Assembly: GCA_963704655.1 (NCBI GenBank)
Contig: OY969927.1
Location: 512,001-576,000, forward strand
Direction: 5' to 3'
DNA from: an uncultured Candidatus Babeliaceae bacterium
GTDB lineage: Bacteria > Babelota > Babeliae > Babelales > Babelaceae
DNA length: 64,000 bases
Shown in pieces: positions 1 to 64,000 of the stretch. Within the stretch, counting starts at the first letter, position 1. The number at the start of each line of letters is the position of its first letter. The notes under the pieces were generated by a model. The model did not search any database. It was not told the DNA's origin and was given only the letters and a program-made list of their open reading frames with translations. Both the position numbers and the translations under genes were made by a program.

Positions 1-684
1 GAGTGTCACTACAACAGCGGTACTCAGCAAGCTAAACTTGATGAGAGTAAAAATACTTCTTTTTAAATATGCCCATGAAATTTGAAAAACAGAAACAAAA
101 GAATAATTTTTATCGTATAATAATTGCCAAAAATAGACGCAACGAATTGCTATAACAATATAAACAAGTCCAGGAATAGGCAAAGTCACAAAAAGGACAA
201 TACTCACGATTCCTAAAGCGCCCGGATTTAAAGCCCATAATGCAATTAATGCCCCTATAATTTCATAGCTTTCTGAAAGAATAAGCAATAATAATGCCCA
301 TGGCGCTTTTATTAACGCATAAAATGCTTGAATAGATTCACTCATAAGAGATGATCTTTTATTTTGCAATAAACTCTGAATAAAAAAAACAGCTCCCAAT
401 ACCAAGAACGCAACTAAAAAAGTTAAAATTATTGCGCCATAAAAGGTACTTGGATTTTTTAAATAATTCGTAAGACTATCAGAAATAATCATCTGCCAAA
501 GTCCTTGTGAACTGTATTTAGTGGCAAAATCTGAAACTTTTGATTCAACCCCATGCTGCAAAAGATTCTTGAGAATATAAGAAATAAATCCAGAAATTGT
601 CATTAAAAATAAATAGTACAGCACAAAAATAGGATGCTGGATAATAAAACTATTAGCAGACTTAAATAGTTTAAAAGTATTCAT
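1..684 (-). CDS. Multi-pass membrane protein, paralog of 775..1605, 3' end runs off the window
   Basis: Not in the ORF track. ATG at 684 with GGAG upstream. Reads MNTFKLFKSANSFIIQHPIFVLYYLFLMTISG, matching FFQAVRFIPQHMSFTLYYFFLMTVSE of the neighbour. Internal ALINAPWA matches ALLRAPWA. Confidence 0.75.
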   Translation of the reverse strand, partial: MNTFKLFKSANSFIIQHPIFVLYYLFLMTISGFISYILKNLLQHGVESKVSDFATKYSSQGLWQMIISDSLTNYLKNPSTFYGAIILTFLVAFLVLGAVFFIQSLLQNKRSSLMSESIQAFYALIKAPWALLLLILSESYEIIGALIALWALNPGALGIVSIVLFVTLPIPGLVYIVIAIRCVYFWQLLYDKNYSFVSVFQISWAYLKRSIFTLIKFSLLSTAVVVTL

Positions 685-721
685 AAAACTCCAAGATAAT
701 TAAATTATATATTATTTAATT

Positions 722-757
722 AATAAAGGGCACCATAAATTATGCTGCCCTTTATTG
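722..757. terminator. Stem-loop, probable intrinsic terminator after 775..1605
   Basis: Inverted repeat aataaagggca...tgccctttatt. Confidence 0.6.
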
Positions 758-774
758 TTGAAAATTTAATAATT

Positions 775-1605
775 TTATTTTTCTGCTCTTACGTGATAAT
801 AAATCATGTTAAAACCAATAATGCCGATGAATATGATGTATGTTCTTACTAAGAATTGAATAATCATAACAAGTGGTGAATCGACTAACGCAAATCCCAA
901 AAGTATAAAGAAAAAACTTAAAAGTGCTGCTAATGCCCCAACTATAAGAAAGAATTTCAATAGTGAGAGCCAGCTGTTTTTAAAATACTCCCATGAAGTA
1001 TGTATGACAGACGCAAAAGAATGGTAATTATCATACAAAAGCTGTTGATAATAAATTAATGCAATACCAACAAACATAAATGTAACCATTATCGCAAAAA
1101 ATATCGCATAGCTCAATACCGTGGCGGGTGAGCCAATACTTTGAACAGGCATGAGATATTGAATAATCGACATATACATGGCAAGCGCAAGAATATACAC
1201 CATTGCCCATGGCGCACGAAGTAATGCATGCAAACTATGTGCTGTTTCATGAACTAATGACGTGTCACGCTTGTGAATAAGTGCCTGTGCTATGAATGTT
1301 ACGCCAACAAGCAGAAATAACACCAGACATGTGAGCGCAAAAAGAAGATAAGCGCTATACGGTTGTTGCAAGGTAAGTATAAAACTTTCTGGTAACAGGG
1401 ATTTCCAAAAAGGCGACATAACAATAGGTGAACCTTCAGATTGAATAATATCTTGGAATCTTTGATCCATACTAATGATTCGTGCAACCTGAACTAATTC
1501 AGACACCGTCATCAAGAAAAAGTAATATAGCGTAAATGACATATGTTGCGGTATAAAACGAACCGCTTGGAAAAAAATTTCACGTGCTTTTACATGAATC
1601 TGCAT
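775..1605 (-). CDS. Hypothetical multi-pass membrane protein
   Basis: 276 aa with about 6 hydrophobic segments; GGAG upstream of the start. Confidence 0.75.
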   Translation of the reverse strand: MQIHVKAREIFFQAVRFIPQHMSFTLYYFFLMTVSELVQVARIISMDQRFQDIIQSEGSPIVMSPFWKSLLPESFILTLQQPYSAYLLFALTCLVLFLLVGVTFIAQALIHKRDTSLVHETAHSLHALLRAPWAMVYILALAMYMSIIQYLMPVQSIGSPATVLSYAIFFAIMVTFMFVGIALIYYQQLLYDNYHSFASVIHTSWEYFKNSWLSLLKFFLIVGALAALLSFFFILLGFALVDSPLVMIIQFLVRTYIIFIGIIGFNMIYYHVRAEK

Positions 1606-1798
1606 AAGGGCTCCTATAAGTAGAAAAACATAACTCTCAAAACTAGGTACAGTTTACCTCATAATAGATCAAAAAAATAATTTTTATCTAGAGAAAAAAA
1701 TTTAATTAATATTTTTTTTTATGGCCGATCATTCACTTACACAATAAGGTTATAGTACACTGGCAACAAAGATATCAGTTAAAAAAAAATAAAAGCGT

Positions 1799-2443
1799 AT
1801 GAAAAAAATTTTTACTGCCTCTCTTATTATAGCATGTGCATTAGAACAACCGTTTAAACGACTTTATGCGCTTGAAAAAATGCAAGCGGTCCTGAAAACG
1901 GAAAAATGCATTATTTTGTTGCCTGAAGACTACGATAAAATTCCGCCTCTAGACTACACCAAGCAAGAAATCGATGACATTCTTAATAGTCGTTTTAATG
2001 ATGTGCAATTCATAGTTAAAGAAGAAAATGTTCTCTTCTGGAAAATTGCTATGAAATTCAAGCTCCTTGAAGCAGTGCAAGAAAGAAGTATTACCCCTTT
2101 TCTGCTGGGAATAATTAATGCCGAAAACGAGGTTACAAAAATTACCATTTCTGAATATTTTTCTAAATTAACGCTAGCACAAAGACAAACCGAAAAAAAA
2201 CGCTTGGCTGAGCTCATTGTGGCTAATGGTATGCAGATTGAATATATCATGCTCAATATCTTTCAAGAATATCCAGACTATTTCTACGATAAAAACGACT
2301 TTGATGGTTCCAGCCCATTGCAAAATAGGCCTAAGCACATCCGGCAGATGGACACCTTTGATTATACCGACCGGATCTTAAAGCTCGTTGCGCAACAAAA
2401 AAAAATCACACGTATCATTATGCAACAATTAGGTACCTTATAA
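1799..2443 (+). CDS. Hypothetical protein with signal-peptide-like N-terminus
   Basis: MKKIFTASLIIACA N-terminus; 214 aa. Confidence 0.65.
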   Translation: MKKIFTASLIIACALEQPFKRLYALEKMQAVLKTEKCIILLPEDYDKIPPLDYTKQEIDDILNSRFNDVQFIVKEENVLFWKIAMKFKLLEAVQERSITPFLLGIINAENEVTKITISEYFSKLTLAQRQTEKKRLAELIVANGMQIEYIMLNIFQEYPDYFYDKNDFDGSSPLQNRPKHIRQMDTFDYTDRILKLVAQQKKITRIIMQQLGTL

Positions 2444-2560
2444 ATTTTTTCTATTCCGGTCACCCACACTAAAACTCAGCTTTTTAGCGCACTTTTCAAT
2501 TTAACAGCCTGTGCTAAACTTAATAAATACAAAACTTAACACATAACCCATTTTCACCGT

Positions 2561-5500
2561 ATGTCTGATAAACATTTTACTCACCTGCATTTACATACCG
2601 ATTATTCGCTGCTAGACGGCGCAATCACCGTGGACAAGCTCGTTGATTTTGGTAAACAGAACAACTTTAAGGCCCTTGCCATGAGCGACCACGGGAATAT
2701 TTTTGGTGGCGTAAAATTTTTTCAAGCGGCAAAAAAGGCTGGAATCAAGCCAGTTTTGGGGATGGAGGCCTACTTTACCCAAGATATCAAAATTAAAAAA
2801 GCCGATGATAAATATTATCATCTTATCCTATTAGTAGAAAATGATATCGGATACAAGAATCTCTGCCGCCTAATTCACCTTTCGTATACTGAAGGTTTTT
2901 ATTTTAAACCACGTATCGATTATGCAGCACTTGCACTTTATAGTGAGGGGCTCACGGTAACTACCGCCTGTCTTGGTGGCCATATTCCGTCACTATTAAT
3001 GGAAAACAATCCCCAAATGGTTGATGAGCGCGTCGACTGGTTTTTAAAAACATTCGGCCCCGAACGTTTTTATCTTGAAGTACAGCCAGATGACCAACCG
3101 GAACAACGCATATTAAATGAAAAACTTTTTGATCTCAGCAAGCGCAAAGGCGTACAGCTGGTTGCAGCAGGCGATTGCCATTATACAACTGCAGAGGATC
3201 GTTATGCCCATGAGATTATGCTTGCTATCCAAACGCATAATAAAATAACCGACCCGGGCCGCTTTACCTTTGGCGACTGCCGCGTGCATATGCGCACACA
3301 AGCAGAGATGCTTGAACTTTTTAAAGGTCATGAAGAGGCCGTCTGGAACTCAGGAAAAATAGCTGACCGCTGTAATTTTAGTTACCAAACCGGCAAACTC
3401 TTTTTTCCACAATTTGAAGTTCCGCAGGGTATTAGCCATGAAGAATATTTTGCCCAACTATGCAGAAAAGGGCTTTCTGATTTACACGCAAGCCAGCGCT
3501 ACCCAGCAGAGCAGCAAGAACAGTACCAAGCACGTTTAGAGCTTGAAATTGCGCTTATTACAAAAATGGGTTTTGTTGGCTACTTTTTAGTCGTGGGTGA
3601 TTTTATCCAGTGGGCACGTGCACATAATATCCCCGTTGGCCCCGGCCGTGGATCCGCTGCAGGGTCACTTGTTGCATGGGCATTACAAATTACAGATATT
3701 GACCCGATACGCTATAACTTACTTTTTGAGCGCTTTTTAAACCCAGAACGGGTATCGATGCCCGATATTGATATCGATTTTTGCATCGAAGGACGCGAGC
3801 GCGTTATCGAATACGTACGCACAAAATATGGCCATGATAAAGTATGCCAGATTATAACCTTTGGTACCATGATTGCAAAGGGCGTCATAAAAGATGTTGC
3901 GCGTGCATTAGGCTTTCCTTTTGAAGATTCAAATGCATTAACCGATCTTATTCCAGATCAATTAAAAATCACACTCACCCAAGCATGTGAGATGGAACCA
4001 AAATTACAAGAACTTCGAGACTCTAACCCACGCATTGCCGAACTTTTTGATATCGCATTACGCCTTGAAGGGCTTACGCGCCATGCATCAAAACATGCTG
4101 CCGGTATTGTAATTTCACCAGAACCTATTAAAGAAGTATTACCTGTTTATATTCCACCAAAAACGACTGATCTGGTTACGCAATATGCCATGACCGAGCT
4201 GGAAACACTTGGTTTTTTAAAGATGGACTTTTTGGGGCTGAAAAACTTAACACTTATTCAACGGACACTTGAGCTGATTGAAAAAAATCATGGCATTAAA
4301 CTAGATATTCACCATGTTACCCCTTGATGACGAAAAAGCATTTCAATTACTGTGTGCCGGCAAAACATCGGGCGTGTTCCAATTAGAATCTGACGGGTTA
4401 AAAGACACATTACGCAGATTACAGCCAACTAAATTTGAAGATATTATCGCCGTTAACGCGCTTTATCGCCCGGGCCCACTTGGTTCGGGAATGGTTGATG
4501 ATTTTATTGAACGAAGACATGGCAGACAAAAGATTCCGTATGTATTCCCTGAGCTTAAAGAAATTCTAGAAGAAACCTATGGCGTTATTGTCTATCAAGA
4601 GCAGGTGATGAAAATCGCCTCTGCAATTGGCGGGTTCACCTTAGGTGAATCTGATATTTTGCGCCGCGCGATGGGTAAGAAAAAAGCCGATGTCATGGCC
4701 GAACAAAAGGATATTTTTGTTAACCGCGCAACAGAGCGTGGCTTTAACGCAAAAAAAGCTGGCGAACTTTTTGACTTGATGGCCTACTTTGCTGGTTACG
4801 GATTTAACAAATCTCACTCGGCAGCATATGCTCTTATTGCGTATCAAACGGCGTACCTTAAAGCGCAATACCCTGCTGAATTTATGGCATGCTTAATATC
4901 TCTTGAATCGAGCGATGCAGAAAAGATGGCATTTTATATCGCAGAAGCACGGGATATGGGTATTACGATTTTACCGCCCGATATTAACGCATCAGAAAAT
5001 ATGTTCACGGCACGTGAAATGTCTATACGTTTTGGGCTGCAGGGCATTAAAAATGTCGGCCATGCCGCACTTGAAAGTATTATTCGTCACCGAACAGAAA
5101 AGCCTTATAAGGATCTGTATGATTTCTGTTTACGTGTCGATTTACGCACGGTAAATAAACGTGTTATTGAAAGTCTTATTTACGCAGGCGCCTATGACAT
5201 GCTGCCGGGAAACCGCGCACAAAAGCTTGCCGAACTATCGCATATTATGGACCAAGCAGCTGAAGCAAAAGAAGCGCTTATTACCGGGCAGATGGGCTTA
5301 TTTGGTTCACCAACAGAACAGTTTGCTCATAATGACAACTTTTATGCATTTGCAGCACGTGAAGAACTTTCTGATAAAGAAAAATTAGAAAAAGAAAAAG
5401 AGGTTGTTGGGTTATATATCAGCGCCCAACCACTTGATCGCTATAAAAAACAGACGACATGGTTACAGGCAATTCCCTTTACTCAGGCTGCGCAAACACA

Positions 5501-5984
5501 AGGGTTGGTTACCTGTTGTGGAACATTCAAGTCGCATAAAGTTATCACCACCAAAAAAGGTGATAAGATGGCGTTTTTATTTCTTGAAGATTCAACAACT
5601 ACGGCTGAAATTATCTTATTTCCAAAAGTATACACCCGTGTTGCATCACTTTTAGAAGATAACGCAGTTTTTGCCGTTAAAGGTTTTGTTGATGAAACAG
5701 GCACTGGAACGTGCAAAATTAAAGCACAAGAACTTATAGTATTAGATAAGCTCTTTGACGACCATGCAATTATCACCGTTACCATCACATTGCCAGAAAC
5801 GAATCAACTAATATTACTCGAATCTATTAAAGCTCTTATGCAACCAGGCAAAATTGCACTCAACTTTGTCTTAACGGATAATAGCAAAAAGATTAAGCTT
5901 GCCACGCGCCAAAAGATTACTATTACACCACAGATTTTACAGCTGGTTGAAGATCACCAACTGGTAATGCAGCTTGAGATATAG
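2561..5984 (+). CDS. dnaE: DNA polymerase III alpha subunit, interrupted by a 1-nt frameshift at about 4310-4320 (ORFs 2561..4327 and 4314..5984)
   Basis: PHP motif HLHLHTDYSLLDG, GPGRGSAAGS, FERFLNPER, MPDIDIDF and KMDFLGL in part 1. GVFQLES, YGFNKSHSAAY and an OB-fold region in part 2. Confidence 0.95.
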
Positions 5985-5990
5985 CAGAAT

Positions 5991-6836
5991 TTATTTTTTA
6001 GTTTTTTCAACTACAATGTGCACAAACTCATCATCATCTTGAGCACTATTGTTTAAAGTACCCCTTGTTGGATTATCTACGGTCGTAGCAACTTGAGTAG
6101 CTGGAACAGCCTCAACAAGTGTAGGATTTTCAAGTTTAGTAACACCAACGTGAGAACTATCATCAGGTTCTTGCGCTATCATAATTGATGTTTCAGCAAC
6201 TAAATTTACATTCTCTACCATTCTTTTAAATACATCTGATTCATCAGGATCAGAATCTTCCCCTGTTATATCTTTGCGAGGTTTATCAGCCAAATACGCA
6301 TCTAGAACACTTTTTTTAACCGTAGTTCTAAAGGTAAATAAATTATCACTCGCTGCTTTTTGCACAATAAGAGTTGTATAAGGATCAATTTGAATAGCTC
6401 GCTCAGTTAACGGAATATCTGCCTGTCTACGATACGTTTTGCGTGGGGTGACACAAGAGAACAAATATCCCGTAATACGGTCACAAATCGGAATTTCTAC
6501 TTCATCTTCAGCTTGGACTTCTGGTTGAACCATATTTTGCCGAGCAACTTCTAATAAAGCTTTTTGTAAATCGCTAGAATTACCATCTAAAACATTAATT
6601 TTTAATTCTACATCACCATTATCATCAACTGGCAGATGAGAAGTAATTTTCAAACCTGGAATGGTAGGCGCACCTGAATAATAAGTAGTTTGTGGATTAT
6701 CAAGACCTTGATGGGCGATTTGATGATGGTTATATAAATGTCTTATAATTTCTTGAGTTGTAGAAGACAAATCCATATCACGATTCATGCCATGCAGTGA
6801 AACACAAAAACAAACGGACAAAAACATATATTTCAT
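5991..6836 (-). CDS. Hypothetical secreted protein
   Basis: Signal-like MKYMFLSVCFCVSLHG-M; 281 aa. Confidence 0.7.
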   Translation of the reverse strand: MKYMFLSVCFCVSLHGMNRDMDLSSTTQEIIRHLYNHHQIAHQGLDNPQTTYYSGAPTIPGLKITSHLPVDDNGDVELKINVLDGNSSDLQKALLEVARQNMVQPEVQAEDEVEIPICDRITGYLFSCVTPRKTYRRQADIPLTERAIQIDPYTTLIVQKAASDNLFTFRTTVKKSVLDAYLADKPRKDITGEDSDPDESDVFKRMVENVNLVAETSIMIAQEPDDSSHVGVTKLENPTLVEAVPATQVATTVDNPTRGTLNNSAQDDDEFVHIVVEKTKK

Positions 6837-6903
6837 AATTATTCTCCAAGCAAAATGCCCAACAGATTAGGCTCTCACTATAGAATTAAGATAAAAAAAA
6901 AGC

Positions 6904-6934
6904 AATAACTCGCGCAGTATCTGCGCGAGTTATT
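6904..6934. terminator. Intrinsic terminator after the phoH-like gene
   Basis: Perfect inverted repeat aataactcgcgcag/ctgcgcgagttatt; A-run on the left gives a U-tract on the minus strand. Confidence 0.7.
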
Positions 6935-6953
6935 ATAAAAAGAAAGTCGAATA

Positions 6954-8375
6954 TTATAAAAGTTCACCAGCAAGTTTGCTCAGTTCACTTCGTTCACTGA
7001 CGGTTAAGAACGCAGTCCCAAAAATAGCATTATTCTTAAACCGCTGACTTGCAACCATCAAACCATTGCTCGTAAAATCTAAATACGGTGAATCGATTTG
7101 GTACGGATCACCCGCAAGAACAATTTTACTTCCGTCGCCCACACGGCTAACAATAGTTTTAACTTCATGCGGCGTTAAGTTCTGTACCTCATCGATAAAG
7201 ATATACTGGTAAGGAATCGAGCGTCCACGCATATACGTGATCGCCTCTAAGCTCATTTTGCCCTGGCGAGAAAGTTCATCAAGCGAGGGGAACCCATGGC
7301 GTGCTTTTTCTTGGCGCTTTTCTTTATACTTGTCACGCTTGCGATCTTTTTTATTCCAGTTCTTTTCTTGCTCTTCTTGAGGCTGCTCATCATAATAGAT
7401 GGAACTATTTGTTCTGGTGTTTGCCGTATGCACAATAAAATCCATGTTATCATAAATCGGCTGCATCCAGCTGTGTAATTTTTCTTGCAGATCGCCCGGC
7501 AAGTAACCGATATCAGGCCCAAGTGGCACAACAGGGCGCGAAATAAGCATCTTATTATACACCTGCTCAACAAGTATCTTATGAAGCCCTGCAACTAATG
7601 CTAAGAATGTTTTACCCGTACCTGCAGGCCCTAAAAGAGAAACAAACTTAATAGAGTCATCTAATAACAGATCAAGCGCAATAAGCTGTTGCGGGTTACG
7701 CGGTTTGATGTTCCATTTTAAATCTGGCACAAAAATCTCTTTAAAATTTTTAGTGCCAACGTATCTAAACAAGCGATAGTTATACGGATTGTGCTGACTT
7801 TCTGCAAGCACGTACTCATTTAGCGTAAACTTATAATCTTTTGTAAGATCATTAAGAAAACTCTGCATGTCCTTTTTTAATTGCACCGCTGGAACCTGAA
7901 CGGTCATCCACCCTTTATAGAATTCATCGTGTGAAACAACATCTTTAAGATAATCTTCGGTCCTAAGATTTAAAACATCCGCCTTAACGCGCATGTTAAT
8001 ATCTTTGGTAATAAAGGTGACATCAAACCCTTTTTGCTGCATACATAATGCAGTTTCTAAGATCTTATTATCTGGCGTTTCTGGCCAATCTATTGTGGGG
8101 CATTTATCTGAAGGTTGTGTAAATAAAATTTGAACAATACCTCCGGTATCAAGCTTAACACCGCCACTCAGAGAACCTTTCTGGCGTAAAATATCAAGAT
8201 GCCGAATTGTTTCACGGGCATTTCGTCCGCGCTGAGAATTTTCTGTTTTAAAATGATCAAGCTCTTCAAGAACCATTGTGGGGATAGCAACAATTTCTGG
8301 TGCAAATCCAAAAAAAGCTTCTGGATCATGAATTAAAATGTTGGTATCGAGTATATACATCTTTGGTTTTGGCAT
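6954..8375 (-). CDS. PIN-PhoH family ATPase (PhoH2/YlaK-like)
   Basis: N-terminal PIN (ILDTNILIHDP, DNKIL, ITKDINMRVKA). GPAGTGKT, GYLPG, YMRGRS, DEVQN and GDPYQID motifs. Confidence 0.9.
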   Translation of the reverse strand: MPKPKMYILDTNILIHDPEAFFGFAPEIVAIPTMVLEELDHFKTENSQRGRNARETIRHLDILRQKGSLSGGVKLDTGGIVQILFTQPSDKCPTIDWPETPDNKILETALCMQQKGFDVTFITKDINMRVKADVLNLRTEDYLKDVVSHDEFYKGWMTVQVPAVQLKKDMQSFLNDLTKDYKFTLNEYVLAESQHNPYNYRLFRYVGTKNFKEIFVPDLKWNIKPRNPQQLIALDLLLDDSIKFVSLLGPAGTGKTFLALVAGLHKILVEQVYNKMLISRPVVPLGPDIGYLPGDLQEKLHSWMQPIYDNMDFIVHTANTRTNSSIYYDEQPQEEQEKNWNKKDRKRDKYKEKRQEKARHGFPSLDELSRQGKMSLEAITYMRGRSIPYQYIFIDEVQNLTPHEVKTIVSRVGDGSKIVLAGDPYQIDSPYLDFTSNGLMVASQRFKNNAIFGTAFLTVSERSELSKLAGELL

Positions 8376-8564
8376 ACTGCTCCCTTAGTATCAGTATTGT
8401 CAAAAAAGTTTTTTGACAGATATTTCAGGTCAACCGTACCACAGTTTTTACTCATGATACAACAATAGTTTTTAATCTATATTTAAAGACTGTTATTATA
8501 CTACTAACAGAGTCTAAACAAAAAAAAGTGCCGACTTTTTACATCGACACTTTTTAAATTAAAT

Positions 8565-8915
8565 TTAGTTAGTAAAATACGACTCTAATATTTGTTTAAC
8601 TGCTGTTGCACCCACTGCGTATCCTATACCTGCTGCACCAATATTATATAAATATTGGCCGATCTCTCTTGAGTGGACAGTTGCAACAATAGCTCCAATA
8701 ACTGCTCCCGAAACAGCAGATCTTGAAACAATATCGCCTTCTGGTAATGCAAATTTATTAAGACCTTTTTTAAGCATAGGATCAAGACCAACACCACCCA
8801 TAACTGCCCAAGCTATAGATCTGTTGATCACATCAGTATCACTTAAAGCTACAGCATTCATGAAAACTGGCAGTGCAACTAATGATAAAAGAAAATATTT
8901 ACGTAATGTAATCAT
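8565..8915 (-). CDS. Hypothetical small secreted or membrane protein, Gly/Ala-rich hydrophobic helices
   Basis: Signal-like N-terminus and GxxxG-rich segments. Confidence 0.6.
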   Translation of the reverse strand: MITLRKYFLLSLVALPVFMNAVALSDTDVINRSIAWAVMGGVGLDPMLKKGLNKFALPEGDIVSRSAVSGAVIGAIVATVHSREIGQYLYNIGAAGIGYAVGATAVKQILESYFTN

Positions 8916-9019
8916 GTGATAAACCTTTCATGTAATTTTTTTATTCAACTTTACAACTTTTGTCGCGTAAAGCACCTGTAATGGTACTGAATAATAAATC
9001 TTTATGCAAATAAATTGTA

Positions 9020-9511
9020 TTAAAGCCCCTCACGCAAATCGACCAAATGGTTCTCTTCGCGTGATGTGTAAAGATAACGTTGGGCAATAACACCACCAAT
9101 AAACCCCAAAGCCGTAGATGCGTATGTTGCAATACTACGTTTTCTATGTACCGGATGATTAATATCATGTGGAAAACCGGGGTCATTATAACCACGAATT
9201 GCTTGATAGGTCACACATGTCAGATTAGATAAACATGCTGCTGCAAAGTAAAATATCTCTGAATCTTTTATCGTGGACCCAAAAACAAATCCAGACGCTC
9301 CACCGGCAAGTGCATGCTCAGCACAACGCAACGTCAATGAAGCATTTCGGGCAGATTCCGGTGTTTCAAATTCGATTGCAGAGCCATTTTTTGCTTCTTC
9401 TGTTTTTTCCATCTGCCCCTTTGTATCACATAGACCATTGTGATCCATGCCATAGTTTTTAGGCATAACTAAACATAATAAAAATAGTATCATATAAAAA
9501 TGAGTATTCAT
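9020..9511 (-). CDS. Hypothetical secreted protein, paralog of 9542..9946
   Basis: Shares leader, LCD, RCxEHA and RGYND with its neighbour. Confidence 0.7.
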   Translation of the reverse strand: MNTHFYMILFLLCLVMPKNYGMDHNGLCDTKGQMEKTEEAKNGSAIEFETPESARNASLTLRCAEHALAGGASGFVFGSTIKDSEIFYFAAACLSNLTCVTYQAIRGYNDPGFPHDINHPVHRKRSIATYASTALGFIGGVIAQRYLYTSREENHLVDLREGL

Positions 9512-9541
9512 AAAAGTTCTCCTATACCCAACAACTATAAA

Positions 9542-9946
9542 TTATTCTAAATAAGAACCTAATGTGCTTATTGCTGCAAGACAGCCTATAAGTTCAGAAC
9601 CTGCTGTCAGATACATACGGATTGGATTAACCCCTAAAACAAATTGGTGTCTTTTTAAACCTGAATCATTATAACCACGTGCACGTTGATGAGCGTACCA
9701 TGCAAGCCCTGATAATGGGAAACTTAAAATTAACGCCTGAGGATCGCTTTGCACAGCGGAATATAAAAGTGCCCCAACAATAACACCAGAGCCAGCATGC
9801 TCAAGGCACCTTTTTATTAAGGGCATACCCCTTTGGGTTAATCGTTCATGTTTTGCCATATCACAGAGATCACTAAGACCCACGCCATAACTTTTAGGCA
9901 TAACTAAACATAAAAAAAGTAGTATCATATAAAAACGGATATTCAT
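9542..9946 (-). CDS. Hypothetical secreted protein, paralog of 9020..9511
   Basis: Start moved to MNIRFY at 9946 (GAGGAG upstream); shared motifs with the neighbour. Confidence 0.7.
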   Translation of the reverse strand: MNIRFYMILLFLCLVMPKSYGVGLSDLCDMAKHERLTQRGMPLIKRCLEHAGSGVIVGALLYSAVQSDPQALILSFPLSGLAWYAHQRARGYNDSGLKRHQFVLGVNPIRMYLTAGSELIGCLAAISTLGSYLE

Positions 9947-10108
9947 ACAGCTCCTCACTTTCCTACCGACTCATAATCACGAAATAGGTTACCTAACTAA
10001 AAAAATATTTGCAAAAGGTTATATATCTCACAAAAAATATGCCCCCTTAAAAGATACTACAACTTTGATATACTATAGAAAACTTATTTTACCTTTAAAA
10101 GGCGCCCT

Positions 10109-11818
10109 ATGAGCAATAATAATAACGATATACAAGCATTAAGACACTCTGCAGCACATCTTCTTGCACATGCAGTTTCTGAACTATATCCGACCACGCT
10201 CCTAACGATAGGCCCTGCTACGGAAGACGGTTTTTTTTATGATATGCTTCCAGAAAAGAACTTTAAAGAAGACGATTTACCCATAATTTCTGAACGTATG
10301 CAAGAGATCGTTAAGAAAAATTATCCCCTTGAGCACAAGCAAATCTCAAAAGAAGAAGCACGAAAAATATTTGCAAACAACCGTTTCAAACTTGAACTTA
10401 TCGATATGATTCCTGGAGATACAGTCGGTTTAGCAACACAAGGGAATTTTTACGATTTATGTAAAGGCGGTCATATTGCTTCAACCGGCATGCTCAAGCA
10501 CGTTAAATTAACCGCTATTTCAGGTTCATACTGGCGGGCAAATAAAGAGGGCCAAGCACTTCAACGAATTTCTGGTATAGTGTTTCCTACCCAAGAAGAA
10601 CTTGATGCCTATGAACAACATCAGCTTGATTTACAGCTGTATGACCACAGAAGATTGGGCAAACAGCTTGATCTCTTTTCGTTCCATGACGAAGGGGTTG
10701 GTTTTCCCTTTTTTCACCCCAAAGGCAAACGTGTTATCAATGCGCTTACTGCGTATATGCGTAAATTACAGCAAGAAAACGACTATCAAGAGATCTCAAC
10801 ACCAATGATGTTGAGTGACGAGCTCTGGCGGCGCTCGGGACACTATGAGTTTTATCATGACAAGATGTACTTTTCTATTATCGATGATAAAAGCTACGCC
10901 ATTAAACCGATGAACTGTCCCGGCTCGATATTAATTTATCAAACACGACCACGTTCATACCGTGAACTTCCCTTAAAATTAGCAGAATACGGCCACTGCC
11001 ACAGACATGAACTTTCTGGGGTTCTACATGGCCTTATGCGAGTTCGTGCCTTTACCCAAGATGATGCACATATCTATTGCGCACCTGAACAATTAGAGCA
11101 TGAGATTATCACAATCATTAAGATGGTGTTTAAGATGCTTTCTAAGTTCGATCTTCATGATATTAGTTTTGCTATTTCAACACGCCCAGAAAAATATATG
11201 GGCAGCGATGCACTTTGGGAAACTGCGACAAAGGCTCTGACTGATGCCTTGGTAACCTCAAACGCAAAGTATACTATAAAAGAAGGCGAGGGCGCCTTTT
11301 ACGGACCAAAGATCGAGGTGGTTATCCAAGACTCTATGGGCAGAAAATGGCAGTGCGGAACTATCCAAGTAGACTTTTTTCAACCGGAGAACTTTGACCT
11401 TTCATATGTTACTGCGCAGGGCACCAAACAACGGCCGGTTATTATTCACCAGGCAATTTTTGGCTCCCTTGAACGCTTTTTTGCTATTATTCTTGAACAT
11501 TATAAAGGAAACCTCCCCTACTGGTTAGCACCGGTTCAGATAAAAATATTAACGGTCACCGATGCGCAAAAAGAATACGCCACCGAGCTTTACCAGGACC
11601 TTAAGGCCCGCGGCGTACGTGTTGAACTTGATGCAACTTCAGACCCACTTTCTGGAAAAATCAAAAGCGCACAGCTTGAAAAAATCCCTTGGATGCTGGT
11701 TATTGGGAAAAAAGAGGCCGAAGCACGAACCGTTACTATTCGGTATCAAGACGGTAAACAGGAGCCGGCAGTTTCTTTGGATAATTTATACACAAAAATT
11801 CAAGAAGAAGCTCTTTAA
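10109..11818 (+). CDS. thrS: Threonine--tRNA ligase lacking the N-terminal TGS domain
   Basis: RHSAAHLLA, DLCKGGH, DHRRLGK, KPMNCP, RVRAFTQDDAHI and GAFYGPK. Confidence 0.97.
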   Translation: MSNNNNDIQALRHSAAHLLAHAVSELYPTTLLTIGPATEDGFFYDMLPEKNFKEDDLPIISERMQEIVKKNYPLEHKQISKEEARKIFANNRFKLELIDMIPGDTVGLATQGNFYDLCKGGHIASTGMLKHVKLTAISGSYWRANKEGQALQRISGIVFPTQEELDAYEQHQLDLQLYDHRRLGKQLDLFSFHDEGVGFPFFHPKGKRVINALTAYMRKLQQENDYQEISTPMMLSDELWRRSGHYEFYHDKMYFSIIDDKSYAIKPMNCPGSILIYQTRPRSYRELPLKLAEYGHCHRHELSGVLHGLMRVRAFTQDDAHIYCAPEQLEHEIITIIKMVFKMLSKFDLHDISFAISTRPEKYMGSDALWETATKALTDALVTSNAKYTIKEGEGAFYGPKIEVVIQDSMGRKWQCGTIQVDFFQPENFDLSYVTAQGTKQRPVIIHQAIFGSLERFFAIILEHYKGNLPYWLAPVQIKILTVTDAQKEYATELYQDLKARGVRVELDATSDPLSGKIKSAQLEKIPWMLVIGKKEAEARTVTIRYQDGKQEPAVSLDNLYTKIQEEAL

Positions 11819-11837
11819 ATTTTAATTTGTTAAAAAA

Positions 11838-11888
11838 TAATAGACATGTAATAACCTCGATATAAAGCAGGTTATTGCATGTCTATTT
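11838..11888 (+). terminator. Long stem-loop after thrS
   Basis: aatagacatgtaataacct...aggttattgcatgtctattt. Confidence 0.6.
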
Positions 11889-12014
11889 GTATATGAATTA
11901 AATTTTTTTAATATTTTTTATTTTTTATTTGATGAATATATTGCTTATTGAAAGTTATATCGGGTACGATAAAGATGTACAATATGTATAACCTTTTCAT
12001 ACAAGGAGAGATGT

Positions 12015-12371
12015 ATGGCAAAGAAAAAAGTAACTGCAAAACGCGCGGCTCCAAAGCGCAAAGTAGCAGCAAAAAAAGCGGCTCCTAAACGTAAAGTAGC
12101 AGCTAAAAAAGCGGCTCCTAAACGTAAAGTAGCGGCTAAAAAAGCGGCTCCTAAACGTAAAGTAGCAGCTAAAAAAGCGGCTCCTAAACGTAAAGTAGCA
12201 GCTAAAAAAGCAGCTCCTAAACGTAAAGTAGCAGCTAAAAAGGCGGCTCCTAAACGTAAAGTAGCGGCTAAAAAAGCAGCTCCTAAACGTGCAGCTGCTA
12301 AAAAAGCGACTTCAAAACGTAAAACCGTACCAATGAAAGTAGTTAAGCCAGCGACTATTCCTGGACTTTAA
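12015..12371 (+). CDS. Histone H1-like Lys/Ala-rich DNA-binding protein (chlamydial Hc2/HctB-like)
   Basis: AAGGAG RBS; seven exact KRKVAAKKAAP repeats; no acidic residues. Confidence 0.85.
   Translation: MAKKKVTAKRAAPKRKVAAKKAAPKRKVAAKKAAPKRKVAAKKAAPKRKVAAKKAAPKRKVAAKKAAPKRKVAAKKAAPKRKVAAKKAAPKRAAAKKATSKRKTVPMKVVKPATIPGL
12054..12284 (+). repeat. 7 x 33-bp tandem repeat encoding KRKVAAKKAAP
   Basis: aaacgtaaagtagcagctaaaaaagcggctcct units differing only at synonymous positions. Confidence 0.9.
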
Positions 12372-12411
12372 TTACCGGTACGATGCGTTAACCGATTTAA
12401 TTTGGTTACCT

Positions 12412-12450
12412 AATGGGCACATACGACATATCGAGCGTGCCCATTTTTTT
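12412..12450 (+). terminator. Intrinsic terminator
   Basis: aatgggcac...gtgcccatt followed by a T-run. Confidence 0.7.
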
Positions 12451-12485
12451 ATGCTTTTTTTGATAAAAATAATGGGGGGTTTCCT

Positions 12486-13754
12486 ATGATATCCTTGCGA
12501 TCACAATCTGTACAATCTAAACGAGTACGAGCACTAACAGCTAGTACTTTTTTTTTGCTTATCGTTCCACAAAAAATTCAAAGCTTTGAGCCAGCAACTA
12601 TTGTAGCTATTCTTGGCTATGGGTTGGCCGCAGGCAGCCTCGGCACAATGTATAAAGGGCAGGAATTTTTAAATTGGTGGTATGGCACTGGAAAAAAAAC
12701 GGAACATTCGGTCTTTGATCCCAATTGCCCTAAGTGCGTACAAGAAAAAGCTGCTCAAGAAGCACTACATTCGGGCTTTGATCCCAATTGCGCCCAGTGC
12801 ATAGAAGAAAGAGCTGTTAAACAACAAGCACAACCGGTGGTCATCAAAGCTCAGCAGCCAGCACCTGTCAAAACAACGGCTACCCAAGTGCCAGAAACAC
12901 GGGCATCACAAGTGGTTATTAATAATACTACCCACAATACCACTATCACTGCAGCTAAGGGCAATACCATAGTTGTAACACCAGAAGCAGCAGCAGCTCC
13001 AGCACCAACACCGCCGCCAGCACAAACAATTCAAACACAACAAACGGTAGCAGTAGCACCTCAACCAACACCTCCTGCGCAAATAGAAAAGGTTCTTCCA
13101 GCGACTAAAGAACTAGAAACAGCCGTAATTACGTCAGCCCATGGCAATGCTACATCCAATACTTTACTCAATCGGGCTTCCCCTTTAACTACAATTATCT
13201 ACGATCGCGCCCAAGATCTTTATCAAAATCATTACGGTAAGGTACAGATGGCAGCCGCCGCTACAGGATATCTGTATATTTTGTATTCTATTAGTTCATT
13301 ACAACGATACCTGACAGACCCAAAGAGAATCTGCCTCTGGTTTTCAGAATATGATTTGAATAAATTACTCCTGCTAAATCTTGACCAGATACAAGAACTT
13401 GTCATTCAAGAATTTATAACCACCTACAATGTCTCTGATCAAAAAAGCTTAAAGCCCGCTGTTTCAAAATTTCTGAATGATATTGAAACTGAGCTTGCAA
13501 GTCTACAAAGTTACCAGACTATCGCAGGGCGCATAAATACTGTTTCTTCGATCGCTGAAAAATGCTGTTCACCTTTTAGTGATATGGCACGCACGATTAT
13601 ACCGTTTGCAGGCATGGTTCTTGATTATGCACCTACTGTAAGTATAAATAATCTATTTTTTGTTAATAGTACGCTTCAAACGAGCATCCAAGATCGGATA
13701 TCTCGTATTCACTATTACAAAAATATATTCTTACAATCAACCATAGTAGTTTAA
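12486..13754 (+). CDS. Hypothetical protein with two CxxC repeats and a Pro/Thr/Ala/Gln-rich linker
   Basis: HSVFDPNCPKC and HSGFDPNCAQC; low-complexity middle; hydrophobic N-terminus. Confidence 0.75.
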   Translation: MISLRSQSVQSKRVRALTASTFFLLIVPQKIQSFEPATIVAILGYGLAAGSLGTMYKGQEFLNWWYGTGKKTEHSVFDPNCPKCVQEKAAQEALHSGFDPNCAQCIEERAVKQQAQPVVIKAQQPAPVKTTATQVPETRASQVVINNTTHNTTITAAKGNTIVVTPEAAAAPAPTPPPAQTIQTQQTVAVAPQPTPPAQIEKVLPATKELETAVITSAHGNATSNTLLNRASPLTTIIYDRAQDLYQNHYGKVQMAAAATGYLYILYSISSLQRYLTDPKRICLWFSEYDLNKLLLLNLDQIQELVIQEFITTYNVSDQKSLKPAVSKFLNDIETELASLQSYQTIAGRINTVSSIAEKCCSPFSDMARTIIPFAGMVLDYAPTVSINNLFFVNSTLQTSIQDRISRIHYYKNIFLQSTIVV

Positions 13755-13776
13755 TTTATATAAAATAGGACAAGCT

Positions 13777-14322
13777 ATGAAATTTTTACGTATATGCATG
13801 GCACTTTTCAGCTCATCTTTTGCTGCACACGCCATCCCATACAAATCTGCTCAAGATTTTTTAAAAAAATCACTTAATACCGTTCAGGAGTATCAAACAC
13901 CGATCGTCATTGCGAGCATTTCTGCCGTAACTGCGGCTTATATTGGCTATGCAATCTATTTAGACGGTATCGTTAACGACAAAAATAGTTTATGGCATTG
14001 GTCCATGCACCATATTAAAGATGGTATAATCGATCAAGATACACTTATTGGACATGTTGAAGATCGTTACCCTCATCTTAAAGCATTACACCCATTAACG
14101 GCTATTTTTGCAACTGCCCATGCCGCACAAATGGAAATAGACATATGTCTCACCTTGCGCGGGATACTTAAAAGCCTCAAAAGCGTTCATCTTGAATGGG
14201 TTATGAGTGAAACAATAGCAAGTTTAGATAAAAAGCTCGAATGCCTTTATATACTCAAGATTATGCTTGCTAATTGCACCATAGAGACACGCAGTAGATG
14301 TAAAAAAAGAGCCCAGTTATGA
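13777..14322 (+). CDS. Hypothetical secreted or membrane protein
   Basis: Signal peptide (AHA) and one internal hydrophobic segment. Confidence 0.65.
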   Translation: MKFLRICMALFSSSFAAHAIPYKSAQDFLKKSLNTVQEYQTPIVIASISAVTAAYIGYAIYLDGIVNDKNSLWHWSMHHIKDGIIDQDTLIGHVEDRYPHLKALHPLTAIFATAHAAQMEIDICLTLRGILKSLKSVHLEWVMSETIASLDKKLECLYILKIMLANCTIETRSRCKKRAQL

Positions 14323-14997
14323 TACTTTAATACCAAACCTGGGGTGCAGTTTTTTGTAATTAAAAAATAAACAGAATGAACAGTTGTCTGCCTTTGGCGA
14401 ACAACTGTTTTGCCCTAGCATAACAAGAAGACGATTAATTTCTCGCCATTGGTTGGGGGGAAATATTTTTTGCAGGGCAAACTCGGTTTCATCAGGGTTT
14501 TTGGTATTCACCAGTCCAAGTTGGTTTGAAAGGCGATGTACGTGAACATCCACACAAATTGCCGGCTTATTGAAAGCTTCGGCAAGTACTAGATTGGCAG
14601 TTTTCCGCCCTACCCCTTTTATAGAAAGCAGTTCCTGCTCTGTCTCTGGAACCTTACCATTAAACTGGTCTATCAGCTGCTGGCTCACCTCTTTTAAAAT
14701 GGTTGCCTTGCGTCTAAAAAATCCAATCTTATGGATAAGAGCCTCAAGATCTTCTTGAGGTATTTTAAGCATCTGCTGGGGGGTCCTCACCAGGCGAAAA
14801 AGTTCTTTGCAAACATGGTAGGTCACCACATCGCGCGAGCGTAAGCTTAGAAGACAGGCGATAAGAACTAGGTATGGGTCACGTCCATAATCTTGAACAA
14901 GCTGAATAGACATCGGCTCGGGCACTTTTCCTACCAAAGCCGACTCTAAAACTTGCAATACTTCTTGACCATACTCTTTTATATCCTGCCCGGCCAA
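14317..14997 (-). CDS. nth: Endonuclease III (HhH-GPD glycosylase)
   Basis: LLSIKGVGRKTAN helix-hairpin-helix, ICVDVHVHR, C-terminal Cys cluster. Confidence 0.9.
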   Translation of the reverse strand: MAGQDIKEYGQEVLQVLESALVGKVPEPMSIQLVQDYGRDPYLVLIACLLSLRSRDVVTYHVCKELFRLVRTPQQMLKIPQEDLEALIHKIGFFRRKATILKEVSQQLIDQFNGKVPETEQELLSIKGVGRKTANLVLAEAFNKPAICVDVHVHRLSNQLGLVNTKNPDETEFALQKIFPPNQWREINRLLVMLGQNSCSPKADNCSFCLFFNYKKLHPRFGIKVS

Positions 14998-15270
14998 GTT
15001 CTTCCTATCTTAATGCTATAAAATTAGCAATCTACTAACCAGGAATTGGACCACCTATTTCATCATTATCCGATGAACTGGACGCACCTGACGTCCCAGT
15101 ACAAGTGCCTGGATCTGCGTAATCTAATGTTGGTGAATAAGCATAAAAAGCCGGTGCTAATAAACTGCTTATAAACAAGCCTAAAAAAAGCTTTTTAACT
15201 AAATTCATAAAGTTCCTAACCCTTCATTAGCCAATATTCTTTTATACCCTGCCCGGCCAAGATCATCCTA
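14971..15270. repeat. 37-bp direct repeat, copies at 14971-15007 and 15234-15270
   Basis: atactcttttatatcctgcccggccaagttcttccta versus atattcttttataccctgcccggccaagatcatccta, 33 of 37 identical. Confidence 0.85.
15035..15208 (-). CDS. Small secreted peptide (57 aa), not in the ORF track
   Basis: MNLVKKLFLGLFISSLLAPAFYAYSPTLDYADPGTCTGTSGASSSSDNDEIGGPIPG. AGGA upstream; signal peptide resembles that of 15275..15478. Confidence 0.7.
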   Translation of the reverse strand: MNLVKKLFLGLFISSLLAPAFYAYSPTLDYADPGTCTGTSGASSSSDNDEIGGPIPG

Positions 15271-15274
15271 ACGC

Positions 15275-15478
15275 CTAATTTGCACCGGTACCTGGATCTG
15301 ATGGACCACCACCACTATCCCCTGCTGGAGCTGTGTCTGTAGCTACTGGTGCTGCTGGCGCTGGTGCAGATGGAGCCGTCGCATCTGGATCTGGTGGGCC
15401 ATCTGGTAATGCGTAGCAGGTAGGTACTAATAGACCACACAAAAATAACATAGCGAATAAACGCTTAAGTGAGTGCAT
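15275..15478 (-). CDS. Small secreted peptide (67 aa), Pro/Ala/Gly/Asp-rich
   Basis: Signal MHSLKRLFAMLFLCGLLVPTCYA; mature part ends GGGPSDPGTGAN; AGGA upstream. Confidence 0.75.
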   Translation of the reverse strand: MHSLKRLFAMLFLCGLLVPTCYALPDGPPDPDATAPSAPAPAAPVATDTAPAGDSGGGPSDPGTGAN

Positions 15479-15582
15479 ATAATTCCTGACTCTTAGCTAA
15501 ATTTTAAGAATAATAATTTTGGTATATAATATAACTTGTATATGTAATTTTAATAGGTACTCAAAAAAATTCAACTAAAAAA

Positions 15583-17973
15583 ATGTATAATTTCACACCA
15601 GTCCTAGAAACTTATCTTCTATTAGCATTACACTTGGTATGCTTGGCCGTTAAATCGTTTATATTTTTTAAGCTTTTTACTCTTGCTAAAAACTCCAAAA
15701 ATAAACTCCTATGGTCTCTGGTATCAGTAGTGCTCTTTGGTAGTATGTTTGGTGATATCGCTTGGATAATAGTATATCTTCAGCCAATATTTTCGAATTT
15801 AATAAAATCTTCAACCATCACGCTCTTTTCTCGTCTTGCTTGGGCAATGTACGTAATACAGTATCAAGCACTAACTATGTTTATAGAATCGCTTGAAAAT
15901 AAAGAAACCAAATTCAAAACTCATAACAAAATATTTGGTTTTTTTGGATTACTTATTATTTCATACTTTCTTTACCATTCAATAATGGATTATGGCCCAA
16001 TAGCACCATATGAAAAGTTAATAATAACGATAACGAATTTTCACATATTTATCATTTTTATTCCGACTATAATCGCATTCATTCAGATGCTTAAAGCAAA
16101 TAACGCGCCTCGTATTTTAACTGAGCAGATGCGCACTTTTATGTTATTTATCGTAATTCCACACATATTTGTAGAACTTATATTCCGAGACTCATTTAAT
16201 ATATTCCAAAATAGTTTTCCGCATGCTGGCAACTTCCTTGCAGCTACATCATCGATCTTATTAACCTATGCGGTATATTTCTGTTCGAGAAAAATTATTG
16301 GTATGCGTTTTTTAAATATCACAGAACACGTTGAAGGCGAAATACACTTTAACTTTGTTAATGATATAAAAGAAGTCCTGAAAGCGCTTGGCCACGTAAC
16401 CTCGTTAAATGAACTTAAAGGTATTATAAGTAACTTTTATAAAATAGCTTTCAACATACCGGCAGAACGTACGAAACTTTATATTAAATCGCTAGATACA
16501 CTAGAAGATAATAAGTTTAGCAATCTAGTAGAGCCCTATTTGAATGAAGAGTTTATGATCAATAACCAGCTTCTGGTAAAAGATGAGCTAGAATTTTCTT
16601 ATTTTTATGATGAAAAGCAGGAACAAAAAGAGGCATTGAAATTTTTAAATCTCATAAATGCAGATATTTTTATTCCCATTTATGAAAAAAAGACCATAAC
16701 AGCGTTTATAATCGTAGAAAAAAATGCACGGCCACAGACGCTTTTCAGTAAAGTAGAATATGACGAAATGCTTGTATTCAGTAGTTATTTAGGTGCGCTT
16801 ATCCACTTGCTCAGAAATCGCAATTTAGAGGCGTTAATCCAGCAAGAAAAAGAGCTAAAAGAAGAGCTGTATTATAAGCACCAGGAGCTCGGCCACTGCA
16901 AAGAGACCATCAGAGAGTTTTTACAAAAAAACCAGCTTGCCCCAGAATCAAAACAGCTCAATGCCCATATGCTCAAGGACCCATCAAACTGGGATTATAT
17001 GCTCTTTTTAGAAACAACCCATTCAGGGAGGTTAATTAACAAATTGATCCCAGGAACCGGTACACAGATTTTAGATTTTAAGATTAATTTGCTCAAGGCA
17101 GCACTCAGCAAAAAAGCGGTGCTTTTAAATTTACCCGAAGAGGACATTCTTCCAACAGTTGAACTATTACATCATATTAGTTTGCGTGACCATCTAGAGA
17201 CGATAGATATCGGATCAAGTGAGAAGAACCTTGAAGTGGCAATACGCCTTTTTGGTATTAGCCCACTGTTTAGTGCGCGTGAAGCAAACGGGCTCATAGA
17301 GAAAAATGATTTAAATGGCACCATTTTTATCAAGAATATTCATCTTTTAAGCATTCAAACACAAGAATTACTTGCGCACTTTTTAAATACTGGGATATTT
17401 ACGCAACTTAAAAGCGACCGAAAAAAATCAAGCTCTGTCCGTATTATATGTTCATCAAATCAAAATTTAAGCCATCTGTGCCAAACAGGTGTATTTTCAC
17501 AAAAACTGTACCATGAACTCATAAAAACTTCTGCAACACTGCCGTCACTTTTGACCCTAGCGCCAGATGAATTAAGTGACCTGACAGCAGGCTTTATTCA
17601 ACATATTATCTCAGAAAAAAATCCCGCTCATGGCGTTGATTTATCACAAAAAGAACGCGAAAAACTCTTAAGTGATCGCCCGATAAGTCTTCAAGAATAT
17701 AAGGACCGGGTGTACCACATGCTGATTAATAAAGCTAAAAAGAAACAGGTCAAGCAAGAAGATGTCATTGACGCTGCATATTCAATAAGCACCCCAGACA
17801 TGTACAATGTTGCCAAATTGGGCAAAAATGCACTCAAAGACAAACAAATCATGACATATTTGTGGAATAAATTTAAAAATCAAACAAAAATTGCTAAGCT
17901 TCTCAATGTGAATAGATCATCGGTTAATCGCCGGTGTAAAGAATTTAGTCTCATTGAAGAGCAGGCTCAATGA
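15583..17973 (+). CDS. Membrane-anchored regulator: about 7 TM helices, GAF-like domain, degenerate sigma54-activator-like AAA domain, Fis-type HTH
   Basis: Seven hydrophobic segments in aa 1-235. ADIFIPIY...AFIIV is GAF-like. RLFG, GTIFIKNI, VRIICSSNQNL and FSQKLYHEL are NtrC-like remnants. NQTKIAKLLNVNRSSV is an HTH. Confidence 0.8.
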   Translation: MYNFTPVLETYLLLALHLVCLAVKSFIFFKLFTLAKNSKNKLLWSLVSVVLFGSMFGDIAWIIVYLQPIFSNLIKSSTITLFSRLAWAMYVIQYQALTMFIESLENKETKFKTHNKIFGFFGLLIISYFLYHSIMDYGPIAPYEKLIITITNFHIFIIFIPTIIAFIQMLKANNAPRILTEQMRTFMLFIVIPHIFVELIFRDSFNIFQNSFPHAGNFLAATSSILLTYAVYFCSRKIIGMRFLNITEHVEGEIHFNFVNDIKEVLKALGHVTSLNELKGIISNFYKIAFNIPAERTKLYIKSLDTLEDNKFSNLVEPYLNEEFMINNQLLVKDELEFSYFYDEKQEQKEALKFLNLINADIFIPIYEKKTITAFIIVEKNARPQTLFSKVEYDEMLVFSSYLGALIHLLRNRNLEALIQQEKELKEELYYKHQELGHCKETIREFLQKNQLAPESKQLNAHMLKDPSNWDYMLFLETTHSGRLINKLIPGTGTQILDFKINLLKAALSKKAVLLNLPEEDILPTVELLHHISLRDHLETIDIGSSEKNLEVAIRLFGISPLFSAREANGLIEKNDLNGTIFIKNIHLLSIQTQELLAHFLNTGIFTQLKSDRKKSSSVRIICSSNQNLSHLCQTGVFSQKLYHELIKTSATLPSLLTLAPDELSDLTAGFIQHIISEKNPAHGVDLSQKEREKLLSDRPISLQEYKDRVYHMLINKAKKKQVKQEDVIDAAYSISTPDMYNVAKLGKNALKDKQIMTYLWNKFKNQTKIAKLLNVNRSSVNRRCKEFSLIEEQAQ

Positions 17974-18902
17974 CCCATACAGAATTTATACAAGAAATTA
18001 ATCATTTTTTACAAACAATTAATGTTGAACGAAATATTTCAACACATACTTCGCGTGCTTACGAAAGCGACCTTGAACATTTTGCCACTTTTTGGCATGA
18101 ACTTCTGTCACGTGAGCCGATACAGCCATCATGCAAGACGGCTATTGAACGGTATTTTATCTTTTTGTACCACAAAAAAATATCTAAGACGTCAATTGCT
18201 CGCAAGGTATCTTGTTTCAAATCATTTGAACGGTATTTAAAACGGGCACGGCAGATTGAATTAGAACTTACCTTACATAGACCGCGCATCGACAAAAAAG
18301 CTCCTACTGTATTAAGCCTTGATGAAGTTTTCTTTCTTCTTGATAAGGTTAACCTTACGCATCAAGATACGCAGTTCCCACACCGCGATAAGGCGATACT
18401 AGAAATGCTCTATGCAACCGGTATTTGCTGCTCAGAATTGGTAAATATTCAGCTTAAAGATATCGATCCGCTTGGTCAGACCATTAAAATTACTGGCAAA
18501 CGAAAAAAGGAGCGTCTGGTTCATTTCGGGTCAGAATGTAAAAGAAAGCTTGATCTGTATATTACTCATGAGCGGATTAAACCAACATCGGAGAATGAAT
18601 TTCTTTTTTTAAATTACAAGAACGAACCGCTTACTACGCGCTCAATTCAACGCATTTGTGCCCTTTTTAGTACCTTTTTAGATACAAAAAAAGAGATTAC
18701 TCCCCATGTGTTACGCAATTCATGTGCTACGCACTTATTACAACAAGGCGTTGATGTGAAAACGGTTCAAGAATTATTGGGGCATGCTACTCTTGCAAGC
18801 ACTGAAAAGTATACTCATCTTTTCTTAGAAGATTTGAGTAAAATCGGTCGCCTGCGCCACCCATTGGTCATGAAAAAAAATAACGTTAATCAACGAGCGT
18901 AG
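17970..18902 (+). CDS. XerC/XerD-family tyrosine recombinase with a catalytic-site substitution
   Basis: N-terminal SAM-like domain (ERNISTHTSRAYESDL), RDKAILEMLYATG, TPHVLR, VQELLGH and TEKYTH. Confidence 0.88.
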   Translation: MTHTEFIQEINHFLQTINVERNISTHTSRAYESDLEHFATFWHELLSREPIQPSCKTAIERYFIFLYHKKISKTSIARKVSCFKSFERYLKRARQIELELTLHRPRIDKKAPTVLSLDEVFFLLDKVNLTHQDTQFPHRDKAILEMLYATGICCSELVNIQLKDIDPLGQTIKITGKRKKERLVHFGSECKRKLDLYITHERIKPTSENEFLFLNYKNEPLTTRSIQRICALFSTFLDTKKEITPHVLRNSCATHLLQQGVDVKTVQELLGHATLASTEKYTHLFLEDLSKIGRLRHPLVMKKNNVNQRA

Positions 18903-18930
18903 CTTTGAAAGATTGCACCAGGAGTAGTAA

Positions 18931-20649
18931 ATGCAACAGCGGATTCCCCTTAAAAAAATTGTGCTATTTTTTGTGACTTTAAGCATATGTCTTGCAGGTA
19001 TTGCCGCGCGGCTTGCCTATTTACAAGTGTTTCAGACACTCACGTTATTTAAGCTGAGTCAAAAAAACTTTTTACGCTTCGAAAAAATAATCTCTCCTCG
19101 GGGAAATATCGTTGACCGGAACAACCAGCTTCTTGCCACCAACCGCCCTGTGATTTCGCTCTATTGGCAAGGAACAGGCAATAAGCAGCTTACCCAAGAA
19201 CAGCTCTTGTTGCTTGCTACGATAGTGCAACATTTACCAGAAATTACCATTAATGAAACCGCGTTATTAGAAGCAGAAAAGCTTAATAAACAACACCTGC
19301 TTTTTGCCGATGTCCCTTTTGAAAATCTCAGCATTCTTATTGAGCAGTTTGCCCAACATCCAAACCTTGTTTACCAAACTGATTTTAAACGCTTTTATCC
19401 GCACAAAAATGTTGCGAGCCATGTTATTGGATATCTTGGTGGGTTACATTATGAAAATTCAGGAAAAATGGGTTTAGAGCGTTTTTGTGAAGAAGTCTTA
19501 AAGGGCCAACCGGGCCAGCTCGCAAAAACGGTTAATTCTCGCGGCAAACATTTAAGCAGTGAAAAGCAGAAAGATTCGTTAATAGGTGGCACCATTAATA
19601 CCACCCTTGATCTTGAATTGAGCTTAATCGCAGATACCGTATTTCCTGAAGATGTTCATGGTTCAATGATTATTATGGATTCACAAACGGGCGATTTACT
19701 GGTGGTTCTTTCACGACCATCATTTGATCCAAATATATTTTTGGATCCGCTGTCGATGGAAACATGGAACGATATTCAATCGGACCAACCCTTTTTAAAT
19801 CGCGCATCAAATGCCTGTTACCCGCCTGCATCGATATTCAAACTCGTTTCGATGGCAGCCGGCCTTGAAACAGGAATTCTTAACCAATCAGACATTTGGG
19901 TATGCCATGGCCATACAACGTTTGTCGGTCGCGATTATCACTGCTGGCAACGTAAGGGACATGGCATTATGACAATGCTTTCGGCAATTGCGCAGTCCTG
20001 CAATATTCCCTTTTATGAAGTAGGCAGAAAGATTAAAATCGACACGCTTGCTGAATATGCGACAAAACTCGGCTTAGGCCAATTAACTAATAGCATATTA
20101 CCAGAAAAGCCGGGCTTGATCCCCACACGCAAATGGAAACGTGAAACAAAGGGCGAATCGTGGTGGCCAGGCGAAACGCTTTCTGCCGCTATTGGACAAT
20201 CATTTATGCTGGTAACGCCTTTACAGATTACTCGCATGATCAATGCCATTTGCAGCGGCTACTTAGTTAAACCACGCATTTTAGTTGATGAACCGATAAT
20301 TAAAACTGAAGTTGAGCTTTTACCTGAAACACGCGATTTTCTTAAACGTTCTATGAAACAAAGTATTCAAGCTCATGGAACCAGTTCACGTTTAAAACAG
20401 TTAAAGAATTTTGAGATTTATGCAAAAACTGGTACCGGGCAAGTCAGCGCATTTGAAAAGCGTGAACAGGGGAAAGAGTTTCTTGAACAGGGATGGTTTG
20501 TTGGACATATTACTTACAAAGACAACCCATCATTTGTCATGGTTATTTTAATGGAACACGTTGGTTCTTCAAGCGTTGTTACAGCAGTCGCCCTTGATTA
20601 TCTTAAGCGCTATTTCAAACTTGTAGATGCACAAGAGCTTAAGGAATAG
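18931..20649 (+). CDS. mrdA: Penicillin-binding protein 2 (class B transpeptidase)
   Basis: N-terminal TM, PRGNIVDRN, SIFK (SxxK), SCN, AIGQ and KTGT. Confidence 0.9.
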   Translation: MQQRIPLKKIVLFFVTLSICLAGIAARLAYLQVFQTLTLFKLSQKNFLRFEKIISPRGNIVDRNNQLLATNRPVISLYWQGTGNKQLTQEQLLLLATIVQHLPEITINETALLEAEKLNKQHLLFADVPFENLSILIEQFAQHPNLVYQTDFKRFYPHKNVASHVIGYLGGLHYENSGKMGLERFCEEVLKGQPGQLAKTVNSRGKHLSSEKQKDSLIGGTINTTLDLELSLIADTVFPEDVHGSMIIMDSQTGDLLVVLSRPSFDPNIFLDPLSMETWNDIQSDQPFLNRASNACYPPASIFKLVSMAAGLETGILNQSDIWVCHGHTTFVGRDYHCWQRKGHGIMTMLSAIAQSCNIPFYEVGRKIKIDTLAEYATKLGLGQLTNSILPEKPGLIPTRKWKRETKGESWWPGETLSAAIGQSFMLVTPLQITRMINAICSGYLVKPRILVDEPIIKTEVELLPETRDFLKRSMKQSIQAHGTSSRLKQLKNFEIYAKTGTGQVSAFEKREQGKEFLEQGWFVGHITYKDNPSFVMVILMEHVGSSSVVTAVALDYLKRYFKLVDAQELKE

Positions 20650-20650
20650 T

Positions 20651-21385
20651 ATGTTTATAATTTTTATTAGTATCATGTTCCAATGTTCATCCATTCTAGC
20701 ATCAGAACAAACTAAACTTTCAAGGGCGCATCTTCTTGCATTTTATCAAGATTACGGTCTGAAAACTGAGCATCTTACTTTCGAAGGTTCTTCAAAGCTA
20801 TGGACAATAATTTATTTCAAACTTTACCCAAAAACTCATGCATATGCCGTTAAAAATGGCACCCGTATTGTACTTTCCCCTAAATTTAAAACATCACTCA
20901 GAGCAGCCATCACGGCTCATAGACCATTTGGTATCTTTGATCAACTTGCCTTACTTCACGAATATGCACACACCAGGCAAACAATCGTGAATACAATGTT
21001 GGAAAATGACTTAATACGCCAAATGGTTCTTAGCAAACTTGATTTCGAAATATTACCACGCTACAAAGATGAATTCTGTCCAGACCTTTTTGCATTAGGA
21101 AAAATGGCAGCATACGCGCCCTCTGATATCATCACTTTTTATGAGGAAAGACGCAGCATGTTTGATGATCTGAATAAACTTCTAGAAAATTCAAATAACC
21201 ATTCACTCAAATCACGCGTATTTAAGGTGCTATATACTGGAGATGGGGAGCACTTAAGCGAGGCAAACAAGTTACAACTTTTAAAAGTCATGAGTGACAT
21301 AACACAAAAAGCATCTCAAGCCGAACCAGATCAGATTTTGCCTGTTTCCCTGCTTCAATTTTTTAAGCAATTTCTACAGGGATGA
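20651..21385 (+). CDS. Secreted HExxH zinc-metalloprotease-like protein
   Basis: Signal peptide; LLHEYAH and downstream EFCPDLFA; paralog of 22656..23618. Confidence 0.65.
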   Translation: MFIIFISIMFQCSSILASEQTKLSRAHLLAFYQDYGLKTEHLTFEGSSKLWTIIYFKLYPKTHAYAVKNGTRIVLSPKFKTSLRAAITAHRPFGIFDQLALLHEYAHTRQTIVNTMLENDLIRQMVLSKLDFEILPRYKDEFCPDLFALGKMAAYAPSDIITFYEERRSMFDDLNKLLENSNNHSLKSRVFKVLYTGDGEHLSEANKLQLLKVMSDITQKASQAEPDQILPVSLLQFFKQFLQG

Positions 21386-21439
21386 TCCAGCAATATTCAC
21401 ATAAATCATCGGCAAGATATCTTTAAATTCTTAATTGTC

Positions 21440-21949
21440 TTAAGCGTAAAGAATCTTAATTAATTTTATAAGATCAGACTTTGCAGGTTCGCCAGCTTCG
21501 ATTTTTTGAATAAGTTCAGCCGGAGTGAGCCAATAATATTCACAGAAATCTTCTGGATTATAGACAGGCGCTTGATTGCTTTTAATTTCATAGACTGTCA
21601 TAAATGCCGAAACATTATGTTCAATGGGACTCAGGTAAGCCTTAACCTGGCAATTGCTCTCTTTAAGAATAAGCCCTGTCTCTTCCTGAAGTTCACGCTC
21701 AAACGCCTGATCATAGGTCTCACTACTTTGAACATGTCCCCCAACGCTTGTATCCAAGCCTAACGGGAAAAGTTCCTTAGTCGCAGTACGCCGAGGAATC
21801 CATAGTTGCCCCTTATCATTTACAATAAAAGCATTAACAACGCGAATATGGCGCATTTTTTGTTGATAAACAACAGAACGGAGTTCTGTTGCAATAACGA
21901 TATCATGATTATTCACTATATCGAGTAATTCGTCTTGTATCTGTATCAT
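21440..21949 (-). CDS. NUDIX hydrolase (IDI type 1/YfcD-like)
   Basis: GGHVQSSETYDQAFERELQEETGL Nudix box. Confidence 0.85.
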   Translation of the reverse strand: MIQIQDELLDIVNNHDIVIATELRSVVYQQKMRHIRVVNAFIVNDKGQLWIPRRTATKELFPLGLDTSVGGHVQSSETYDQAFERELQEETGLILKESNCQVKAYLSPIEHNVSAFMTVYEIKSNQAPVYNPEDFCEYYWLTPAELIQKIEAGEPAKSDLIKLIKILYA

Positions 21950-22644
21950 ATTTTCTTATTATTATCGGCTAAAGTTTTTTGCACAAACAGTTCTGCTCGC
22001 TGTTCTAGGTCTGAATATTCTAGAGATTGATCGATTAAAAAAAGGATAAGTACCATTAATGCTGCACCAGCAAGTAAGCCGCCACCTATTTTTGCAAAAA
22101 ATTTTGAATTCTCAAGATTTCTCAACGATTGAGCTGCACGTTCCCGCAAGGTTTCGTAATGATTATATAATTTTAGAACAACTTTTCCATGGCTATTTTG
22201 ATATACATCATACATGTTTATCGTATAAGAGGGGTTTGTATATTCACCTATTTCTCTACCTGCAAGTGCAAAACTTACAAGAGAACCCAGGCCTAAGCCT
22301 GCACATATAACTGAAGTTGCCCCTACTACAGGCCCGAATCTTTTCTTGCTGCAATAGTCAATCATTCCGAATTGGTATAAAAGATGGTAAGTATATACCT
22401 CTTGAACCCTTCCGGTAGATTTAATACTCTCAATGAGATCATGTGCAAGTACTATCTTTGACTGAAATATTAAATTTTTTGATTCAGTATCAGCAGTTTG
22501 GTCTGTTACGAAAATTATCCCTGATGAGTCAATGCCATAACTTCTATAGAAATCGTGCATCACCCGCTCAACACCAACGGTAATGGTCGCAGACAGTTCT
22601 ATGGTGAAGCATACTAAAAAATAGATGTTTTTTGGTAATCTCAT
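21946..22644 (-). CDS. Hypothetical membrane protein, possible degenerate paralog of the flanking HExxH proteins
   Basis: FYRSYGI, IVLA and HLLYQFG align loosely with the neighbours; two hydrophobic segments. Confidence 0.6.
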   Translation of the reverse strand: MRLPKNIYFLVCFTIELSATITVGVERVMHDFYRSYGIDSSGIIFVTDQTADTESKNLIFQSKIVLAHDLIESIKSTGRVQEVYTYHLLYQFGMIDYCSKKRFGPVVGATSVICAGLGLGSLVSFALAGREIGEYTNPSYTINMYDVYQNSHGKVVLKLYNHYETLRERAAQSLRNLENSKFFAKIGGGLLAGAALMVLILFLIDQSLEYSDLEQRAELFVQKTLADNNKKI

Positions 22645-22655
22645 ACTAAATTCTC

Positions 22656-23618
22656 TTATGATGCTATAGTTTTATTGTTTAAAAGTGATTTTACAAGCGC
22701 ATATCGTTCAAATTCTGTTAAATATTCACGCTCAATGAATACCTCAGGCACAACGGTTTCTTGCTCCTGGAAATAAACTAGGGCGTATTCTTCAAGCTCG
22801 CTTTGTGAAAAATGATTGAATGCAAAAACATCAGCATCCCGTTCCTCAAGTACCGTAGCCATATGCCCTTTAAATTGAGGATTCAGGTAATTCAACTTTG
22901 TTTTTTCAAAAGTATCAGTAACTTTTTGTGATTCTGAAACATTATATAAAAATGGAATTAATGACACTACAGCAGCAACAGAAGTTGCTCCAAGCATCAC
23001 TAACCAACCATTCTCAACAAATGATACCGTTGATGGTGATGCCTTGAAGTGGTTCACCATATCCAATGCAATTGCGCCAATAATAACTTCGAATACCAAT
23101 GAACCTGCAACCACAAAAAATGGAAATAAACGATCTGCACCTTTCTCACACGCTTTTTCATAGTCAACGCCATAGGGAAAAAGGTGACCAACTTCATGCA
23201 GAAGAACATACTTATCATAAATAGTTAATTGACCAGTCTGCTGTAGTGAATATTTGATCGATGCAATCATTTGGGGGGAAAGAACAATAGCGTTCTTTTC
23301 AAGGATAGCAAATGCATATGCATCTAAGTTCTTCCAAAATCCATCAGCGCCATCATCAAATTCAAATGTACCACTATTCAGATCAAATCGTGGTGCCGGC
23401 AAAGGACCCGACAGTGAAAAGCTTTTTTTTAATTTACTTAAACCTATTTTTTTAAATTCAAAGCCTTTTGATGCCAAATAATCTCTGCAAACCTTTTCTA
23501 CTTCTTTATCTAGCCAACCAAGCTCATATTCGGGAAATATCTGCATCATTTTTGTAAGCACCGGAGAGACACTCAGCACTGACAAAATGAGTAAGATAAA
23601 GTATTTTTTAAAATTCAT
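22656..23618 (-). CDS. HExxH zinc metalloprotease-like membrane protein (M48-like)
   Basis: LLHEVGH, two TM helices, then EERDADVFA. Confidence 0.65.
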   Translation of the reverse strand: MNFKKYFILLILSVLSVSPVLTKMMQIFPEYELGWLDKEVEKVCRDYLASKGFEFKKIGLSKLKKSFSLSGPLPAPRFDLNSGTFEFDDGADGFWKNLDAYAFAILEKNAIVLSPQMIASIKYSLQQTGQLTIYDKYVLLHEVGHLFPYGVDYEKACEKGADRLFPFFVVAGSLVFEVIIGAIALDMVNHFKASPSTVSFVENGWLVMLGATSVAAVVSLIPFLYNVSESQKVTDTFEKTKLNYLNPQFKGHMATVLEERDADVFAFNHFSQSELEEYALVYFQEQETVVPEVFIEREYLTEFERYALVKSLLNNKTIAS

Positions 23619-23632
23619 AGCTATTTTCTTTC

Positions 23633-23681
23633 AAAAAAAAGGGAAAAGGGTGATTCTACAATCACCCTTTTCCCTTTTTTT
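23633..23681. terminator. Intrinsic terminator after rpsT
   Basis: aaaaaaaagggaaaagggtgatt/aatcacccttttccctttttttt. Confidence 0.8.
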
Positions 23682-23700
23682 ATTCTTTAATGTGCTGCGC

Positions 23701-24090
23701 TTACTTAGCTTTTGACTTAACAGCCGCAGACTTAACAGTCGCTGACTTAGTAGCCTTAGCCTTAACAGCCACTGACTTTGCAGCAGCAGACTTGCTCACC
23801 ACAGTTTTTTTAACCGTAGCAGGATTAGCAGCTTTAGCAACACGTAGTGATAATCTGCTCAATTTACGAGCAGCGGTATTTCTGTGGATAATGTTTTTTC
23901 CACGAGCACGGTACAGTTTTGCTGCAACGTCTTTTAAAAGCACTTGAATATCTTGTTCGCTTGAACCAGCTTCAACAGCTAAAATAACTTTTTTAGTTGC
24001 TGTTTTAATAGCAGTTCTACGTGCAAGGTTTCTTTGTGCGCGCGCAATATTTTGTAATGCGTTTTTCTTAGCTGACTTAGTATTAGCCAT
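23701..24090 (-). CDS. rpsT: 30S ribosomal protein S20 with a Lys/Ala-rich C-terminal extension
   Basis: MANTKSAKK...IHRNTAARKLSRL. Confidence 0.93.
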   Translation of the reverse strand: MANTKSAKKNALQNIARAQRNLARRTAIKTATKKVILAVEAGSSEQDIQVLLKDVAAKLYRARGKNIIHRNTAARKLSRLSLRVAKAANPATVKKTVVSKSAAAKSVAVKAKATKSATVKSAAVKSKAK

Positions 24091-24115
24091 GCGTTTCTAT
24101 CTTTCTTCTATAAAA

Positions 24116-24316
24116 TTAAATTACTTTTTGTACTTTTCTTGCTTTAACACATTTAGTGCAAACACTACCACGGTGTACAGTTGTTCCTGAAGAAGGAGTT
24201 GTGTAACGCATTGGATGAACGTTTGGGTATACCCATTTTTTAGTCTTATTGTTTGCGTGGCTCACGATATTCGCAACATGAGGACGTTTATCGCATACAG
24301 AACATATACGTGACAT
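24116..24316 (-). CDS. rpmB: 50S ribosomal protein L28 (Zn-ribbon type)
   Basis: MSRICSVC...VSHANNKTKKWVYPNVH...CTKC. Confidence 0.93.
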   Translation of the reverse strand: MSRICSVCDKRPHVANIVSHANNKTKKWVYPNVHPMRYTTPSSGTTVHRGSVCTKCVKARKVQKVI

Positions 24317-24453
24317 TTTTAAGGTTCCTTTCACCAGGAGTATATAACACGAGGTTATTGGTTATTTTTTTGTTTACTTTTTTATCAAATTTTAGACACA
24401 TTAACCAGTTTAACAAACTTCTCAGTTTATTCAACCCTCCGTTTCTTATCCAT

Positions 24454-24555
24454 GCCTTCCTATTACGCTAAAGCTTCGTAGGACGCGACCGGCCCTGTAC
24501 TTCGTAGCTACACTAAGTAGCGAAGTAGTATTGGCAAGCTTTGGGCGGGCAGGGC
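24454..24555. repeat. Cluster of GC-rich palindromic mini-elements (family B) downstream of ftsH
   Basis: tcctattacgctaaagcttcgtagga and tacttcgtagct...agcgaagta hairpins. Confidence 0.6.
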
Positions 24556-24563
24556 TCTAACTT

Positions 24564-27227
24564 CTAAACTGGCTCACCAGAAGTGGTATCTTCTGCTGGA
24601 ACCAGCCTATGGCTTTCACGGGGTGTAATACCCAAGAGCGCATAAGCCTCATCAGCAAACAGAGTCTCTTTCTCAAGAACGGCCATAGCAAGCTTTTCAA
24701 GCTTATCACGGTTATCTTTAAGAATCTGTAATGCCCGAGCATACTGCGTATCGATAATAGCCTTGATCTCTTGGTCTATAATACGTGCTGTTTCAGGAGA
24801 ATAAGCATAGCTTGAATACTGATTATCATAAATAACAGCGCCCAACTTATCGGACATACCGTACTGACACACCATCTGATGCGCACGTGCAGTAGCGGAC
24901 CTAAAGTCACTCCCTGCACCCGTTGATATCTTGCTAAAAACAAGCTCTTCGGCCGCACGACCACCCAAAGAAACGGCTATATCGGCCAATATCTCAGCCT
25001 TTGAAGTTGAATATTTCTCTTTTTCTTGGATATAATGGGTTACGCCAAGCGCTGGGCCTCGTGGCAAAATGGTTAATTTGTATAAAGGCTGAGTCTCTTC
25101 AGGAAGCATTAATGAAACAAGCGCGTGACCACCTTCATGGTACGCTGTCATCTTAAGCTCTTCTGGTGACATCTTAATAGAATGCATCTGCTTACCCATA
25201 ATAATGATATCACGGGCCTCATCAAAATCATGAATATCGACTTGTTTTTTTTCATGCTTAGCTGCCAAGATAGCAGCTTCATTAACTAAATTAGCTATCG
25301 ATGCGCCAGAAAATCCAACCGTACCGCGAGCAATAACATCCAACTTAACAGTAGGATCGTAGGGAACTGAACGTAAATGAACCGCTAAAATCTCTTCACG
25401 AGCTTTAATATTAGGGTATGGCACTTCAACCTTGCGATCAAATCGACCCGGTCGCAGTAAAGCGCTGTCAAGAATATCTGCTCTATTAGTAGCAGCGATC
25501 ACAATAACCGCTGAACGAGCCGTAGCAAAGCCATCCATTTCAGTAAGTAACTGGTTTAATGTCTGCGCATATTCACGGTCACCACCAGAATCACTTCGCT
25601 TAATACCAATAGCGTCGATCTCATCTATAAAGACAATACTTGGAGAATGCTTACGCGCCTGAGCAAATAACTCACGCACACGTTTAGCACCCACACCAAC
25701 ATACTGTTCAATAAACGATGAACCACTGACAGCAAAAAATGGCCTGCCTGATTCACCCGCTATAGCGCGCGCAAGTAAGGTTTTACCATTTCCTGGGTCT
25801 CCCGTTAAAAGAACACCCTTAGGAATTTGGGCACCCAAGCGTGTATATTTTTCTGGACGAATTAAAAAATCAACAACTTCTTGAAGTTCTTCTTTTGCTT
25901 CATAAGCTCCAGCAACATCGGTAAATTTTGTTTTAACCTGAACCGGCATAAACATCGCCACTTGGGCATTGCCCTCTGCACTTTCAGTGCTACGTGATTC
26001 TAGAATATGCTTATGCGCACGTTCAATATCTTTAGCAGTAATAAAACTTCTATCATTACGAGTTGCAAAAAGGGCAGCCTGATTCATTAAATGTGCCAAA
26101 TCTGCACCACTAAAACCGGCAGTTTCACCTGCAATAACGGCATAATCTACCGATTCATCAACCTTTAAAACACGAGCATGAACCTTTAAAATATCCACAC
26201 GTGCTTGAAAATCTGGAAACGGGATAACGATGCGACGGTCAAATCGTCCCGGACGCAATAGAGCCTTATCCAAAACTTCAGGTCTATTGGTTGCAGCAAT
26301 AACTATAACCGGAATTCCCTGTGAATCAAAGCCGTCTAATTCTGTTAATAACTGATTTAATGTCTGTTCACGCTCATCATTACCACCACCAATACCAGCA
26401 CCGCGTTCACGGCCCACAGCATCAATTTCATCAATAAAGATAATACATGGCGCAAGCTTGCGCGCTTGAGCAAAAAGGTCACGTACACGTGCCGCACCAA
26501 CACCTACAAAAACTTCTATGAAATCTGAACCGGTCGTTGAAAGAAATGGGCAATGTGCTTCGCCTGCAAGCGCTTTTGCGAGTAATGTTTTACCATTACC
26601 AGGCTCACCGATAAAGAGTACGCCTCGAGGAACATGAGCACCGGAACGTTTATATTTTTCTGGATATTTAAGATAATCGATAATATCCTGCAATGCCTCT
26701 TTAGCCTCAGTTGCTCCTGCAACATCTGTGAATCGTGTTTGAATCTCGTTGGGCATAAAGACGCGGGCTTTGTTTTTACTTAAACCAAAAATGCCACCGC
26801 CGCCTGAATCTTTTGGGTTCATCATTTTACGATAAAAAAACCAAATGCCTACAGGAATTATCACAAACCCGAGCACGAGTATAAGCCACTGCCACCAATT
26901 TGATTGGTTTGCAGGAATAATCGTGATTTTAAGATCACTGTTTCTGCTTGAAAGGTGCTCAATATCTTTTTGGTACCCTTCAGGAAGAATCGTTTTAAAT
27001 GGTTCGCCGCTTACCAACTCACCACTTGCCTCTTGGCCGTTAATATCTACCGTTTTTATCTGCTTATTATCGATATTATGCAAGAACTCAGAAAAGGTAA
27101 AAACCTTAACTGCACGCAAATTATCAATTATAGGCGCAACAAGCAAAAAAAGAGCCGCGCAGGTTAGCAATGCAAAAAAGGCTATGCGTGGATCTATGGG
27201 AAACTGTTTAAATCTATTTTTTTTCAT
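24564..27227 (-). CDS. ftsH: FtsH ATP-dependent zinc metalloprotease with two tandem AAA+ modules
   Basis: Two TM helices. [23 protein letters not shown], then [23 protein letters not shown]. Protease motifs HEGGH and GGRAAEE. Confidence 0.93.
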
Positions 27228-27316
27228 AAAGACCTTATCTAGAGATGTGCTTTAGAATTTACTGAATATTAACTAATTATACGCATTTACTATGTTTCTG
27301 TCGAGTTGCCTGACCG

Positions 27317-27351
27317 CCGCTCTGTCACCCTGAACCGCGTTCAGCATGACA
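27317..27351. repeat. Palindromic mini-element, family A-related
   Basis: ccgctctgtcaccctgaaccgcgttcagcatgaca hairpin in AT-rich intergenic DNA. Confidence 0.45.
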
Positions 27352-27434
27352 CTACATACAACTCTTGATTTAAAGCAACTAAAAAACTACTCTTGAAATT
27401 AAAATCTTATATATTCAAAAATATGGAGCTTTAC

Positions 27435-28007
27435 ATGATTCATAACCATGATCATTTTGAAAAAGACGTTACAGCAGCGGCAAAAAAGCAGCTATACAAA
27501 CATGCCAGCTGGTTCTTAGCACTTGGGATAAGTTTAGTTGCACTTGGTACGCTTGCTATCTATTTTTCAGCATTTAGTACCCTTATCTCTATCTTTTATT
27601 TAGGTCTATTACTTATCGTTTTTGGCATCTTTGAAACTGTTCAATCGACAAACTTAACCCACTGGAGCAGTTTTTTTCTGCATCTATTTTTAGGAGTTAT
27701 TTATATTGTCGGCGGCGGCTTAATTATTGCCCACCCACTGGTGAGTGAAATTAACATCACGCTTTTATTAGCATTCTTTTTTATTGTCGGCGGCTTGTTA
27801 AAAACAATCTTTGCCCTTACGCACCACATGGTTAATAAAGGCTGGCGTATCCTTGACGGCGTCATCACCCTGCTTTTGGGGATTCTTATTTTACAAGAAT
27901 GGCCAGAATCCGGACTCTGGGTTATCGGCATGTTTGTTGGCATTAATATGCTTCTTACTGGCTGGACATGGATTATGCTTTCATATGCCGCAAAACAGCT
28001 AAAATAA
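27435..28007 (+). CDS. HdeD/DUF308 family membrane protein
   Basis: Six TM helices; WFLALGI...WPESGLWVIGMFVGI pattern; GGAG before ATG 27435. Confidence 0.82.
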   Translation: MIHNHDHFEKDVTAAAKKQLYKHASWFLALGISLVALGTLAIYFSAFSTLISIFYLGLLLIVFGIFETVQSTNLTHWSSFFLHLFLGVIYIVGGGLIIAHPLVSEINITLLLAFFFIVGGLLKTIFALTHHMVNKGWRILDGVITLLLGILILQEWPESGLWVIGMFVGINMLLTGWTWIMLSYAAKQLK

Positions 28008-28009
28008 AA

Positions 28010-28777
28010 TTACTTTATACACTCGTAAATTAATAACGGCGCCTGCACATCTGTTGCGGGCGTTTTGTTATAGTCCTGATATTTTTGAATCTTGGTAAAG
28101 CCAGCATCACGTAAGTATGTTTCAAATTCATCAAAATTATAGAGATACATATAAAAATCTTCAGTTTCGATAGCATCAATAACACTGCCTATAATAGATT
28201 CATAACGGCAAATCGATTTAAAGATTTGTGTTTCTGGGTTATATGTTGGAAATGTGTTAAGCGCGATATATGAACCATCAGCCCGCGTAACGACACCGCG
28301 ACACCACATATTCAATGTTTTTGGTGCAGAGGCAACCGTTTCGATATCCACCACAAACTTCCCGCCAGGAAGTAGCGAATCATACATAATCTTTAAACTT
28401 TTTTTGGAATCTTCAAGATTCTGCATAAGGCCCCATGAACCATAGGGGACAAAAATTAATTGGTATTGCGTATCGCTTGAAAAATCTTGCACAAACTGTT
28501 CCCAAACGGGCGGCTGCTCTGTGCTGATAGCTGCATATTTCTCCTTTAGGGCTTCCAGCATATGCGGCGAGGCATCAAAGCCTTCTATTTCTAAACCTGC
28601 TTGCGCAATAGGTATTAAAAATCTGCCCGTTCCACACATCGGCTCTACAATATTACCCTGGGCATTTTTTGCATAGTCCATATAAAAATCAAGGGCTTGC
28701 TGATCATGCGGGTGCTGCTCAAGATCATAAAATTCAGTACATAAGTTTAAATAAGTAGTTAAGGGCAATCGGGTCAT
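28010..28777 (-). CDS. Class I SAM-dependent methyltransferase
   Basis: VEPMCGTGR, GFDASPHML and LLPGGKFV. Confidence 0.85.
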   Translation of the reverse strand: MTRLPLTTYLNLCTEFYDLEQHPHDQQALDFYMDYAKNAQGNIVEPMCGTGRFLIPIAQAGLEIEGFDASPHMLEALKEKYAAISTEQPPVWEQFVQDFSSDTQYQLIFVPYGSWGLMQNLEDSKKSLKIMYDSLLPGGKFVVDIETVASAPKTLNMWCRGVVTRADGSYIALNTFPTYNPETQIFKSICRYESIIGSVIDAIETEDFYMYLYNFDEFETYLRDAGFTKIQKYQDYNKTPATDVQAPLLIYECIK

Positions 28778-28869
28778 AAGGTATTTCTTTATATTAAATT
28801 TTTATGTGGCATAGTATGCTTTTTATAAGTATAACTATACTAAACCCTGACTAAAAGAGTTGGATAACA

Positions 28870-29223
28870 ATGAAAAAATTATTATGCATGGCAAGTGTAC
28901 TATTATTGTTTTTAAGCGATAGATGTTTCTGTTACAACGAAAAATTAGCACAAGATATAAAGCGGGCGCAAGCATTATATTTCTTTCAGCTTCAACTAAA
29001 ACTTTTTGAAAAATTACCAAATAGTTTTAGTTCTGAAAAAAGAGTTCAACAGATAGGCAAAAAACATGGATATTTATCACCGGGTGTATTTAAAAGATAT
29101 CAAAAGCTTAATGCTTTACGAATATTAAATGCACATAAAGAACCAGATGCATTACGCAAACCAAATAAAAAGCTTGTAACGTACGCTGAAAAATTGTTAA
29201 CCGAATTACGGCAAGAACAATAG
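28870..29223 (+). CDS. Hypothetical secreted basic protein
   Basis: Signal-like N-terminus; 117 aa; terminator follows. Confidence 0.55.
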   Translation: MKKLLCMASVLLLFLSDRCFCYNEKLAQDIKRAQALYFFQLQLKLFEKLPNSFSSEKRVQQIGKKHGYLSPGVFKRYQKLNALRILNAHKEPDALRKPNKKLVTYAEKLLTELRQEQ

Positions 29224-29228
29224 CATAA

Positions 29229-29259
29229 AAGCAGGAAGAGATTTCTCCCTTCCTGCTTA
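29229..29259. terminator. Bidirectional terminator between convergent genes
   Basis: aagcaggaag...cttcctgctt. Confidence 0.65.
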
Positions 29260-29283
29260 TTTCAAAATATCTCTATAAAAAAA

Positions 29284-29709
29284 TTAGAGCTGTTTTTCAA
29301 ACGCTGCAAGTTCAGCTTTATGTTTAGCTGCAATTTTTTGAGCTTCTTCAGCATGAGACTTACAAAGCTTTTCCCATTCAGCCATCTGTTTTTTATGTAA
29401 AGCGATCGCTTGTTTTAACTCTTCTTGGAAGAATTTTTCACGAGCTGCATGTGAAGCATCTTCCATATCAGATAAGGCTTTTATTTGACTGTTTTTAAAG
29501 GTTGCCCACTCTGCATGATGTTTTTTCAATAAAGCTACTTTATCCGCCTGACCTTTTTGCATATAATCAAACCACTGCTCTTTATGACCACCACGACCAA
29601 GTTCCATAGTATTAAAAGCTATTAACTGTTCTGCAGCGGTTTTTGGTGCCTTTGCAACAAGATTACCAACCAATACAAGCGCACAGAGCGCTAAAATCTG
29701 TTTTTTCAT
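29284..29709 (-). CDS. Hypothetical secreted alpha-helical protein
   Basis: GGAG RBS; MKKQILALCALVLVGNLVA signal; helical Lys/Glu/Ala repeats. Confidence 0.7.
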   Translation of the reverse strand: MKKQILALCALVLVGNLVAKAPKTAAEQLIAFNTMELGRGGHKEQWFDYMQKGQADKVALLKKHHAEWATFKNSQIKALSDMEDASHAAREKFFQEELKQAIALHKKQMAEWEKLCKSHAEEAQKIAAKHKAELAAFEKQL

Positions 29710-29900
29710 AATAAACTCTCCCATTTTAGTGCATAAAAGCACAGTTTAAAAATACATAATTATAGAGATATAACTATTTACTTTAAGTATGACAGATTTA
29801 ATGTCAAAAAATCAAGAGTTTTATGAATTAATTCATAAAGCCATCTAGTGCTGATTTGGACAATTTGACAGAATAGGAAAAATCGACAAATCTAATCCCC

Positions 29901-30791
29901 ATGAAACAAACCAGTCTATTACTATTTCTTTTTATTATTACTACCACCCACTATCTGCATAGTAGATCTGTGGTCTACAACTTCCGTATCGCCCAAATAA
30001 CCAAACAACACCTATTTGAAACGGCCAATCAACGGAAATATACCGTAATCGGCTTACTTTTTGATGAGGTTTCACAAAAAAGATATGACGGGATTCATCG
30101 AAATTATTTCGGTGGCTTAGGGACATTTATTTATACTATTGAAGATTATTTTTTTAGAGCAGATTTTGCTGTGTCACTTGTCCAACAGAAAAGCTTTGAT
30201 TCACATTTTGCTGATACACAAACTGATGATTTTCTTTTTACCTTCGGAAAAAATTTTAAAATCAGTGAAAATGCAGATATAACCCTATCAGGATTATTCG
30301 GTGTGCCAACGCATCCGGTTTATACGCTTATAAAGCCGGAGTTCGGCTTTGGTCAATTTGGATTAGGACTTCAACTTGATAGTGTTTATAAAATTAATCC
30401 CATAAATTCATTAGTATTTGGTGGTCGATATATATATTTTATTCCACGATGCGCACAGAATTCTGAAAAAAACTGCTTCAAATTTACTCAAGGCAATCTC
30501 ATAGATTTTCTTGTTGCAAGTAAAAATGTCTGGGGAAAACATGGTCTTGAAGTTGGCTTTACGCCCAGGTTTGCCTTTGGAGCAAAAATCTGCCCATATC
30601 TTGATGATATCATTGAAAAAAGCAATTACATAAGAACCACCTGGTACGCAGTGTACCAATACAAATTCATGATCAATAATGTAAAAAATAGATTATTGTT
30701 TAATATAGCTAGTGGATTTGATGCTACAGGTAAAAAATACGGTAATAAATATATCGTTTTTATCTGGGGCGCCTGGGATATTAAATTTTAA
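29901..30791 (+). CDS. Probable outer-membrane beta-barrel protein
   Basis: Signal peptide, alternating aromatic/Gly strands, C-terminal WDIKF. Confidence 0.6.
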   Translation: MKQTSLLLFLFIITTTHYLHSRSVVYNFRIAQITKQHLFETANQRKYTVIGLLFDEVSQKRYDGIHRNYFGGLGTFIYTIEDYFFRADFAVSLVQQKSFDSHFADTQTDDFLFTFGKNFKISENADITLSGLFGVPTHPVYTLIKPEFGFGQFGLGLQLDSVYKINPINSLVFGGRYIYFIPRCAQNSEKNCFKFTQGNLIDFLVASKNVWGKHGLEVGFTPRFAFGAKICPYLDDIIEKSNYIRTTWYAVYQYKFMINNVKNRLLFNIASGFDATGKKYGNKYIVFIWGAWDIKF

Positions 30792-30827
30792 AATAGTGCG
30801 TTTACGCACCAACAAGTACAAGATAAT

Positions 30828-31826
30828 ATGAAAAAAGCTTTAGAAAAAAAAGTTTCACAGCCAGATTTTATTGAACCGATGCTTGCAACACTTACCGATA
30901 AATACTTTTCAAGCAATGACTGGCTCTATGAACAAAAGTTTGATGGTGAACGCTGTTTAGCATTCAAAAAAAATGGCTCAGTTCGGCTGCTTTCACGCAA
31001 TAATAAACTCGTGAACACCAACTACCCCGAACTTGTTGATGCGCTCATGCAACAAAAAGCTGATAATTTTATTATAGATGGCGAAATTGTTTCACTTAAT
31101 CCTCAAGGCATATCAGATTTTGAACTTCTTCAAGGCCGCATGAATCTCCAAAAGACCCAAGAAATTCAACTCAAAGAAAAGGCTGTCAAAATACACTATT
31201 GCATTTTTGATCTTATATATACCGACGGACGTGATATCAGACAAATGCCCTTGCTTGAACGCAAAAAACTCTTAAAAAAGTTACTCAATTACAACAAAAC
31301 ACTCGAATATTCTGAACATATTATCGGCGATGGGCTCACATTTTTTAAAAAAGCATGCGGACAAAAGTGGGAAGGTGTTATTGCAAAGCGGATAGACTCT
31401 GAATACGTTGGCGTCCGTTCACGTGATTGGCTCAAATTCAAATGCATCATGCAGCAAGAACTTATTATTTGTGGTTACACCGCACCACAAGGTTCACGCT
31501 CATATTTTGGTGCATTACTTGTTGGTTATTATGACAAAGACAAACTTATCTACGCGGGCAAAGTGGGCACGGGTTACACGCAAGACACCCTTGAAACATT
31601 GGGCAAAAAATTACAAAAGCTCATAATCAAAAAATGTCCCTATACTCTTTACGACGGCCCTACAAAAGATATAACCTGGGTTAAGCCAGAACTTGTTGCT
31701 GAGTTCCAGTTTGCCAACTGGACAAATGCCGGCAAGCTCCGCGTGGGCAGATACAAAGGCTTACGCGATGATAAAGCCGCAAAAGACGTTGTGCAGGAAA
31801 CCGTTAAACCCATCGGCCCGAGATAG
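30828..31826 (+). CDS. ligD: ATP-dependent DNA ligase (LigD/LigC ligase domain)
   Basis: PMLAT, EQKFDGER (KxDG), IIDGEIV, EGVIAK, WLKFK and GLRDDK. Confidence 0.9.
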   Translation: MKKALEKKVSQPDFIEPMLATLTDKYFSSNDWLYEQKFDGERCLAFKKNGSVRLLSRNNKLVNTNYPELVDALMQQKADNFIIDGEIVSLNPQGISDFELLQGRMNLQKTQEIQLKEKAVKIHYCIFDLIYTDGRDIRQMPLLERKKLLKKLLNYNKTLEYSEHIIGDGLTFFKKACGQKWEGVIAKRIDSEYVGVRSRDWLKFKCIMQQELIICGYTAPQGSRSYFGALLVGYYDKDKLIYAGKVGTGYTQDTLETLGKKLQKLIIKKCPYTLYDGPTKDITWVKPELVAEFQFANWTNAGKLRVGRYKGLRDDKAAKDVVQETVKPIGPR

Positions 31827-31914
31827 CCCGTCTTCGCGTAACCGCTACTTCGGGCACTCGTGATGAGCGGGTTCAGGCCGCTCGTGGTGAGCGCAGTCGA
31901 ATCCATGCGGCCGA
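31827..31914. repeat. Composite palindromic elements (B-like plus A) between the two ligD genes
   Basis: ccgctcgtggtgagcgcagtcgaatccatgcggccga (31878-31914) is the reverse complement of 35408-35444 at 35 of 37 positions. Confidence 0.8.
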
Positions 31915-31929
31915 TAAAAGAGAATTATT

Positions 31930-32859
31930 ATGAGTATAAAGAAATTAAACGGCCATGAAGTAACTATCGGCCATGAAGATAAACTCTATTTCCCCAAGTC
32001 AAAAATCACTAAAGGTGAATTGCTTGATTATTATGAACATATAGCGCCCTATTTACTGCCGTATATTCATGACCGAGCAATTACCATGCATCGATTTCCT
32101 GAAGGGATAACGGGCGAGGCATTTTACCAAAAAAATGCAGGTGAATATTTTCCTGATTGGATAGAGACAAAAAAAGTTTCCAACATAAGTGCAGAAAGTA
32201 AACGTGATGTTACGTCGTATGTTGTGTGCCAAAATGCTGCAACATTAGTGTATATTGCCAATCAAGGCTGCATCACACCACATATGTGGCTCAGCAAAAT
32301 CGACAAACTTGATTACCCGGATGTTCTTATCTTTGATCTTGACCCTGCTGGTGAAAAAGTAACAAACTTTAAGATTATTGCCGATACTGCCTTTGCATTA
32401 AAAGATATTTTAGAAAAATGTAATTTAACTGCTTTTGTTATGACCACCGGTTCTCGCGGCCTGCACGTGCGTGTGCCATTAAAACCAGATCATACGTTTA
32501 ATGAAGTGCGTGCATTTGCAAAATCTGTAGCAGAAATTATCGTCGCCCAGGACCCAGAACATATAACGCTCGAATCACACAAAGAAAAAAGAGTTAACAA
32601 ACTTTTAATTGATATCATGCGCAATAGCTTTGGTGCAACTGCCGTTGTGCCGTACGCTGCCCGCGCGCATGAACACGCGCCTGTTGCAACGCCACTTGAA
32701 TGGGAAGAACTTGCAGATAGCAAACTTCGCTCAGATACATACACCATTAAAACTATTTTCAAGCGCCTTGATAAAATCGGCGATATATGGAAAACTATGC
32801 ATAAAAGACAAGAATCTTTAAAAAAAGCTATTTCTTGTTTGAATAAGCTCGCACAATAA
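31930..32859 (+). CDS. LigD primase-polymerase domain protein (NHEJ)
   Basis: RFPEGI, FYQKN, FDLDP, TTGSRGLHV and PVATPLEWEEL. Confidence 0.9.
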   Translation: MSIKKLNGHEVTIGHEDKLYFPKSKITKGELLDYYEHIAPYLLPYIHDRAITMHRFPEGITGEAFYQKNAGEYFPDWIETKKVSNISAESKRDVTSYVVCQNAATLVYIANQGCITPHMWLSKIDKLDYPDVLIFDLDPAGEKVTNFKIIADTAFALKDILEKCNLTAFVMTTGSRGLHVRVPLKPDHTFNEVRAFAKSVAEIIVAQDPEHITLESHKEKRVNKLLIDIMRNSFGATAVVPYAARAHEHAPVATPLEWEELADSKLRSDTYTIKTIFKRLDKIGDIWKTMHKRQESLKKAISCLNKLAQ

Positions 32860-32865
32860 AAATCT

Positions 32866-33441
32866 ATGAATAAAAAGTTTCAAATAATCTACCTAAACGG
32901 TCCGTCTAGTGCTGGAAAATCAACCCTTGCACATGCCTTACAAGAACAGCTTACTGAACCATATTTATTAATTGGTATCGATAATCTTATCGATATGATG
33001 CCAAAAAAATCTAACGATTGGTACCATGATATCAAAACTGAGGGTTTCAGCTTCCAACCAGCGATAAGTAATGACAACGAAAAAGTATATCGCATTAACG
33101 CGGGCCCTTATGGTCAACGCATTATTCAAGCGCTTAAAGATACGGTTCTAACGCTTGCTTCTAAAGGATTTAATATTATCGTTGACGATGTTGCCTTTGG
33201 TAAAGAACCAGCAGAGCTTTGGCGAAAAACACTCAGCCCGTTTAATGTCTTATGGGTAGGCATTACAGCACCGGTTGAAGTTCTTGAGCAACGCGAACTC
33301 GACCGCGGAGATAGAAAGCGTGGTTCAGCACGTTGGCAAGCAGAGCACGTGCATCAAGATGTTCAGTATGACATGATGTTTGATACCCATGCACAATCAA
33401 TTCAAGATATTGTTATGAAATTGATACAACGTATCAACTAG
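32866..33441 (+). CDS. Chloramphenicol phosphotransferase-like P-loop kinase
   Basis: IIYLNGPSSAGKST, IIVDDV, RELDRGDR and YDMMFDT. Confidence 0.8.
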   Translation: MNKKFQIIYLNGPSSAGKSTLAHALQEQLTEPYLLIGIDNLIDMMPKKSNDWYHDIKTEGFSFQPAISNDNEKVYRINAGPYGQRIIQALKDTVLTLASKGFNIIVDDVAFGKEPAELWRKTLSPFNVLWVGITAPVEVLEQRELDRGDRKRGSARWQAEHVHQDVQYDMMFDTHAQSIQDIVMKLIQRIN

Positions 33442-34772
33442 ACAATCTTATTAATCGCCGGGGGGTTCCAGGTGCCGTTTAGTAAAGATTCTTGTGGCCA
33501 GTATATCCGCATTGTCACATTAAACTCACCCTCTGGCGCAGGCAGCCAATTTGATTCTTTATCTTTGCCCGGTGAGGTATGCTGTATATAGATATCAAGA
33601 GAACCATCGGCATTAAATTTCAGTTTATCGCGGTCGCCAAGTGCGTAACGGTCAAGTTTATTTTTAATTAAAAAACTTTCTGAATTATACATAGTAATCG
33701 ACCAAAATGCATTGGCAGGTGGCAGCTTGCCTTTGTCAAAGTGAATAACATACTTATTTTTACCCATAAGTGGTTTGCCATTACCATCAAAATAGGCAGT
33801 TGGATATATCGCATCTTCTGGCAAGTTTGCCCCGATGCCGATATGCGCAATTTGCGCACGCAAAAGATAGCGAGTGCCATACGTACCAATATCACGCATA
33901 ACTGACCAGCCGTTTACCCGTTGCCCAAGAGTTGCTATATCAAAAATCTCTTTCTGCGCTGGCTTAATTGCGTCATTAAGAGCGGGGCTTTTAATATCAA
34001 TTTTTTTGCCAGGAATAATGCCAACTTTTTTCAAATCAGCAACTATTGCAGAATCTTGTTTTGATGGCGGATTATCTTGTAACTCTCGCGCAAAGACCGT
34101 GTAAAAAGTTTCTGCGTCCATGCTATTAACTTCATCGACAGGTGCTTTGTGTTTGCCCCCTACTTCGCCAAGGCTTCGTAGGGCTGGCGCAATTTTTTTG
34201 CCCCATTGGGTTAATGGCGTAAGTTTATATCCCGCTTGAATTTTTCGCACAAAATCGTAATCTGTTTTTCCATTTGTTTGTGTGCGGGCTAAGATTAACA
34301 CCATATTTGTTGGGCACTTAATTATCTTCATGCCCTCAGGCAATGTGCCGGTATAATGTGGGCCAACAATAACAAAATCTTGCGCGGATGTCCCGGTTGT
34401 CCGTTTGCCAATACTTGCACATACATTTGTCCAGGCATCCATAAACTCCATTAAATAATAGCGCCCTTTGGTATCTGGAACAGATAAAATAAGTGGGCCA
34501 TGGGCAAGATCGAGCCATGCAAATGAATAAAGTGTATCGACATTGGGGCGCACAATATCTTTAAAGGTATAATCAGGAAACTTGCTAATATGCGTAAATT
34601 GATTAATCCGCTTGCCATTATGTGTCATGCTATTTTTAGTAACAGCCATGGTCACTAATGGGTAAGCATAAATATACGCGCGTTTGCCGATATCAAAAGC
34701 TTTTTTATAGCTTACACACTGTATAAAACTACTTGAAAAAAAAATGATCGCTATAAAAAAATAATGTAACAT
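33438..34772 (-). CDS. DUF1254/DUF1214 domain protein
   Basis: AYIYAYPLV, RPNVDTLYS, FWSITMY, NWLPAP and MRIYWP. Confidence 0.88.
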   Translation of the reverse strand: MLHYFFIAIIFFSSSFIQCVSYKKAFDIGKRAYIYAYPLVTMAVTKNSMTHNGKRINQFTHISKFPDYTFKDIVRPNVDTLYSFAWLDLAHGPLILSVPDTKGRYYLMEFMDAWTNVCASIGKRTTGTSAQDFVIVGPHYTGTLPEGMKIIKCPTNMVLILARTQTNGKTDYDFVRKIQAGYKLTPLTQWGKKIAPALRSLGEVGGKHKAPVDEVNSMDAETFYTVFARELQDNPPSKQDSAIVADLKKVGIIPGKKIDIKSPALNDAIKPAQKEIFDIATLGQRVNGWSVMRDIGTYGTRYLLRAQIAHIGIGANLPEDAIYPTAYFDGNGKPLMGKNKYVIHFDKGKLPPANAFWSITMYNSESFLIKNKLDRYALGDRDKLKFNADGSLDIYIQHTSPGKDKESNWLPAPEGEFNVTMRIYWPQESLLNGTWNPPAINKIV

Positions 34773-34848
34773 AGTAAGCTCTTTCTCGTACTATTATAAT
34801 GTTGATATAATTACCAAAAAGCTTAAAACATGCGTGATAGGAAATTCT

Positions 34849-36030
34849 ATGAAAAAGTTACTCACGACGTTCTTTTTTTATCTGATCGTTCTTTCTGCAA
34901 CAGAAAGTTCAAACTCTATTCCCGTGATACACCTAAAAACTCCCGATCTTTCTGATGCGCAAATCTTAGGCTATAACGTTGGCGTTCGCCCGTACCGTAA
35001 ATCTGGCGTCAGAATTGAAAGCGAACATCTTGATAATAAACTTATTATTCATAATTACGGCTATGGCGGATCCGGGTTAACCTTATGTTGGGGTGGCGCG
35101 CAGCAAGCAATAGAAATTTTACAAGAAGAACAATCAAAAAATCCTGCACTTGCAGCATGCAAAACTGTCGCAATACTCGGCGCGGGGGTTATTGGTCTTG
35201 CAACAGCGTATGATCTGATGGCGCAAGGCTACGCGGTGCATATATATGCACAAGATTTTCCGCCACACACCACTTCAAATGTTGCAGCAGGCATCTGGAG
35301 CCCGCCTGCGCTATCACCACACTATTCACAAAAAACTAAAGATAGCCTTACAAATATGCTCAGAGTTTCAGAAGAGCGATTTTTGAAAAGCCTAAATTAT
35401 GAAAATTTCGGCCGCATGGATTCGACAGGGCTCACCACGAGCGGCGAGACAAATACTCCAGAATTTGTGGGCATAAAATGCATCGAAGATTATTCGTTTG
35501 AACGGCCAGATAGTGCAACCGCGCTATCGGGAGCATTTGGATTTAGTCATGATTATTCTAGTGAACTTGTTGAATTCAATTTTGATAATGGTGTAAAAAA
35601 AGTTGGCACGCGCCATGCGCAACTTCATCTAGATGGGCCACTCTTTATGGAAAGCCTTTTTAATAAAGTAAAAGCGCAAGCACCCCTAACGAAAATGCAT
35701 TTTAATTCACGTGAAGATATCATGCAATTAGACGAATCTATAATTATAAATTGCACAAGCTTAGGATCACGCGAGCTTTTTAATGATCAGGAATTTAACC
35801 CGGTAAGGGGACAGCTGATATATTTAAAACAACAGCCTGGCATAGATTATATTGTTCATGAAGATGTTGAAGGCTCACATAACTTTTGGGTGACCCTTTA
35901 TCCACTTTCTGACCGACTTTTAATTGGCGGAGTATTTGAACATGGCAAAGAAGATCTTACGCGTAACCAAGAAGTAATCAATGTGTTACTTCACAATGCC
36001 CGCAACTGCTTTCAGCCACTTAATTCTTAA
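34849..36030 (+). CDS. FAD-dependent D-amino acid oxidase family protein, circularly permuted, with signal peptide
   Basis: VGVRPYR and IHNYGYGGSG precede GAGVIG, TTSNVAAG and PVRGQ. Confidence 0.82.
   Translation: MKKLLTTFFFYLIVLSATESSNSIPVIHLKTPDLSDAQILGYNVGVRPYRKSGVRIESEHLDNKLIIHNYGYGGSGLTLCWGGAQQAIEILQEEQSKNPALAACKTVAILGAGVIGLATAYDLMAQGYAVHIYAQDFPPHTTSNVAAGIWSPPALSPHYSQKTKDSLTNMLRVSEERFLKSLNYENFGRMDSTGLTTSGETNTPEFVGIKCIEDYSFERPDSATALSGAFGFSHDYSSELVEFNFDNGVKKVGTRHAQLHLDGPLFMESLFNKVKAQAPLTKMHFNSREDIMQLDESIIINCTSLGSRELFNDQEFNPVRGQLIYLKQQPGIDYIVHEDVEGSHNFWVTLYPLSDRLLIGGVFEHGKEDLTRNQEVINVLLHNARNCFQPLNS
35408..35444 (+). repeat. Family A palindromic element in-frame inside the oxidase gene
   Basis: tcggccgcatggattcgacagggctcaccacgagcgg encodes GRMDSTGLTTSG. 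Confidence 0.8.
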
Positions 36031-37204
36031 GCTCAAATAATATCCCTCTGCCTATCTTTTTAATCGAGTTCCACCCTTGCGGCATCGTGCGATTTATCAT
36101 GATCACAATACCACTTTTTTTCCCAGGAATAACCCCGATATACGTATGAAACCCACGGGTAGTGCCCGTTTTTTCAAAAAGTTGACGGTGTGCAGTCGGC
36201 TTTTCTGAACGAGTAATTTTTTGTGCTGGAAAGCCCCATGAAATAGAGTTTTTGGAAACCAGATTATCCACATCTTTTACTTCCCACCCAAGACCATGAC
36301 GTATATGAGCAACTTGTATATGTTGCTTTTGAGTTAATTGCATCGCCTGCGAAATTGAAGCCGGCGTTCCGGGTAAACCGATAGCCGCTTTTAAAAATTT
36401 AAGCATATCAGCGCTTGATGCGCGCACAGCGGCAGCCCCGTGCAGCAACCCATCATCCCAATAACGTGCAGGTTCGCCTACTTTATTCAAGCAATCTGCA
36501 TAGTGGGGCATATAATATGCAGGGACATTAATAGAAATGGGTGACATATTTAAGGGAATTAAAATTCTTTGGATAAAAAGATCATTAATAGATTCATGTG
36601 TTTGTTCTTCTAACGCAACCCGTAATAATTCGATGCCAGGATTTGAATATTGAAACCATAACTCTTCTTTTTGCGCCGGTTTCCATGTGCGCATGTACGT
36701 ATAAAAACTATCTTTACTGGTAACCCATGCTGGCACGTCAAAGGGCATAGTTGAGGTATGGGTACAGAGTTTTTCTAAAGTTGTTTTGCGCAACCTTTTA
36801 TTACCAGCTAAAGCGGGAATATGCTTATTTATAGGATCTGATAGATACATGTGCCCGGCAAGAACCTCTTGTGCAACCAGCAGGCAGGTAAAAACTTTAC
36901 TTACTGAACCGATTTCAAATATGGTATTTTGCGTAATCGGCTTTTTCTTTTCAAGATCTGCGTAACCATATGATAATAAATAACTTTCATCATTATGATA
37001 CAAAGCAATTGCAACACCAGGGATATTGTTTTTCTTCATCCATGGCTTTACAATACTTTTGACATGGCCCTCTAAAGTGTATGGTTGATTTTCTTGAACA
37101 GTAACTTTTTTAGTTTTATTTTTAGGGGCTGACCTAGCGCCCTTTTTTATATTTTTTGCACTGAGTGTGAATATACAAAAAAGAACAAGATACAGTCTCT
37201 TCAT
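36020..37204 (-). CDS. Class C beta-lactamase-like serine hydrolase
   Basis: FEIGSVSK (SxxK), YSN, KTG; signal peptide. Confidence 0.85.
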   Translation of the reverse strand: MKRLYLVLFCIFTLSAKNIKKGARSAPKNKTKKVTVQENQPYTLEGHVKSIVKPWMKKNNIPGVAIALYHNDESYLLSYGYADLEKKKPITQNTIFEIGSVSKVFTCLLVAQEVLAGHMYLSDPINKHIPALAGNKRLRKTTLEKLCTHTSTMPFDVPAWVTSKDSFYTYMRTWKPAQKEELWFQYSNPGIELLRVALEEQTHESINDLFIQRILIPLNMSPISINVPAYYMPHYADCLNKVGEPARYWDDGLLHGAAAVRASSADMLKFLKAAIGLPGTPASISQAMQLTQKQHIQVAHIRHGLGWEVKDVDNLVSKNSISWGFPAQKITRSEKPTAHRQLFEKTGTTRGFHTYIGVIPGKKSGIVIMINRTMPQGWNSIKKIGRGILFELKN

Positions 37205-37375
37205 AAATCCCCCTTTTACCCCAAGTCAAATATACTATTTTAAATTCCCATCCTATTATTTAATATAATAATAATTGCCTAAAATTGACATATCTTTAAC
37301 TATTGGCAAACATGACAAACCCACCGCGAAATATGTGAAATGGATAGCCCGCACTAATTAAGCATTCTCATGCTA

Positions 37376-38326
37376 CTATTGCCCAACAACTGATTCTGGT
37401 ATACGAAAAATTTCTTCAATATACTTCACCCTCTCATCAATTTTTTTCTGAATTTGAGGACTAATCCCTTGAGCGCATTCATTTCTAAGCGCTATCATTC
37501 CTTCAAGTTGTATGTGAAGCGAATAGCGATTTTCAATGCTTAACTGATGAAAACGAGCGATAATGTAAAAAAGCTTGCCGTTAGATTGAGGCCCCTTTTG
37601 AACAACCCTTCTAAAATTATCATAAGCTTCTCTTGCAAGTTGCTCTTGATAATCAGTGGTGAAAGGCTTGTTATTGTACTCATGAACGCCAAATACATTG
37701 ACCTTATGCAAAGCAGTTAATATAAGAGCTTTGCGTGAAATGTTATTATCACCCTTAGGATACAATGCATCTAACACACCAGACATCATTACAAACTTAT
37801 TATATGAAGGGATACGTGGAAAATCTATAGAATTCTCAAAAAAAGTATCTGGAACATTTTTCACTGCAAATTCCATCAGGGCCATGGGGCCCGAATAACT
37901 ATTGCGTTCAACAATATCATACCTATACGAACCATCATTATTTTTAATGGGTAGTATCTTACAGAGATCTATTCCGGTTATTTCAGCCCGTGTTAACGGA
38001 TTTTTCACTATTGTATCTGGTGAATTTAAAATATGCAGAACAATTTCGTCTTGTGTTGCCCAATATGATTCCTCATCAGGCAGCACCTCAATGCCCTGCA
38101 TTTTTTGTTGAATGCGTGTTTTCTTTGAAGTATTTTTTTTACTTTTAACTAATACAATAGCCAGGTTATCATGCTGATTTTGCTGCTCTTGTAAAAATGA
38201 AGCAAGAGTTTCAAAGGAATAGGGCGACTCCTTTTCATGGTACTTTTGCACAACATCGTCACATGCGTTTCCTGTCATGACAACCAATGCTCCCATTAAA
38301 AGTGGAGCTATACGAATACTATTCAT
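37376..38326 (-). CDS. Hypothetical secreted protein, paralog of 38329..39183
   Basis: ESPYSFETL, AIVLV, YW and ISRKALILTAL shared with the neighbour. Confidence 0.7.
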   Translation of the reverse strand: MNSIRIAPLLMGALVVMTGNACDDVVQKYHEKESPYSFETLASFLQEQQNQHDNLAIVLVKSKKNTSKKTRIQQKMQGIEVLPDEESYWATQDEIVLHILNSPDTIVKNPLTRAEITGIDLCKILPIKNNDGSYRYDIVERNSYSGPMALMEFAVKNVPDTFFENSIDFPRIPSYNKFVMMSGVLDALYPKGDNNISRKALILTALHKVNVFGVHEYNNKPFTTDYQEQLAREAYDNFRRVVQKGPQSNGKLFYIIARFHQLSIENRYSLHIQLEGMIALRNECAQGISPQIQKKIDERVKYIEEIFRIPESVVGQ

Positions 38327-38328
38327 GT

Positions 38329-39183
38329 TTATTTTCCTAAAAGTTTATCAATGTCATCATTAACTGCTTGAGAAACAAGATGCCCAAACTTACTTTGTAA
38401 CTGAGACAACTCGACTTTAAAAATTTCTGAAGATATCTGGTTACTTGAGCATAGATGCGTTACCGTTGTCAAGAAATAAAATACCTCATGCATCTTATCC
38501 TCATCCAACTCGGCTTTCCCTTTTCCAAGCAGTGAATTACAATGGTTATGTGCCTCATTACGTATTGCCTCCTGAAAATGCTCTGTAAAAATAGATAGCT
38601 TTTTATTAACGCTTTCCGCCTGCGCTTTAATCAAAGCATTTAAAAGCAATGCACGACGTGCAATATCTACATCTTCATGTGCCGCCAGCCTATCTAAATA
38701 AAAAGTGATAAAAAAATACTTTTCTGGTGTTGGAACTATTCCAGCAAAATTTACAAAATAGTCTTCAAAAACTTTCTGCCTTGCATGCTTAATGGCATAA
38801 GGCAATATATTTATAGCGTTAATATCATCATGTTTATCAACCATGAAAAAGCCTTGGTCACCACCTTGTAAGCTAATCGTATAGGGAGTGATCACCAAAA
38901 CATCATCTTGAGTATATGCATGTTTAATAATCGTATGTTTAAGCCTTAAAACGTCTGTAGCCAGCTCTTGCGCCTCACACCAATAAGGTTGAGACTTTTC
39001 TTGATGAGATCTTATAATAGCAATCGCACAACGGTCGCCCTGATTCTGAGTATTCTCGATATGCTTTTCCAGCGTTTCTAGGCTATAGGGTGATTCCTGA
39101 TCTAAAAATTTTGATAAAAAAAATTCACCTGCAAATAATGAGTAGTTTATAACACTCAAAAAGACAAAAAAACATCTTTTCAT
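38329..39183 (-). CDS. Hypothetical secreted protein, paralog of 37376..38326
   Basis: ESPYSLETL, AIAII, YW and IARRALLLNAL. Confidence 0.7.
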   Translation of the reverse strand: MKRCFFVFLSVINYSLFAGEFFLSKFLDQESPYSLETLEKHIENTQNQGDRCAIAIIRSHQEKSQPYWCEAQELATDVLRLKHTIIKHAYTQDDVLVITPYTISLQGGDQGFFMVDKHDDINAINILPYAIKHARQKVFEDYFVNFAGIVPTPEKYFFITFYLDRLAAHEDVDIARRALLLNALIKAQAESVNKKLSIFTEHFQEAIRNEAHNHCNSLLGKGKAELDEDKMHEVFYFLTTVTHLCSSNQISSEIFKVELSQLQSKFGHLVSQAVNDDIDKLLGK

Positions 39184-39302
39184 ATAATGAATTACCTTAA
39201 TTTTTTATATTTAATACGTTATCACTTTAACTATATAAGTTTAAACAAGAACTTACGCATTGCAAATAGCTCTATATGGATACATGGAGTATGAATTTTT
39301 TA

Positions 39303-40586
39303 TCAATACAGTTGCAACGATGCAGATGACCATGATGGATATCCGCATTGCGCATATTCCGGCGTTAAGATTTTTTCTGTCTGCGTCATGCAATTATACA
39401 CAGCAATCTGTTCACGCGAGCCTTCAAGGCGAGTATAAACAATATAATTTCCACAGGGCGACCAGCAGGCATCGATTTTATTGCCGGACCCAAACGTTAA
39501 TTGTGTAATTTTTTTACCTTCAGAGTCACAACTATGCAGCTGTAAGACCCCTTTAACCGAGCGAGAAAAGATAATACGGTCAGATGCTTTATGCACATCT
39601 GGTGAAATGCAGTTGCCGGTGATAGGCAATTGATATTGTTTTTTTTCATGACGATCATATCGGTAAATTTTACTATTGCATGAAAAGATAATGTCCCCTG
39701 AACTTAATAACGATGGGCACCCGCACGTATTTTTTGCATCGGTAAGTTTTGTATGACGGCCTCTTCTATTTTTTTTATCAAATTCATACAACCACAAAAT
39801 ACCTGAACGTACATACACAAAGGTTGAATCGTCTTGTTGCGCGGTGCCAACGCATGTGCCACCAAGATCGATAATTGACCAACTGTGTCCATGAAGATCG
39901 ATACCCAAAAGCCGCACATTACTTGGCGTAAATTCTGAAACAGATAACCAAATTCTTTCATGACCACCATCGTCACGACGAGCAGGTTGTATATGGGACC
40001 ATTGCGGTGCAACTAAAATACGATTATCTTTTACCAATGTCTGCGTGGCACCATCAACAGGATCTAACATGCACAGTTCTGTTCTTTTTTTATTACGTAA
40101 TGTTGGGCTCTTTTTAATATAGGCTATTTTTGTTAAAAAATATGATGGGTGATTAAAAAGATGGCTGTATACTTGATCGGCAACTAAGCGCTGGGTCAGT
40201 TCAGGGCTACTGCTGCTCATATTTTTACCGAGTAACATAGTTGCATCAGTTACATCATACAGTCTAAAACTGACATGATCCTGAGTAGTGTGCTGTAAAA
40301 AAAGAATCACCGAAAAACCTTTACTCAAATAAGCAGTTATCTCGTTCTTAGTTGCTGGCGAAGAACCCACTGATAATTTAATCTCAAAAAGCCCGGTGCT
40401 ACTCAGTAATTTTTTTATTTCTTGTGCAACTGGTTGCATGACACTGTCTTCATAGACGAGTGCCATATGAACCGGCTCGCGCGTCTGTGGCTTTTCAATA
40501 ACCAACGGCTCACAAAACGCATAACTGATGAAAGTACACGAAACTATTAACGCTGTTAAAACTGTAGTAAACACTGCTTGCCCCAT
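39303..40586 (-). CDS. tolB: TolB-like beta-propeller protein
   Basis: TKIAYI, PQWS, SPD, ACWSPCG and YPSWS PD40-like repeats; follows tolQRA. Confidence 0.75.
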   Translation of the reverse strand: MGQAVFTTVLTALIVSCTFISYAFCEPLVIEKPQTREPVHMALVYEDSVMQPVAQEIKKLLSSTGLFEIKLSVGSSPATKNEITAYLSKGFSVILFLQHTTQDHVSFRLYDVTDATMLLGKNMSSSSPELTQRLVADQVYSHLFNHPSYFLTKIAYIKKSPTLRNKKRTELCMLDPVDGATQTLVKDNRILVAPQWSHIQPARRDDGGHERIWLSVSEFTPSNVRLLGIDLHGHSWSIIDLGGTCVGTAQQDDSTFVYVRSGILWLYEFDKKNRRGRHTKLTDAKNTCGCPSLLSSGDIIFSCNSKIYRYDRHEKKQYQLPITGNCISPDVHKASDRIIFSRSVKGVLQLHSCDSEGKKITQLTFGSGNKIDACWSPCGNYIVYTRLEGSREQIAVYNCMTQTEKILTPEYAQCGYPSWSSASLQLY

Positions 40587-41310
40587 ATACGTTTTGGAAG
40601 ATTACATTTTAATAAAGCACTTTTTGCTGAAATATCATACGCCGGAACACCTGAACTTTGTTGCACGACAACCTCTTGGCAGGCGCCCGTGGCCGATACC
40701 GTTATCATAATATGACACATAGCATCTGGATGTACGCCCATAGGCGGTTGCCACCAACGACGAATAGCGTCCACAATCTCAAATGTTTCCTGCTGTTCAT
40801 TAAACTCATGCACACTCAAAACCAGTGGTTCTTGTGAAACATTTCCAGCAACTATTTCTTTTTGCGCTTGAGGCGGCTCAATAACTTCTGGTTCTTGTGC
40901 CGGTTGCGGAGGTTGGTAGTTTGATGAGCTTTTTTCTTCTTTTTTTTTAGGCCTAAATCAATTTTTGAAAATTGATTAAGAGCACTAAATCGCTTTGCAG
41001 GTTCTTTTGCAGCAGGCTTTACTGGCGCAGGAACTGGTTTATTTTTTTTTACTGGCTCAATTTTAACCGGCGCTTCAGTTTTATGAGCAACTGTTTTTAC
41101 TGGCAAAGCCCGCTTGCTTGAAGAGCGCCATTTTATAATGACGTTATCTGCTTTTTGAAATGTTCGAATGTTAAGCACCATAGTGCTTACCGTCTTTGAC
41201 GTAACAAACAAAAGCGCTAAAAGCACACAGTGTGCACCTAAGACAAAAAGAAGGTGCTTAGTGAACTCCGCCTGAACCGGTGTGAGTTTTTTCTGTAGCA
41301 AACGCAACAT
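40556..41310 (-). CDS. tolA: TolA/TonB-like protein, frameshifted at an A9 run (40940-40948)
   Basis: N-terminal TM with His, Lys/Pro-rich linker, and a C-terminal domain (IRRWWQPP...QSSGVPAYDISA) in the -1 frame. Confidence 0.7.
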
Positions 41311-41701
41311 ACTGAATTTTCCCTATATTTTTTATTGCGTCAACAAGTTCTATTATAATGCCAAACTGTGCCCCTGCATCCGCCCGCACAACAACCGCAT
41401 CAACACCATTGTTTTCTGCAGCATAACGCAACTGTTGCAATAAATCGTGTTGTGTTACAAGCTCTTTATTAAGATATGTTTTACCCTGCGCGTCAATTGA
41501 AACAACCCACTCTTTTGGCTGTTCAGAAAAATTAACTTCACTCACTTGCCCTTTTGGCAACTCTACTTTAATACCATTTTGTATTAATGGTGTAGTTACC
41601 ATAAAGATAACAAGCAACGTAAGCGCGGTATCAATAAGAGGTGTAAGGTTTACCCGCGGCAATGTCTGGTTTCTCTGTTGACGATGTTTGGGTATGCGCA
41701 T
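41258..41701 (-). CDS. tolR: TolR/ExbD biopolymer transport protein
   Basis: NLTPLIDTALTLLVIFMVTTP and VVVRAD. Confidence 0.88.
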   Translation of the reverse strand: MRIPKHRQQRNQTLPRVNLTPLIDTALTLLVIFMVTTPLIQNGIKVELPKGQVSEVNFSEQPKEWVVSIDAQGKTYLNKELVTQHDLLQQLRYAAENNGVDAVVVRADAGAQFGIIIELVDAIKNIGKIQYVAFATEKTHTGSGGVH

Positions 41702-42383
41702 GAATAAACTCCTTTTGCCATAATTTTTTTGCTAACATTTCATAACGATCTGCAACCACCATTAAACTGTCTTCTAAACGACGTACTTTTGCAAGCAACG
41801 TGTAATACAAAACTACAACGGGTATCGCAACTAAAAGGCCCGCTAACGTGGTAATTAACGCTTCGGCAATACCGGGTGCTACCGTGACAATATCTGCAGA
41901 CTGCCGTTCACTGATACGGATAAATGAATGAATAAGGCCCCAAATGGTACCAAATAACCCCAGAAGTGTTGCTATTTCTGATGTCATAGAAAATATAGGA
42001 AGTGTCGCTGTTTCTTTTTTAACTAAATCATCATAGACCGTGTATAATTGTTCAGAAAATTGCTCTTTTTCTTGTTGGGATAATTCAGTTTTTGCAATCA
42101 AGCGTTCTTGTAATAACTCATATGCAGGCATTAAAAAAAGGCCTGAATAGGTATCTTTAAATGTCGAAACAGTAAGCTTGAGTTGATCAAGATTGTTTAC
42201 AGAAGCTAGTGCCGAACGTGTTTGAGAAAGTTGTTTTAGTTTTAAGCGTAACAAAAAATAACGTTGAAAAAAGATTGTCCAACAAATTACTGACAATCCA
42301 AATAAAATCAACAACACTGCTTTACTGATAGTGTCTGATTGAAAAATTAGTTGCGCTACTGCGTTGCCTGAAAATAAACTCAT
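41631..42383 (-). CDS. tolQ: TolQ/ExbB/MotA proton channel protein
   Basis: LLGLFGTIWGLI and VAPGIAEALITTLAGLLVAIP. Confidence 0.9.
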   Translation of the reverse strand: MSLFSGNAVAQLIFQSDTISKAVLLILFGLSVICWTIFFQRYFLLRLKLKQLSQTRSALASVNNLDQLKLTVSTFKDTYSGLFLMPAYELLQERLIAKTELSQQEKEQFSEQLYTVYDDLVKKETATLPIFSMTSEIATLLGLFGTIWGLIHSFIRISERQSADIVTVAPGIAEALITTLAGLLVAIPVVVLYYTLLAKVRRLEDSLMVVADRYEMLAKKLWQKEFIHAHTQTSSTEKPDIAAGKPYTSY

Positions 42384-42408
42384 AATTACCCCAATTTAAA
42401 CTTAGTTC

Positions 42409-42494
42409 TCGCTAACCCTTCGACACGCTCAGGATGAGCGAGTCTGGAATTCCACTGCCCGCCGCCGCTCGTGGTGAGCCAAGTCGAACCATGC
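42409..42494. repeat. Inverted pair of family A palindromic elements
   Basis: tcgctaacccttcgacacgctcaggatgagcg (31 of 32 identical to 62211-62242) and ccgctcgtggtgagccaagtcgaaccatgc. Confidence 0.8.
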
Positions 42495-42505
42495 AAGGCG
42501 CAAAT

Positions 42506-44005
42506 TTATTTTACCATACGTTGCACATAACGTAAAAGAGTTTCTTTTGTAGGATTTTGTTGTTCAATCTGATATTCATATACTTTATCCAAAGCGCGCC
42601 CTAACGCGGGCCCTTCAAAGCCCAAGGGCATAAGATCTGCACCGGTTAGAATCGGTTTTTCTGGCTCGTATAAGACACCGTATTCCTGAGCACGTGCAAT
42701 AAATTCATCGATCGCCGGCAACGGGCCAGACAGGGGTGAATATTTTTCTGGGTTTCTGCCAAGTTTGTCTGCATAGGCAAGTTGCGCAAGTATATATAAA
42801 TTTAAATCTGGCGCCAAAACTCTTGCTAATTTCTTATATGCTTTTGCCGTTGCGTTTTGAGATACGAAATGTCCCGGAGCCATATGATGGCGCACCAACA
42901 GCGCTACCTGATCAATTAATTTTTTGTTTCCCGTTAATCGTTTACATAATGCATGCGTAGGTTCAACTCCAGCAGCATCGTGCCCCAAGCTGCGCAGGCG
43001 ACCATCGATGATACGTGTTGTAGTTACTTTGCCAAGATCATGACATAGTGCCGAATAACATAATAACCGTCTATCTATATTACAATTCCCAATGGTTCGA
43101 CTTTGCTCACCATGAGCGGCTCTTATCTCCCCGCTTGTCTCGAGTGAAAATTCTGGAAGAATTTTAGTATCGAGAGAACAGCGGTATACTGCGCCGTCAA
43201 GTGCTTGCATACTATGCTCAAAAACATCGCCCTCTGGGTGCCAACTTTTTTCTTGTTCAATGCCAACCGTTGCTGCAAGTTCGGGTAAAACCTCTTGCAA
43301 GCGGCCGATATCTTTTAACCAATAAATTCCCAAAGATGGTCGTTTACTAAGCATGATTAATTTATCAAACTCAGCATGAATACGTTCAACTGAAATAGCA
43401 GAGATATCCATAGATTTACACACAGCATCAAGCTCATGATTTGGCCGCATTTCAAAGCGGGCAATAAACTGCATAACACGGTAAAAACGTAACGGATCCT
43501 GCACAAAAAAATGGGCATCGGGTGTTGCAAGAACTTTATTTTTTAAATCGGTATATCCACCAAATGGGTCGATTAATTCACCCGTTGCAAGATCTACCGC
43601 CATAGCGTTCATCGTCAAATCACGCCGCTTGAGCGCCTCAGTTATATTCATGGTTGGATCAACTTCAACAACCGGTTTTCTGCCAGAAGAATCACGGCGC
43701 GGAAGGGACCAATCAACGGGTAATGAACCAATGTTTACATTACTCACGCGAAAAACGCCAAAACTTTTCCCATCATAATGAACGGACCCGAATGTAGCCA
43801 ATATTTTTTCTAGCTGGTCACTGGTTATTCCATGAACTTCAATATCAAGATCATGTATCGGTAATTTTAAAAGAAAGTCACGCACAACACCACCAACAGC
43901 ATAAACCCGCGCATTATGTTGCAACAAACAATTGACAATATCGGTAATTATGGGCGAAACTCTTGTGGATACCGATGATAACAATAAGGATTTTTCTATG
44001 AACAT
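42506..44005 (-). CDS. cca: CCA-adding tRNA nucleotidyltransferase with HD domain
   Basis: VGGVVRD, DLDIE, RRDLTMNAMA, DPLR, HPEGDV and CHDLGK. Confidence 0.88.
   Translation of the reverse strand: MFIEKSLLLSSVSTRVSPIITDIVNCLLQHNARVYAVGGVVRDFLLKLPIHDLDIEVHGITSDQLEKILATFGSVHYDGKSFGVFRVSNVNIGSLPVDWSLPRRDSSGRKPVVEVDPTMNITEALKRRDLTMNAMAVDLATGELIDPFGGYTDLKNKVLATPDAHFFVQDPLRFYRVMQFIARFEMRPNHELDAVCKSMDISAISVERIHAEFDKLIMLSKRPSLGIYWLKDIGRLQEVLPELAATVGIEQEKSWHPEGDVFEHSMQALDGAVYRCSLDTKILPEFSLETSGEIRAAHGEQSRTIGNCNIDRRLLCYSALCHDLGKVTTTRIIDGRLRSLGHDAAGVEPTHALCKRLTGNKKLIDQVALLVRHHMAPGHFVSQNATAKAYKKLARVLAPDLNLYILAQLAYADKLGRNPEKYSPLSGPLPAIDEFIARAQEYGVLYEPEKPILTGADLMPLGFEGPALGRALDKVYEYQIEQQNPTKETLLRYVQRMVK
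43092..43177. repeat. Inverted pair of family A-like elements in-frame inside cca
   Basis: atggttcgactttgctcaccatgagcgg plus ccgcttgtctcgagtg...tatcgagaga; encodes SLDTKILPEFSLETSGEIRAAHGEQSRT. Confidence 0.75.
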
Positions 44006-44747
44006 ATATATAGCTATGGTTAGTATGGGGTGCTTTTTTTCTGCCTACGCATGGGAACTTACCGACATGCTGCCGGCGTCAATATTTCCACGCCATGAGT
44101 CTATTGTATCTCATGAATTTATTAAAGTAACAGAGCCTATCTCCTTTATGGTAACACAACAGCAGGGCATAGTTAAAGTAAAAGGGTGGGACAAAGAATC
44201 GGTCTCGATAGAGATCACCCAAAAAGGCACAAAAGAGGCCCTTGATAATACCGTTGTTACCGTAAATAAAGAAAAGCTACCCAAAGAAATTTCATGCACG
44301 GTAAGCCGCAAAGATGAAGGAAAATCATTAGCGCAGGTGACCATTAAAGCAAGCGTGCCCTTTAGTTGCGACCTGACGGTGCAATCACACAAAGGTCTTG
44401 TCAGAACAAAAAATCTGACACGCGCACAATCAATTTATGCTGATGATGGAAACGTTGAAGTGGTGCTCAATAAATTCTCAGTTGAAAGTTCACTTTTTAT
44501 TCATAACAAAAAAGGTTCTATCACCATTGAGGCACCCAAAAAAATTCAGGCACAACTTGCAGCATCAACATTACGCGGCACTATCACTTCTGAACTTTTT
44601 ATAACATTACAACCACACACCACGTTACTTGACAAAGACTATTGGCAACGGGTTAAAAAAGAAGTAAACGGATTTCTTGGCGACGGCGGCGCACCGATTA
44701 CCATCGAAGCTGAATATGGCGATATTAAGTTAGTCGCCAAAAAATAG
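43998..44747 (+). CDS. Secreted beta-strand repeat protein (DUF4097/adhesin-like)
   Basis: Signal peptide; GIVKVKGWD, GxVxV/GxI repeats and GDIKL. Confidence 0.65.
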   Translation: MNIYIAMVSMGCFFSAYAWELTDMLPASIFPRHESIVSHEFIKVTEPISFMVTQQQGIVKVKGWDKESVSIEITQKGTKEALDNTVVTVNKEKLPKEISCTVSRKDEGKSLAQVTIKASVPFSCDLTVQSHKGLVRTKNLTRAQSIYADDGNVEVVLNKFSVESSLFIHNKKGSITIEAPKKIQAQLAASTLRGTITSELFITLQPHTTLLDKDYWQRVKKEVNGFLGDGGAPITIEAEYGDIKLVAKK

Positions 44748-44758
44748 GATATTTTTTT

Positions 44759-46144
44759 ATGTTTCAAAGATATATGCTCTTTATCTTTTTAACACAAGCA
44801 CTGTACGCAGAAATTATTATCCGCCCTGCGCTAGAAGGTGATTTAGAAAACGTGATGCAGCTTGATCGTGAAATATCATGGGAATATTTTAAGCCGCTTT
44901 TTTTAGAGTATACCGGCTTGCCCTTGGCTGAAAACCCAGATACACTTCTTGAGGAAGATCTTGTCCCTGATCGTGAAATGTTTATTCATGCAATCAAGAA
45001 TACATGGTTATATATTGCTTGTGAGAATACAAAGATTATTGGGTTTATAGCTTTCAGTAGAGAACAAGCAACAGTTAATATCGATTTATTATTAGTGCAC
45101 AAAGATTATCGTAATAAAAAAGTTGGAAAGGGCTTGCTTAATACCGCACTTACTGCTTTTAACGATATAGAAACATGCACGTTAATTGTGTTAGATAAAA
45201 ATATCTCTGCACGCAAATTATATGAATCATACGGCTTTGTTCTACAAGAAATGCCCAACGATATCAAACAGCATTTTCCTGCGGAATATAATTATATTTA
45301 TCTTTTTTATACACTCAAACTACGTAAGCATAAGGCAGCTGCTCAAAGTCTAGAAGCCTATGAATATTGGCTTAACCAATTTGAAGGGGCGCGCTGTGAA
45401 AAGTCACCAACCATGACGTTTTGGCGCTCACCTATTAAAGATCCCGCACTTAATATAGTTACTCGATACACACCTGATGACCCAACAAAAATATCTTCAG
45501 ATATTGATGCTATCGCTTCTTGGGCGCGCACGAACCATACCCCCATCTCATGGATATTAGAGGAAAATATATATAAAAAAGATATCGAACAACATTTACA
45601 AAAACATGGCTTTACCCATGTACCATTAATGCTCATGGTACATGAATTACAACAAATACCAGACGCCGTATCTGATACAATAAAATGTATTTCGTCTGAA
45701 GATCTGCCAAATTGGCTGGAAGCATTTAATGACGCTTTTGGTGAATTATCACAAGCGTTAAAATCTGTTATGGAGTCTGATCTCATAAAACCAAATAAAG
45801 AGCCTTATAGCGAACATTATGGAGGATATCTCAATAACAAGTTGGTAACTACCGGCTCACTATTTATTACGCCAAATTATGCTGAGCTATCTGATATTGG
45901 CACCAGAAAAGAGGCACGCAATAAAGGCATGGCAACCATAATGGTAGTAACGCTATTAAACCGCGCCAAAAAATTGCAGGTTCCCTATGTCATTCTTACA
46001 GCAGAACAAGAAGCGCAAAATATTTATAAAAAAGCAGGCTTTGTCCCCGTCGCACGAGCAGATCGTTATATTTTAGAAAAGGAAAATAATGAGACTGATC
46101 AGATCACTCATAGCCATCTTATACATAAACGTTATCACGCTTAA
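44759..46144 (+). CDS. Tandem GNAT acetyltransferase domains
   Basis: VHKDYRNKKVGK...ARKLYESYGF and TRKEARNKGMA...IYKKAGF. Confidence 0.8.
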   Translation: MFQRYMLFIFLTQALYAEIIIRPALEGDLENVMQLDREISWEYFKPLFLEYTGLPLAENPDTLLEEDLVPDREMFIHAIKNTWLYIACENTKIIGFIAFSREQATVNIDLLLVHKDYRNKKVGKGLLNTALTAFNDIETCTLIVLDKNISARKLYESYGFVLQEMPNDIKQHFPAEYNYIYLFYTLKLRKHKAAAQSLEAYEYWLNQFEGARCEKSPTMTFWRSPIKDPALNIVTRYTPDDPTKISSDIDAIASWARTNHTPISWILEENIYKKDIEQHLQKHGFTHVPLMLMVHELQQIPDAVSDTIKCISSEDLPNWLEAFNDAFGELSQALKSVMESDLIKPNKEPYSEHYGGYLNNKLVTTGSLFITPNYAELSDIGTRKEARNKGMATIMVVTLLNRAKKLQVPYVILTAEQEAQNIYKKAGFVPVARADRYILEKENNETDQITHSHLIHKRYHA

Positions 46145-47357
46145 TGCGCAGTGGGATATTCTGTATTACTTTGATTCATCAGATGGATTAAGCCAAGCTG
46201 CTATAAAAAATATTACTGATCTTGTACGCGGTTATAATCAAAACCCAGACAAACAGGAACTGAACATCTATATTCAGCTTCACTGTCTTGATCAAGATGG
46301 GCCCATTGGTAAAGAAGCATTTCGTTATCGCGTTACCTCACAAGGCTTGGTTGTGTGTGACTCTGCACAATTAAGTTATGATTGCACACAAGATCTTATT
46401 GATGCTGCACGCTGGGCTTTTGAAAACAGTGCGCCTACTTCTCACACGATGATTATTTTTAGCAATCATGGCGGCGGCATTATCGACCCAATTTGGCATG
46501 AAACTGAATGTGGTGGCCATTGGGACGCGCAAGAGGACGCCCTTATGACAATGCATAAAAGCAAGAAAATTAACCGCCGGCACTATAAAGCGCTTATGAT
46601 GATGCGAGAACCACGGGTTTATTTAAGCATCGATGAACTTAATAAAGCGCTTGCAGTCATTACGCAAGAAATTCTCCCTCAAAAAAAGTTTGATATTATT
46701 GGCATGGACATGTGCTTAATGTCGATACTTGAAGTTATGTGGCACATTGCACCCTATGGAAAGTTTTATATAGCCTCTCAAGAAGCATCATCAAGTTACG
46801 GATGGGATTATTATCAGCTTTTTAAAAATATAACCGATACTATGCAAGCAAAAGATCTTGCAGATACTATTGTAACGACGTATGATCAATTTTATTCTGC
46901 ATTAGGCAGCGATGAACACACGCTTGCAGTTGTCGACCTTACTAAGATCGATACGGTGAAAAACAGCTTTGAAAAAGTTTGTGAAAGCTTACAAGAGTGC
47001 ATTACTATGCATGGTAATGCCCTGGTACAAGATATAAAAATTTTGCGGCCACAACTGTACTGTTTCCATTTAGTGCCAATGTACACGGACCTGCACCAAT
47101 TTTATTCGCGTCTAGAAAAACTTTTAGCTGAGTATGAGCAAACTGCTGAAAAAGATCTTTTAATTACTCGCATTAAGCATGCTAAAAATGCTATTGAACA
47201 ATCAGTATTAACACGATGCGCTGGTAGTAAACGTTCTGAAACGCGTGGGCTTTCGGTCTATTTTCCGCTTTCGCACATGGACACTTCGTATCCACCATCG
47301 CTATTTGCGCAAAGCTCACGTTGGCCAGAAATAATTACGAGTATTATACAGATTTAA
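46089..47357 (+). CDS. Clostripain-like cysteine peptidase (family C11)
   Basis: FSNHGGG (His), GMDMCLM (Cys), IASQE and GLSVYFP. Confidence 0.8.
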   Translation: MRLIRSLIAILYINVITLNAQWDILYYFDSSDGLSQAAIKNITDLVRGYNQNPDKQELNIYIQLHCLDQDGPIGKEAFRYRVTSQGLVVCDSAQLSYDCTQDLIDAARWAFENSAPTSHTMIIFSNHGGGIIDPIWHETECGGHWDAQEDALMTMHKSKKINRRHYKALMMMREPRVYLSIDELNKALAVITQEILPQKKFDIIGMDMCLMSILEVMWHIAPYGKFYIASQEASSSYGWDYYQLFKNITDTMQAKDLADTIVTTYDQFYSALGSDEHTLAVVDLTKIDTVKNSFEKVCESLQECITMHGNALVQDIKILRPQLYCFHLVPMYTDLHQFYSRLEKLLAEYEQTAEKDLLITRIKHAKNAIEQSVLTRCAGSKRSETRGLSVYFPLSHMDTSYPPSLFAQSSRWPEIITSIIQI

Positions 47358-47830
47358 CGTGAAGCACCCTCTAAGTGCTTTTTTGCGAATTTTTTAAGTC
47401 GTTTTTCAAACTGAGTAACCCTACATTTTTTCACATTACCAACCCATTGGTATATAGTATCATAAACATCTCTATACTCTGCATCATTTTCAGAAGTTGG
47501 GTCTTGTTCGATCATATACTTAAGAGCACCTTTAAATATTGCTTTTGAAGTTGCAGAAAGGTTGTCGGGCGACCCACCAGTTATAGAAGAGGAGATATAT
47601 TCATGCCAAGCCCAATCGGCAAGCTCCTTTTGTATTATATGAAAAGTGTCTGGAAAATGTAACGCATAAAGATAATCTGCTAATATCTCTCTATTATGAT
47701 GATGACCATTCATATGCTCACGGATATAGAATTTGTATGCGGGGATTAATACTTTATAATCATGCTTTGCATAACTGCATTCAAATGCTATAAAAACAAA
47801 AGTCGCAAAAACTAATTTGTTTATATTCAT
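47354..47830 (-). CDS. Hypothetical secreted protein, tandem family member 1
   Basis: DYKVLIPAY, EILADY, AIFKGAL and MIEQDPT. Confidence 0.7.
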   Translation of the reverse strand: MNINKLVFATFVFIAFECSYAKHDYKVLIPAYKFYIREHMNGHHHNREILADYLYALHFPDTFHIIQKELADWAWHEYISSSITGGSPDNLSATSKAIFKGALKYMIEQDPTSENDAEYRDVYDTIYQWVGNVKKCRVTQFEKRLKKFAKKHLEGASR

Positions 47831-47842
47831 AACATTCACATA

Positions 47843-48322
47843 TTAAAGATGGGCCCGCGCACAAGCAAACGCAAAAATACGCGCCTTCACCCCTTGTAAT
47901 GCTTCAACAGAAACAGGGCCAATATTTTGCAATCTCTCATTAATAATTTTTTGATATAAACTAGCTGTTGATCTGGTTGGATCTTCGTCAATCATAGTCT
48001 GTAAAGCCTCCTTAAATACCGCATTTGCATCAGGGGTAAAATAATTTTTGGGATAATCAATCTGAGCATAACATGCCAAGCGTACATTTTGAAAATTTTC
48101 TCGTCGACGCTTATCTCCATCCAACGCTTTAACCAGCACATAACGGGCTAAAACCACTTCGTTATCGCGGCTCTTTTGGTCACTGCAGCTGCGAGTCAAA
48201 ATTTCTAGGTATGCAGGAACTACCATTTTATAATCAACTTTATCGGGAGACATTGCATAAGTATTTTGATTTAAAAGAGCAATAACGCCAAACAATATCG
48301 TATATAATGTATTAATTTTCAT
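47843..48322 (-). CDS. Hypothetical secreted protein, tandem family member 2
   Basis: DYKMVVPAY, NEVVLARY, AVFKEAL and MIDEDPT. Confidence 0.7.
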   Translation of the reverse strand: MKINTLYTILFGVIALLNQNTYAMSPDKVDYKMVVPAYLEILTRSCSDQKSRDNEVVLARYVLVKALDGDKRRRENFQNVRLACYAQIDYPKNYFTPDANAVFKEALQTMIDEDPTRSTASLYQKIINERLQNIGPVSVEALQGVKARIFAFACARAHL

Positions 48323-48341
48323 AGATTCAGTCTATATTTTT

Positions 48342-48869
48342 TTAAAGATTTTCTAACAATATTAAAGATTTCCCGAATAATGTAATTCTATTTTTAATAC
48401 CATCTAATTCAGCCTCAGGAACAGGCGGAAATTCACTATATATTTGATCGAGTAAACTTGCATAGCAACTCGTATCCAAATCGTCATCACAGTTATTAAG
48501 AGCTTGTTGTAAAGCAACTTTAAGTACAGAACCTGTAGTAACTGAAAATTTCGGTACCACATCCCCATTTCCATCAGCAACATGTTCGCAAAGAGCACTG
48601 TATGCATTAGCTTTGTGCATGCAAGCGCTCTTATGCGGCACATTCAAAGCCAAAAAATAGCGCGCTAAAATTACTTCATTAAAAGCTTTATCACGAGTAA
48701 GTTTCTTATCCTTTGTCACATACTTTATATATACAGGGACAACCGTTGCATAATCAATCTCAAATAAGTTTTCTGCATAATCAATCTCAAATAAGTTTTC
48801 TGTTGAATGGCTCGGATTAACAAAGAGTAAACCCGCTAGAAACACAATAAATACTCTACTATTATTCAT
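48342..48869 (-). CDS. Hypothetical secreted protein, tandem family member 3
   Basis: DYATVVPVY, NEVILARY and SVLKVAL. Confidence 0.7.
   Translation of the reverse strand: MNNSRVFIVFLAGLLFVNPSHSTENLFEIDYAENLFEIDYATVVPVYIKYVTKDKKLTRDKAFNEVILARYFLALNVPHKSACMHKANAYSALCEHVADGNGDVVPKFSVTTGSVLKVALQQALNNCDDDLDTSCYASLLDQIYSEFPPVPEAELDGIKNRITLFGKSLILLENL
48747..48800. repeat. Perfect 27-bp tandem duplication (ENLFEIDYA x2)
   Basis: tgcataatcaatctcaaataagttttc repeated twice. Confidence 0.9.
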
Positions 48870-49048
48870 AGCTATATAACTTTTTTTTTAATTTAAAAAA
48901 TCACCATTTTTATCTTAATAAACTATACAAACTATAAAAACAAAGTCAAACAAGCCATTCTGCAAGCATGGCTTGCTTACCGAATAAAAAATTTCTATAG
49001 TAACCAAAGAGAGTTTAACAATTTTTTTATAAAAACGGAGAAATAACC

Positions 49049-49825
49049 ATGTTAAAAAAATATATAAGTGTCATGCTTCTTATGGGTACATTTTTACGCG
49101 CTAGTGAATGTCCACAACTTGCACCTTATTGCCAAAGTATCGAATGCCTAACGCAAGAAGAGTTGGAAGCAGTAAGAGCCTGCAGCAAAACATATAACAA
49201 CTTGGTAGTAACCAATGCATTACGCACCAGTAACCTGAATGTCACGTCTGCATCAACGCTAAACGGCTCTGCAACGGTAAATGGCACGCTTAATGTTAAT
49301 GGCACATTATTGGTAGATGGCTTAGATGTTGTAGCAGGGCTCCCTTCATTTGGAAGCTTTGTTAATGTTGACCCAGTACCTGCCGAAAATATTAATGCAA
49401 CAGTTTTATGGTCAACAGACAGCGGCGATACCACACTTGCAAACCCTTCAAACAAAGGTTTTGTCATAACGTCTACAGGGAGTGGCTTAATCAATGTTCA
49501 AAACACAGGAATCTTTTTATACAACTTTGGCGTTGTTCTTTCTGGAGTAGCGTCTCCAGATACACCGCAAGTTGCTACGGCTCAGCTTCTTCTTAACGGC
49601 TCACCAATTGTCATCCCTGTTGCGGCAGTAAGCAGTTTCACTATACCTGTAAACCCATCCCCCGACCTTACACCACAGCCATATGAATTAACAAGCTCAG
49701 GGCTCATTAACATCATGTCACTACCTGCAACACTAGCTTTAAGTATAAACTTAACACCTAGTTGGGAAATGCCAGAAAATGGCGATAGCGGAAATGCTTA
49801 CATAACGCTTATCCAAGTAAAATAA
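49049..49825 (+). CDS. Hypothetical secreted beta-rich protein, possible surface or fibre protein
   Basis: GGAG RBS; signal peptide; (T/L)xVNG repeats followed by a beta-rich C-terminal domain. Confidence 0.65.
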   Translation: MLKKYISVMLLMGTFLRASECPQLAPYCQSIECLTQEELEAVRACSKTYNNLVVTNALRTSNLNVTSASTLNGSATVNGTLNVNGTLLVDGLDVVAGLPSFGSFVNVDPVPAENINATVLWSTDSGDTTLANPSNKGFVITSTGSGLINVQNTGIFLYNFGVVLSGVASPDTPQVATAQLLLNGSPIVIPVAAVSSFTIPVNPSPDLTPQPYELTSSGLINIMSLPATLALSINLTPSWEMPENGDSGNAYITLIQVK

Positions 49826-49832
49826 TTCTCTC

Positions 49833-49866
49833 AAAAAAAAGCCCTGTATTTTCTACAGGGCTTTTA
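49833..49866. terminator. Bidirectional terminator
   Basis: aaaagccctgta...tacagggctttt. Confidence 0.75.
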
Positions 49867-49885
49867 AGTCTTACTATCCCATTTT

Positions 49886-50587
49886 TCATTCGTAAGTACC
49901 AGTATCAACAACAGCATCGGTATTACTCAACATTCTTGTAAAAAGAGCAGCTTTAACAACAGAATAGGCTGACCATGGGTGTACATCCATGCAATTTGAA
50001 GGTGGCCACTTTGTATGGGTATATCCCAATAACTCGGGCAATGTTTGAGGATGTGCTTCTTGAATCCACTTATGATTGTCACATTCAAGCATTTTACTCA
50101 AAATGAACAGATCCCGTACCCGAGTCTTTTCTAATAGGTCCCTATCTATTTTATCTATCCCACCACCGAAATCAATTAATGCATCTTCTAGTGCCCCAAT
50201 GCCTGAAACAAAAATGCGCAGGAGATCCTGTGGATTATGTTCTCGTATTGGCCTGTCTGATGTATAAGTAGCACTAAAATAAGACTTATCATACAAGAAA
50301 CTACTTGCAACTATATGCATATTATCACTCATATTCTGACGTCTAGCTACGTTATTAAAAGTATTTTCTCGTGTGATCTCACCATACCGCATCTTTAATA
50401 AAATCCAACGCCCACCTGAAATATAGGGAAATGACTTAAGAAGCGGATCTTTAAAAAAGCCATTTTCATTAATCTCTTGAAATATATCATTTGAGTAAGC
50501 ATCTACAATGCCATGCATACCATAAATATATATAGGCGAACATATAAAAAACAATTTTACTAAGAAAATAAGATTAATTTTTTTCAC
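49886..50587 (-). CDS. Hypothetical secreted protein, paralog of 50659..51393
   Basis: GIGALED, EKTRVRDL, LPELL, WPP and DVHPWSAYSVVK. Confidence 0.72.
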   Translation of the reverse strand: MKKINLIFLVKLFFICSPIYIYGMHGIVDAYSNDIFQEINENGFFKDPLLKSFPYISGGRWILLKMRYGEITRENTFNNVARRQNMSDNMHIVASSFLYDKSYFSATYTSDRPIREHNPQDLLRIFVSGIGALEDALIDFGGGIDKIDRDLLEKTRVRDLFILSKMLECDNHKWIQEAHPQTLPELLGYTHTKWPPSNCMDVHPWSAYSVVKAALFTRMLSNTDAVVDTGTYE

Positions 50588-50658
50588 ACAAGTTTCCCCC
50601 AAAAAGTAATTTCTTTATAAGGAACATATATCCGCTTTCACCGCCGCCTTGATATACT

Positions 50659-51393
50659 CTACTTTGCTTGATGCGAAATTTCTACGCTCCACTTCTCACT
50701 ATAATTGCTCATATCAATATCATCAACCTTCTGAGCTTTTCTTTTTGCAAGAGCCTCTTTAACAACGGTATATGCTGATTTTGGATGCACATCGTTCTTA
50801 CAACTTAAGGGCGGCCAGTTTGCATGCGTAGCATATAATAATTCTGGCAATGAATCTGGATCAGCACCGTTAATATCTGGCATATTATCATTTTCAAGTG
50901 CTGTTCTTAAAAGATACAAATCACACACGCGAGTTTTTTCCATGTTCTGCTTTATTGTTTTAGCCATATTATTACCTGTATGAATAAATACATCTTCTAG
51001 CGCTCCTATTCCTGCAGTGAACGTGCGCAGAAAATGTATGAGGTTATCAAACGAAACACCTCTTTTTGATGTATATATATTAACATCATAGGTTCTATTA
51101 TAACTATTTACAACCAAACGCACATCATCGCTATTCACCCGCCTATTAACATGATCATAAGCAAACATATTTTCTCTTAAAATTTCATCAGCACGCTTTC
51201 TTATTAAAAATAATCGTCCCCACTGAGTTTCTACAAGCATATTTGTAAGATAGTCATCCGTAAACCCGTCACGTTCGATTTCCGAGAACATATCCTTTAC
51301 TTGTCCCGCGGCAGGATTTTCCATGCCATGCATAAAGACCGGCGAACATATAAAAAAAAGTTTTGATAAGAAAATAAGATTATTTTTTTTCAT
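50659..51393 (-). CDS. Hypothetical secreted protein, paralog of 49886..50587
   Basis: GIGALED, EKTRVCDL, LPELL, WPP and DVHPKSAYTVVK. Confidence 0.72.
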   Translation of the reverse strand: MKKNNLIFLSKLFFICSPVFMHGMENPAAGQVKDMFSEIERDGFTDDYLTNMLVETQWGRLFLIRKRADEILRENMFAYDHVNRRVNSDDVRLVVNSYNRTYDVNIYTSKRGVSFDNLIHFLRTFTAGIGALEDVFIHTGNNMAKTIKQNMEKTRVCDLYLLRTALENDNMPDINGADPDSLPELLYATHANWPPLSCKNDVHPKSAYTVVKEALAKRKAQKVDDIDMSNYSEKWSVEISHQAK

Positions 51394-51418
51394 GATAAAT
51401 TCCAAGTTGAAAATTTAC

Positions 51419-52069
51419 TCATCTATTAAGTATAACTAATAATTTTTCTTTGGGGTTACCTCGACGCCTTATAAGTTCTTCAGCCGCTAATTCACGCACC
51501 CCATTCATATCAAATGCACTCAGTTCATTTTCATCGGCTCTCACAATATCATATAGATAATTAATACCTAGATGCGTTACAGCAAATTTTTGAGTTAAAG
51601 ACCTACGCATGCGCACTTGATTTTGATCCAAAAGATCTTGATCAGAAATTGTAGAATACCTAGCGAGTCTAATCAGCTCAAATACCCCATATAATGGGCT
51701 TCTTATCGAATTATTTTGTAATTCCGTCTTTTCTACAAAATATGATAATAAAGGGGACAAAACGATACACTTATCATTACTTTCTTTAAGATATAAGGAT
51801 AGTTTACCCCCACTAATATTCAAGCCATTGTCATTGTCAATATTTGCACGGGCAAACATGCTATCATCTGAAGTAAAAAAAAGTATATCTCGAACCTCAT
51901 CACGTACGCCTTGACTCAAATATATAGAATGAATAAGAGTAAAAAGTCTCTCTGAAACTGGTTTGACAATAATTACTTTTTCATTAAAAGAAAATTCAAA
52001 TTCCGTACAATAACTTAGTGCAGAAATTATAAAACTAAAAAAAATTATTAGCTTTTTATACAATAACAT
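51419..52069 (-). CDS. Hypothetical secreted protein
   Basis: AAGGA RBS; signal-like N-terminus. Confidence 0.6.
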   Translation of the reverse strand: MLLYKKLIIFFSFIISALSYCTEFEFSFNEKVIIVKPVSERLFTLIHSIYLSQGVRDEVRDILFFTSDDSMFARANIDNDNGLNISGGKLSLYLKESNDKCIVLSPLLSYFVEKTELQNNSIRSPLYGVFELIRLARYSTISDQDLLDQNQVRMRRSLTQKFAVTHLGINYLYDIVRADENELSAFDMNGVRELAAEELIRRRGNPKEKLLVILNR

Positions 52070-52169
52070 ATGAATGTCCTTAAATTATGGAATCAAAATC
52101 AAACAATGTTTTTCAGTACTACTTTAGAATGACATGTGTGAGATTACAAGTGTGCTCATTTAAAAGACT

Positions 52170-52219
52170 GGCCTGCCATCTGAAGCTTGCCGAGCGGGAA
52201 CGCCCGGATAAGCGAAAGA
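52170..52219. repeat. Family B palindromic element abutting the tRNA-Ala CCA end
   Basis: ggcctgccatctgaagcttgcc...ggataagcgaaaga; same arms as 62283-62332. Confidence 0.8.
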
Positions 52220-52295
52220 TGGTGGAGCTGACCGGGATCGAACCGGTGGCCTCATGAATGCCATCCATGCGCTCTACCAACTGAGCTACAGCCCC
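52220..52295 (-). tRNA. tRNA-Ala(GGC)
   Basis: GGGGCTGTAGCTCAGTTGGTAGAGCGCATGGATGGCATTCATGAGGCCACCGGTTCGATCCCGGTCAGCTCCACCA; 76 nt; G3:U70 pair; encoded CCA. Confidence 0.95.
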
Positions 52296-52302
52296 ATAAA
52301 AT

Positions 52303-52385
52303 CATGCGCTTTCAACTGAGCATACCCTGTCCGCCATAGCTTGCCAAGCCGGAAGGCCTGGATAAGCGACGGGGGAAGCCCCATA
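52303..52385 (-). pseudogene. Relic copy of the tRNA-Ala 5' half interrupted by a 51-bp family B element
   Basis: catgcgct-ttcaactgagc-atac[52326-52376]agccccata versus tRNA catgcgctctaccaactgagctacagccccata. Confidence 0.6.
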
Positions 52386-52514
52386 TTTAAATTGACATAT
52401 TTCAAGAGAATCAAGAATATAAAATAAGTATACTTTTAATTTTTCTAATTTCAATCTAAGCTATCAGACTAATAGTAGTTGTTATATGTAAAAAATTACG
52501 AAAGAGTAAACCCT

Positions 52515-54281
52515 ATGAATTACAAAATAATAGTATCGCTATTGACACTATTGGCTTTGCCAGCACTGTACCCATTTCAGACAAAAACTAAGATTGAGCA
52601 GACTTCTGCAACGCAATCACGCATAGAGATAGAATGTCAATTAGCACCTGACGAAATGCTGTTCCATAACTCAATACAGTTTTCTTGCAATATCCCATCA
52701 ATAAAAATTACCAAATGGTTTGCACTCAAAGATCCGCATACCTATTTTGACCCTCGTTCAAAAAAGTCTGAACCAGTGTACAGTGGATCAGTTATCTTTA
52801 CGCTTATCATTGAATCGCAACAAGAGATCCCTTCTCAAGCGATTATTCATATGTATTATCAAACAAACTTGGTAAAAAATCCGCAAGAAAAGTTTTTCTC
52901 TCTAGGCGCAGCACAGCAAGATGCGCCAACACAAGAGACACAAATAGCAAGCCCAAATGCGGGGCTTAAACTACCACAGGCGCCAGCAAAGAATTATCAA
53001 AAAGCTTCATTCACCCAAACACTTGCACAGATTACTACACAAGTAACTTCGCTTATTAAAGACAAAGAGCTCCCCCTTATTGTTAAGTTTCTTTTGGCCT
53101 TTATTATTGGTCTTATTATGAGCTTAACACCATGTATTTATCCTATGATTCCAATCACCATGGGGATTTTACAAGCAAATAAAGCGCATTCGCTGCTGCG
53201 TGGATTTTCATTGGCGTCAGCATACACCGCGGGCCTTTCTACCACCTTTGCAATTTTGGGAATGATTGCGGCATATGGTGGCGCACAGTTTGGTTCAGCC
53301 ATGGGGTCACCATGGGTTATTGTGCCTATTGTTATCTTTTTTGCCTATCTTGGCTTTTCTATGCTGGGATTTTATGAAATGCATATACCCCGCTTTATGC
53401 AGCCACGCCATGGTCACAAAAATAACGGCTCATTTTTATCTGCGTTCACTTTTGGTATTATCAATGGCACAGTAGCATCACCTTGCTTATCCCCTGGATT
53501 GGCATTAATTTTGGGAATTGTTTCAGGACTTGGGAACCCGATTTTAGGTTTTTTGCTTCTGTTTGTCTTTGGTGTCGGCTCAAGCTTTCCACTACTTGTT
53601 ATTGGAACATTCTCTAGCTCTCTTCATGTTTTACCACGTGCTGGGATGTGGATGATCGAATTCAAAAAAGTATTTGGATTTTTACTGTTAGGCATGTGTT
53701 TATACTACTTAAAATCATTTATGTTTGAATGGGTATACCACCTTGCTTTAGGTTTTTATATCATTATTATTGCAGCATACTATTTACACTATGGCTTTAA
53801 ACACCGTTCATGGTTAGCAAAAATTACCGGCGTCATGTTATGTCTGGCTGCAGCGTTCACCTTAACAGAAAGCTACCGCGTTATTTGGCGCAAAGCTACA
53901 ACTATACAACCGGGACAAAGGCTGGCCTGGCGCGCAGGTTATGAAACAATTCGTGCACAAGCAATCGCAGAGAATAAACTTGTGCTACTCGATTTTACTG
54001 CAGAATGGTGCACATTATGCAAAAAATTGGAAAAACAGTTTTTCAGTGAACAACTTATCTGCCAAGAAATTCCAAAACGCGTTATTCCACTAAAAATAGA
54101 TTGCACCGATAACAGCGGCGTTGAATGTGTTGGCGCACGCAAGAAATTTGGTGTCATGGGCTACCCTGCCATTATCCTTATGGACCCAAAAGATGAAACT
54201 ATCTTACAACGTTGGGACAGCGACCTTAACTACAAAGACCCACAAGAATTTATCAATGAACTTGATAGCTTTATTAAATAA
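52515..54281 (+). CDS. dsbD: Thiol:disulfide interchange protein DsbD-like (TM domain plus thioredoxin)
   Basis: SLTPCIYPMIP, ASPCLSP, LPRAGMWM and DFTAEWCTLCK. Confidence 0.85.
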   Translation: MNYKIIVSLLTLLALPALYPFQTKTKIEQTSATQSRIEIECQLAPDEMLFHNSIQFSCNIPSIKITKWFALKDPHTYFDPRSKKSEPVYSGSVIFTLIIESQQEIPSQAIIHMYYQTNLVKNPQEKFFSLGAAQQDAPTQETQIASPNAGLKLPQAPAKNYQKASFTQTLAQITTQVTSLIKDKELPLIVKFLLAFIIGLIMSLTPCIYPMIPITMGILQANKAHSLLRGFSLASAYTAGLSTTFAILGMIAAYGGAQFGSAMGSPWVIVPIVIFFAYLGFSMLGFYEMHIPRFMQPRHGHKNNGSFLSAFTFGIINGTVASPCLSPGLALILGIVSGLGNPILGFLLLFVFGVGSSFPLLVIGTFSSSLHVLPRAGMWMIEFKKVFGFLLLGMCLYYLKSFMFEWVYHLALGFYIIIIAAYYLHYGFKHRSWLAKITGVMLCLAAAFTLTESYRVIWRKATTIQPGQRLAWRAGYETIRAQAIAENKLVLLDFTAEWCTLCKKLEKQFFSEQLICQEIPKRVIPLKIDCTDNSGVECVGARKKFGVMGYPAIILMDPKDETILQRWDSDLNYKDPQEFINELDSFIK

Positions 54282-55044
54282 CATAAGGGGACCGTTAACG
54301 GTCCCCTTTTTTATGTCCGTATTTTTTACTCCGTTTTTGATACTTTCACTTGATCCACCATTATTTGAAAATAATGACGATGACGATTTTGGAGTTTTAG
54401 CGTTGAGTGATAATGAAAGTGATGACGAGTATGAAATAGTAAATAAAGAAACAGACTTTGCTCATGTAAAAGAAAACCCTACAACGCAAAAATTATATGC
54501 AAGCTTTTTAGCAATCAAAAGAGGCTTACGTTTTCTCCAATCTTTAGACACAAATAAGCAGATAAAGATAGATGGGCTGCTTGAATTAATTGACGTTGAG
54601 TATAAACCAGCATTCGGTTTTTCAGCCTTGCTTTGTTTAAGCCAAGCAATACCCTATGATAATAAAGAAGCGCGGGCACATCTACATAATCTTTTAGATC
54701 CAAAGGTACGCGATATCACCATTCTACCTGCAGGCTCAAAAGAACTTTATGATGTACTTCAAGCAACAGGACTCAAGCTTCTTGTTAAAGGAACAAGGAT
54801 ACCTCCAGGGTGCGACTTTGAAAGACAATTTTTTGCAAAAACAAAGATAACTGCGCTATGTGATTGGATTGAATATCTTAAAAAGATGCATAAACCTGAA
54901 ATACTTACTACAAAGTTTATTGAATATTCGCAGGCCATGCTTACCGATAAACCAGATTTTTTCACTACAGAAGAACATATTCTTGATGAAAATAATGATA
55001 AAAAAATTTTAGAAAGATGGCGCTCACACAATAAAAAAACTTAA
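54256..55044 (+). CDS. Hypothetical protein, start uncertain (54256 or 54313)
   Basis: Long open frame; hydrophobic N-terminal stretch followed by an acidic tract. Confidence 0.6.
   Translation: MNLIALLNNIRGPLTVPFFMSVFFTPFLILSLDPPLFENNDDDDFGVLALSDNESDDEYEIVNKETDFAHVKENPTTQKLYASFLAIKRGLRFLQSLDTNKQIKIDGLLELIDVEYKPAFGFSALLCLSQAIPYDNKEARAHLHNLLDPKVRDITILPAGSKELYDVLQATGLKLLVKGTRIPPGCDFERQFFAKTKITALCDWIEYLKKMHKPEILTTKFIEYSQAMLTDKPDFFTTEEHILDENNDKKILERWRSHNKKT
54284..54312 (+). terminator. Intrinsic terminator after dsbD
   Basis: aaggggaccgttaacggtcccctt followed by a T-run. Confidence 0.7.
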
Positions 55045-55045
55045 A

Positions 55046-55570
55046 CTACTTTATATATTTTTCCATGCTATAGGCATCATAGAAAAAGCCTTCAAATTGA
55101 AGATCGTCTTTAAATACCCCAACTTGTTTAAAACCACACTGTTCATAAAGTTTTATTGCTGATTCAAGTACTGTGGTAACATCAAGCCAAATTTTTTTAA
55201 TATTCTTGCGTTCAGCGGCATCGGAAAATGCACGTTCGATTAACGCTTTTCCTATGCCTAAGTTGCGCGCATTCGGCGTTACATACAGTGAAGCAATATG
55301 CGCTTTATGTTTAACCTTTTCATTCTGTTCATACAAAATGCCGATCATGCCAATAAGCTTGCCGTTCTTTTCTGCAAAAAACATGCGGCTTTTATCAGGC
55401 TGAGTAGAATTAACAAGTCGCTGTATCCAAACAATGTCAGCATACCGGCCTTCATCTTCAGGCGTGCCCAAAAATGCAAGCGGCACTTCATACAACGCTT
55501 CTAAACGTAAAGCCTTGTACTCCTGCCAACGACGTGGATCGAGCTTGATGATAGTAAATGCGTTGTTCAT
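55046..55570 (-). CDS. GNAT family acetyltransferase
   Basis: YKALRLEAL, LYVTPNARNLGIG and AIKLYEQCGF. Confidence 0.85.
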   Translation of the reverse strand: MNNAFTIIKLDPRRWQEYKALRLEALYEVPLAFLGTPEDEGRYADIVWIQRLVNSTQPDKSRMFFAEKNGKLIGMIGILYEQNEKVKHKAHIASLYVTPNARNLGIGKALIERAFSDAAERKNIKKIWLDVTTVLESAIKLYEQCGFKQVGVFKDDLQFEGFFYDAYSMEKYIK

Positions 55571-55580
55571 TCTATTTCCA

Positions 55581-56231
55581 TTAATAAAGAAGATACGTAT
55601 AATTCGGAATTTTAACTTTATATTCAGTATAGCCACCTTCAAGGTCACTATATTGATCGCCTACAGATGCAACAATGTTATATCCCTGCTCTTCAAGCTC
55701 TTGGCGATGTTTACTTTTATATTCAAGCGCAGTTAATTTCCGCTCATCATCATTGCGGGTTATTAATAAATCGACCTTTTTATAACCAGCTGCAGTAAGA
55801 TTGCGTAATGTTGCCTCGCGCTCGTCATTACGACGGCCGGTTAATAAAATTATCTTGCACCCTCGCTCGACAAAAAAATCATACAAGCGTTTAACATGAG
55901 GCACCACCGGTGAATGTGCACGCATAACCCACTCATGATATAATGGTGGCACAAAACCAAACTGTATCTTTTTCATATCATAATATGACCATAAAAGTGT
56001 ATCATCGATATCAAAGACCACAGCAGATTGAGGGTTACAGCAAACACGTGGATAAAAATACTCTATTGCTTGATCAACAACAAGTTTAACGTCTGATTCA
56101 AAAAAACCATTTTCATAATAACGTTCAACTTCTTCTTTTGCTAACGTAAGATTTTTTGGTTTTCTATCACAACCAACTAATACAAAAAGACCAAGAAATA
56201 AAATAGTAATTTTTCTTAAGAAAAAAGTCAT
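55581..56231 (-). CDS. HAD superfamily IIIB acid phosphatase, lipoprotein
   Basis: Lipobox LVGC; FDIDDT, LTGR, GDQYSDL and KIPN. Confidence 0.85.
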   Translation of the reverse strand: MTFFLRKITILFLGLFVLVGCDRKPKNLTLAKEEVERYYENGFFESDVKLVVDQAIEYFYPRVCCNPQSAVVFDIDDTLLWSYYDMKKIQFGFVPPLYHEWVMRAHSPVVPHVKRLYDFFVERGCKIILLTGRRNDEREATLRNLTAAGYKKVDLLITRNDDERKLTALEYKSKHRQELEEQGYNIVASVGDQYSDLEGGYTEYKVKIPNYTYLLY

Positions 56232-56360
56232 ACTGCCCCCTTATAGCTATAATAACTATACATGAACTCATGACTATTATTCAATAATTATGATAATTTG
56301 TTTAAAAATACCCAATAAAGTATAATATTTTGGTTATTTAAAATGCTCAGGGAGAGTCTC

Positions 56361-57365
56361 ATGAACCAAAAACTTATCAATTATTTACAGCTTATTTCTT
56401 GTCTTTATTACATACCCGCTTTTTGTCTTAATGCACCTAAAGATGCCTTTGAAATACTTAGAACAACCCATACCATGAATGCAAAAGCTGCACAAGAGAC
56501 GATTAGAATACTCTTAAAGTATGACGGGCTTAAAGCTGATGAACTCTATATTGATGGTCCAAACAATGAAGAACCAATCACTATATCGCCTGTTTATTAT
56601 GCGGCACTTACTGCTCTAAAAACTAATAAACTTGTTCCTTTTGAAACATTGCTCGCTGAATCAGACCCTGATAAACCCGGCGTTTCAAAGGGCAAAAAAT
56701 CAAAAACACTCTATGAATATGCTTTGCTGAACTTAAAAAAGAGCACCTATTCAAAAAAAACCACTGAAAAAATGTTAAAGCTTGTTCTAAAAAGAAAACA
56801 AAAACTTGGCCACAATTATTGCCCTATAATTAGTGGCGCATTTGAATTACCTAAAGAAGATTGTTTAGAACTTATTAACGATCTTTTAGGAGCTGGACTA
56901 AATCCAGACACTATCTATCCAGAAAGTAATGAACGTCTGCAAGGTTTAGCGCCGATTGCCTATACAGCTGGCCTTGCCGTTCTTAAAGGAAACCTGAATG
57001 CATTTAAGGCCCTTTTGCAAAAATCAGACCCACGAAATTTTGTTGCCCATCAAAGTCAAAAAAGAACGTTAGTAAACTTTGTTTATGCGCTTGAAAAAAC
57101 AGTCACTGATGATTTCATCGAAAACCTTTTTACCACTGATAATTTTGATTGTGAACAAATTGAAAGAGCTGAGAAATTAAAAGAGCTCACCATGAAACGA
57201 TGTGTAGATATCGATACTGCAGATGACAAAACCCTGAGTACTTTAGATGAAAATGAGTTTAAGCAAGCATGTCAGAACGCCGGATTATCAATATTACGTT
57301 ATAAACTTGCTTTACATAATAAACAAATAACTGATGATAACATTACACAAGCGGATTTTGAATAA
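56361..57365 (+). CDS. Hypothetical secreted protein with an internal duplication
   Basis: SPVYYAALTALKTNKLVPFETLLAESDP versus APIAYTAGLAVLKGNLNAFKALLQKSDP. Confidence 0.65.
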   Translation: MNQKLINYLQLISCLYYIPAFCLNAPKDAFEILRTTHTMNAKAAQETIRILLKYDGLKADELYIDGPNNEEPITISPVYYAALTALKTNKLVPFETLLAESDPDKPGVSKGKKSKTLYEYALLNLKKSTYSKKTTEKMLKLVLKRKQKLGHNYCPIISGAFELPKEDCLELINDLLGAGLNPDTIYPESNERLQGLAPIAYTAGLAVLKGNLNAFKALLQKSDPRNFVAHQSQKRTLVNFVYALEKTVTDDFIENLFTTDNFDCEQIERAEKLKELTMKRCVDIDTADDKTLSTLDENEFKQACQNAGLSILRYKLALHNKQITDDNITQADFE

Positions 57366-58356
57366 CTTCTTTTTGGTCCATTTTTATGATTACTGGCTTA
57401 TGAGCATCTAAGTCATGCTGCAAGAGATCAACCATCTGAAGATTTCTGTTTTCATACGTGTGCCAATAATATTTTTTATTGGTTATATCTGCGCCTGACG
57501 TCCATAACGTGCAATCGGATAATAAACCAGTCTTGGTTTCTTCTCGAACTGCGCCCAGCGGGATATCAAACAGATCTAAAAGATGAAACAGTAATTTACG
57601 TGCCTCAAGTTCTGTTTTGGGTTTAACGGCCAAGTGGCTCAAAAAGGCAGCACGTACAAAACGTGCAGGCGGCGTAAAATCCCCCGGCAACCCAAGCAAG
57701 CCCGAGCCTTGCCCCGTTTGCGTTATCTCTAATTGCCCCAAATCGATTTTTTCTGTGTTTAAAGCTGAAAGATGGACATAATTTTTTAGATTAGTCATAT
57801 GCCAATCAAAGCTTGGTGAGTTGGTAATAACACCCAATGGGTTATCATGCATATGAAGTTTACCCTTAAGATATTCAATAACAAGGCTGTTGCCTGCGCT
57901 ATCATGCACAACAGCATGCACGGGTATCTCTGCACCCCATTGTGGCAATATAGCCTTGCCTACTTTAATAGCAGGCAGTGCTGCGCGTACTTCATCAACT
58001 GTTGCGCAGGTAGTTAATATCCAGGTTAATAATTCCCATGAAGCAAGAGAATTTTTTGACTGATCGGGAGCAACTATTTGATATTCTGCGTAACCGGGGA
58101 AATAAAAAAGCCCTCCGGCTAAACCCTTTTCATTGACGCCATCAATAACACCAATGACACCTAGTGCATTTGCGCCAACAACGGCATAGCGGGATTTCCA
58201 CTGCAAGCCTTCCGGTTTGCCTGAAGGGGCTGTTCCTACAAAAGCATAATTACGCGGGATAATAATAATATCTGATTCAGTGGATTGACCGAACTCTAAC
58301 GTGCGGCCATAAACTACCGCACCATTTTCTGCAATTAAACGAACACCTGTGCACAT
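57343..58356 (-). CDS. Choloylglycine hydrolase/penicillin V acylase (Ntn hydrolase)
   Basis: N-terminal MCT nucleophile, GRTLEF, DGVNEKGL, TNSP and GLPGDFTPPARF. Confidence 0.9.
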   Translation of the reverse strand: MCTGVRLIAENGAVVYGRTLEFGQSTESDIIIIPRNYAFVGTAPSGKPEGLQWKSRYAVVGANALGVIGVIDGVNEKGLAGGLFYFPGYAEYQIVAPDQSKNSLASWELLTWILTTCATVDEVRAALPAIKVGKAILPQWGAEIPVHAVVHDSAGNSLVIEYLKGKLHMHDNPLGVITNSPSFDWHMTNLKNYVHLSALNTEKIDLGQLEITQTGQGSGLLGLPGDFTPPARFVRAAFLSHLAVKPKTELEARKLLFHLLDLFDIPLGAVREETKTGLLSDCTLWTSGADITNKKYYWHTYENRNLQMVDLLQHDLDAHKPVIIKMDQKEVIQNPLV

Positions 58357-58426
58357 GCTATCCCCTTAAGAATATTTTTCTTATACTATCGCTTAATTAT
58401 AAGAAAATATTCAAGAGAAATAGTAG

Positions 58427-59749
58427 TTATGGCTTACGTTTTCTAACAATAAATTTAACTGGTACGCCCTCAAGGTCATATTCAGCGCGCATGAGATTTT
58501 CAAAAAATGCCAATTGGGATTCACCAAACCATTCAGACTCATTTACTACTAAACAGATTGTAATGGGACGCGTTTTGATTTGATATACTTCATACACAAT
58601 TAAGGGCATTTTTGCATGCATTAACGGGGTCTTTTGTAATCTTGCATGAAAAAGCCGATACAATAATAAACCATCAAGCTTAACCGTATAGCGCTTCCAC
58701 AGTTCATTAATAAGTGGAATAAGCTTACCGATATTTTTGCCTGTTTTGCAGGAAATAGAAATAAGAGGCACTTTATCAACAAGATGTTTATATGCTTCAA
58801 GAGAAAACTCTAAATCTTTTTTCGATAAATCCGTTACAAGATCCTGTTTATTCATAACCAAGATTAACGCTTTGTATTGTTGCGTAAATGCATAGAACGC
58901 TAATTTTAACTCTTGGTCAGAGATTTTATGTTCGCTACCGTCCATAACTAATAGAACAATATCAGAGCCTTTAAGTGACTGCATGGTAGATTTTACCATC
59001 ATCGATTCTAAATCGCCTGAAACAGCACTTTTTTTACGCACACCAGCAGTATCTGAAACAGCAATATTTTCATTATAAAAAGTAATGTTTTCAACAATCG
59101 GTTCACGTGTGGTTCCAGCAATAGGCGATACAATTGCACGCTCTTTTGCAAGCAGCGCATTAAGTATAGATGATTTACCTACGTTAGGCTTGCCAAGCAA
59201 TGTTACGCGACAGCCAGCATCTTCATCTTCAACAACAAACTGCTTTTCAGGGAGCTCTTTAATAATAAGATCAAGCAACGTATTAATATGTAGCCCATGC
59301 TCTGCAGATAATAATACATGCTCTTTGTAACCAAGCTGTAAGCATTCATACTGATTTTCTAGCGCGGCTTTTGTATCAGCTTTATTAATAATAAGAATGG
59401 TCTTCTTACCACTTGCACGAATAATGCTTGAAATCTCACGATCTTCTGGGGTAACACCAGCAACACCGTCAATAACAAATAAGACAAGGTCAGCAGTTTC
59501 AAGAGCTTCTAAGGCTTTTTTGCGCGATGCTTCTGCAAGAGGATCTTGCTGTTTTCTGTGAGAAATACCAGCAGTATCAGTTAATGAGAATGTTGTGTTA
59601 TCTACCGTAATAACATCTGAAAGAGTATCTCGTGTGACCCCTTCAAAATCAAGAGTGATGCTTTTAACATCACGTGACAATCTATTAAATAATGTCGATT
59701 TACCAACATTCATACGCCCGAGAATAACAACACTTGGATATTTTTTCAT
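58427..59749 (-). CDS. der: Ribosome biogenesis GTPase Der/EngA
   Basis: Two G domains: GRMNVGKS/DTAG/NKAD and GKPNVGKS/DTAG/NKQD. Confidence 0.95.
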   Translation of the reverse strand: MKKYPSVVILGRMNVGKSTLFNRLSRDVKSITLDFEGVTRDTLSDVITVDNTTFSLTDTAGISHRKQQDPLAEASRKKALEALETADLVLFVIDGVAGVTPEDREISSIIRASGKKTILIINKADTKAALENQYECLQLGYKEHVLLSAEHGLHINTLLDLIIKELPEKQFVVEDEDAGCRVTLLGKPNVGKSSILNALLAKERAIVSPIAGTTREPIVENITFYNENIAVSDTAGVRKKSAVSGDLESMMVKSTMQSLKGSDIVLLVMDGSEHKISDQELKLAFYAFTQQYKALILVMNKQDLVTDLSKKDLEFSLEAYKHLVDKVPLISISCKTGKNIGKLIPLINELWKRYTVKLDGLLLYRLFHARLQKTPLMHAKMPLIVYEVYQIKTRPITICLVVNESEWFGESQLAFFENLMRAEYDLEGVPVKFIVRKRKP

Positions 59750-59779
59750 ATTTTTATTTCTTAATTATGTATTATATTT

Positions 59780-61366
59780 TTATACTTCTTGAATAGTTCC
59801 AGGGAAAATTTTTAATGCTTGCGATACCGTCTGACTTTGAGCTGCTGCTGCCTGTTGAACCGGCTTTCTTATAGGCGCCGATCTTTCAGACGTTTGTCTC
59901 TGTTGCTCAAATGAATTTGTTTTTTGAGGAGTGCTTGAAGCAGCTTTTGCACGAGTAAATCTTATATCAAGTACAATTGGCATACCAAAAGCTTCATTCA
60001 AAATTGTCTGCCATACAAGAGCAGAATTATCTAACCACTCTTTAAAAAGCTCATGCTCTTTAAGGCAGTTTACTATGCAACGCTGAGTTGTTTGATCAAA
60101 TTCTGTTACCAGAGCTGAAGAAAAGAGCGTAAAGACAAGTGGCTCAACTTCAGTTTTTATTGCATCAACAAATTTAACCCATTGCGGTATCGATGCCGAT
60201 TGCGGTGCTGCCGGTATTGCTGCAGCAGCAACGTGAGCAACTGCTTTGACCGGTTCTGTAACCGTATGCTTAACAGGCTCTTTTATAGTTTTTATTGGCG
60301 CCGAAACGGGCCGCTCACCCTGAGCATAGTCGAAGGGCGGGTTGCACATAGAGAGCAGCATATACTCTACAATCGCATCGGCCATTGAAGTCTTTGCAAG
60401 AAGCTGTTCTGTTTGGTAACTAATTTTCAAATATCTTAATGTACATTCATAGTCTTGCGCACTTTGTGTGAGATATAAATTGTTACGAATATGCTCGGTA
60501 AGTTCTTTCCAAAGAGCATAAGCATCGTAACGATTTTTTTTAATTAAAAGCAATAACTCTTGAGTGCTACTGCTTTTAATTAAGTTATAGATCTGTGTAA
60601 TTAATTCTTTACCAATAAGGCCAAGAACACGGCTAACAGACTCTCCTGTGACACTATTGTCTGATGCTAATGCAACACGCTCAAGCATGGTAAGTGCATC
60701 ACGGGCTGAACCGCCAGATTGCTGCACAAGCAATAATAGGCCCTCAGAATCATAAACAATAGATTCTGCATCACAAATTTTTTGTACATGCGGGATAAGT
60801 ACTTCTGATGGAATAGGGTCAAAGAAAACTTGAAAACAGCGAGATTTAATAGTTTCAATAATTTTTTCAGGATCGGTGGTCGCTAAAATAAACATAACAT
60901 GCACCGGTGGCTCTTCTAAAATTTTGAGCGCTGCATTAAAAGCGGCTTTGCTGAGCATATGTGCTTCATCAATAAGGTAAATTTTTTTGCGCGCCAATGT
61001 TGGCAACATCGATGCACTTTCAATAATCAGGCGCATATTATCAACGCCGGTATGTGACGCCGCATCTATTTCAATAAAATCTGGGTGCTGCCCAGCAAAA
61101 AGCGCCTTGCATGATATACAAATACCACACGGCAAAATAACCGTTTGCGGCGCCTTTATAAATTCGTCTAACTGCTCACAATTAACCGCGGCAGCAAAGA
61201 TGCGCCCCATAGACGTTTTACCAGAACCACGTAAACCAGAAAAGAGATATGCGGGAAAGAATGCTTTTTTGTATAAGCTGTTTTTTAAAAGACGAACTGA
61301 TAACTCTTGACCTACAAGCTCATTAAAATTTTTTGATCGCCATTTACGTGCAAGATGTACTGTCAT
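59780..61366 (-). CDS. dnaX: DNA polymerase III subunit gamma/tau
   Basis: LARKWRS, GLRGSGKT, EIDAAS, IDEAHML, LEEPP and SRC. Confidence 0.93.
   Translation of the reverse strand: MTVHLARKWRSKNFNELVGQELSVRLLKNSLYKKAFFPAYLFSGLRGSGKTSMGRIFAAAVNCEQLDEFIKAPQTVILPCGICISCKALFAGQHPDFIEIDAASHTGVDNMRLIIESASMLPTLARKKIYLIDEAHMLSKAAFNAALKILEEPPVHVMFILATTDPEKIIETIKSRCFQVFFDPIPSEVLIPHVQKICDAESIVYDSEGLLLLVQQSGGSARDALTMLERVALASDNSVTGESVSRVLGLIGKELITQIYNLIKSSSTQELLLLIKKNRYDAYALWKELTEHIRNNLYLTQSAQDYECTLRYLKISYQTEQLLAKTSMADAIVEYMLLSMCNPPFDYAQGERPVSAPIKTIKEPVKHTVTEPVKAVAHVAAAAIPAAPQSASIPQWVKFVDAIKTEVEPLVFTLFSSALVTEFDQTTQRCIVNCLKEHELFKEWLDNSALVWQTILNEAFGMPIVLDIRFTRAKAASSTPQKTNSFEQQRQTSERSAPIRKPVQQAAAAQSQTVSQALKIFPGTIQEV
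60311..60337 (-). repeat. Family A element in-frame inside dnaX
   Basis: ccgctcaccctgagcatagtcgaaggg encodes PFDYAQGER. Confidence 0.75.
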
Positions 61367-61385
61367 ATCTTAACTTTCACAAAAA

Positions 61386-62072
61386 TCATTCTGATAAATT
61401 GAATAGCACAAAGGTATTTTCTTCACCTTGAAGCTTAAATAGATTGACCAGACAAACGACCGACCCACTTACCAAAAATTCACTCAAGGTACTTTTTTTC
61501 AACTGATCCACTATATCTGGTGAAACTTCTTGACCATTTTCTTCAAAAACTCTTCCGATAGTAATATGTGCGCTAAATGGAAAAGCCTGTTTAATCTTAT
61601 ATTTTTCTTCAAGAATCGTACGTATTGCTTGCGCAAGATCAAACAACTCTGATGAATCTTTAAGCTTCAGTACTATGTTATAATAATTTTTAATTTTTTT
61701 GTCATTATAATCGATTTCAAATGTACCCTGCCAGCAATCGATTGCGCCATACGCAATAGAACTTGAAATATCAAATTTTTTATACTGATTGCTTATTACT
61801 TTTAGATCAGATTCCAATTCAGGATTATTTTCTAAAAAGCTCTTAACAGTTACACGTTCTTGCGAAACAAATGCCAACGTTATATGTGCACTATAAGATA
61901 CTTGTTGAAACGTGTAGCCAGCCTGCGATGCAACAGACTCAACTACTTTTGCACTATCTTCTAGTAAGGCTTTTGACTCAACCGGCACTTCTACAAGCAC
62001 TACCACACCTGCAAAAAGAGTATGCCAAATACAAAGAGTTAAAAATAGACCGGTTCTAAAAAACATATTCAT
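61386..62072 (-). CDS. 2H phosphoesterase (2'-5' RNA ligase-like) with signal-like N-terminus
   Basis: Two HxT motifs: SAHITL and SAHITI. Confidence 0.65.
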   Translation of the reverse strand: MNMFFRTGLFLTLCIWHTLFAGVVVLVEVPVESKALLEDSAKVVESVASQAGYTFQQVSYSAHITLAFVSQERVTVKSFLENNPELESDLKVISNQYKKFDISSSIAYGAIDCWQGTFEIDYNDKKIKNYYNIVLKLKDSSELFDLAQAIRTILEEKYKIKQAFPFSAHITIGRVFEENGQEVSPDIVDQLKKSTLSEFLVSGSVVCLVNLFKLQGEENTFVLFNLSE

Positions 62073-62094
62073 GAATCTCGTATAAAGTAAAAAA

Positions 62095-62179
62095 GAGGAG
62101 CAGATACAAAAACTTCCGCTAACCGTGCTGCTTCTTTTCAGACCTGACACATTATTTAACTGTTTTTTATCTACTCCTC
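62095..62179 (-). ncRNA. ffs: SRP RNA (4.5S)
   Basis: GAGGAGTAGATA...TATCTGCTCCTC closing stem; domain IV motif TCAGGTCTGAAAAGAAGCAGC; upstream of dnaX. Confidence 0.85.
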
Positions 62180-62210
62180 AAGTTTTTTATGCCCAATAAG
62201 TGGCACTAGT

Positions 62211-62332
62211 TCGCTAACCCTTCGACAGGCTCAGGATGAGCGGATTGAGACTGGCCCGCCAGGCATTTCTTTCAGGAACGATGGCCTGCCATCTGAAGCT
62301 TGCCAAGCCAGTAGGCGTGGATAAGCGAAAGA
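62211..62332. repeat. Cluster of family A and family B palindromic elements between tRNA-Ser and ffs
   Basis: tcgctaacccttcgacaggctcaggatgagcgg and ggcctgccatctgaagcttgcc...ggataagcgaaaga. Confidence 0.8.
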
Positions 62333-62424
62333 TGGTGGAGAGAGAGGGATTCGAACCCTCGATGCCCTTTTCAGAGCATACATGATTTCCAATCATGCTC
62401 TTTCGGCCTCTCAGACATCTCTCC
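62333..62424 (-). tRNA. tRNA-Ser(GGA)
   Basis: GGAGAGATGTCTGAGAGGCCGAAAGAGCATGATTGGAAATCATGT...GGTTCGAATCCCTCTCTCTCCACCA; long variable arm; encoded CCA. Confidence 0.95.
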
Positions 62425-62427
62425 GTA

Positions 62428-62452
62428 GTTCGACTTCGCTCACTATGAGTGG
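62428..62452. repeat. Family A element between rpsB and tRNA-Ser
   Basis: gttcgacttcgctcactatgagtgg. Confidence 0.65.
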
Positions 62453-62453
62453 T

Positions 62454-63305
62454 CTAAGCTTTACGCTGAGCTGGACGAGACTGTAAACGTTTTTGCGGAC
62501 GTGCAGCAGGCGCTGTACGTTTTGCTTTTTGACGTTCGGCTTCAGTTCCATCTTCACTTAATACCGTCTGAATAATACGATCAAGTGAATTGTCTTCAAT
62601 AATTTCTTCTTGTGGTTTAGCAGTAGCAGCTACTTGCTGACCACGCTTAACTGCTTCTGCAAGATAATTCAAAATAACTTCAAGTGCTCTTGGCGCATCA
62701 TCATTTGTTGGAATAACAAAATCAATTCCTGATGGATCAGAATTTGTATCAACTAATGCAACAATAGGCACACCAGCAGATTTTGCTTCTTTAATAGCAA
62801 CATGTTCTTTATTTACATCCACTACAACAAGTGCACCAACTGGCCAACGCAACTCACGAATACCGCCAACGTTTTTTTCAAGACGCTCTTTCATTTTATT
62901 GAAAAGATTAAGCTCTTTTTTAATGTAGTGTGATGAATCAGATTTTGCCAAAATATCTTCAAAATGGAGCATTTTGGTAACAGATTTTTTAACTTGTGGA
63001 TAATTGGTAAGTGTACCACCAATCCAGCGATGTGTTACTGAAGGAGACTTAACGGTTTCAAGAACTTTAGGCAATACCGCTTGAGCTGATTTTTTTGTAC
63101 CGACCCATAAAACTGATTTGCCTTGAGATGCTAAAGATTCAAGAAACTGAGCAGCTCTTTCAAGTTGAAAAGCTGTCTTTGAAACGTCAATGAGATGAAT
63201 TCCGTTTTTATGACCCCAAATATAAGGGCTCATTTTTGGATTCCAGCGCCATGTTTGGTGTCCAAATTGGACGCCATTTTTAATAAGATGTTTTAAATCG
63301 ATCAT
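62454..63305 (-). CDS. rpsB: 30S ribosomal protein S2
   Basis: GVQFGHQ, WNPKM, VGTKK, RWIGGTLTN, VDTNSDP and NDD. Confidence 0.96.
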   Translation of the reverse strand: MIDLKHLIKNGVQFGHQTWRWNPKMSPYIWGHKNGIHLIDVSKTAFQLERAAQFLESLASQGKSVLWVGTKKSAQAVLPKVLETVKSPSVTHRWIGGTLTNYPQVKKSVTKMLHFEDILAKSDSSHYIKKELNLFNKMKERLEKNVGGIRELRWPVGALVVVDVNKEHVAIKEAKSAGVPIVALVDTNSDPSGIDFVIPTNDDAPRALEVILNYLAEAVKRGQQVAATAKPQEEIIEDNSLDRIIQTVLSEDGTEAERQKAKRTAPAARPQKRLQSRPAQRKA

Positions 63306-63393
63306 ACGTATCTTTCGGTAGGTTATAGTCTATTGTTTTCTGGTATCTTTATAAGATTTACCACCTACATCAGAAAACAAGGGGTTTAACAAG

Positions 63394-63414
63394 CCCCGCT
63401 CCATACGAGCGGGG
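63394..63414. terminator. Stem-loop downstream of the translocase gene
   Basis: ccccgctc cata cgagcgggg. Confidence 0.5.
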
Positions 63415-63460
63415 TCAAAAGGTTATATTTAGTGTAACTTTCTTACAAAAAATTGCAATA

Positions 63461-64000
63461 CTACTGATTATGAGCCGCTCCATCCTGAGAGCTTTCATCA
63501 GAGCCGATCACTTCGCCACTGGCTACGGCTTTCTCATAGCGACGTCCTAAAAAGTGCGCTACTACCATCCAACAGCCTATGATCAAGGTAAAGAAGATAC
63601 CATTAACTGCATTTATTGATATAAATACAGTCCCAAGTTTCCCAGAGATTCCAGAAAACGTTGCACCAACGCTTTTAGCGAACTTAGTACCAAATGAATC
63701 GATCCACGATTTTGATTTAAACTTAATAAGCTTAGTCGTTGGAATATATAAGCTTTCACGCAATGGGGAGGCAAATGCATAATTAAGGGCTTTAAGTAAA
63801 ATATACACAAGACTTATACTTGTCGCAGCCGCTTGATTTGTTATCTCTGACGCGGTGAAGTAATATACCATTAAAACGGCAGTGATAATAGGCACCAGAA
63901 GCAAGGAGCGTCTTTCACCTAAATATTCAATAAGCGCTCTGGTTCCTAAAAGGGTAATAAAAAAACCAACTAGATGCACCCAGAAATCATCGCCTAGCAA
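63461..64000 (-). CDS. NTT/TLC-family nucleotide (ATP/ADP) transporter, C-terminal part
   Basis: ALNYAFASPLRESLYIP...KFKSKSWIDSFGTKFAKS; 5' part lies outside the window. Confidence 0.75.
   Translation of the reverse strand: MLGDDFWVHLVGFFITLLGTRALIEYLGERRSLLLVPIITAVLMVYYFTASEITNQAAATSISLVYILLKALNYAFASPLRESLYIPTTKLIKFKSKSWIDSFGTKFAKSVGATFSGISGKLGTVFISINAVNGIFFTLIIGCWMVVAHFLGRRYEKAVASGEVIGSDESSQDGAAHNQ

Follow-up and report, generated by a model that had tools for sequence, protein, structure and literature searches.

A regulator gene recurrently paired with a divergent small pre-peptide gene in Dependentiae points to a possible peptide-sensing switch

Introduction

Peptide signalling that works through a cognate receptor gene is textbook knowledge for Firmicutes and rare in two-membrane bacteria, and to our knowledge none has been described in obligate intracellular lineages. 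The Dependentiae are obligate intracellular parasites of protists. In the Rap-Phr/RRNPP systems of Firmicutes, a small precursor with a Sec-type leader carries its active part at the C-terminus and its gene adjoins that of the receptor; such cassettes occur in many paralogous copies that differ in their peptides. The candidate cassette described here resembles them on all these points. RRNPP receptors, however, are TPR proteins of the cytoplasm, which the peptide reaches only after re-import, whereas the candidate here is a seven-helix (7TM) membrane protein in which Pfam and NCBIfam recognise no TPR domain, and it belongs to obligate intracellular bacteria of another phylum. The SHP-Rgg pairs of streptococci (see also PMC13361665) are also close: a short hydrophobic peptide gene of ~20-35 codons lies divergent from the regulator gene, an acidic residue precedes the C-terminal active part and the regulator itself binds DNA. 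Unlike the protein studied here, Rgg is a soluble HTH-repeat protein, and SHPs, which are not known to carry a Pro-Pro signature, leave the cell through a dedicated transporter.

As for the Dependentiae themselves, the accessible portion of a genome paper states that quorum-sensing mechanisms are absent (PMC6561590), and the comparative-genomics paper on TM6 nowhere uses the words sigma, regulator, quorum or sensor (PMC4776705). A full-text literature search returned no paper joining Dependentiae with sigma-54. Here, we describe a recurring pairing of a peptide gene with a regulator gene that points to a peptide-sensing switch, previously undescribed.

Results

Two small genes lie divergent from a regulator gene

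A sequence-only reading of the window (the whole stretch of 64,000 nucleotides analysed here) had proposed two tandem genes encoding 57 and 67 aa, divergent from a gene for a 796-aa protein across a gap of 104 bp, and the ORF list and its coordinates agree with this layout (Table 1). The translations also agree with what had been read from the two products. Their leaders, basic and then hydrophobic, end in P-x-x-Y-A (P-T-C-Y-A or P-A-F-Y-A), and the DPGT and GGP motifs come in opposite order, GGP preceding DPGT in the 67-aa protein and following it in the 57-aa protein. The signal-peptide-like N-terminus of the 67-aa protein covers 23 aa and ends in C-Y-A, with a cleavage site by the (-3,-1) rule after residue 23. 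The predicted exported part of 44 aa starts with L-P-D-G-P-P-D-P and continues as an acidic Ala/Pro/Gly-rich tail; a part of this size is too large for simple porin diffusion. The 57-aa protein has the same type of leader, ending in F-Y-A, and a tail with DPGT and GGPIPG and no Pro-Pro. On inspection by eye, the leaders were judged not to be of the lipoprotein type, as the sequence preceding the Cys is unlike a lipobox.

Neither window peptide was assigned to a family by Pfam or NCBIfam, and the 67-aa sequence is present in a public protein collection with no name attached. Orthologues of the 67-aa ORF occupy the same place in four other species of the genus. The small ORF is kept in all five genus loci that reach the upstream DNA, its reading frame is maintained across indels within the genus, and pN/pS is 0.25 over the first 32 codons when the window 67-aa gene is compared with that of G004 (two species of the genus). 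The 5' end of the adjacent nth gene is duplicated as a 37-nt repeat (89% identity, 263 nt spacing), and the 263-nt tandem duplication marked by these copies gave rise to the second peptide gene.

Table 1. Features of the locus, in window coordinates
Feature	Position	Strand	Basis
Distal small gene, 57 aa	15035..15208	-	ORF list; tandem paralogue of the 67-aa gene
Copy of nth 5' end	15234..15270	.	37-nt repeat D1, partner 14971-15007
Proximal small gene, 67 aa	15275..15478	-	ORF list and translation
Divergent control region, 104 bp, ~24% G+C	15479..15582	.	Alignment and composition; conserved in 4/5 genus loci
Shine-Dalgarno element AGGAA of the 67-aa gene	15483..15487	-	Sequence
Putative sigma-70-type promoter TTGAAT, 16 nt, TAAAAT, peptide strand	15547..15574	-	Promoter search
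Regulator gene, 796 aa	15583..17973	+	ORF list, Pfam, NCBIfam, hydrophobic segments, AlphaFold model
Seven-helix membrane bundle, aa 6-242	15598..16308	+	AlphaFold model
GAF-like alpha/beta domain, aa 258-411	16354..16815	+	Secondary structure of the model
Long connecting helix, aa 415-450	16825..16932	+	Model and conservation
AAA+ domain, sigma-54-activator type, degenerate motifs, aa 493-698	17059..17676	+	Alignment to 3dzd_A and Pfam
C-terminal helix-turn-helix, aa 766-788	17878..17946	+	Near-invariant columns; NCBIfam alignments reach residue 793

Signals for translation and transcription were then considered across the family. The 57-aa gene has a Shine-Dalgarno match of 4 nt, and matches of 4 nt or more precede 37 of the 46 small ORFs of the family; among random small ORFs the rate is 11.5%. 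In the window, the -35 element of the peptide promoter lies 8 nt from the ATG of the regulator. A peptide-strand promoter scoring 9 of 12 or better, with its -35 element at 2-15 nt from the regulator ATG, was found at 40 of 84 loci; at 10 of 12 or better the count was 17/40 loci, compared with 9% of shuffles. Anchored alignments contained no conserved block beyond the promoter hexamers. When intergenic 18-mers were used to look for a repeated operator in the rest of the genome, allowing 2 mismatches, all matches were A/T-rich and of the kind expected by chance. A terminator scan found none. In Rfam, the segment 14500-16000 returned only a chance-level miRNA row (E 0.75), so that no known RNA element explains it.

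The pairing recurs across the phylum

Of the 151 Dependentiae genomes sampled across the phylum, 120 contain the regulator family. We surveyed 104 loci from 83 genomes, divided into set 1 (44 loci), set 2 (40 loci, drawn out of sample from other families) and set 3 (20 loci, second tandem paralogues). L006 (the contig ends in the gene), L049 (132 nt to the contig end) and L007-L020 (5' flank not reached) were left out of the counts. A divergent ORF of 18-120 aa with a hydrophobic N-terminus and a start within 400 bp of the regulator was found at 79 of the 104 loci, compared with 63 of 991 genes in the window genome, a comparison to be read knowing that set 1 had been inspected before the criteria were drawn up and that related genomes are non-independent samples. 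By set, the counts were 40/44, 31/40 and 8/20, and two of the eight hits in set 3 look like chance ORFs. Inspection by eye revealed no candidate peptide at L109, L115 and L117 (set 3) or at L095 and L100 (set 2), and only a doubtful one at L040.

With a second, simpler criterion, set after set 1 and asking for a divergent ORF, 15-120 aa long, whose final 8 residues include Pro-Pro, positive loci numbered 24/44, 33/40 and 15/20 in sets 1 to 3, versus 18 of 991 control genes. The enrichment over background is thus ~12-fold for the hydrophobic leader and ~40-fold for the Pro-Pro tail. When only small ORFs with a hydrophobic N-terminus are compared, Pro-Pro is found in the last 8 aa of 48/78 beside the family and of 11/1168 genome-wide. 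The expectation that homologues would have a divergent small ORF with DPG/GGP motifs held for the ORF and failed for the motifs, which are genus-specific. The gene of this membrane-embedded one-component regulator and the divergent small gene for a predicted Sec-type pre-peptide form a phylum-wide two-gene cassette in Dependentiae/Babeliales. Several genomes carry paralogous cassettes, each with a different peptide (four in G006, several in G014, two in G019), and in genus g41 one peptide type is common to the B-type cassettes and another to the A-type cassettes. Most of the family small ORFs are unannotated or unnamed.

The family-wide signature of the peptides is [D/E]-x-P-P near the C-terminus, not DPG/GGP. 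The last Pro-Pro is followed by 6 or fewer residues in 48 of 60 peptides, and Asp or Glu stands at -2 from Pro-Pro in 27 of 60. Many family peptides have only 20-40 aa and consist of a hydrophobic helix followed directly by x-P-P-x(1-4). The window genus carries a derived long form, in which Pro-Pro is followed by 37-67 residues, and the peptides of the G014 clade end in a different motif without Pro-Pro. In 60 of 66 peptides, the stretch from the hydrophobic core to the first Pro-Pro contains a site fitting the (-3,-1) rule, which is a permissive one, and the predicted released parts measure 4-13 aa in 28 of 60. Genes for signal peptidase I and for an M50 protease resembling RseP are present in the window genome. 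Across genera, only two pairs of peptides with unrelated leaders share 6 of 7 tail positions; the tails mostly diversify, and we therefore do not claim broad tail conservation. The L096 peptide carries five C-P-T-P-P-x-R-Y repeats, and those of L041 and L044 have P-P-T-P-P-Y/F tails.

The regulator combines a seven-helix bundle with a GAF-like domain, a degenerate AAA+ domain and an HTH

The domain order proposed from the sequence stood for the 7TM part, the GAF-like domain and the C-terminal HTH, judged by hydrophobic segments, the structural model and NCBIfam, and had to be revised for the AAA domain, called a remnant there and full length with degenerate motifs here. The 796-aa protein has seven hydrophobic segments, and its AlphaFold model (pLDDT 83.9) has seven helices between residues 6 and 242. 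By the positive-inside rule, its N-terminus is predicted to lie outside and its C-terminus inside. Compared with GPCRs using VIA-align, the 7TM domain reached Z 16.3 (rmsd 4.3 A, 242 aligned residues, 5-12% identity), a value only slightly above the ~Z 14 that unrelated helical bundles can reach through helix arrangement; 50 GPCR rows had Z 14.7 or more. The best Foldseek E-value for this domain was 5e-3. No Pfam family matched it at E up to 1, and the Atlas gave a weak lead (score 0.89) to a cluster of which 16% of members carry PF16927 (HisKA_7TM). Neither Pfam, nor the architecture survey, nor the Atlas linked the domain to a family with a known ligand, and among 256 representatives it is confined to the regulator's own architecture. 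The periplasmic half of the bundle is more variable than the cytoplasmic half (entropy 2.45 vs 2.10, p 0.003), a pattern common in membrane proteins.

Relatives of ~905 aa contain a PAS-like insert of ~100 aa that is absent in the window genus, so that the window regulator keeps only the GAF-like part of their PAS and GAF region. The homologous region of one relative was modelled (pLDDT 83.8) and matched phytochrome PAS-GAF-PHY modules (E 5.5e-5) and a PAS domain (E 1.2e-3); Pfam recognised neither the GAF-like nor the PAS-like domain. The helix at aa 415-450 is the best-conserved stretch in the N-terminal half of the regulator, and the HTH columns hardly vary within the family. The alignments of NCBIfam to TyrR and DhaR, with scores far under the family cut-offs, run to residue 793-794 and therefore cover this HTH. 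Neither Pfam nor NCBIfam detected a kinase domain (HisKA/HATPase) in the regulator; with no such domain and an HTH on the same chain, the label of a kinase-free membrane receptor that binds DNA, given from the sequence, fits the architecture.

The only Pfam match of the regulator is Sigma54_activat (PF00158) at residues 541-647, covering profile positions 56-163 of 168 (E 6.9e-13), and the same partial match was obtained in 46 of 46 relatives scanned. Alignment to chain 3dzd_A shows that the AAA+ domain is complete and catalytically degenerate, not the NtrC-like remnant first suggested. GESGTGKE, the Walker A motif of 3dzd_A, aligns with LPEEDILP, the D-E of Walker B is replaced by K-N, and PLFSARE stands in place of GAFTGA, the sigma-54 contact loop. 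The best NCBIfam match is TyrR, with 61 bits against an equivalog cut-off of 576. The sigma-54 DNA-binding domain PF04552 was not found in the window genome (one contig, 96% complete), and a scan of 41 genomes from the order, of which 31 are at least 90% complete, gave 0 hits. Activators of this class (bEBPs) without GAFTGA are reported, in the available part of a preprint, to act at sigma-70 promoters (bioRxiv 10.1101/2023.06.06.543975).

Discussion

The best reading of the cassette, to which we give about an even chance, is that an exported peptide signal is sensed by a kinase-free, DNA-binding 7TM receptor. Gene linkage and topology suggest that the peptides may be its ligands; from the sequences we also infer that the peptide is exported and cut and binds the receptor, and on which DNA the regulator acts, with a read-out that could be cell density or host confinement. 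The pre-peptide would be made from its own sigma-70-type promoter and Shine-Dalgarno site, and its hydrophobic leader would insert or export it before a cut, probably by signal peptidase I, so that a short [D/E]-x-Pro-Pro piece would thereby be exposed or released on the periplasmic side. On that side, the outer half of the 7TM bundle may sense this piece, and the regulator may pass the signal through the GAF-like domain, the long helix and a putatively dead AAA+ domain, acting as an oligomerisation scaffold, to the HTH. The HTH would act at sigma-70 promoters, first of all at the overlapping promoter pair between both genes, resulting in autoregulation. The window genus is atypical in a way that speaks against this reading, its Pro-Pro standing at the start of a 44-aa acidic exported part and being absent from the 57-aa copy.

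Taken alone, the adjacency of the two genes fits a peptide that is a regulated product just as well as one that is a ligand. The regulator could sense another cue through its 7TM, GAF or PAS domains and have the peptide as its nearest target, an envelope or secreted product that perhaps acts on the host through its proline motifs. Divergent regulator-target pairs are frequent in bacteria, an adjacent promoter is the one most easily reached by a membrane-tethered DNA-binding protein, the GAF and PAS-like domains offer cytoplasmic sensing sites, and some peptides (L096, L041, L044) carry eukaryote-like proline motifs. We nevertheless consider this explanation unlikely: released parts predicted at 4-13 aa in 28 of 60 peptides are small for an effector, paralogous cassettes of one genome differ in their peptides as expected of a specificity partner, and the bundle, the only periplasmic part of the regulator, faces the predicted place of the peptide tail. 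The short forms might also remain uncleaved in the inner membrane, as single-helix proteins that dock on the 7TM bundle and modulate it in an MgrB-PhoQ-like feedback with no diffusible signal. This would suit the many peptides of 20-40 aa whose helix leads directly into x-P-P-x(1-4), as well as the 6 of 66 without any (-3,-1) site, and basic N-termini would put the tail at the periplasmic surface beside the bundle. However, in the long forms, among them both window genes, a canonical site of the A-x-A type stands far ahead of the motif, which would therefore be freed from the membrane, and the small residue, Asp/Glu and x-P-P recurring at the helix end resemble a cleavage site, so that a purely membrane-resident partner seems quite improbable to us.

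A Pro-Pro located 1-6 residues before the stop codon, as in 48 of 60 peptides, could also stall the ribosome (EF-P-dependent or SecM/MifM-like) and control a gene in cis, and secretion monitors (SecM, MifM, VemP) do combine an N-terminal export signal with a C-terminal arrest motif. Such a role is very unlikely in view of the neighbourhood, which offers no consistent co-directional downstream gene (nth in the syntenic cassette, other or convergent neighbours in the paralogous L026-L029), and of the peptides themselves: the short forms would still be wholly inside the ribosome tunnel at the stall, where no pulling force could therefore act, 37-67 residues follow Pro-Pro in the window genus, and Pro-Pro is missing in the G014 clade. 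Finally, ORFs so short, and for the most part unannotated or unnamed, might be chance reading frames in a promoter region rather than genes; this is scarcely credible given the ~12-fold and ~40-fold enrichments, the Shine-Dalgarno sites, the pN/pS of 0.25 and the frame kept across indels in the genus.

If the reading of an exported peptide sensed by the 7TM protein is correct, the regulator would represent a new receptor class, in which a GPCR-like bundle is joined directly to DNA binding without a kinase, and would illustrate how an AAA+ activator domain can persist as a dead scaffold once sigma-54 has been lost. It would also provide a family of short, synthesisable ligands ([D/E]-x-P-P-x) making the regulation of hard-to-grow parasites testable in a heterologous host. 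A bolder version, which we hold tentatively and at somewhat less than even chances, is that GPCR-like seven-helix receptor/transcription factors across the phylum are tuned to self-made Pro-Pro oligopeptides, forming private, pherotype-like channels that would read density or host enclosure and time the developmental cycle. Even if the peptide is only a target, the cassette is among the most conserved regulatory units of the phylum (120/151 genomes) and marks genes that annotation often misses.

Among membrane sensors, the regulator resembles 7TMR-DISM and HisKA_7TM proteins, in which a seven-helix sensor module is fused to a cytoplasmic output; unlike these, its 7TM module has no Pfam match and only the weak Atlas lead (0.89). 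The output side recalls the GAFTGA-less bEBPs of sigma-70 promoters (TyrR, NtrC of Rhodobacter capsulatus and of Caulobacter, VspR), which, in the sources available in part, share an AAA+ domain without the sigma-54 loop and a C-terminal HTH. Those proteins are soluble and most of them still bind ATP, whereas here Walker A and B are lost, a seven-helix anchor is present and sigma-54 was not found. TyrR in particular has an ACT/PAS N-terminus where the protein described here has its 7TM bundle, and Walker A is lost in the latter. ToxR and CadC, which differ from the regulator in their single helix and their winged helix at the N-terminus, are nonetheless comparable as membrane-anchored DNA-binding proteins with a target adjoining their own gene, as proposed here. 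Finally, in AgrC/AgrD and ComD/ComC the cell senses its own peptide through a polytopic membrane domain whose loops are short, again as proposed here; AgrC and ComD are histidine kinases and pass the signal on to a response regulator on another chain, whereas the present protein has no kinase and carries its DNA-binding domain on the same chain.

The peptide genes and the divergent regulator gene

The translations bear out what the sequence-only reading had seen at this locus: a basic and then a hydrophobic segment ends in P-x-x-Y-A in both small proteins, the order of DPGT and GGP in the 67-aa protein is the reverse of that in the 57-aa protein, and the minus-strand 67-aa gene lies head-to-head, at 104 bp, with the plus-strand gene of the 796-aa regulator. 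Both peptides are present, unnamed, in a public protein collection. At all of the genus loci reaching the flank (5/5), one or two small genes stand between nth, the endonuclease III gene, and the regulator gene. The G+C content shows a local peak of 58% over the 67-aa ORF and is 24% in the adjoining control region. A direct repeat of 37 nt (89% identity, spacing 263 nt) corresponds to the first nth codons copied upstream of the 57-aa gene, and it left a short nth pseudo-start between both peptide genes. This repeat indicates a tandem duplication origin of the pair, the second peptide gene being, as judged from the sequence, the product of a local event.

Features of the locus and its surroundings, in window positions
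Feature	Position	Strand	Basis
67-aa ORF	15275..15478	-	ORF listing
57-aa ORF	15035..15208	-	ORF listing
796-aa regulator ORF	15583..17973	+	ORF listing
nth (endonuclease III)	downstream of small genes	-	HhH-GPD, E 6.7e-24
Predicted promoter TTGAAT-16-TAAAAT	15574..15547	- (peptide strand)	hexamer match
37-nt direct repeat, two copies	14971-15007 and 15234-15270		89% identity
XerC-like recombinase start/regulator stop overlap	17970-17973		overlapping codons
422-aa ORF	12486-13754
181-aa ORF	13777-14322

The start codon of a XerC-like gene (tyrosine recombinase) overlaps the regulator stop codon, and at the genus loci L002, L003 and L004 the recombinase likewise follows the regulator, which suggests that both genes are co-transcribed. 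Elsewhere in the window, the 422-aa and 181-aa ORFs each have a hydrophobic N-terminal segment and showed no significant Pfam family; in the 422-aa ORF, the motif F-D-P-N-C-x-x-C is present in duplicate and the middle is rich in Pro, Ala, Thr and Gln. In several genera (loci L025, L030, L036, L039, L040 and L043), the flank on the far side of nth encodes, next to that gene, Lys/Ala-rich proteins with repeats of the AKKAA type, resembling histone H1.

Small divergent ORFs recur beside the regulator family

We analyzed the 5' flanks of regulator genes at 104 loci in 83 genomes, in three sets: 44 loci from the sample of relatives (set 1), 40 loci from other families, picked before inspection (set 2), and 20 second tandem paralogues (set 3). 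The search was for divergent ORFs that begin with ATG at most 400 bp from the regulator, encode 18-120 aa and include, near the N-terminus, 11 consecutive uncharged residues with a mean hydropathy of at least 2.0. Such an ORF was found at 40/44, 31/40 and 8/20 loci, respectively, as compared to 63/991 genes of the window's own genome, so the divergent small signal-peptide ORF that the earlier reading expected beside homologues is indeed recurrent. The automatic matches of L040, L113 and L115 are probably due to chance, as are the ORFs of 20 aa in L055, 38 aa in L077 and 22 aa in L122. Most loci missed by this rule have a candidate recognizable by eye, excluded only by an upstream ATG or a charged residue; by eye, L095, L100, L109, L115 and L117 showed no peptide candidate, and those of L040, L072 and L121 are doubtful.

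A Shine-Dalgarno match of at least 4 nt at -4 to -16 precedes 37 of 46 small ORFs beside regulators; among 10,027 small ORFs picked at random the share is 11.5%, and among long ORFs, with the first ATG used as the start, it is 48%. The first 32 codons give a pN/pS of 0.25 at a pS of 0.49 between genomes G000 and G004, comparisons with G003 being inflated by a one-codon indel. Promoters were searched on the peptide strand as TTGMTA, 16-17 nt, TATAMT, placed so that 2-15 nt separate the -35 hexamer from the regulator ATG; 40/84 loci have one scoring at least 9/12, and a score of at least 10 was reached at 17/40 loci versus 9% of shuffles. The predicted regulator promoter must overlap that of the peptide strand, and the control region is therefore expected to be compact and common to both genes.

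A Pro-Pro signature in predicted exported peptides

DPG/GGP, proposed at the outset as the motif to look for, is not family-wide; the feature that the peptides share is Pro-Pro. Among the small ORFs with a hydrophobic N-terminus, 48/78 of those beside the regulator family carry Pro-Pro in their last 8 residues, against 11/1168 genome-wide in six frames. Divergent ORFs of 15-120 aa whose last 8 residues include Pro-Pro were present at 24/44, 33/40 and 15/20 loci of sets 1, 2 and 3 and beside 18/991 control genes; since this rule was framed after set 1, it is sets 2 and 3 that test it fairly. In the 60 automatically found Pro-Pro peptides, at most six residues follow the last Pro-Pro in 48, two being the commonest number, and Asp or Glu stands two positions before Pro-Pro in 27.

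The form encountered most often, above all in family f18, is an ORF of 20-40 aa made of a leader, a small residue, [D/E]-x-P-P-x(1-4) and the stop, while longer forms have A-x-A-type sites and the motif further along. In 60 of 66 peptides, a site obeying the (-3,-1) rule, which is permissive, is present after the hydrophobic core and before the first Pro-Pro, and the predicted parts that follow it form two size groups, one of 4-13 aa, with 28 peptides, and one of 18-73 aa. Signal peptidase I and an RseP-like protease are encoded in the genome. In the window's genus, whose peptide is a derived form, Pro-Pro occupies positions 5-6 of the predicted exported part, with 37-67 residues of low complexity after it; from the 57-aa paralogue Pro-Pro has been lost. 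Peptides of the G014 clade (L057-L060) have no Pro-Pro; what they have in common is a Cys and, at the C-terminus, E-F-[SL]-x-x, and this clade has many divergent regulator paralogues, only 25-35% identical to the window's regulator.

Some loci have unusual ORFs. The divergent 62-aa ORF of L022 (G013) contains three copies of D-[DE]-F-P-P-M-G, resembling a multi-copy pro-peptide. At L096 (G092), a divergent 92-aa signal-peptide ORF upstream of a regulator copy carries C-P-T-P-P-x-R-Y five times, a PPxY-like motif of the type present in ligands of eukaryotic WW domains. The second cassettes L108 and L110 (G101 and G074) have a 21-aa ORF ending in N-W-P-P-x-D and devoid of a hydrophobic leader, which may be a leaderless peptide variant.

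A seven-helix bundle on a degenerate sigma-54 activator

An AlphaFold model of the regulator was built from 77 aligned relatives (pLDDT 83.9, pTM 0.74). Hydropathy and model agree on seven helices between residues 6 and 242, and the basic loops lie on one side of the bundle, an arrangement that predicts an outer N-terminus and an inner C-terminus. In the model, the bundle is followed by a short linker of low confidence, then by an alpha/beta domain (258-411) and, at 415-450, a long helix. All seven helices superpose on GPCRs (best Z 16.3, rmsd 4.3 A, 242 residues, 5-12% identity), a Z to which helical bundles come close through arrangement alone, and a Foldseek search with the bundle gave no E-value below 1e-3; we therefore call it GPCR-like in topology only. 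Using phmmer, residues 1-250 matched 256 proteins at E up to 1e-3 among 1.84 billion representatives. Almost all of the 150 listed are of 870-970 aa or are fragments, and judging by these sizes the bundle, which has no known ligand, appears exclusive to the regulator architecture among the matches listed. Variability is higher in its periplasm-facing half (mean entropy 2.45) than on the cytoplasmic side (2.10, p 0.003), which is consistent with diversifying specificity; a more variable outer half is usual for membrane proteins.

The C-terminal half matches sigma-54 activators, and all 46 relatives scanned give the same partial Pfam match. Aligned to chain 3dzd_A, it reads LPEEDILP at Walker A, PLFSARE at GAFTGA and K-N at the Walker B D-E. 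No sigma-54 DNA-binding domain was found in the genome of the window, a single contig of 96% completeness, or in the 41 genomes scanned from the order. According to the available part of a preprint, bEBPs without GAFTGA reportedly work at sigma-70 promoters and do so with no ATP hydrolysis (bioRxiv 10.1101/2023.06.06.543975). Relatives outside the genus are of about 905 aa, the extra 100 or so residues forming a PAS-like unit after the GAF-like domain; the model of one relative (pLDDT 83.8) matches phytochrome PAS-GAF-PHY modules (E 5.5e-5) and a PAS domain (E 1.2e-3). This insert is absent from the window's genus and from one 796-aa relative (P0010).

Distribution and duplication of the cassette

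The full-length regulator was matched in 34/41 related genomes. In a phylum-wide sample of 151 genomes, 120 had a match to its 7TM-GAF half, among them every sampled genome of families f18 (55/55), f10, f5, f4, f3 and f13; this half was not found in the sampled genomes of f11 (0/12) or f6 (0/6). The source names of relatives are sigma-54-interacting regulators of Candidatus Babeliales or Dependentiae. Many genomes have two or more tandem regulator copies, and where a genome has paralogous cassettes their peptides differ, as in the four of G006 and the two of G019. Four genomes of genus g41 have, in their second cassettes, a common peptide type with a His-His-Val...Glu-Phe-Leu-Asn leader ending in [YW]-P-P, and the first cassettes of two of these genomes have another type ending in Gly-[MT]-Pro-Gly. 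Between two tandem cassettes of G019 (L041:139-462) lies a 107-aa nth fragment, indicating that the nth-peptide-regulator unit was duplicated as a block. Since an nth fragment was carried along both there and in the window, the duplicating unit appears to be the peptide gene plus the regulator.

Discussion

Architecture, linkage and predicted membrane side all fit a peptide-sensing system, a putative reading to which we give about an even chance. An exported peptide would be sensed by a 7TM transcription factor without kinase, the AAA+ domain would be kept as an oligomerisation scaffold, and the regulator would act at sigma-70 promoters, that of its own divergent control region first.

The foremost rival, though unlikely, is that the peptide is merely the nearest regulated product of the regulator. 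Slightly less probable again, the short forms could remain in the membrane as modulating subunits; the longer forms have A-x-A-type sites. Pro-Pro close to the stop codon could also be a translational arrest site, which seems very improbable for a family including a clade with another ending. As for the small ORFs being chance frames, a few of them probably are, and for the whole this is scarcely credible next to their Shine-Dalgarno matches, low pN/pS and frequency above background.

In its available part, the Chromulinavorax genome paper gives merR, yebC and fmdB as regulators and states that quorum-sensing mechanisms are absent (PMC6561590), and the words sigma, regulator, quorum and sensor are all absent from the main text of the TM6 comparative-genomics paper (PMC4776705). 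Our literature search found no paper joining Dependentiae with sigma-54 and, among the results listed, nothing on a comparable peptide-regulator cassette. Peptide-receptor cassettes are already known as a kind; the novelty here lies in the architecture of the receptor, in the Pro-Pro signature and in the lineage that carries the cassette.
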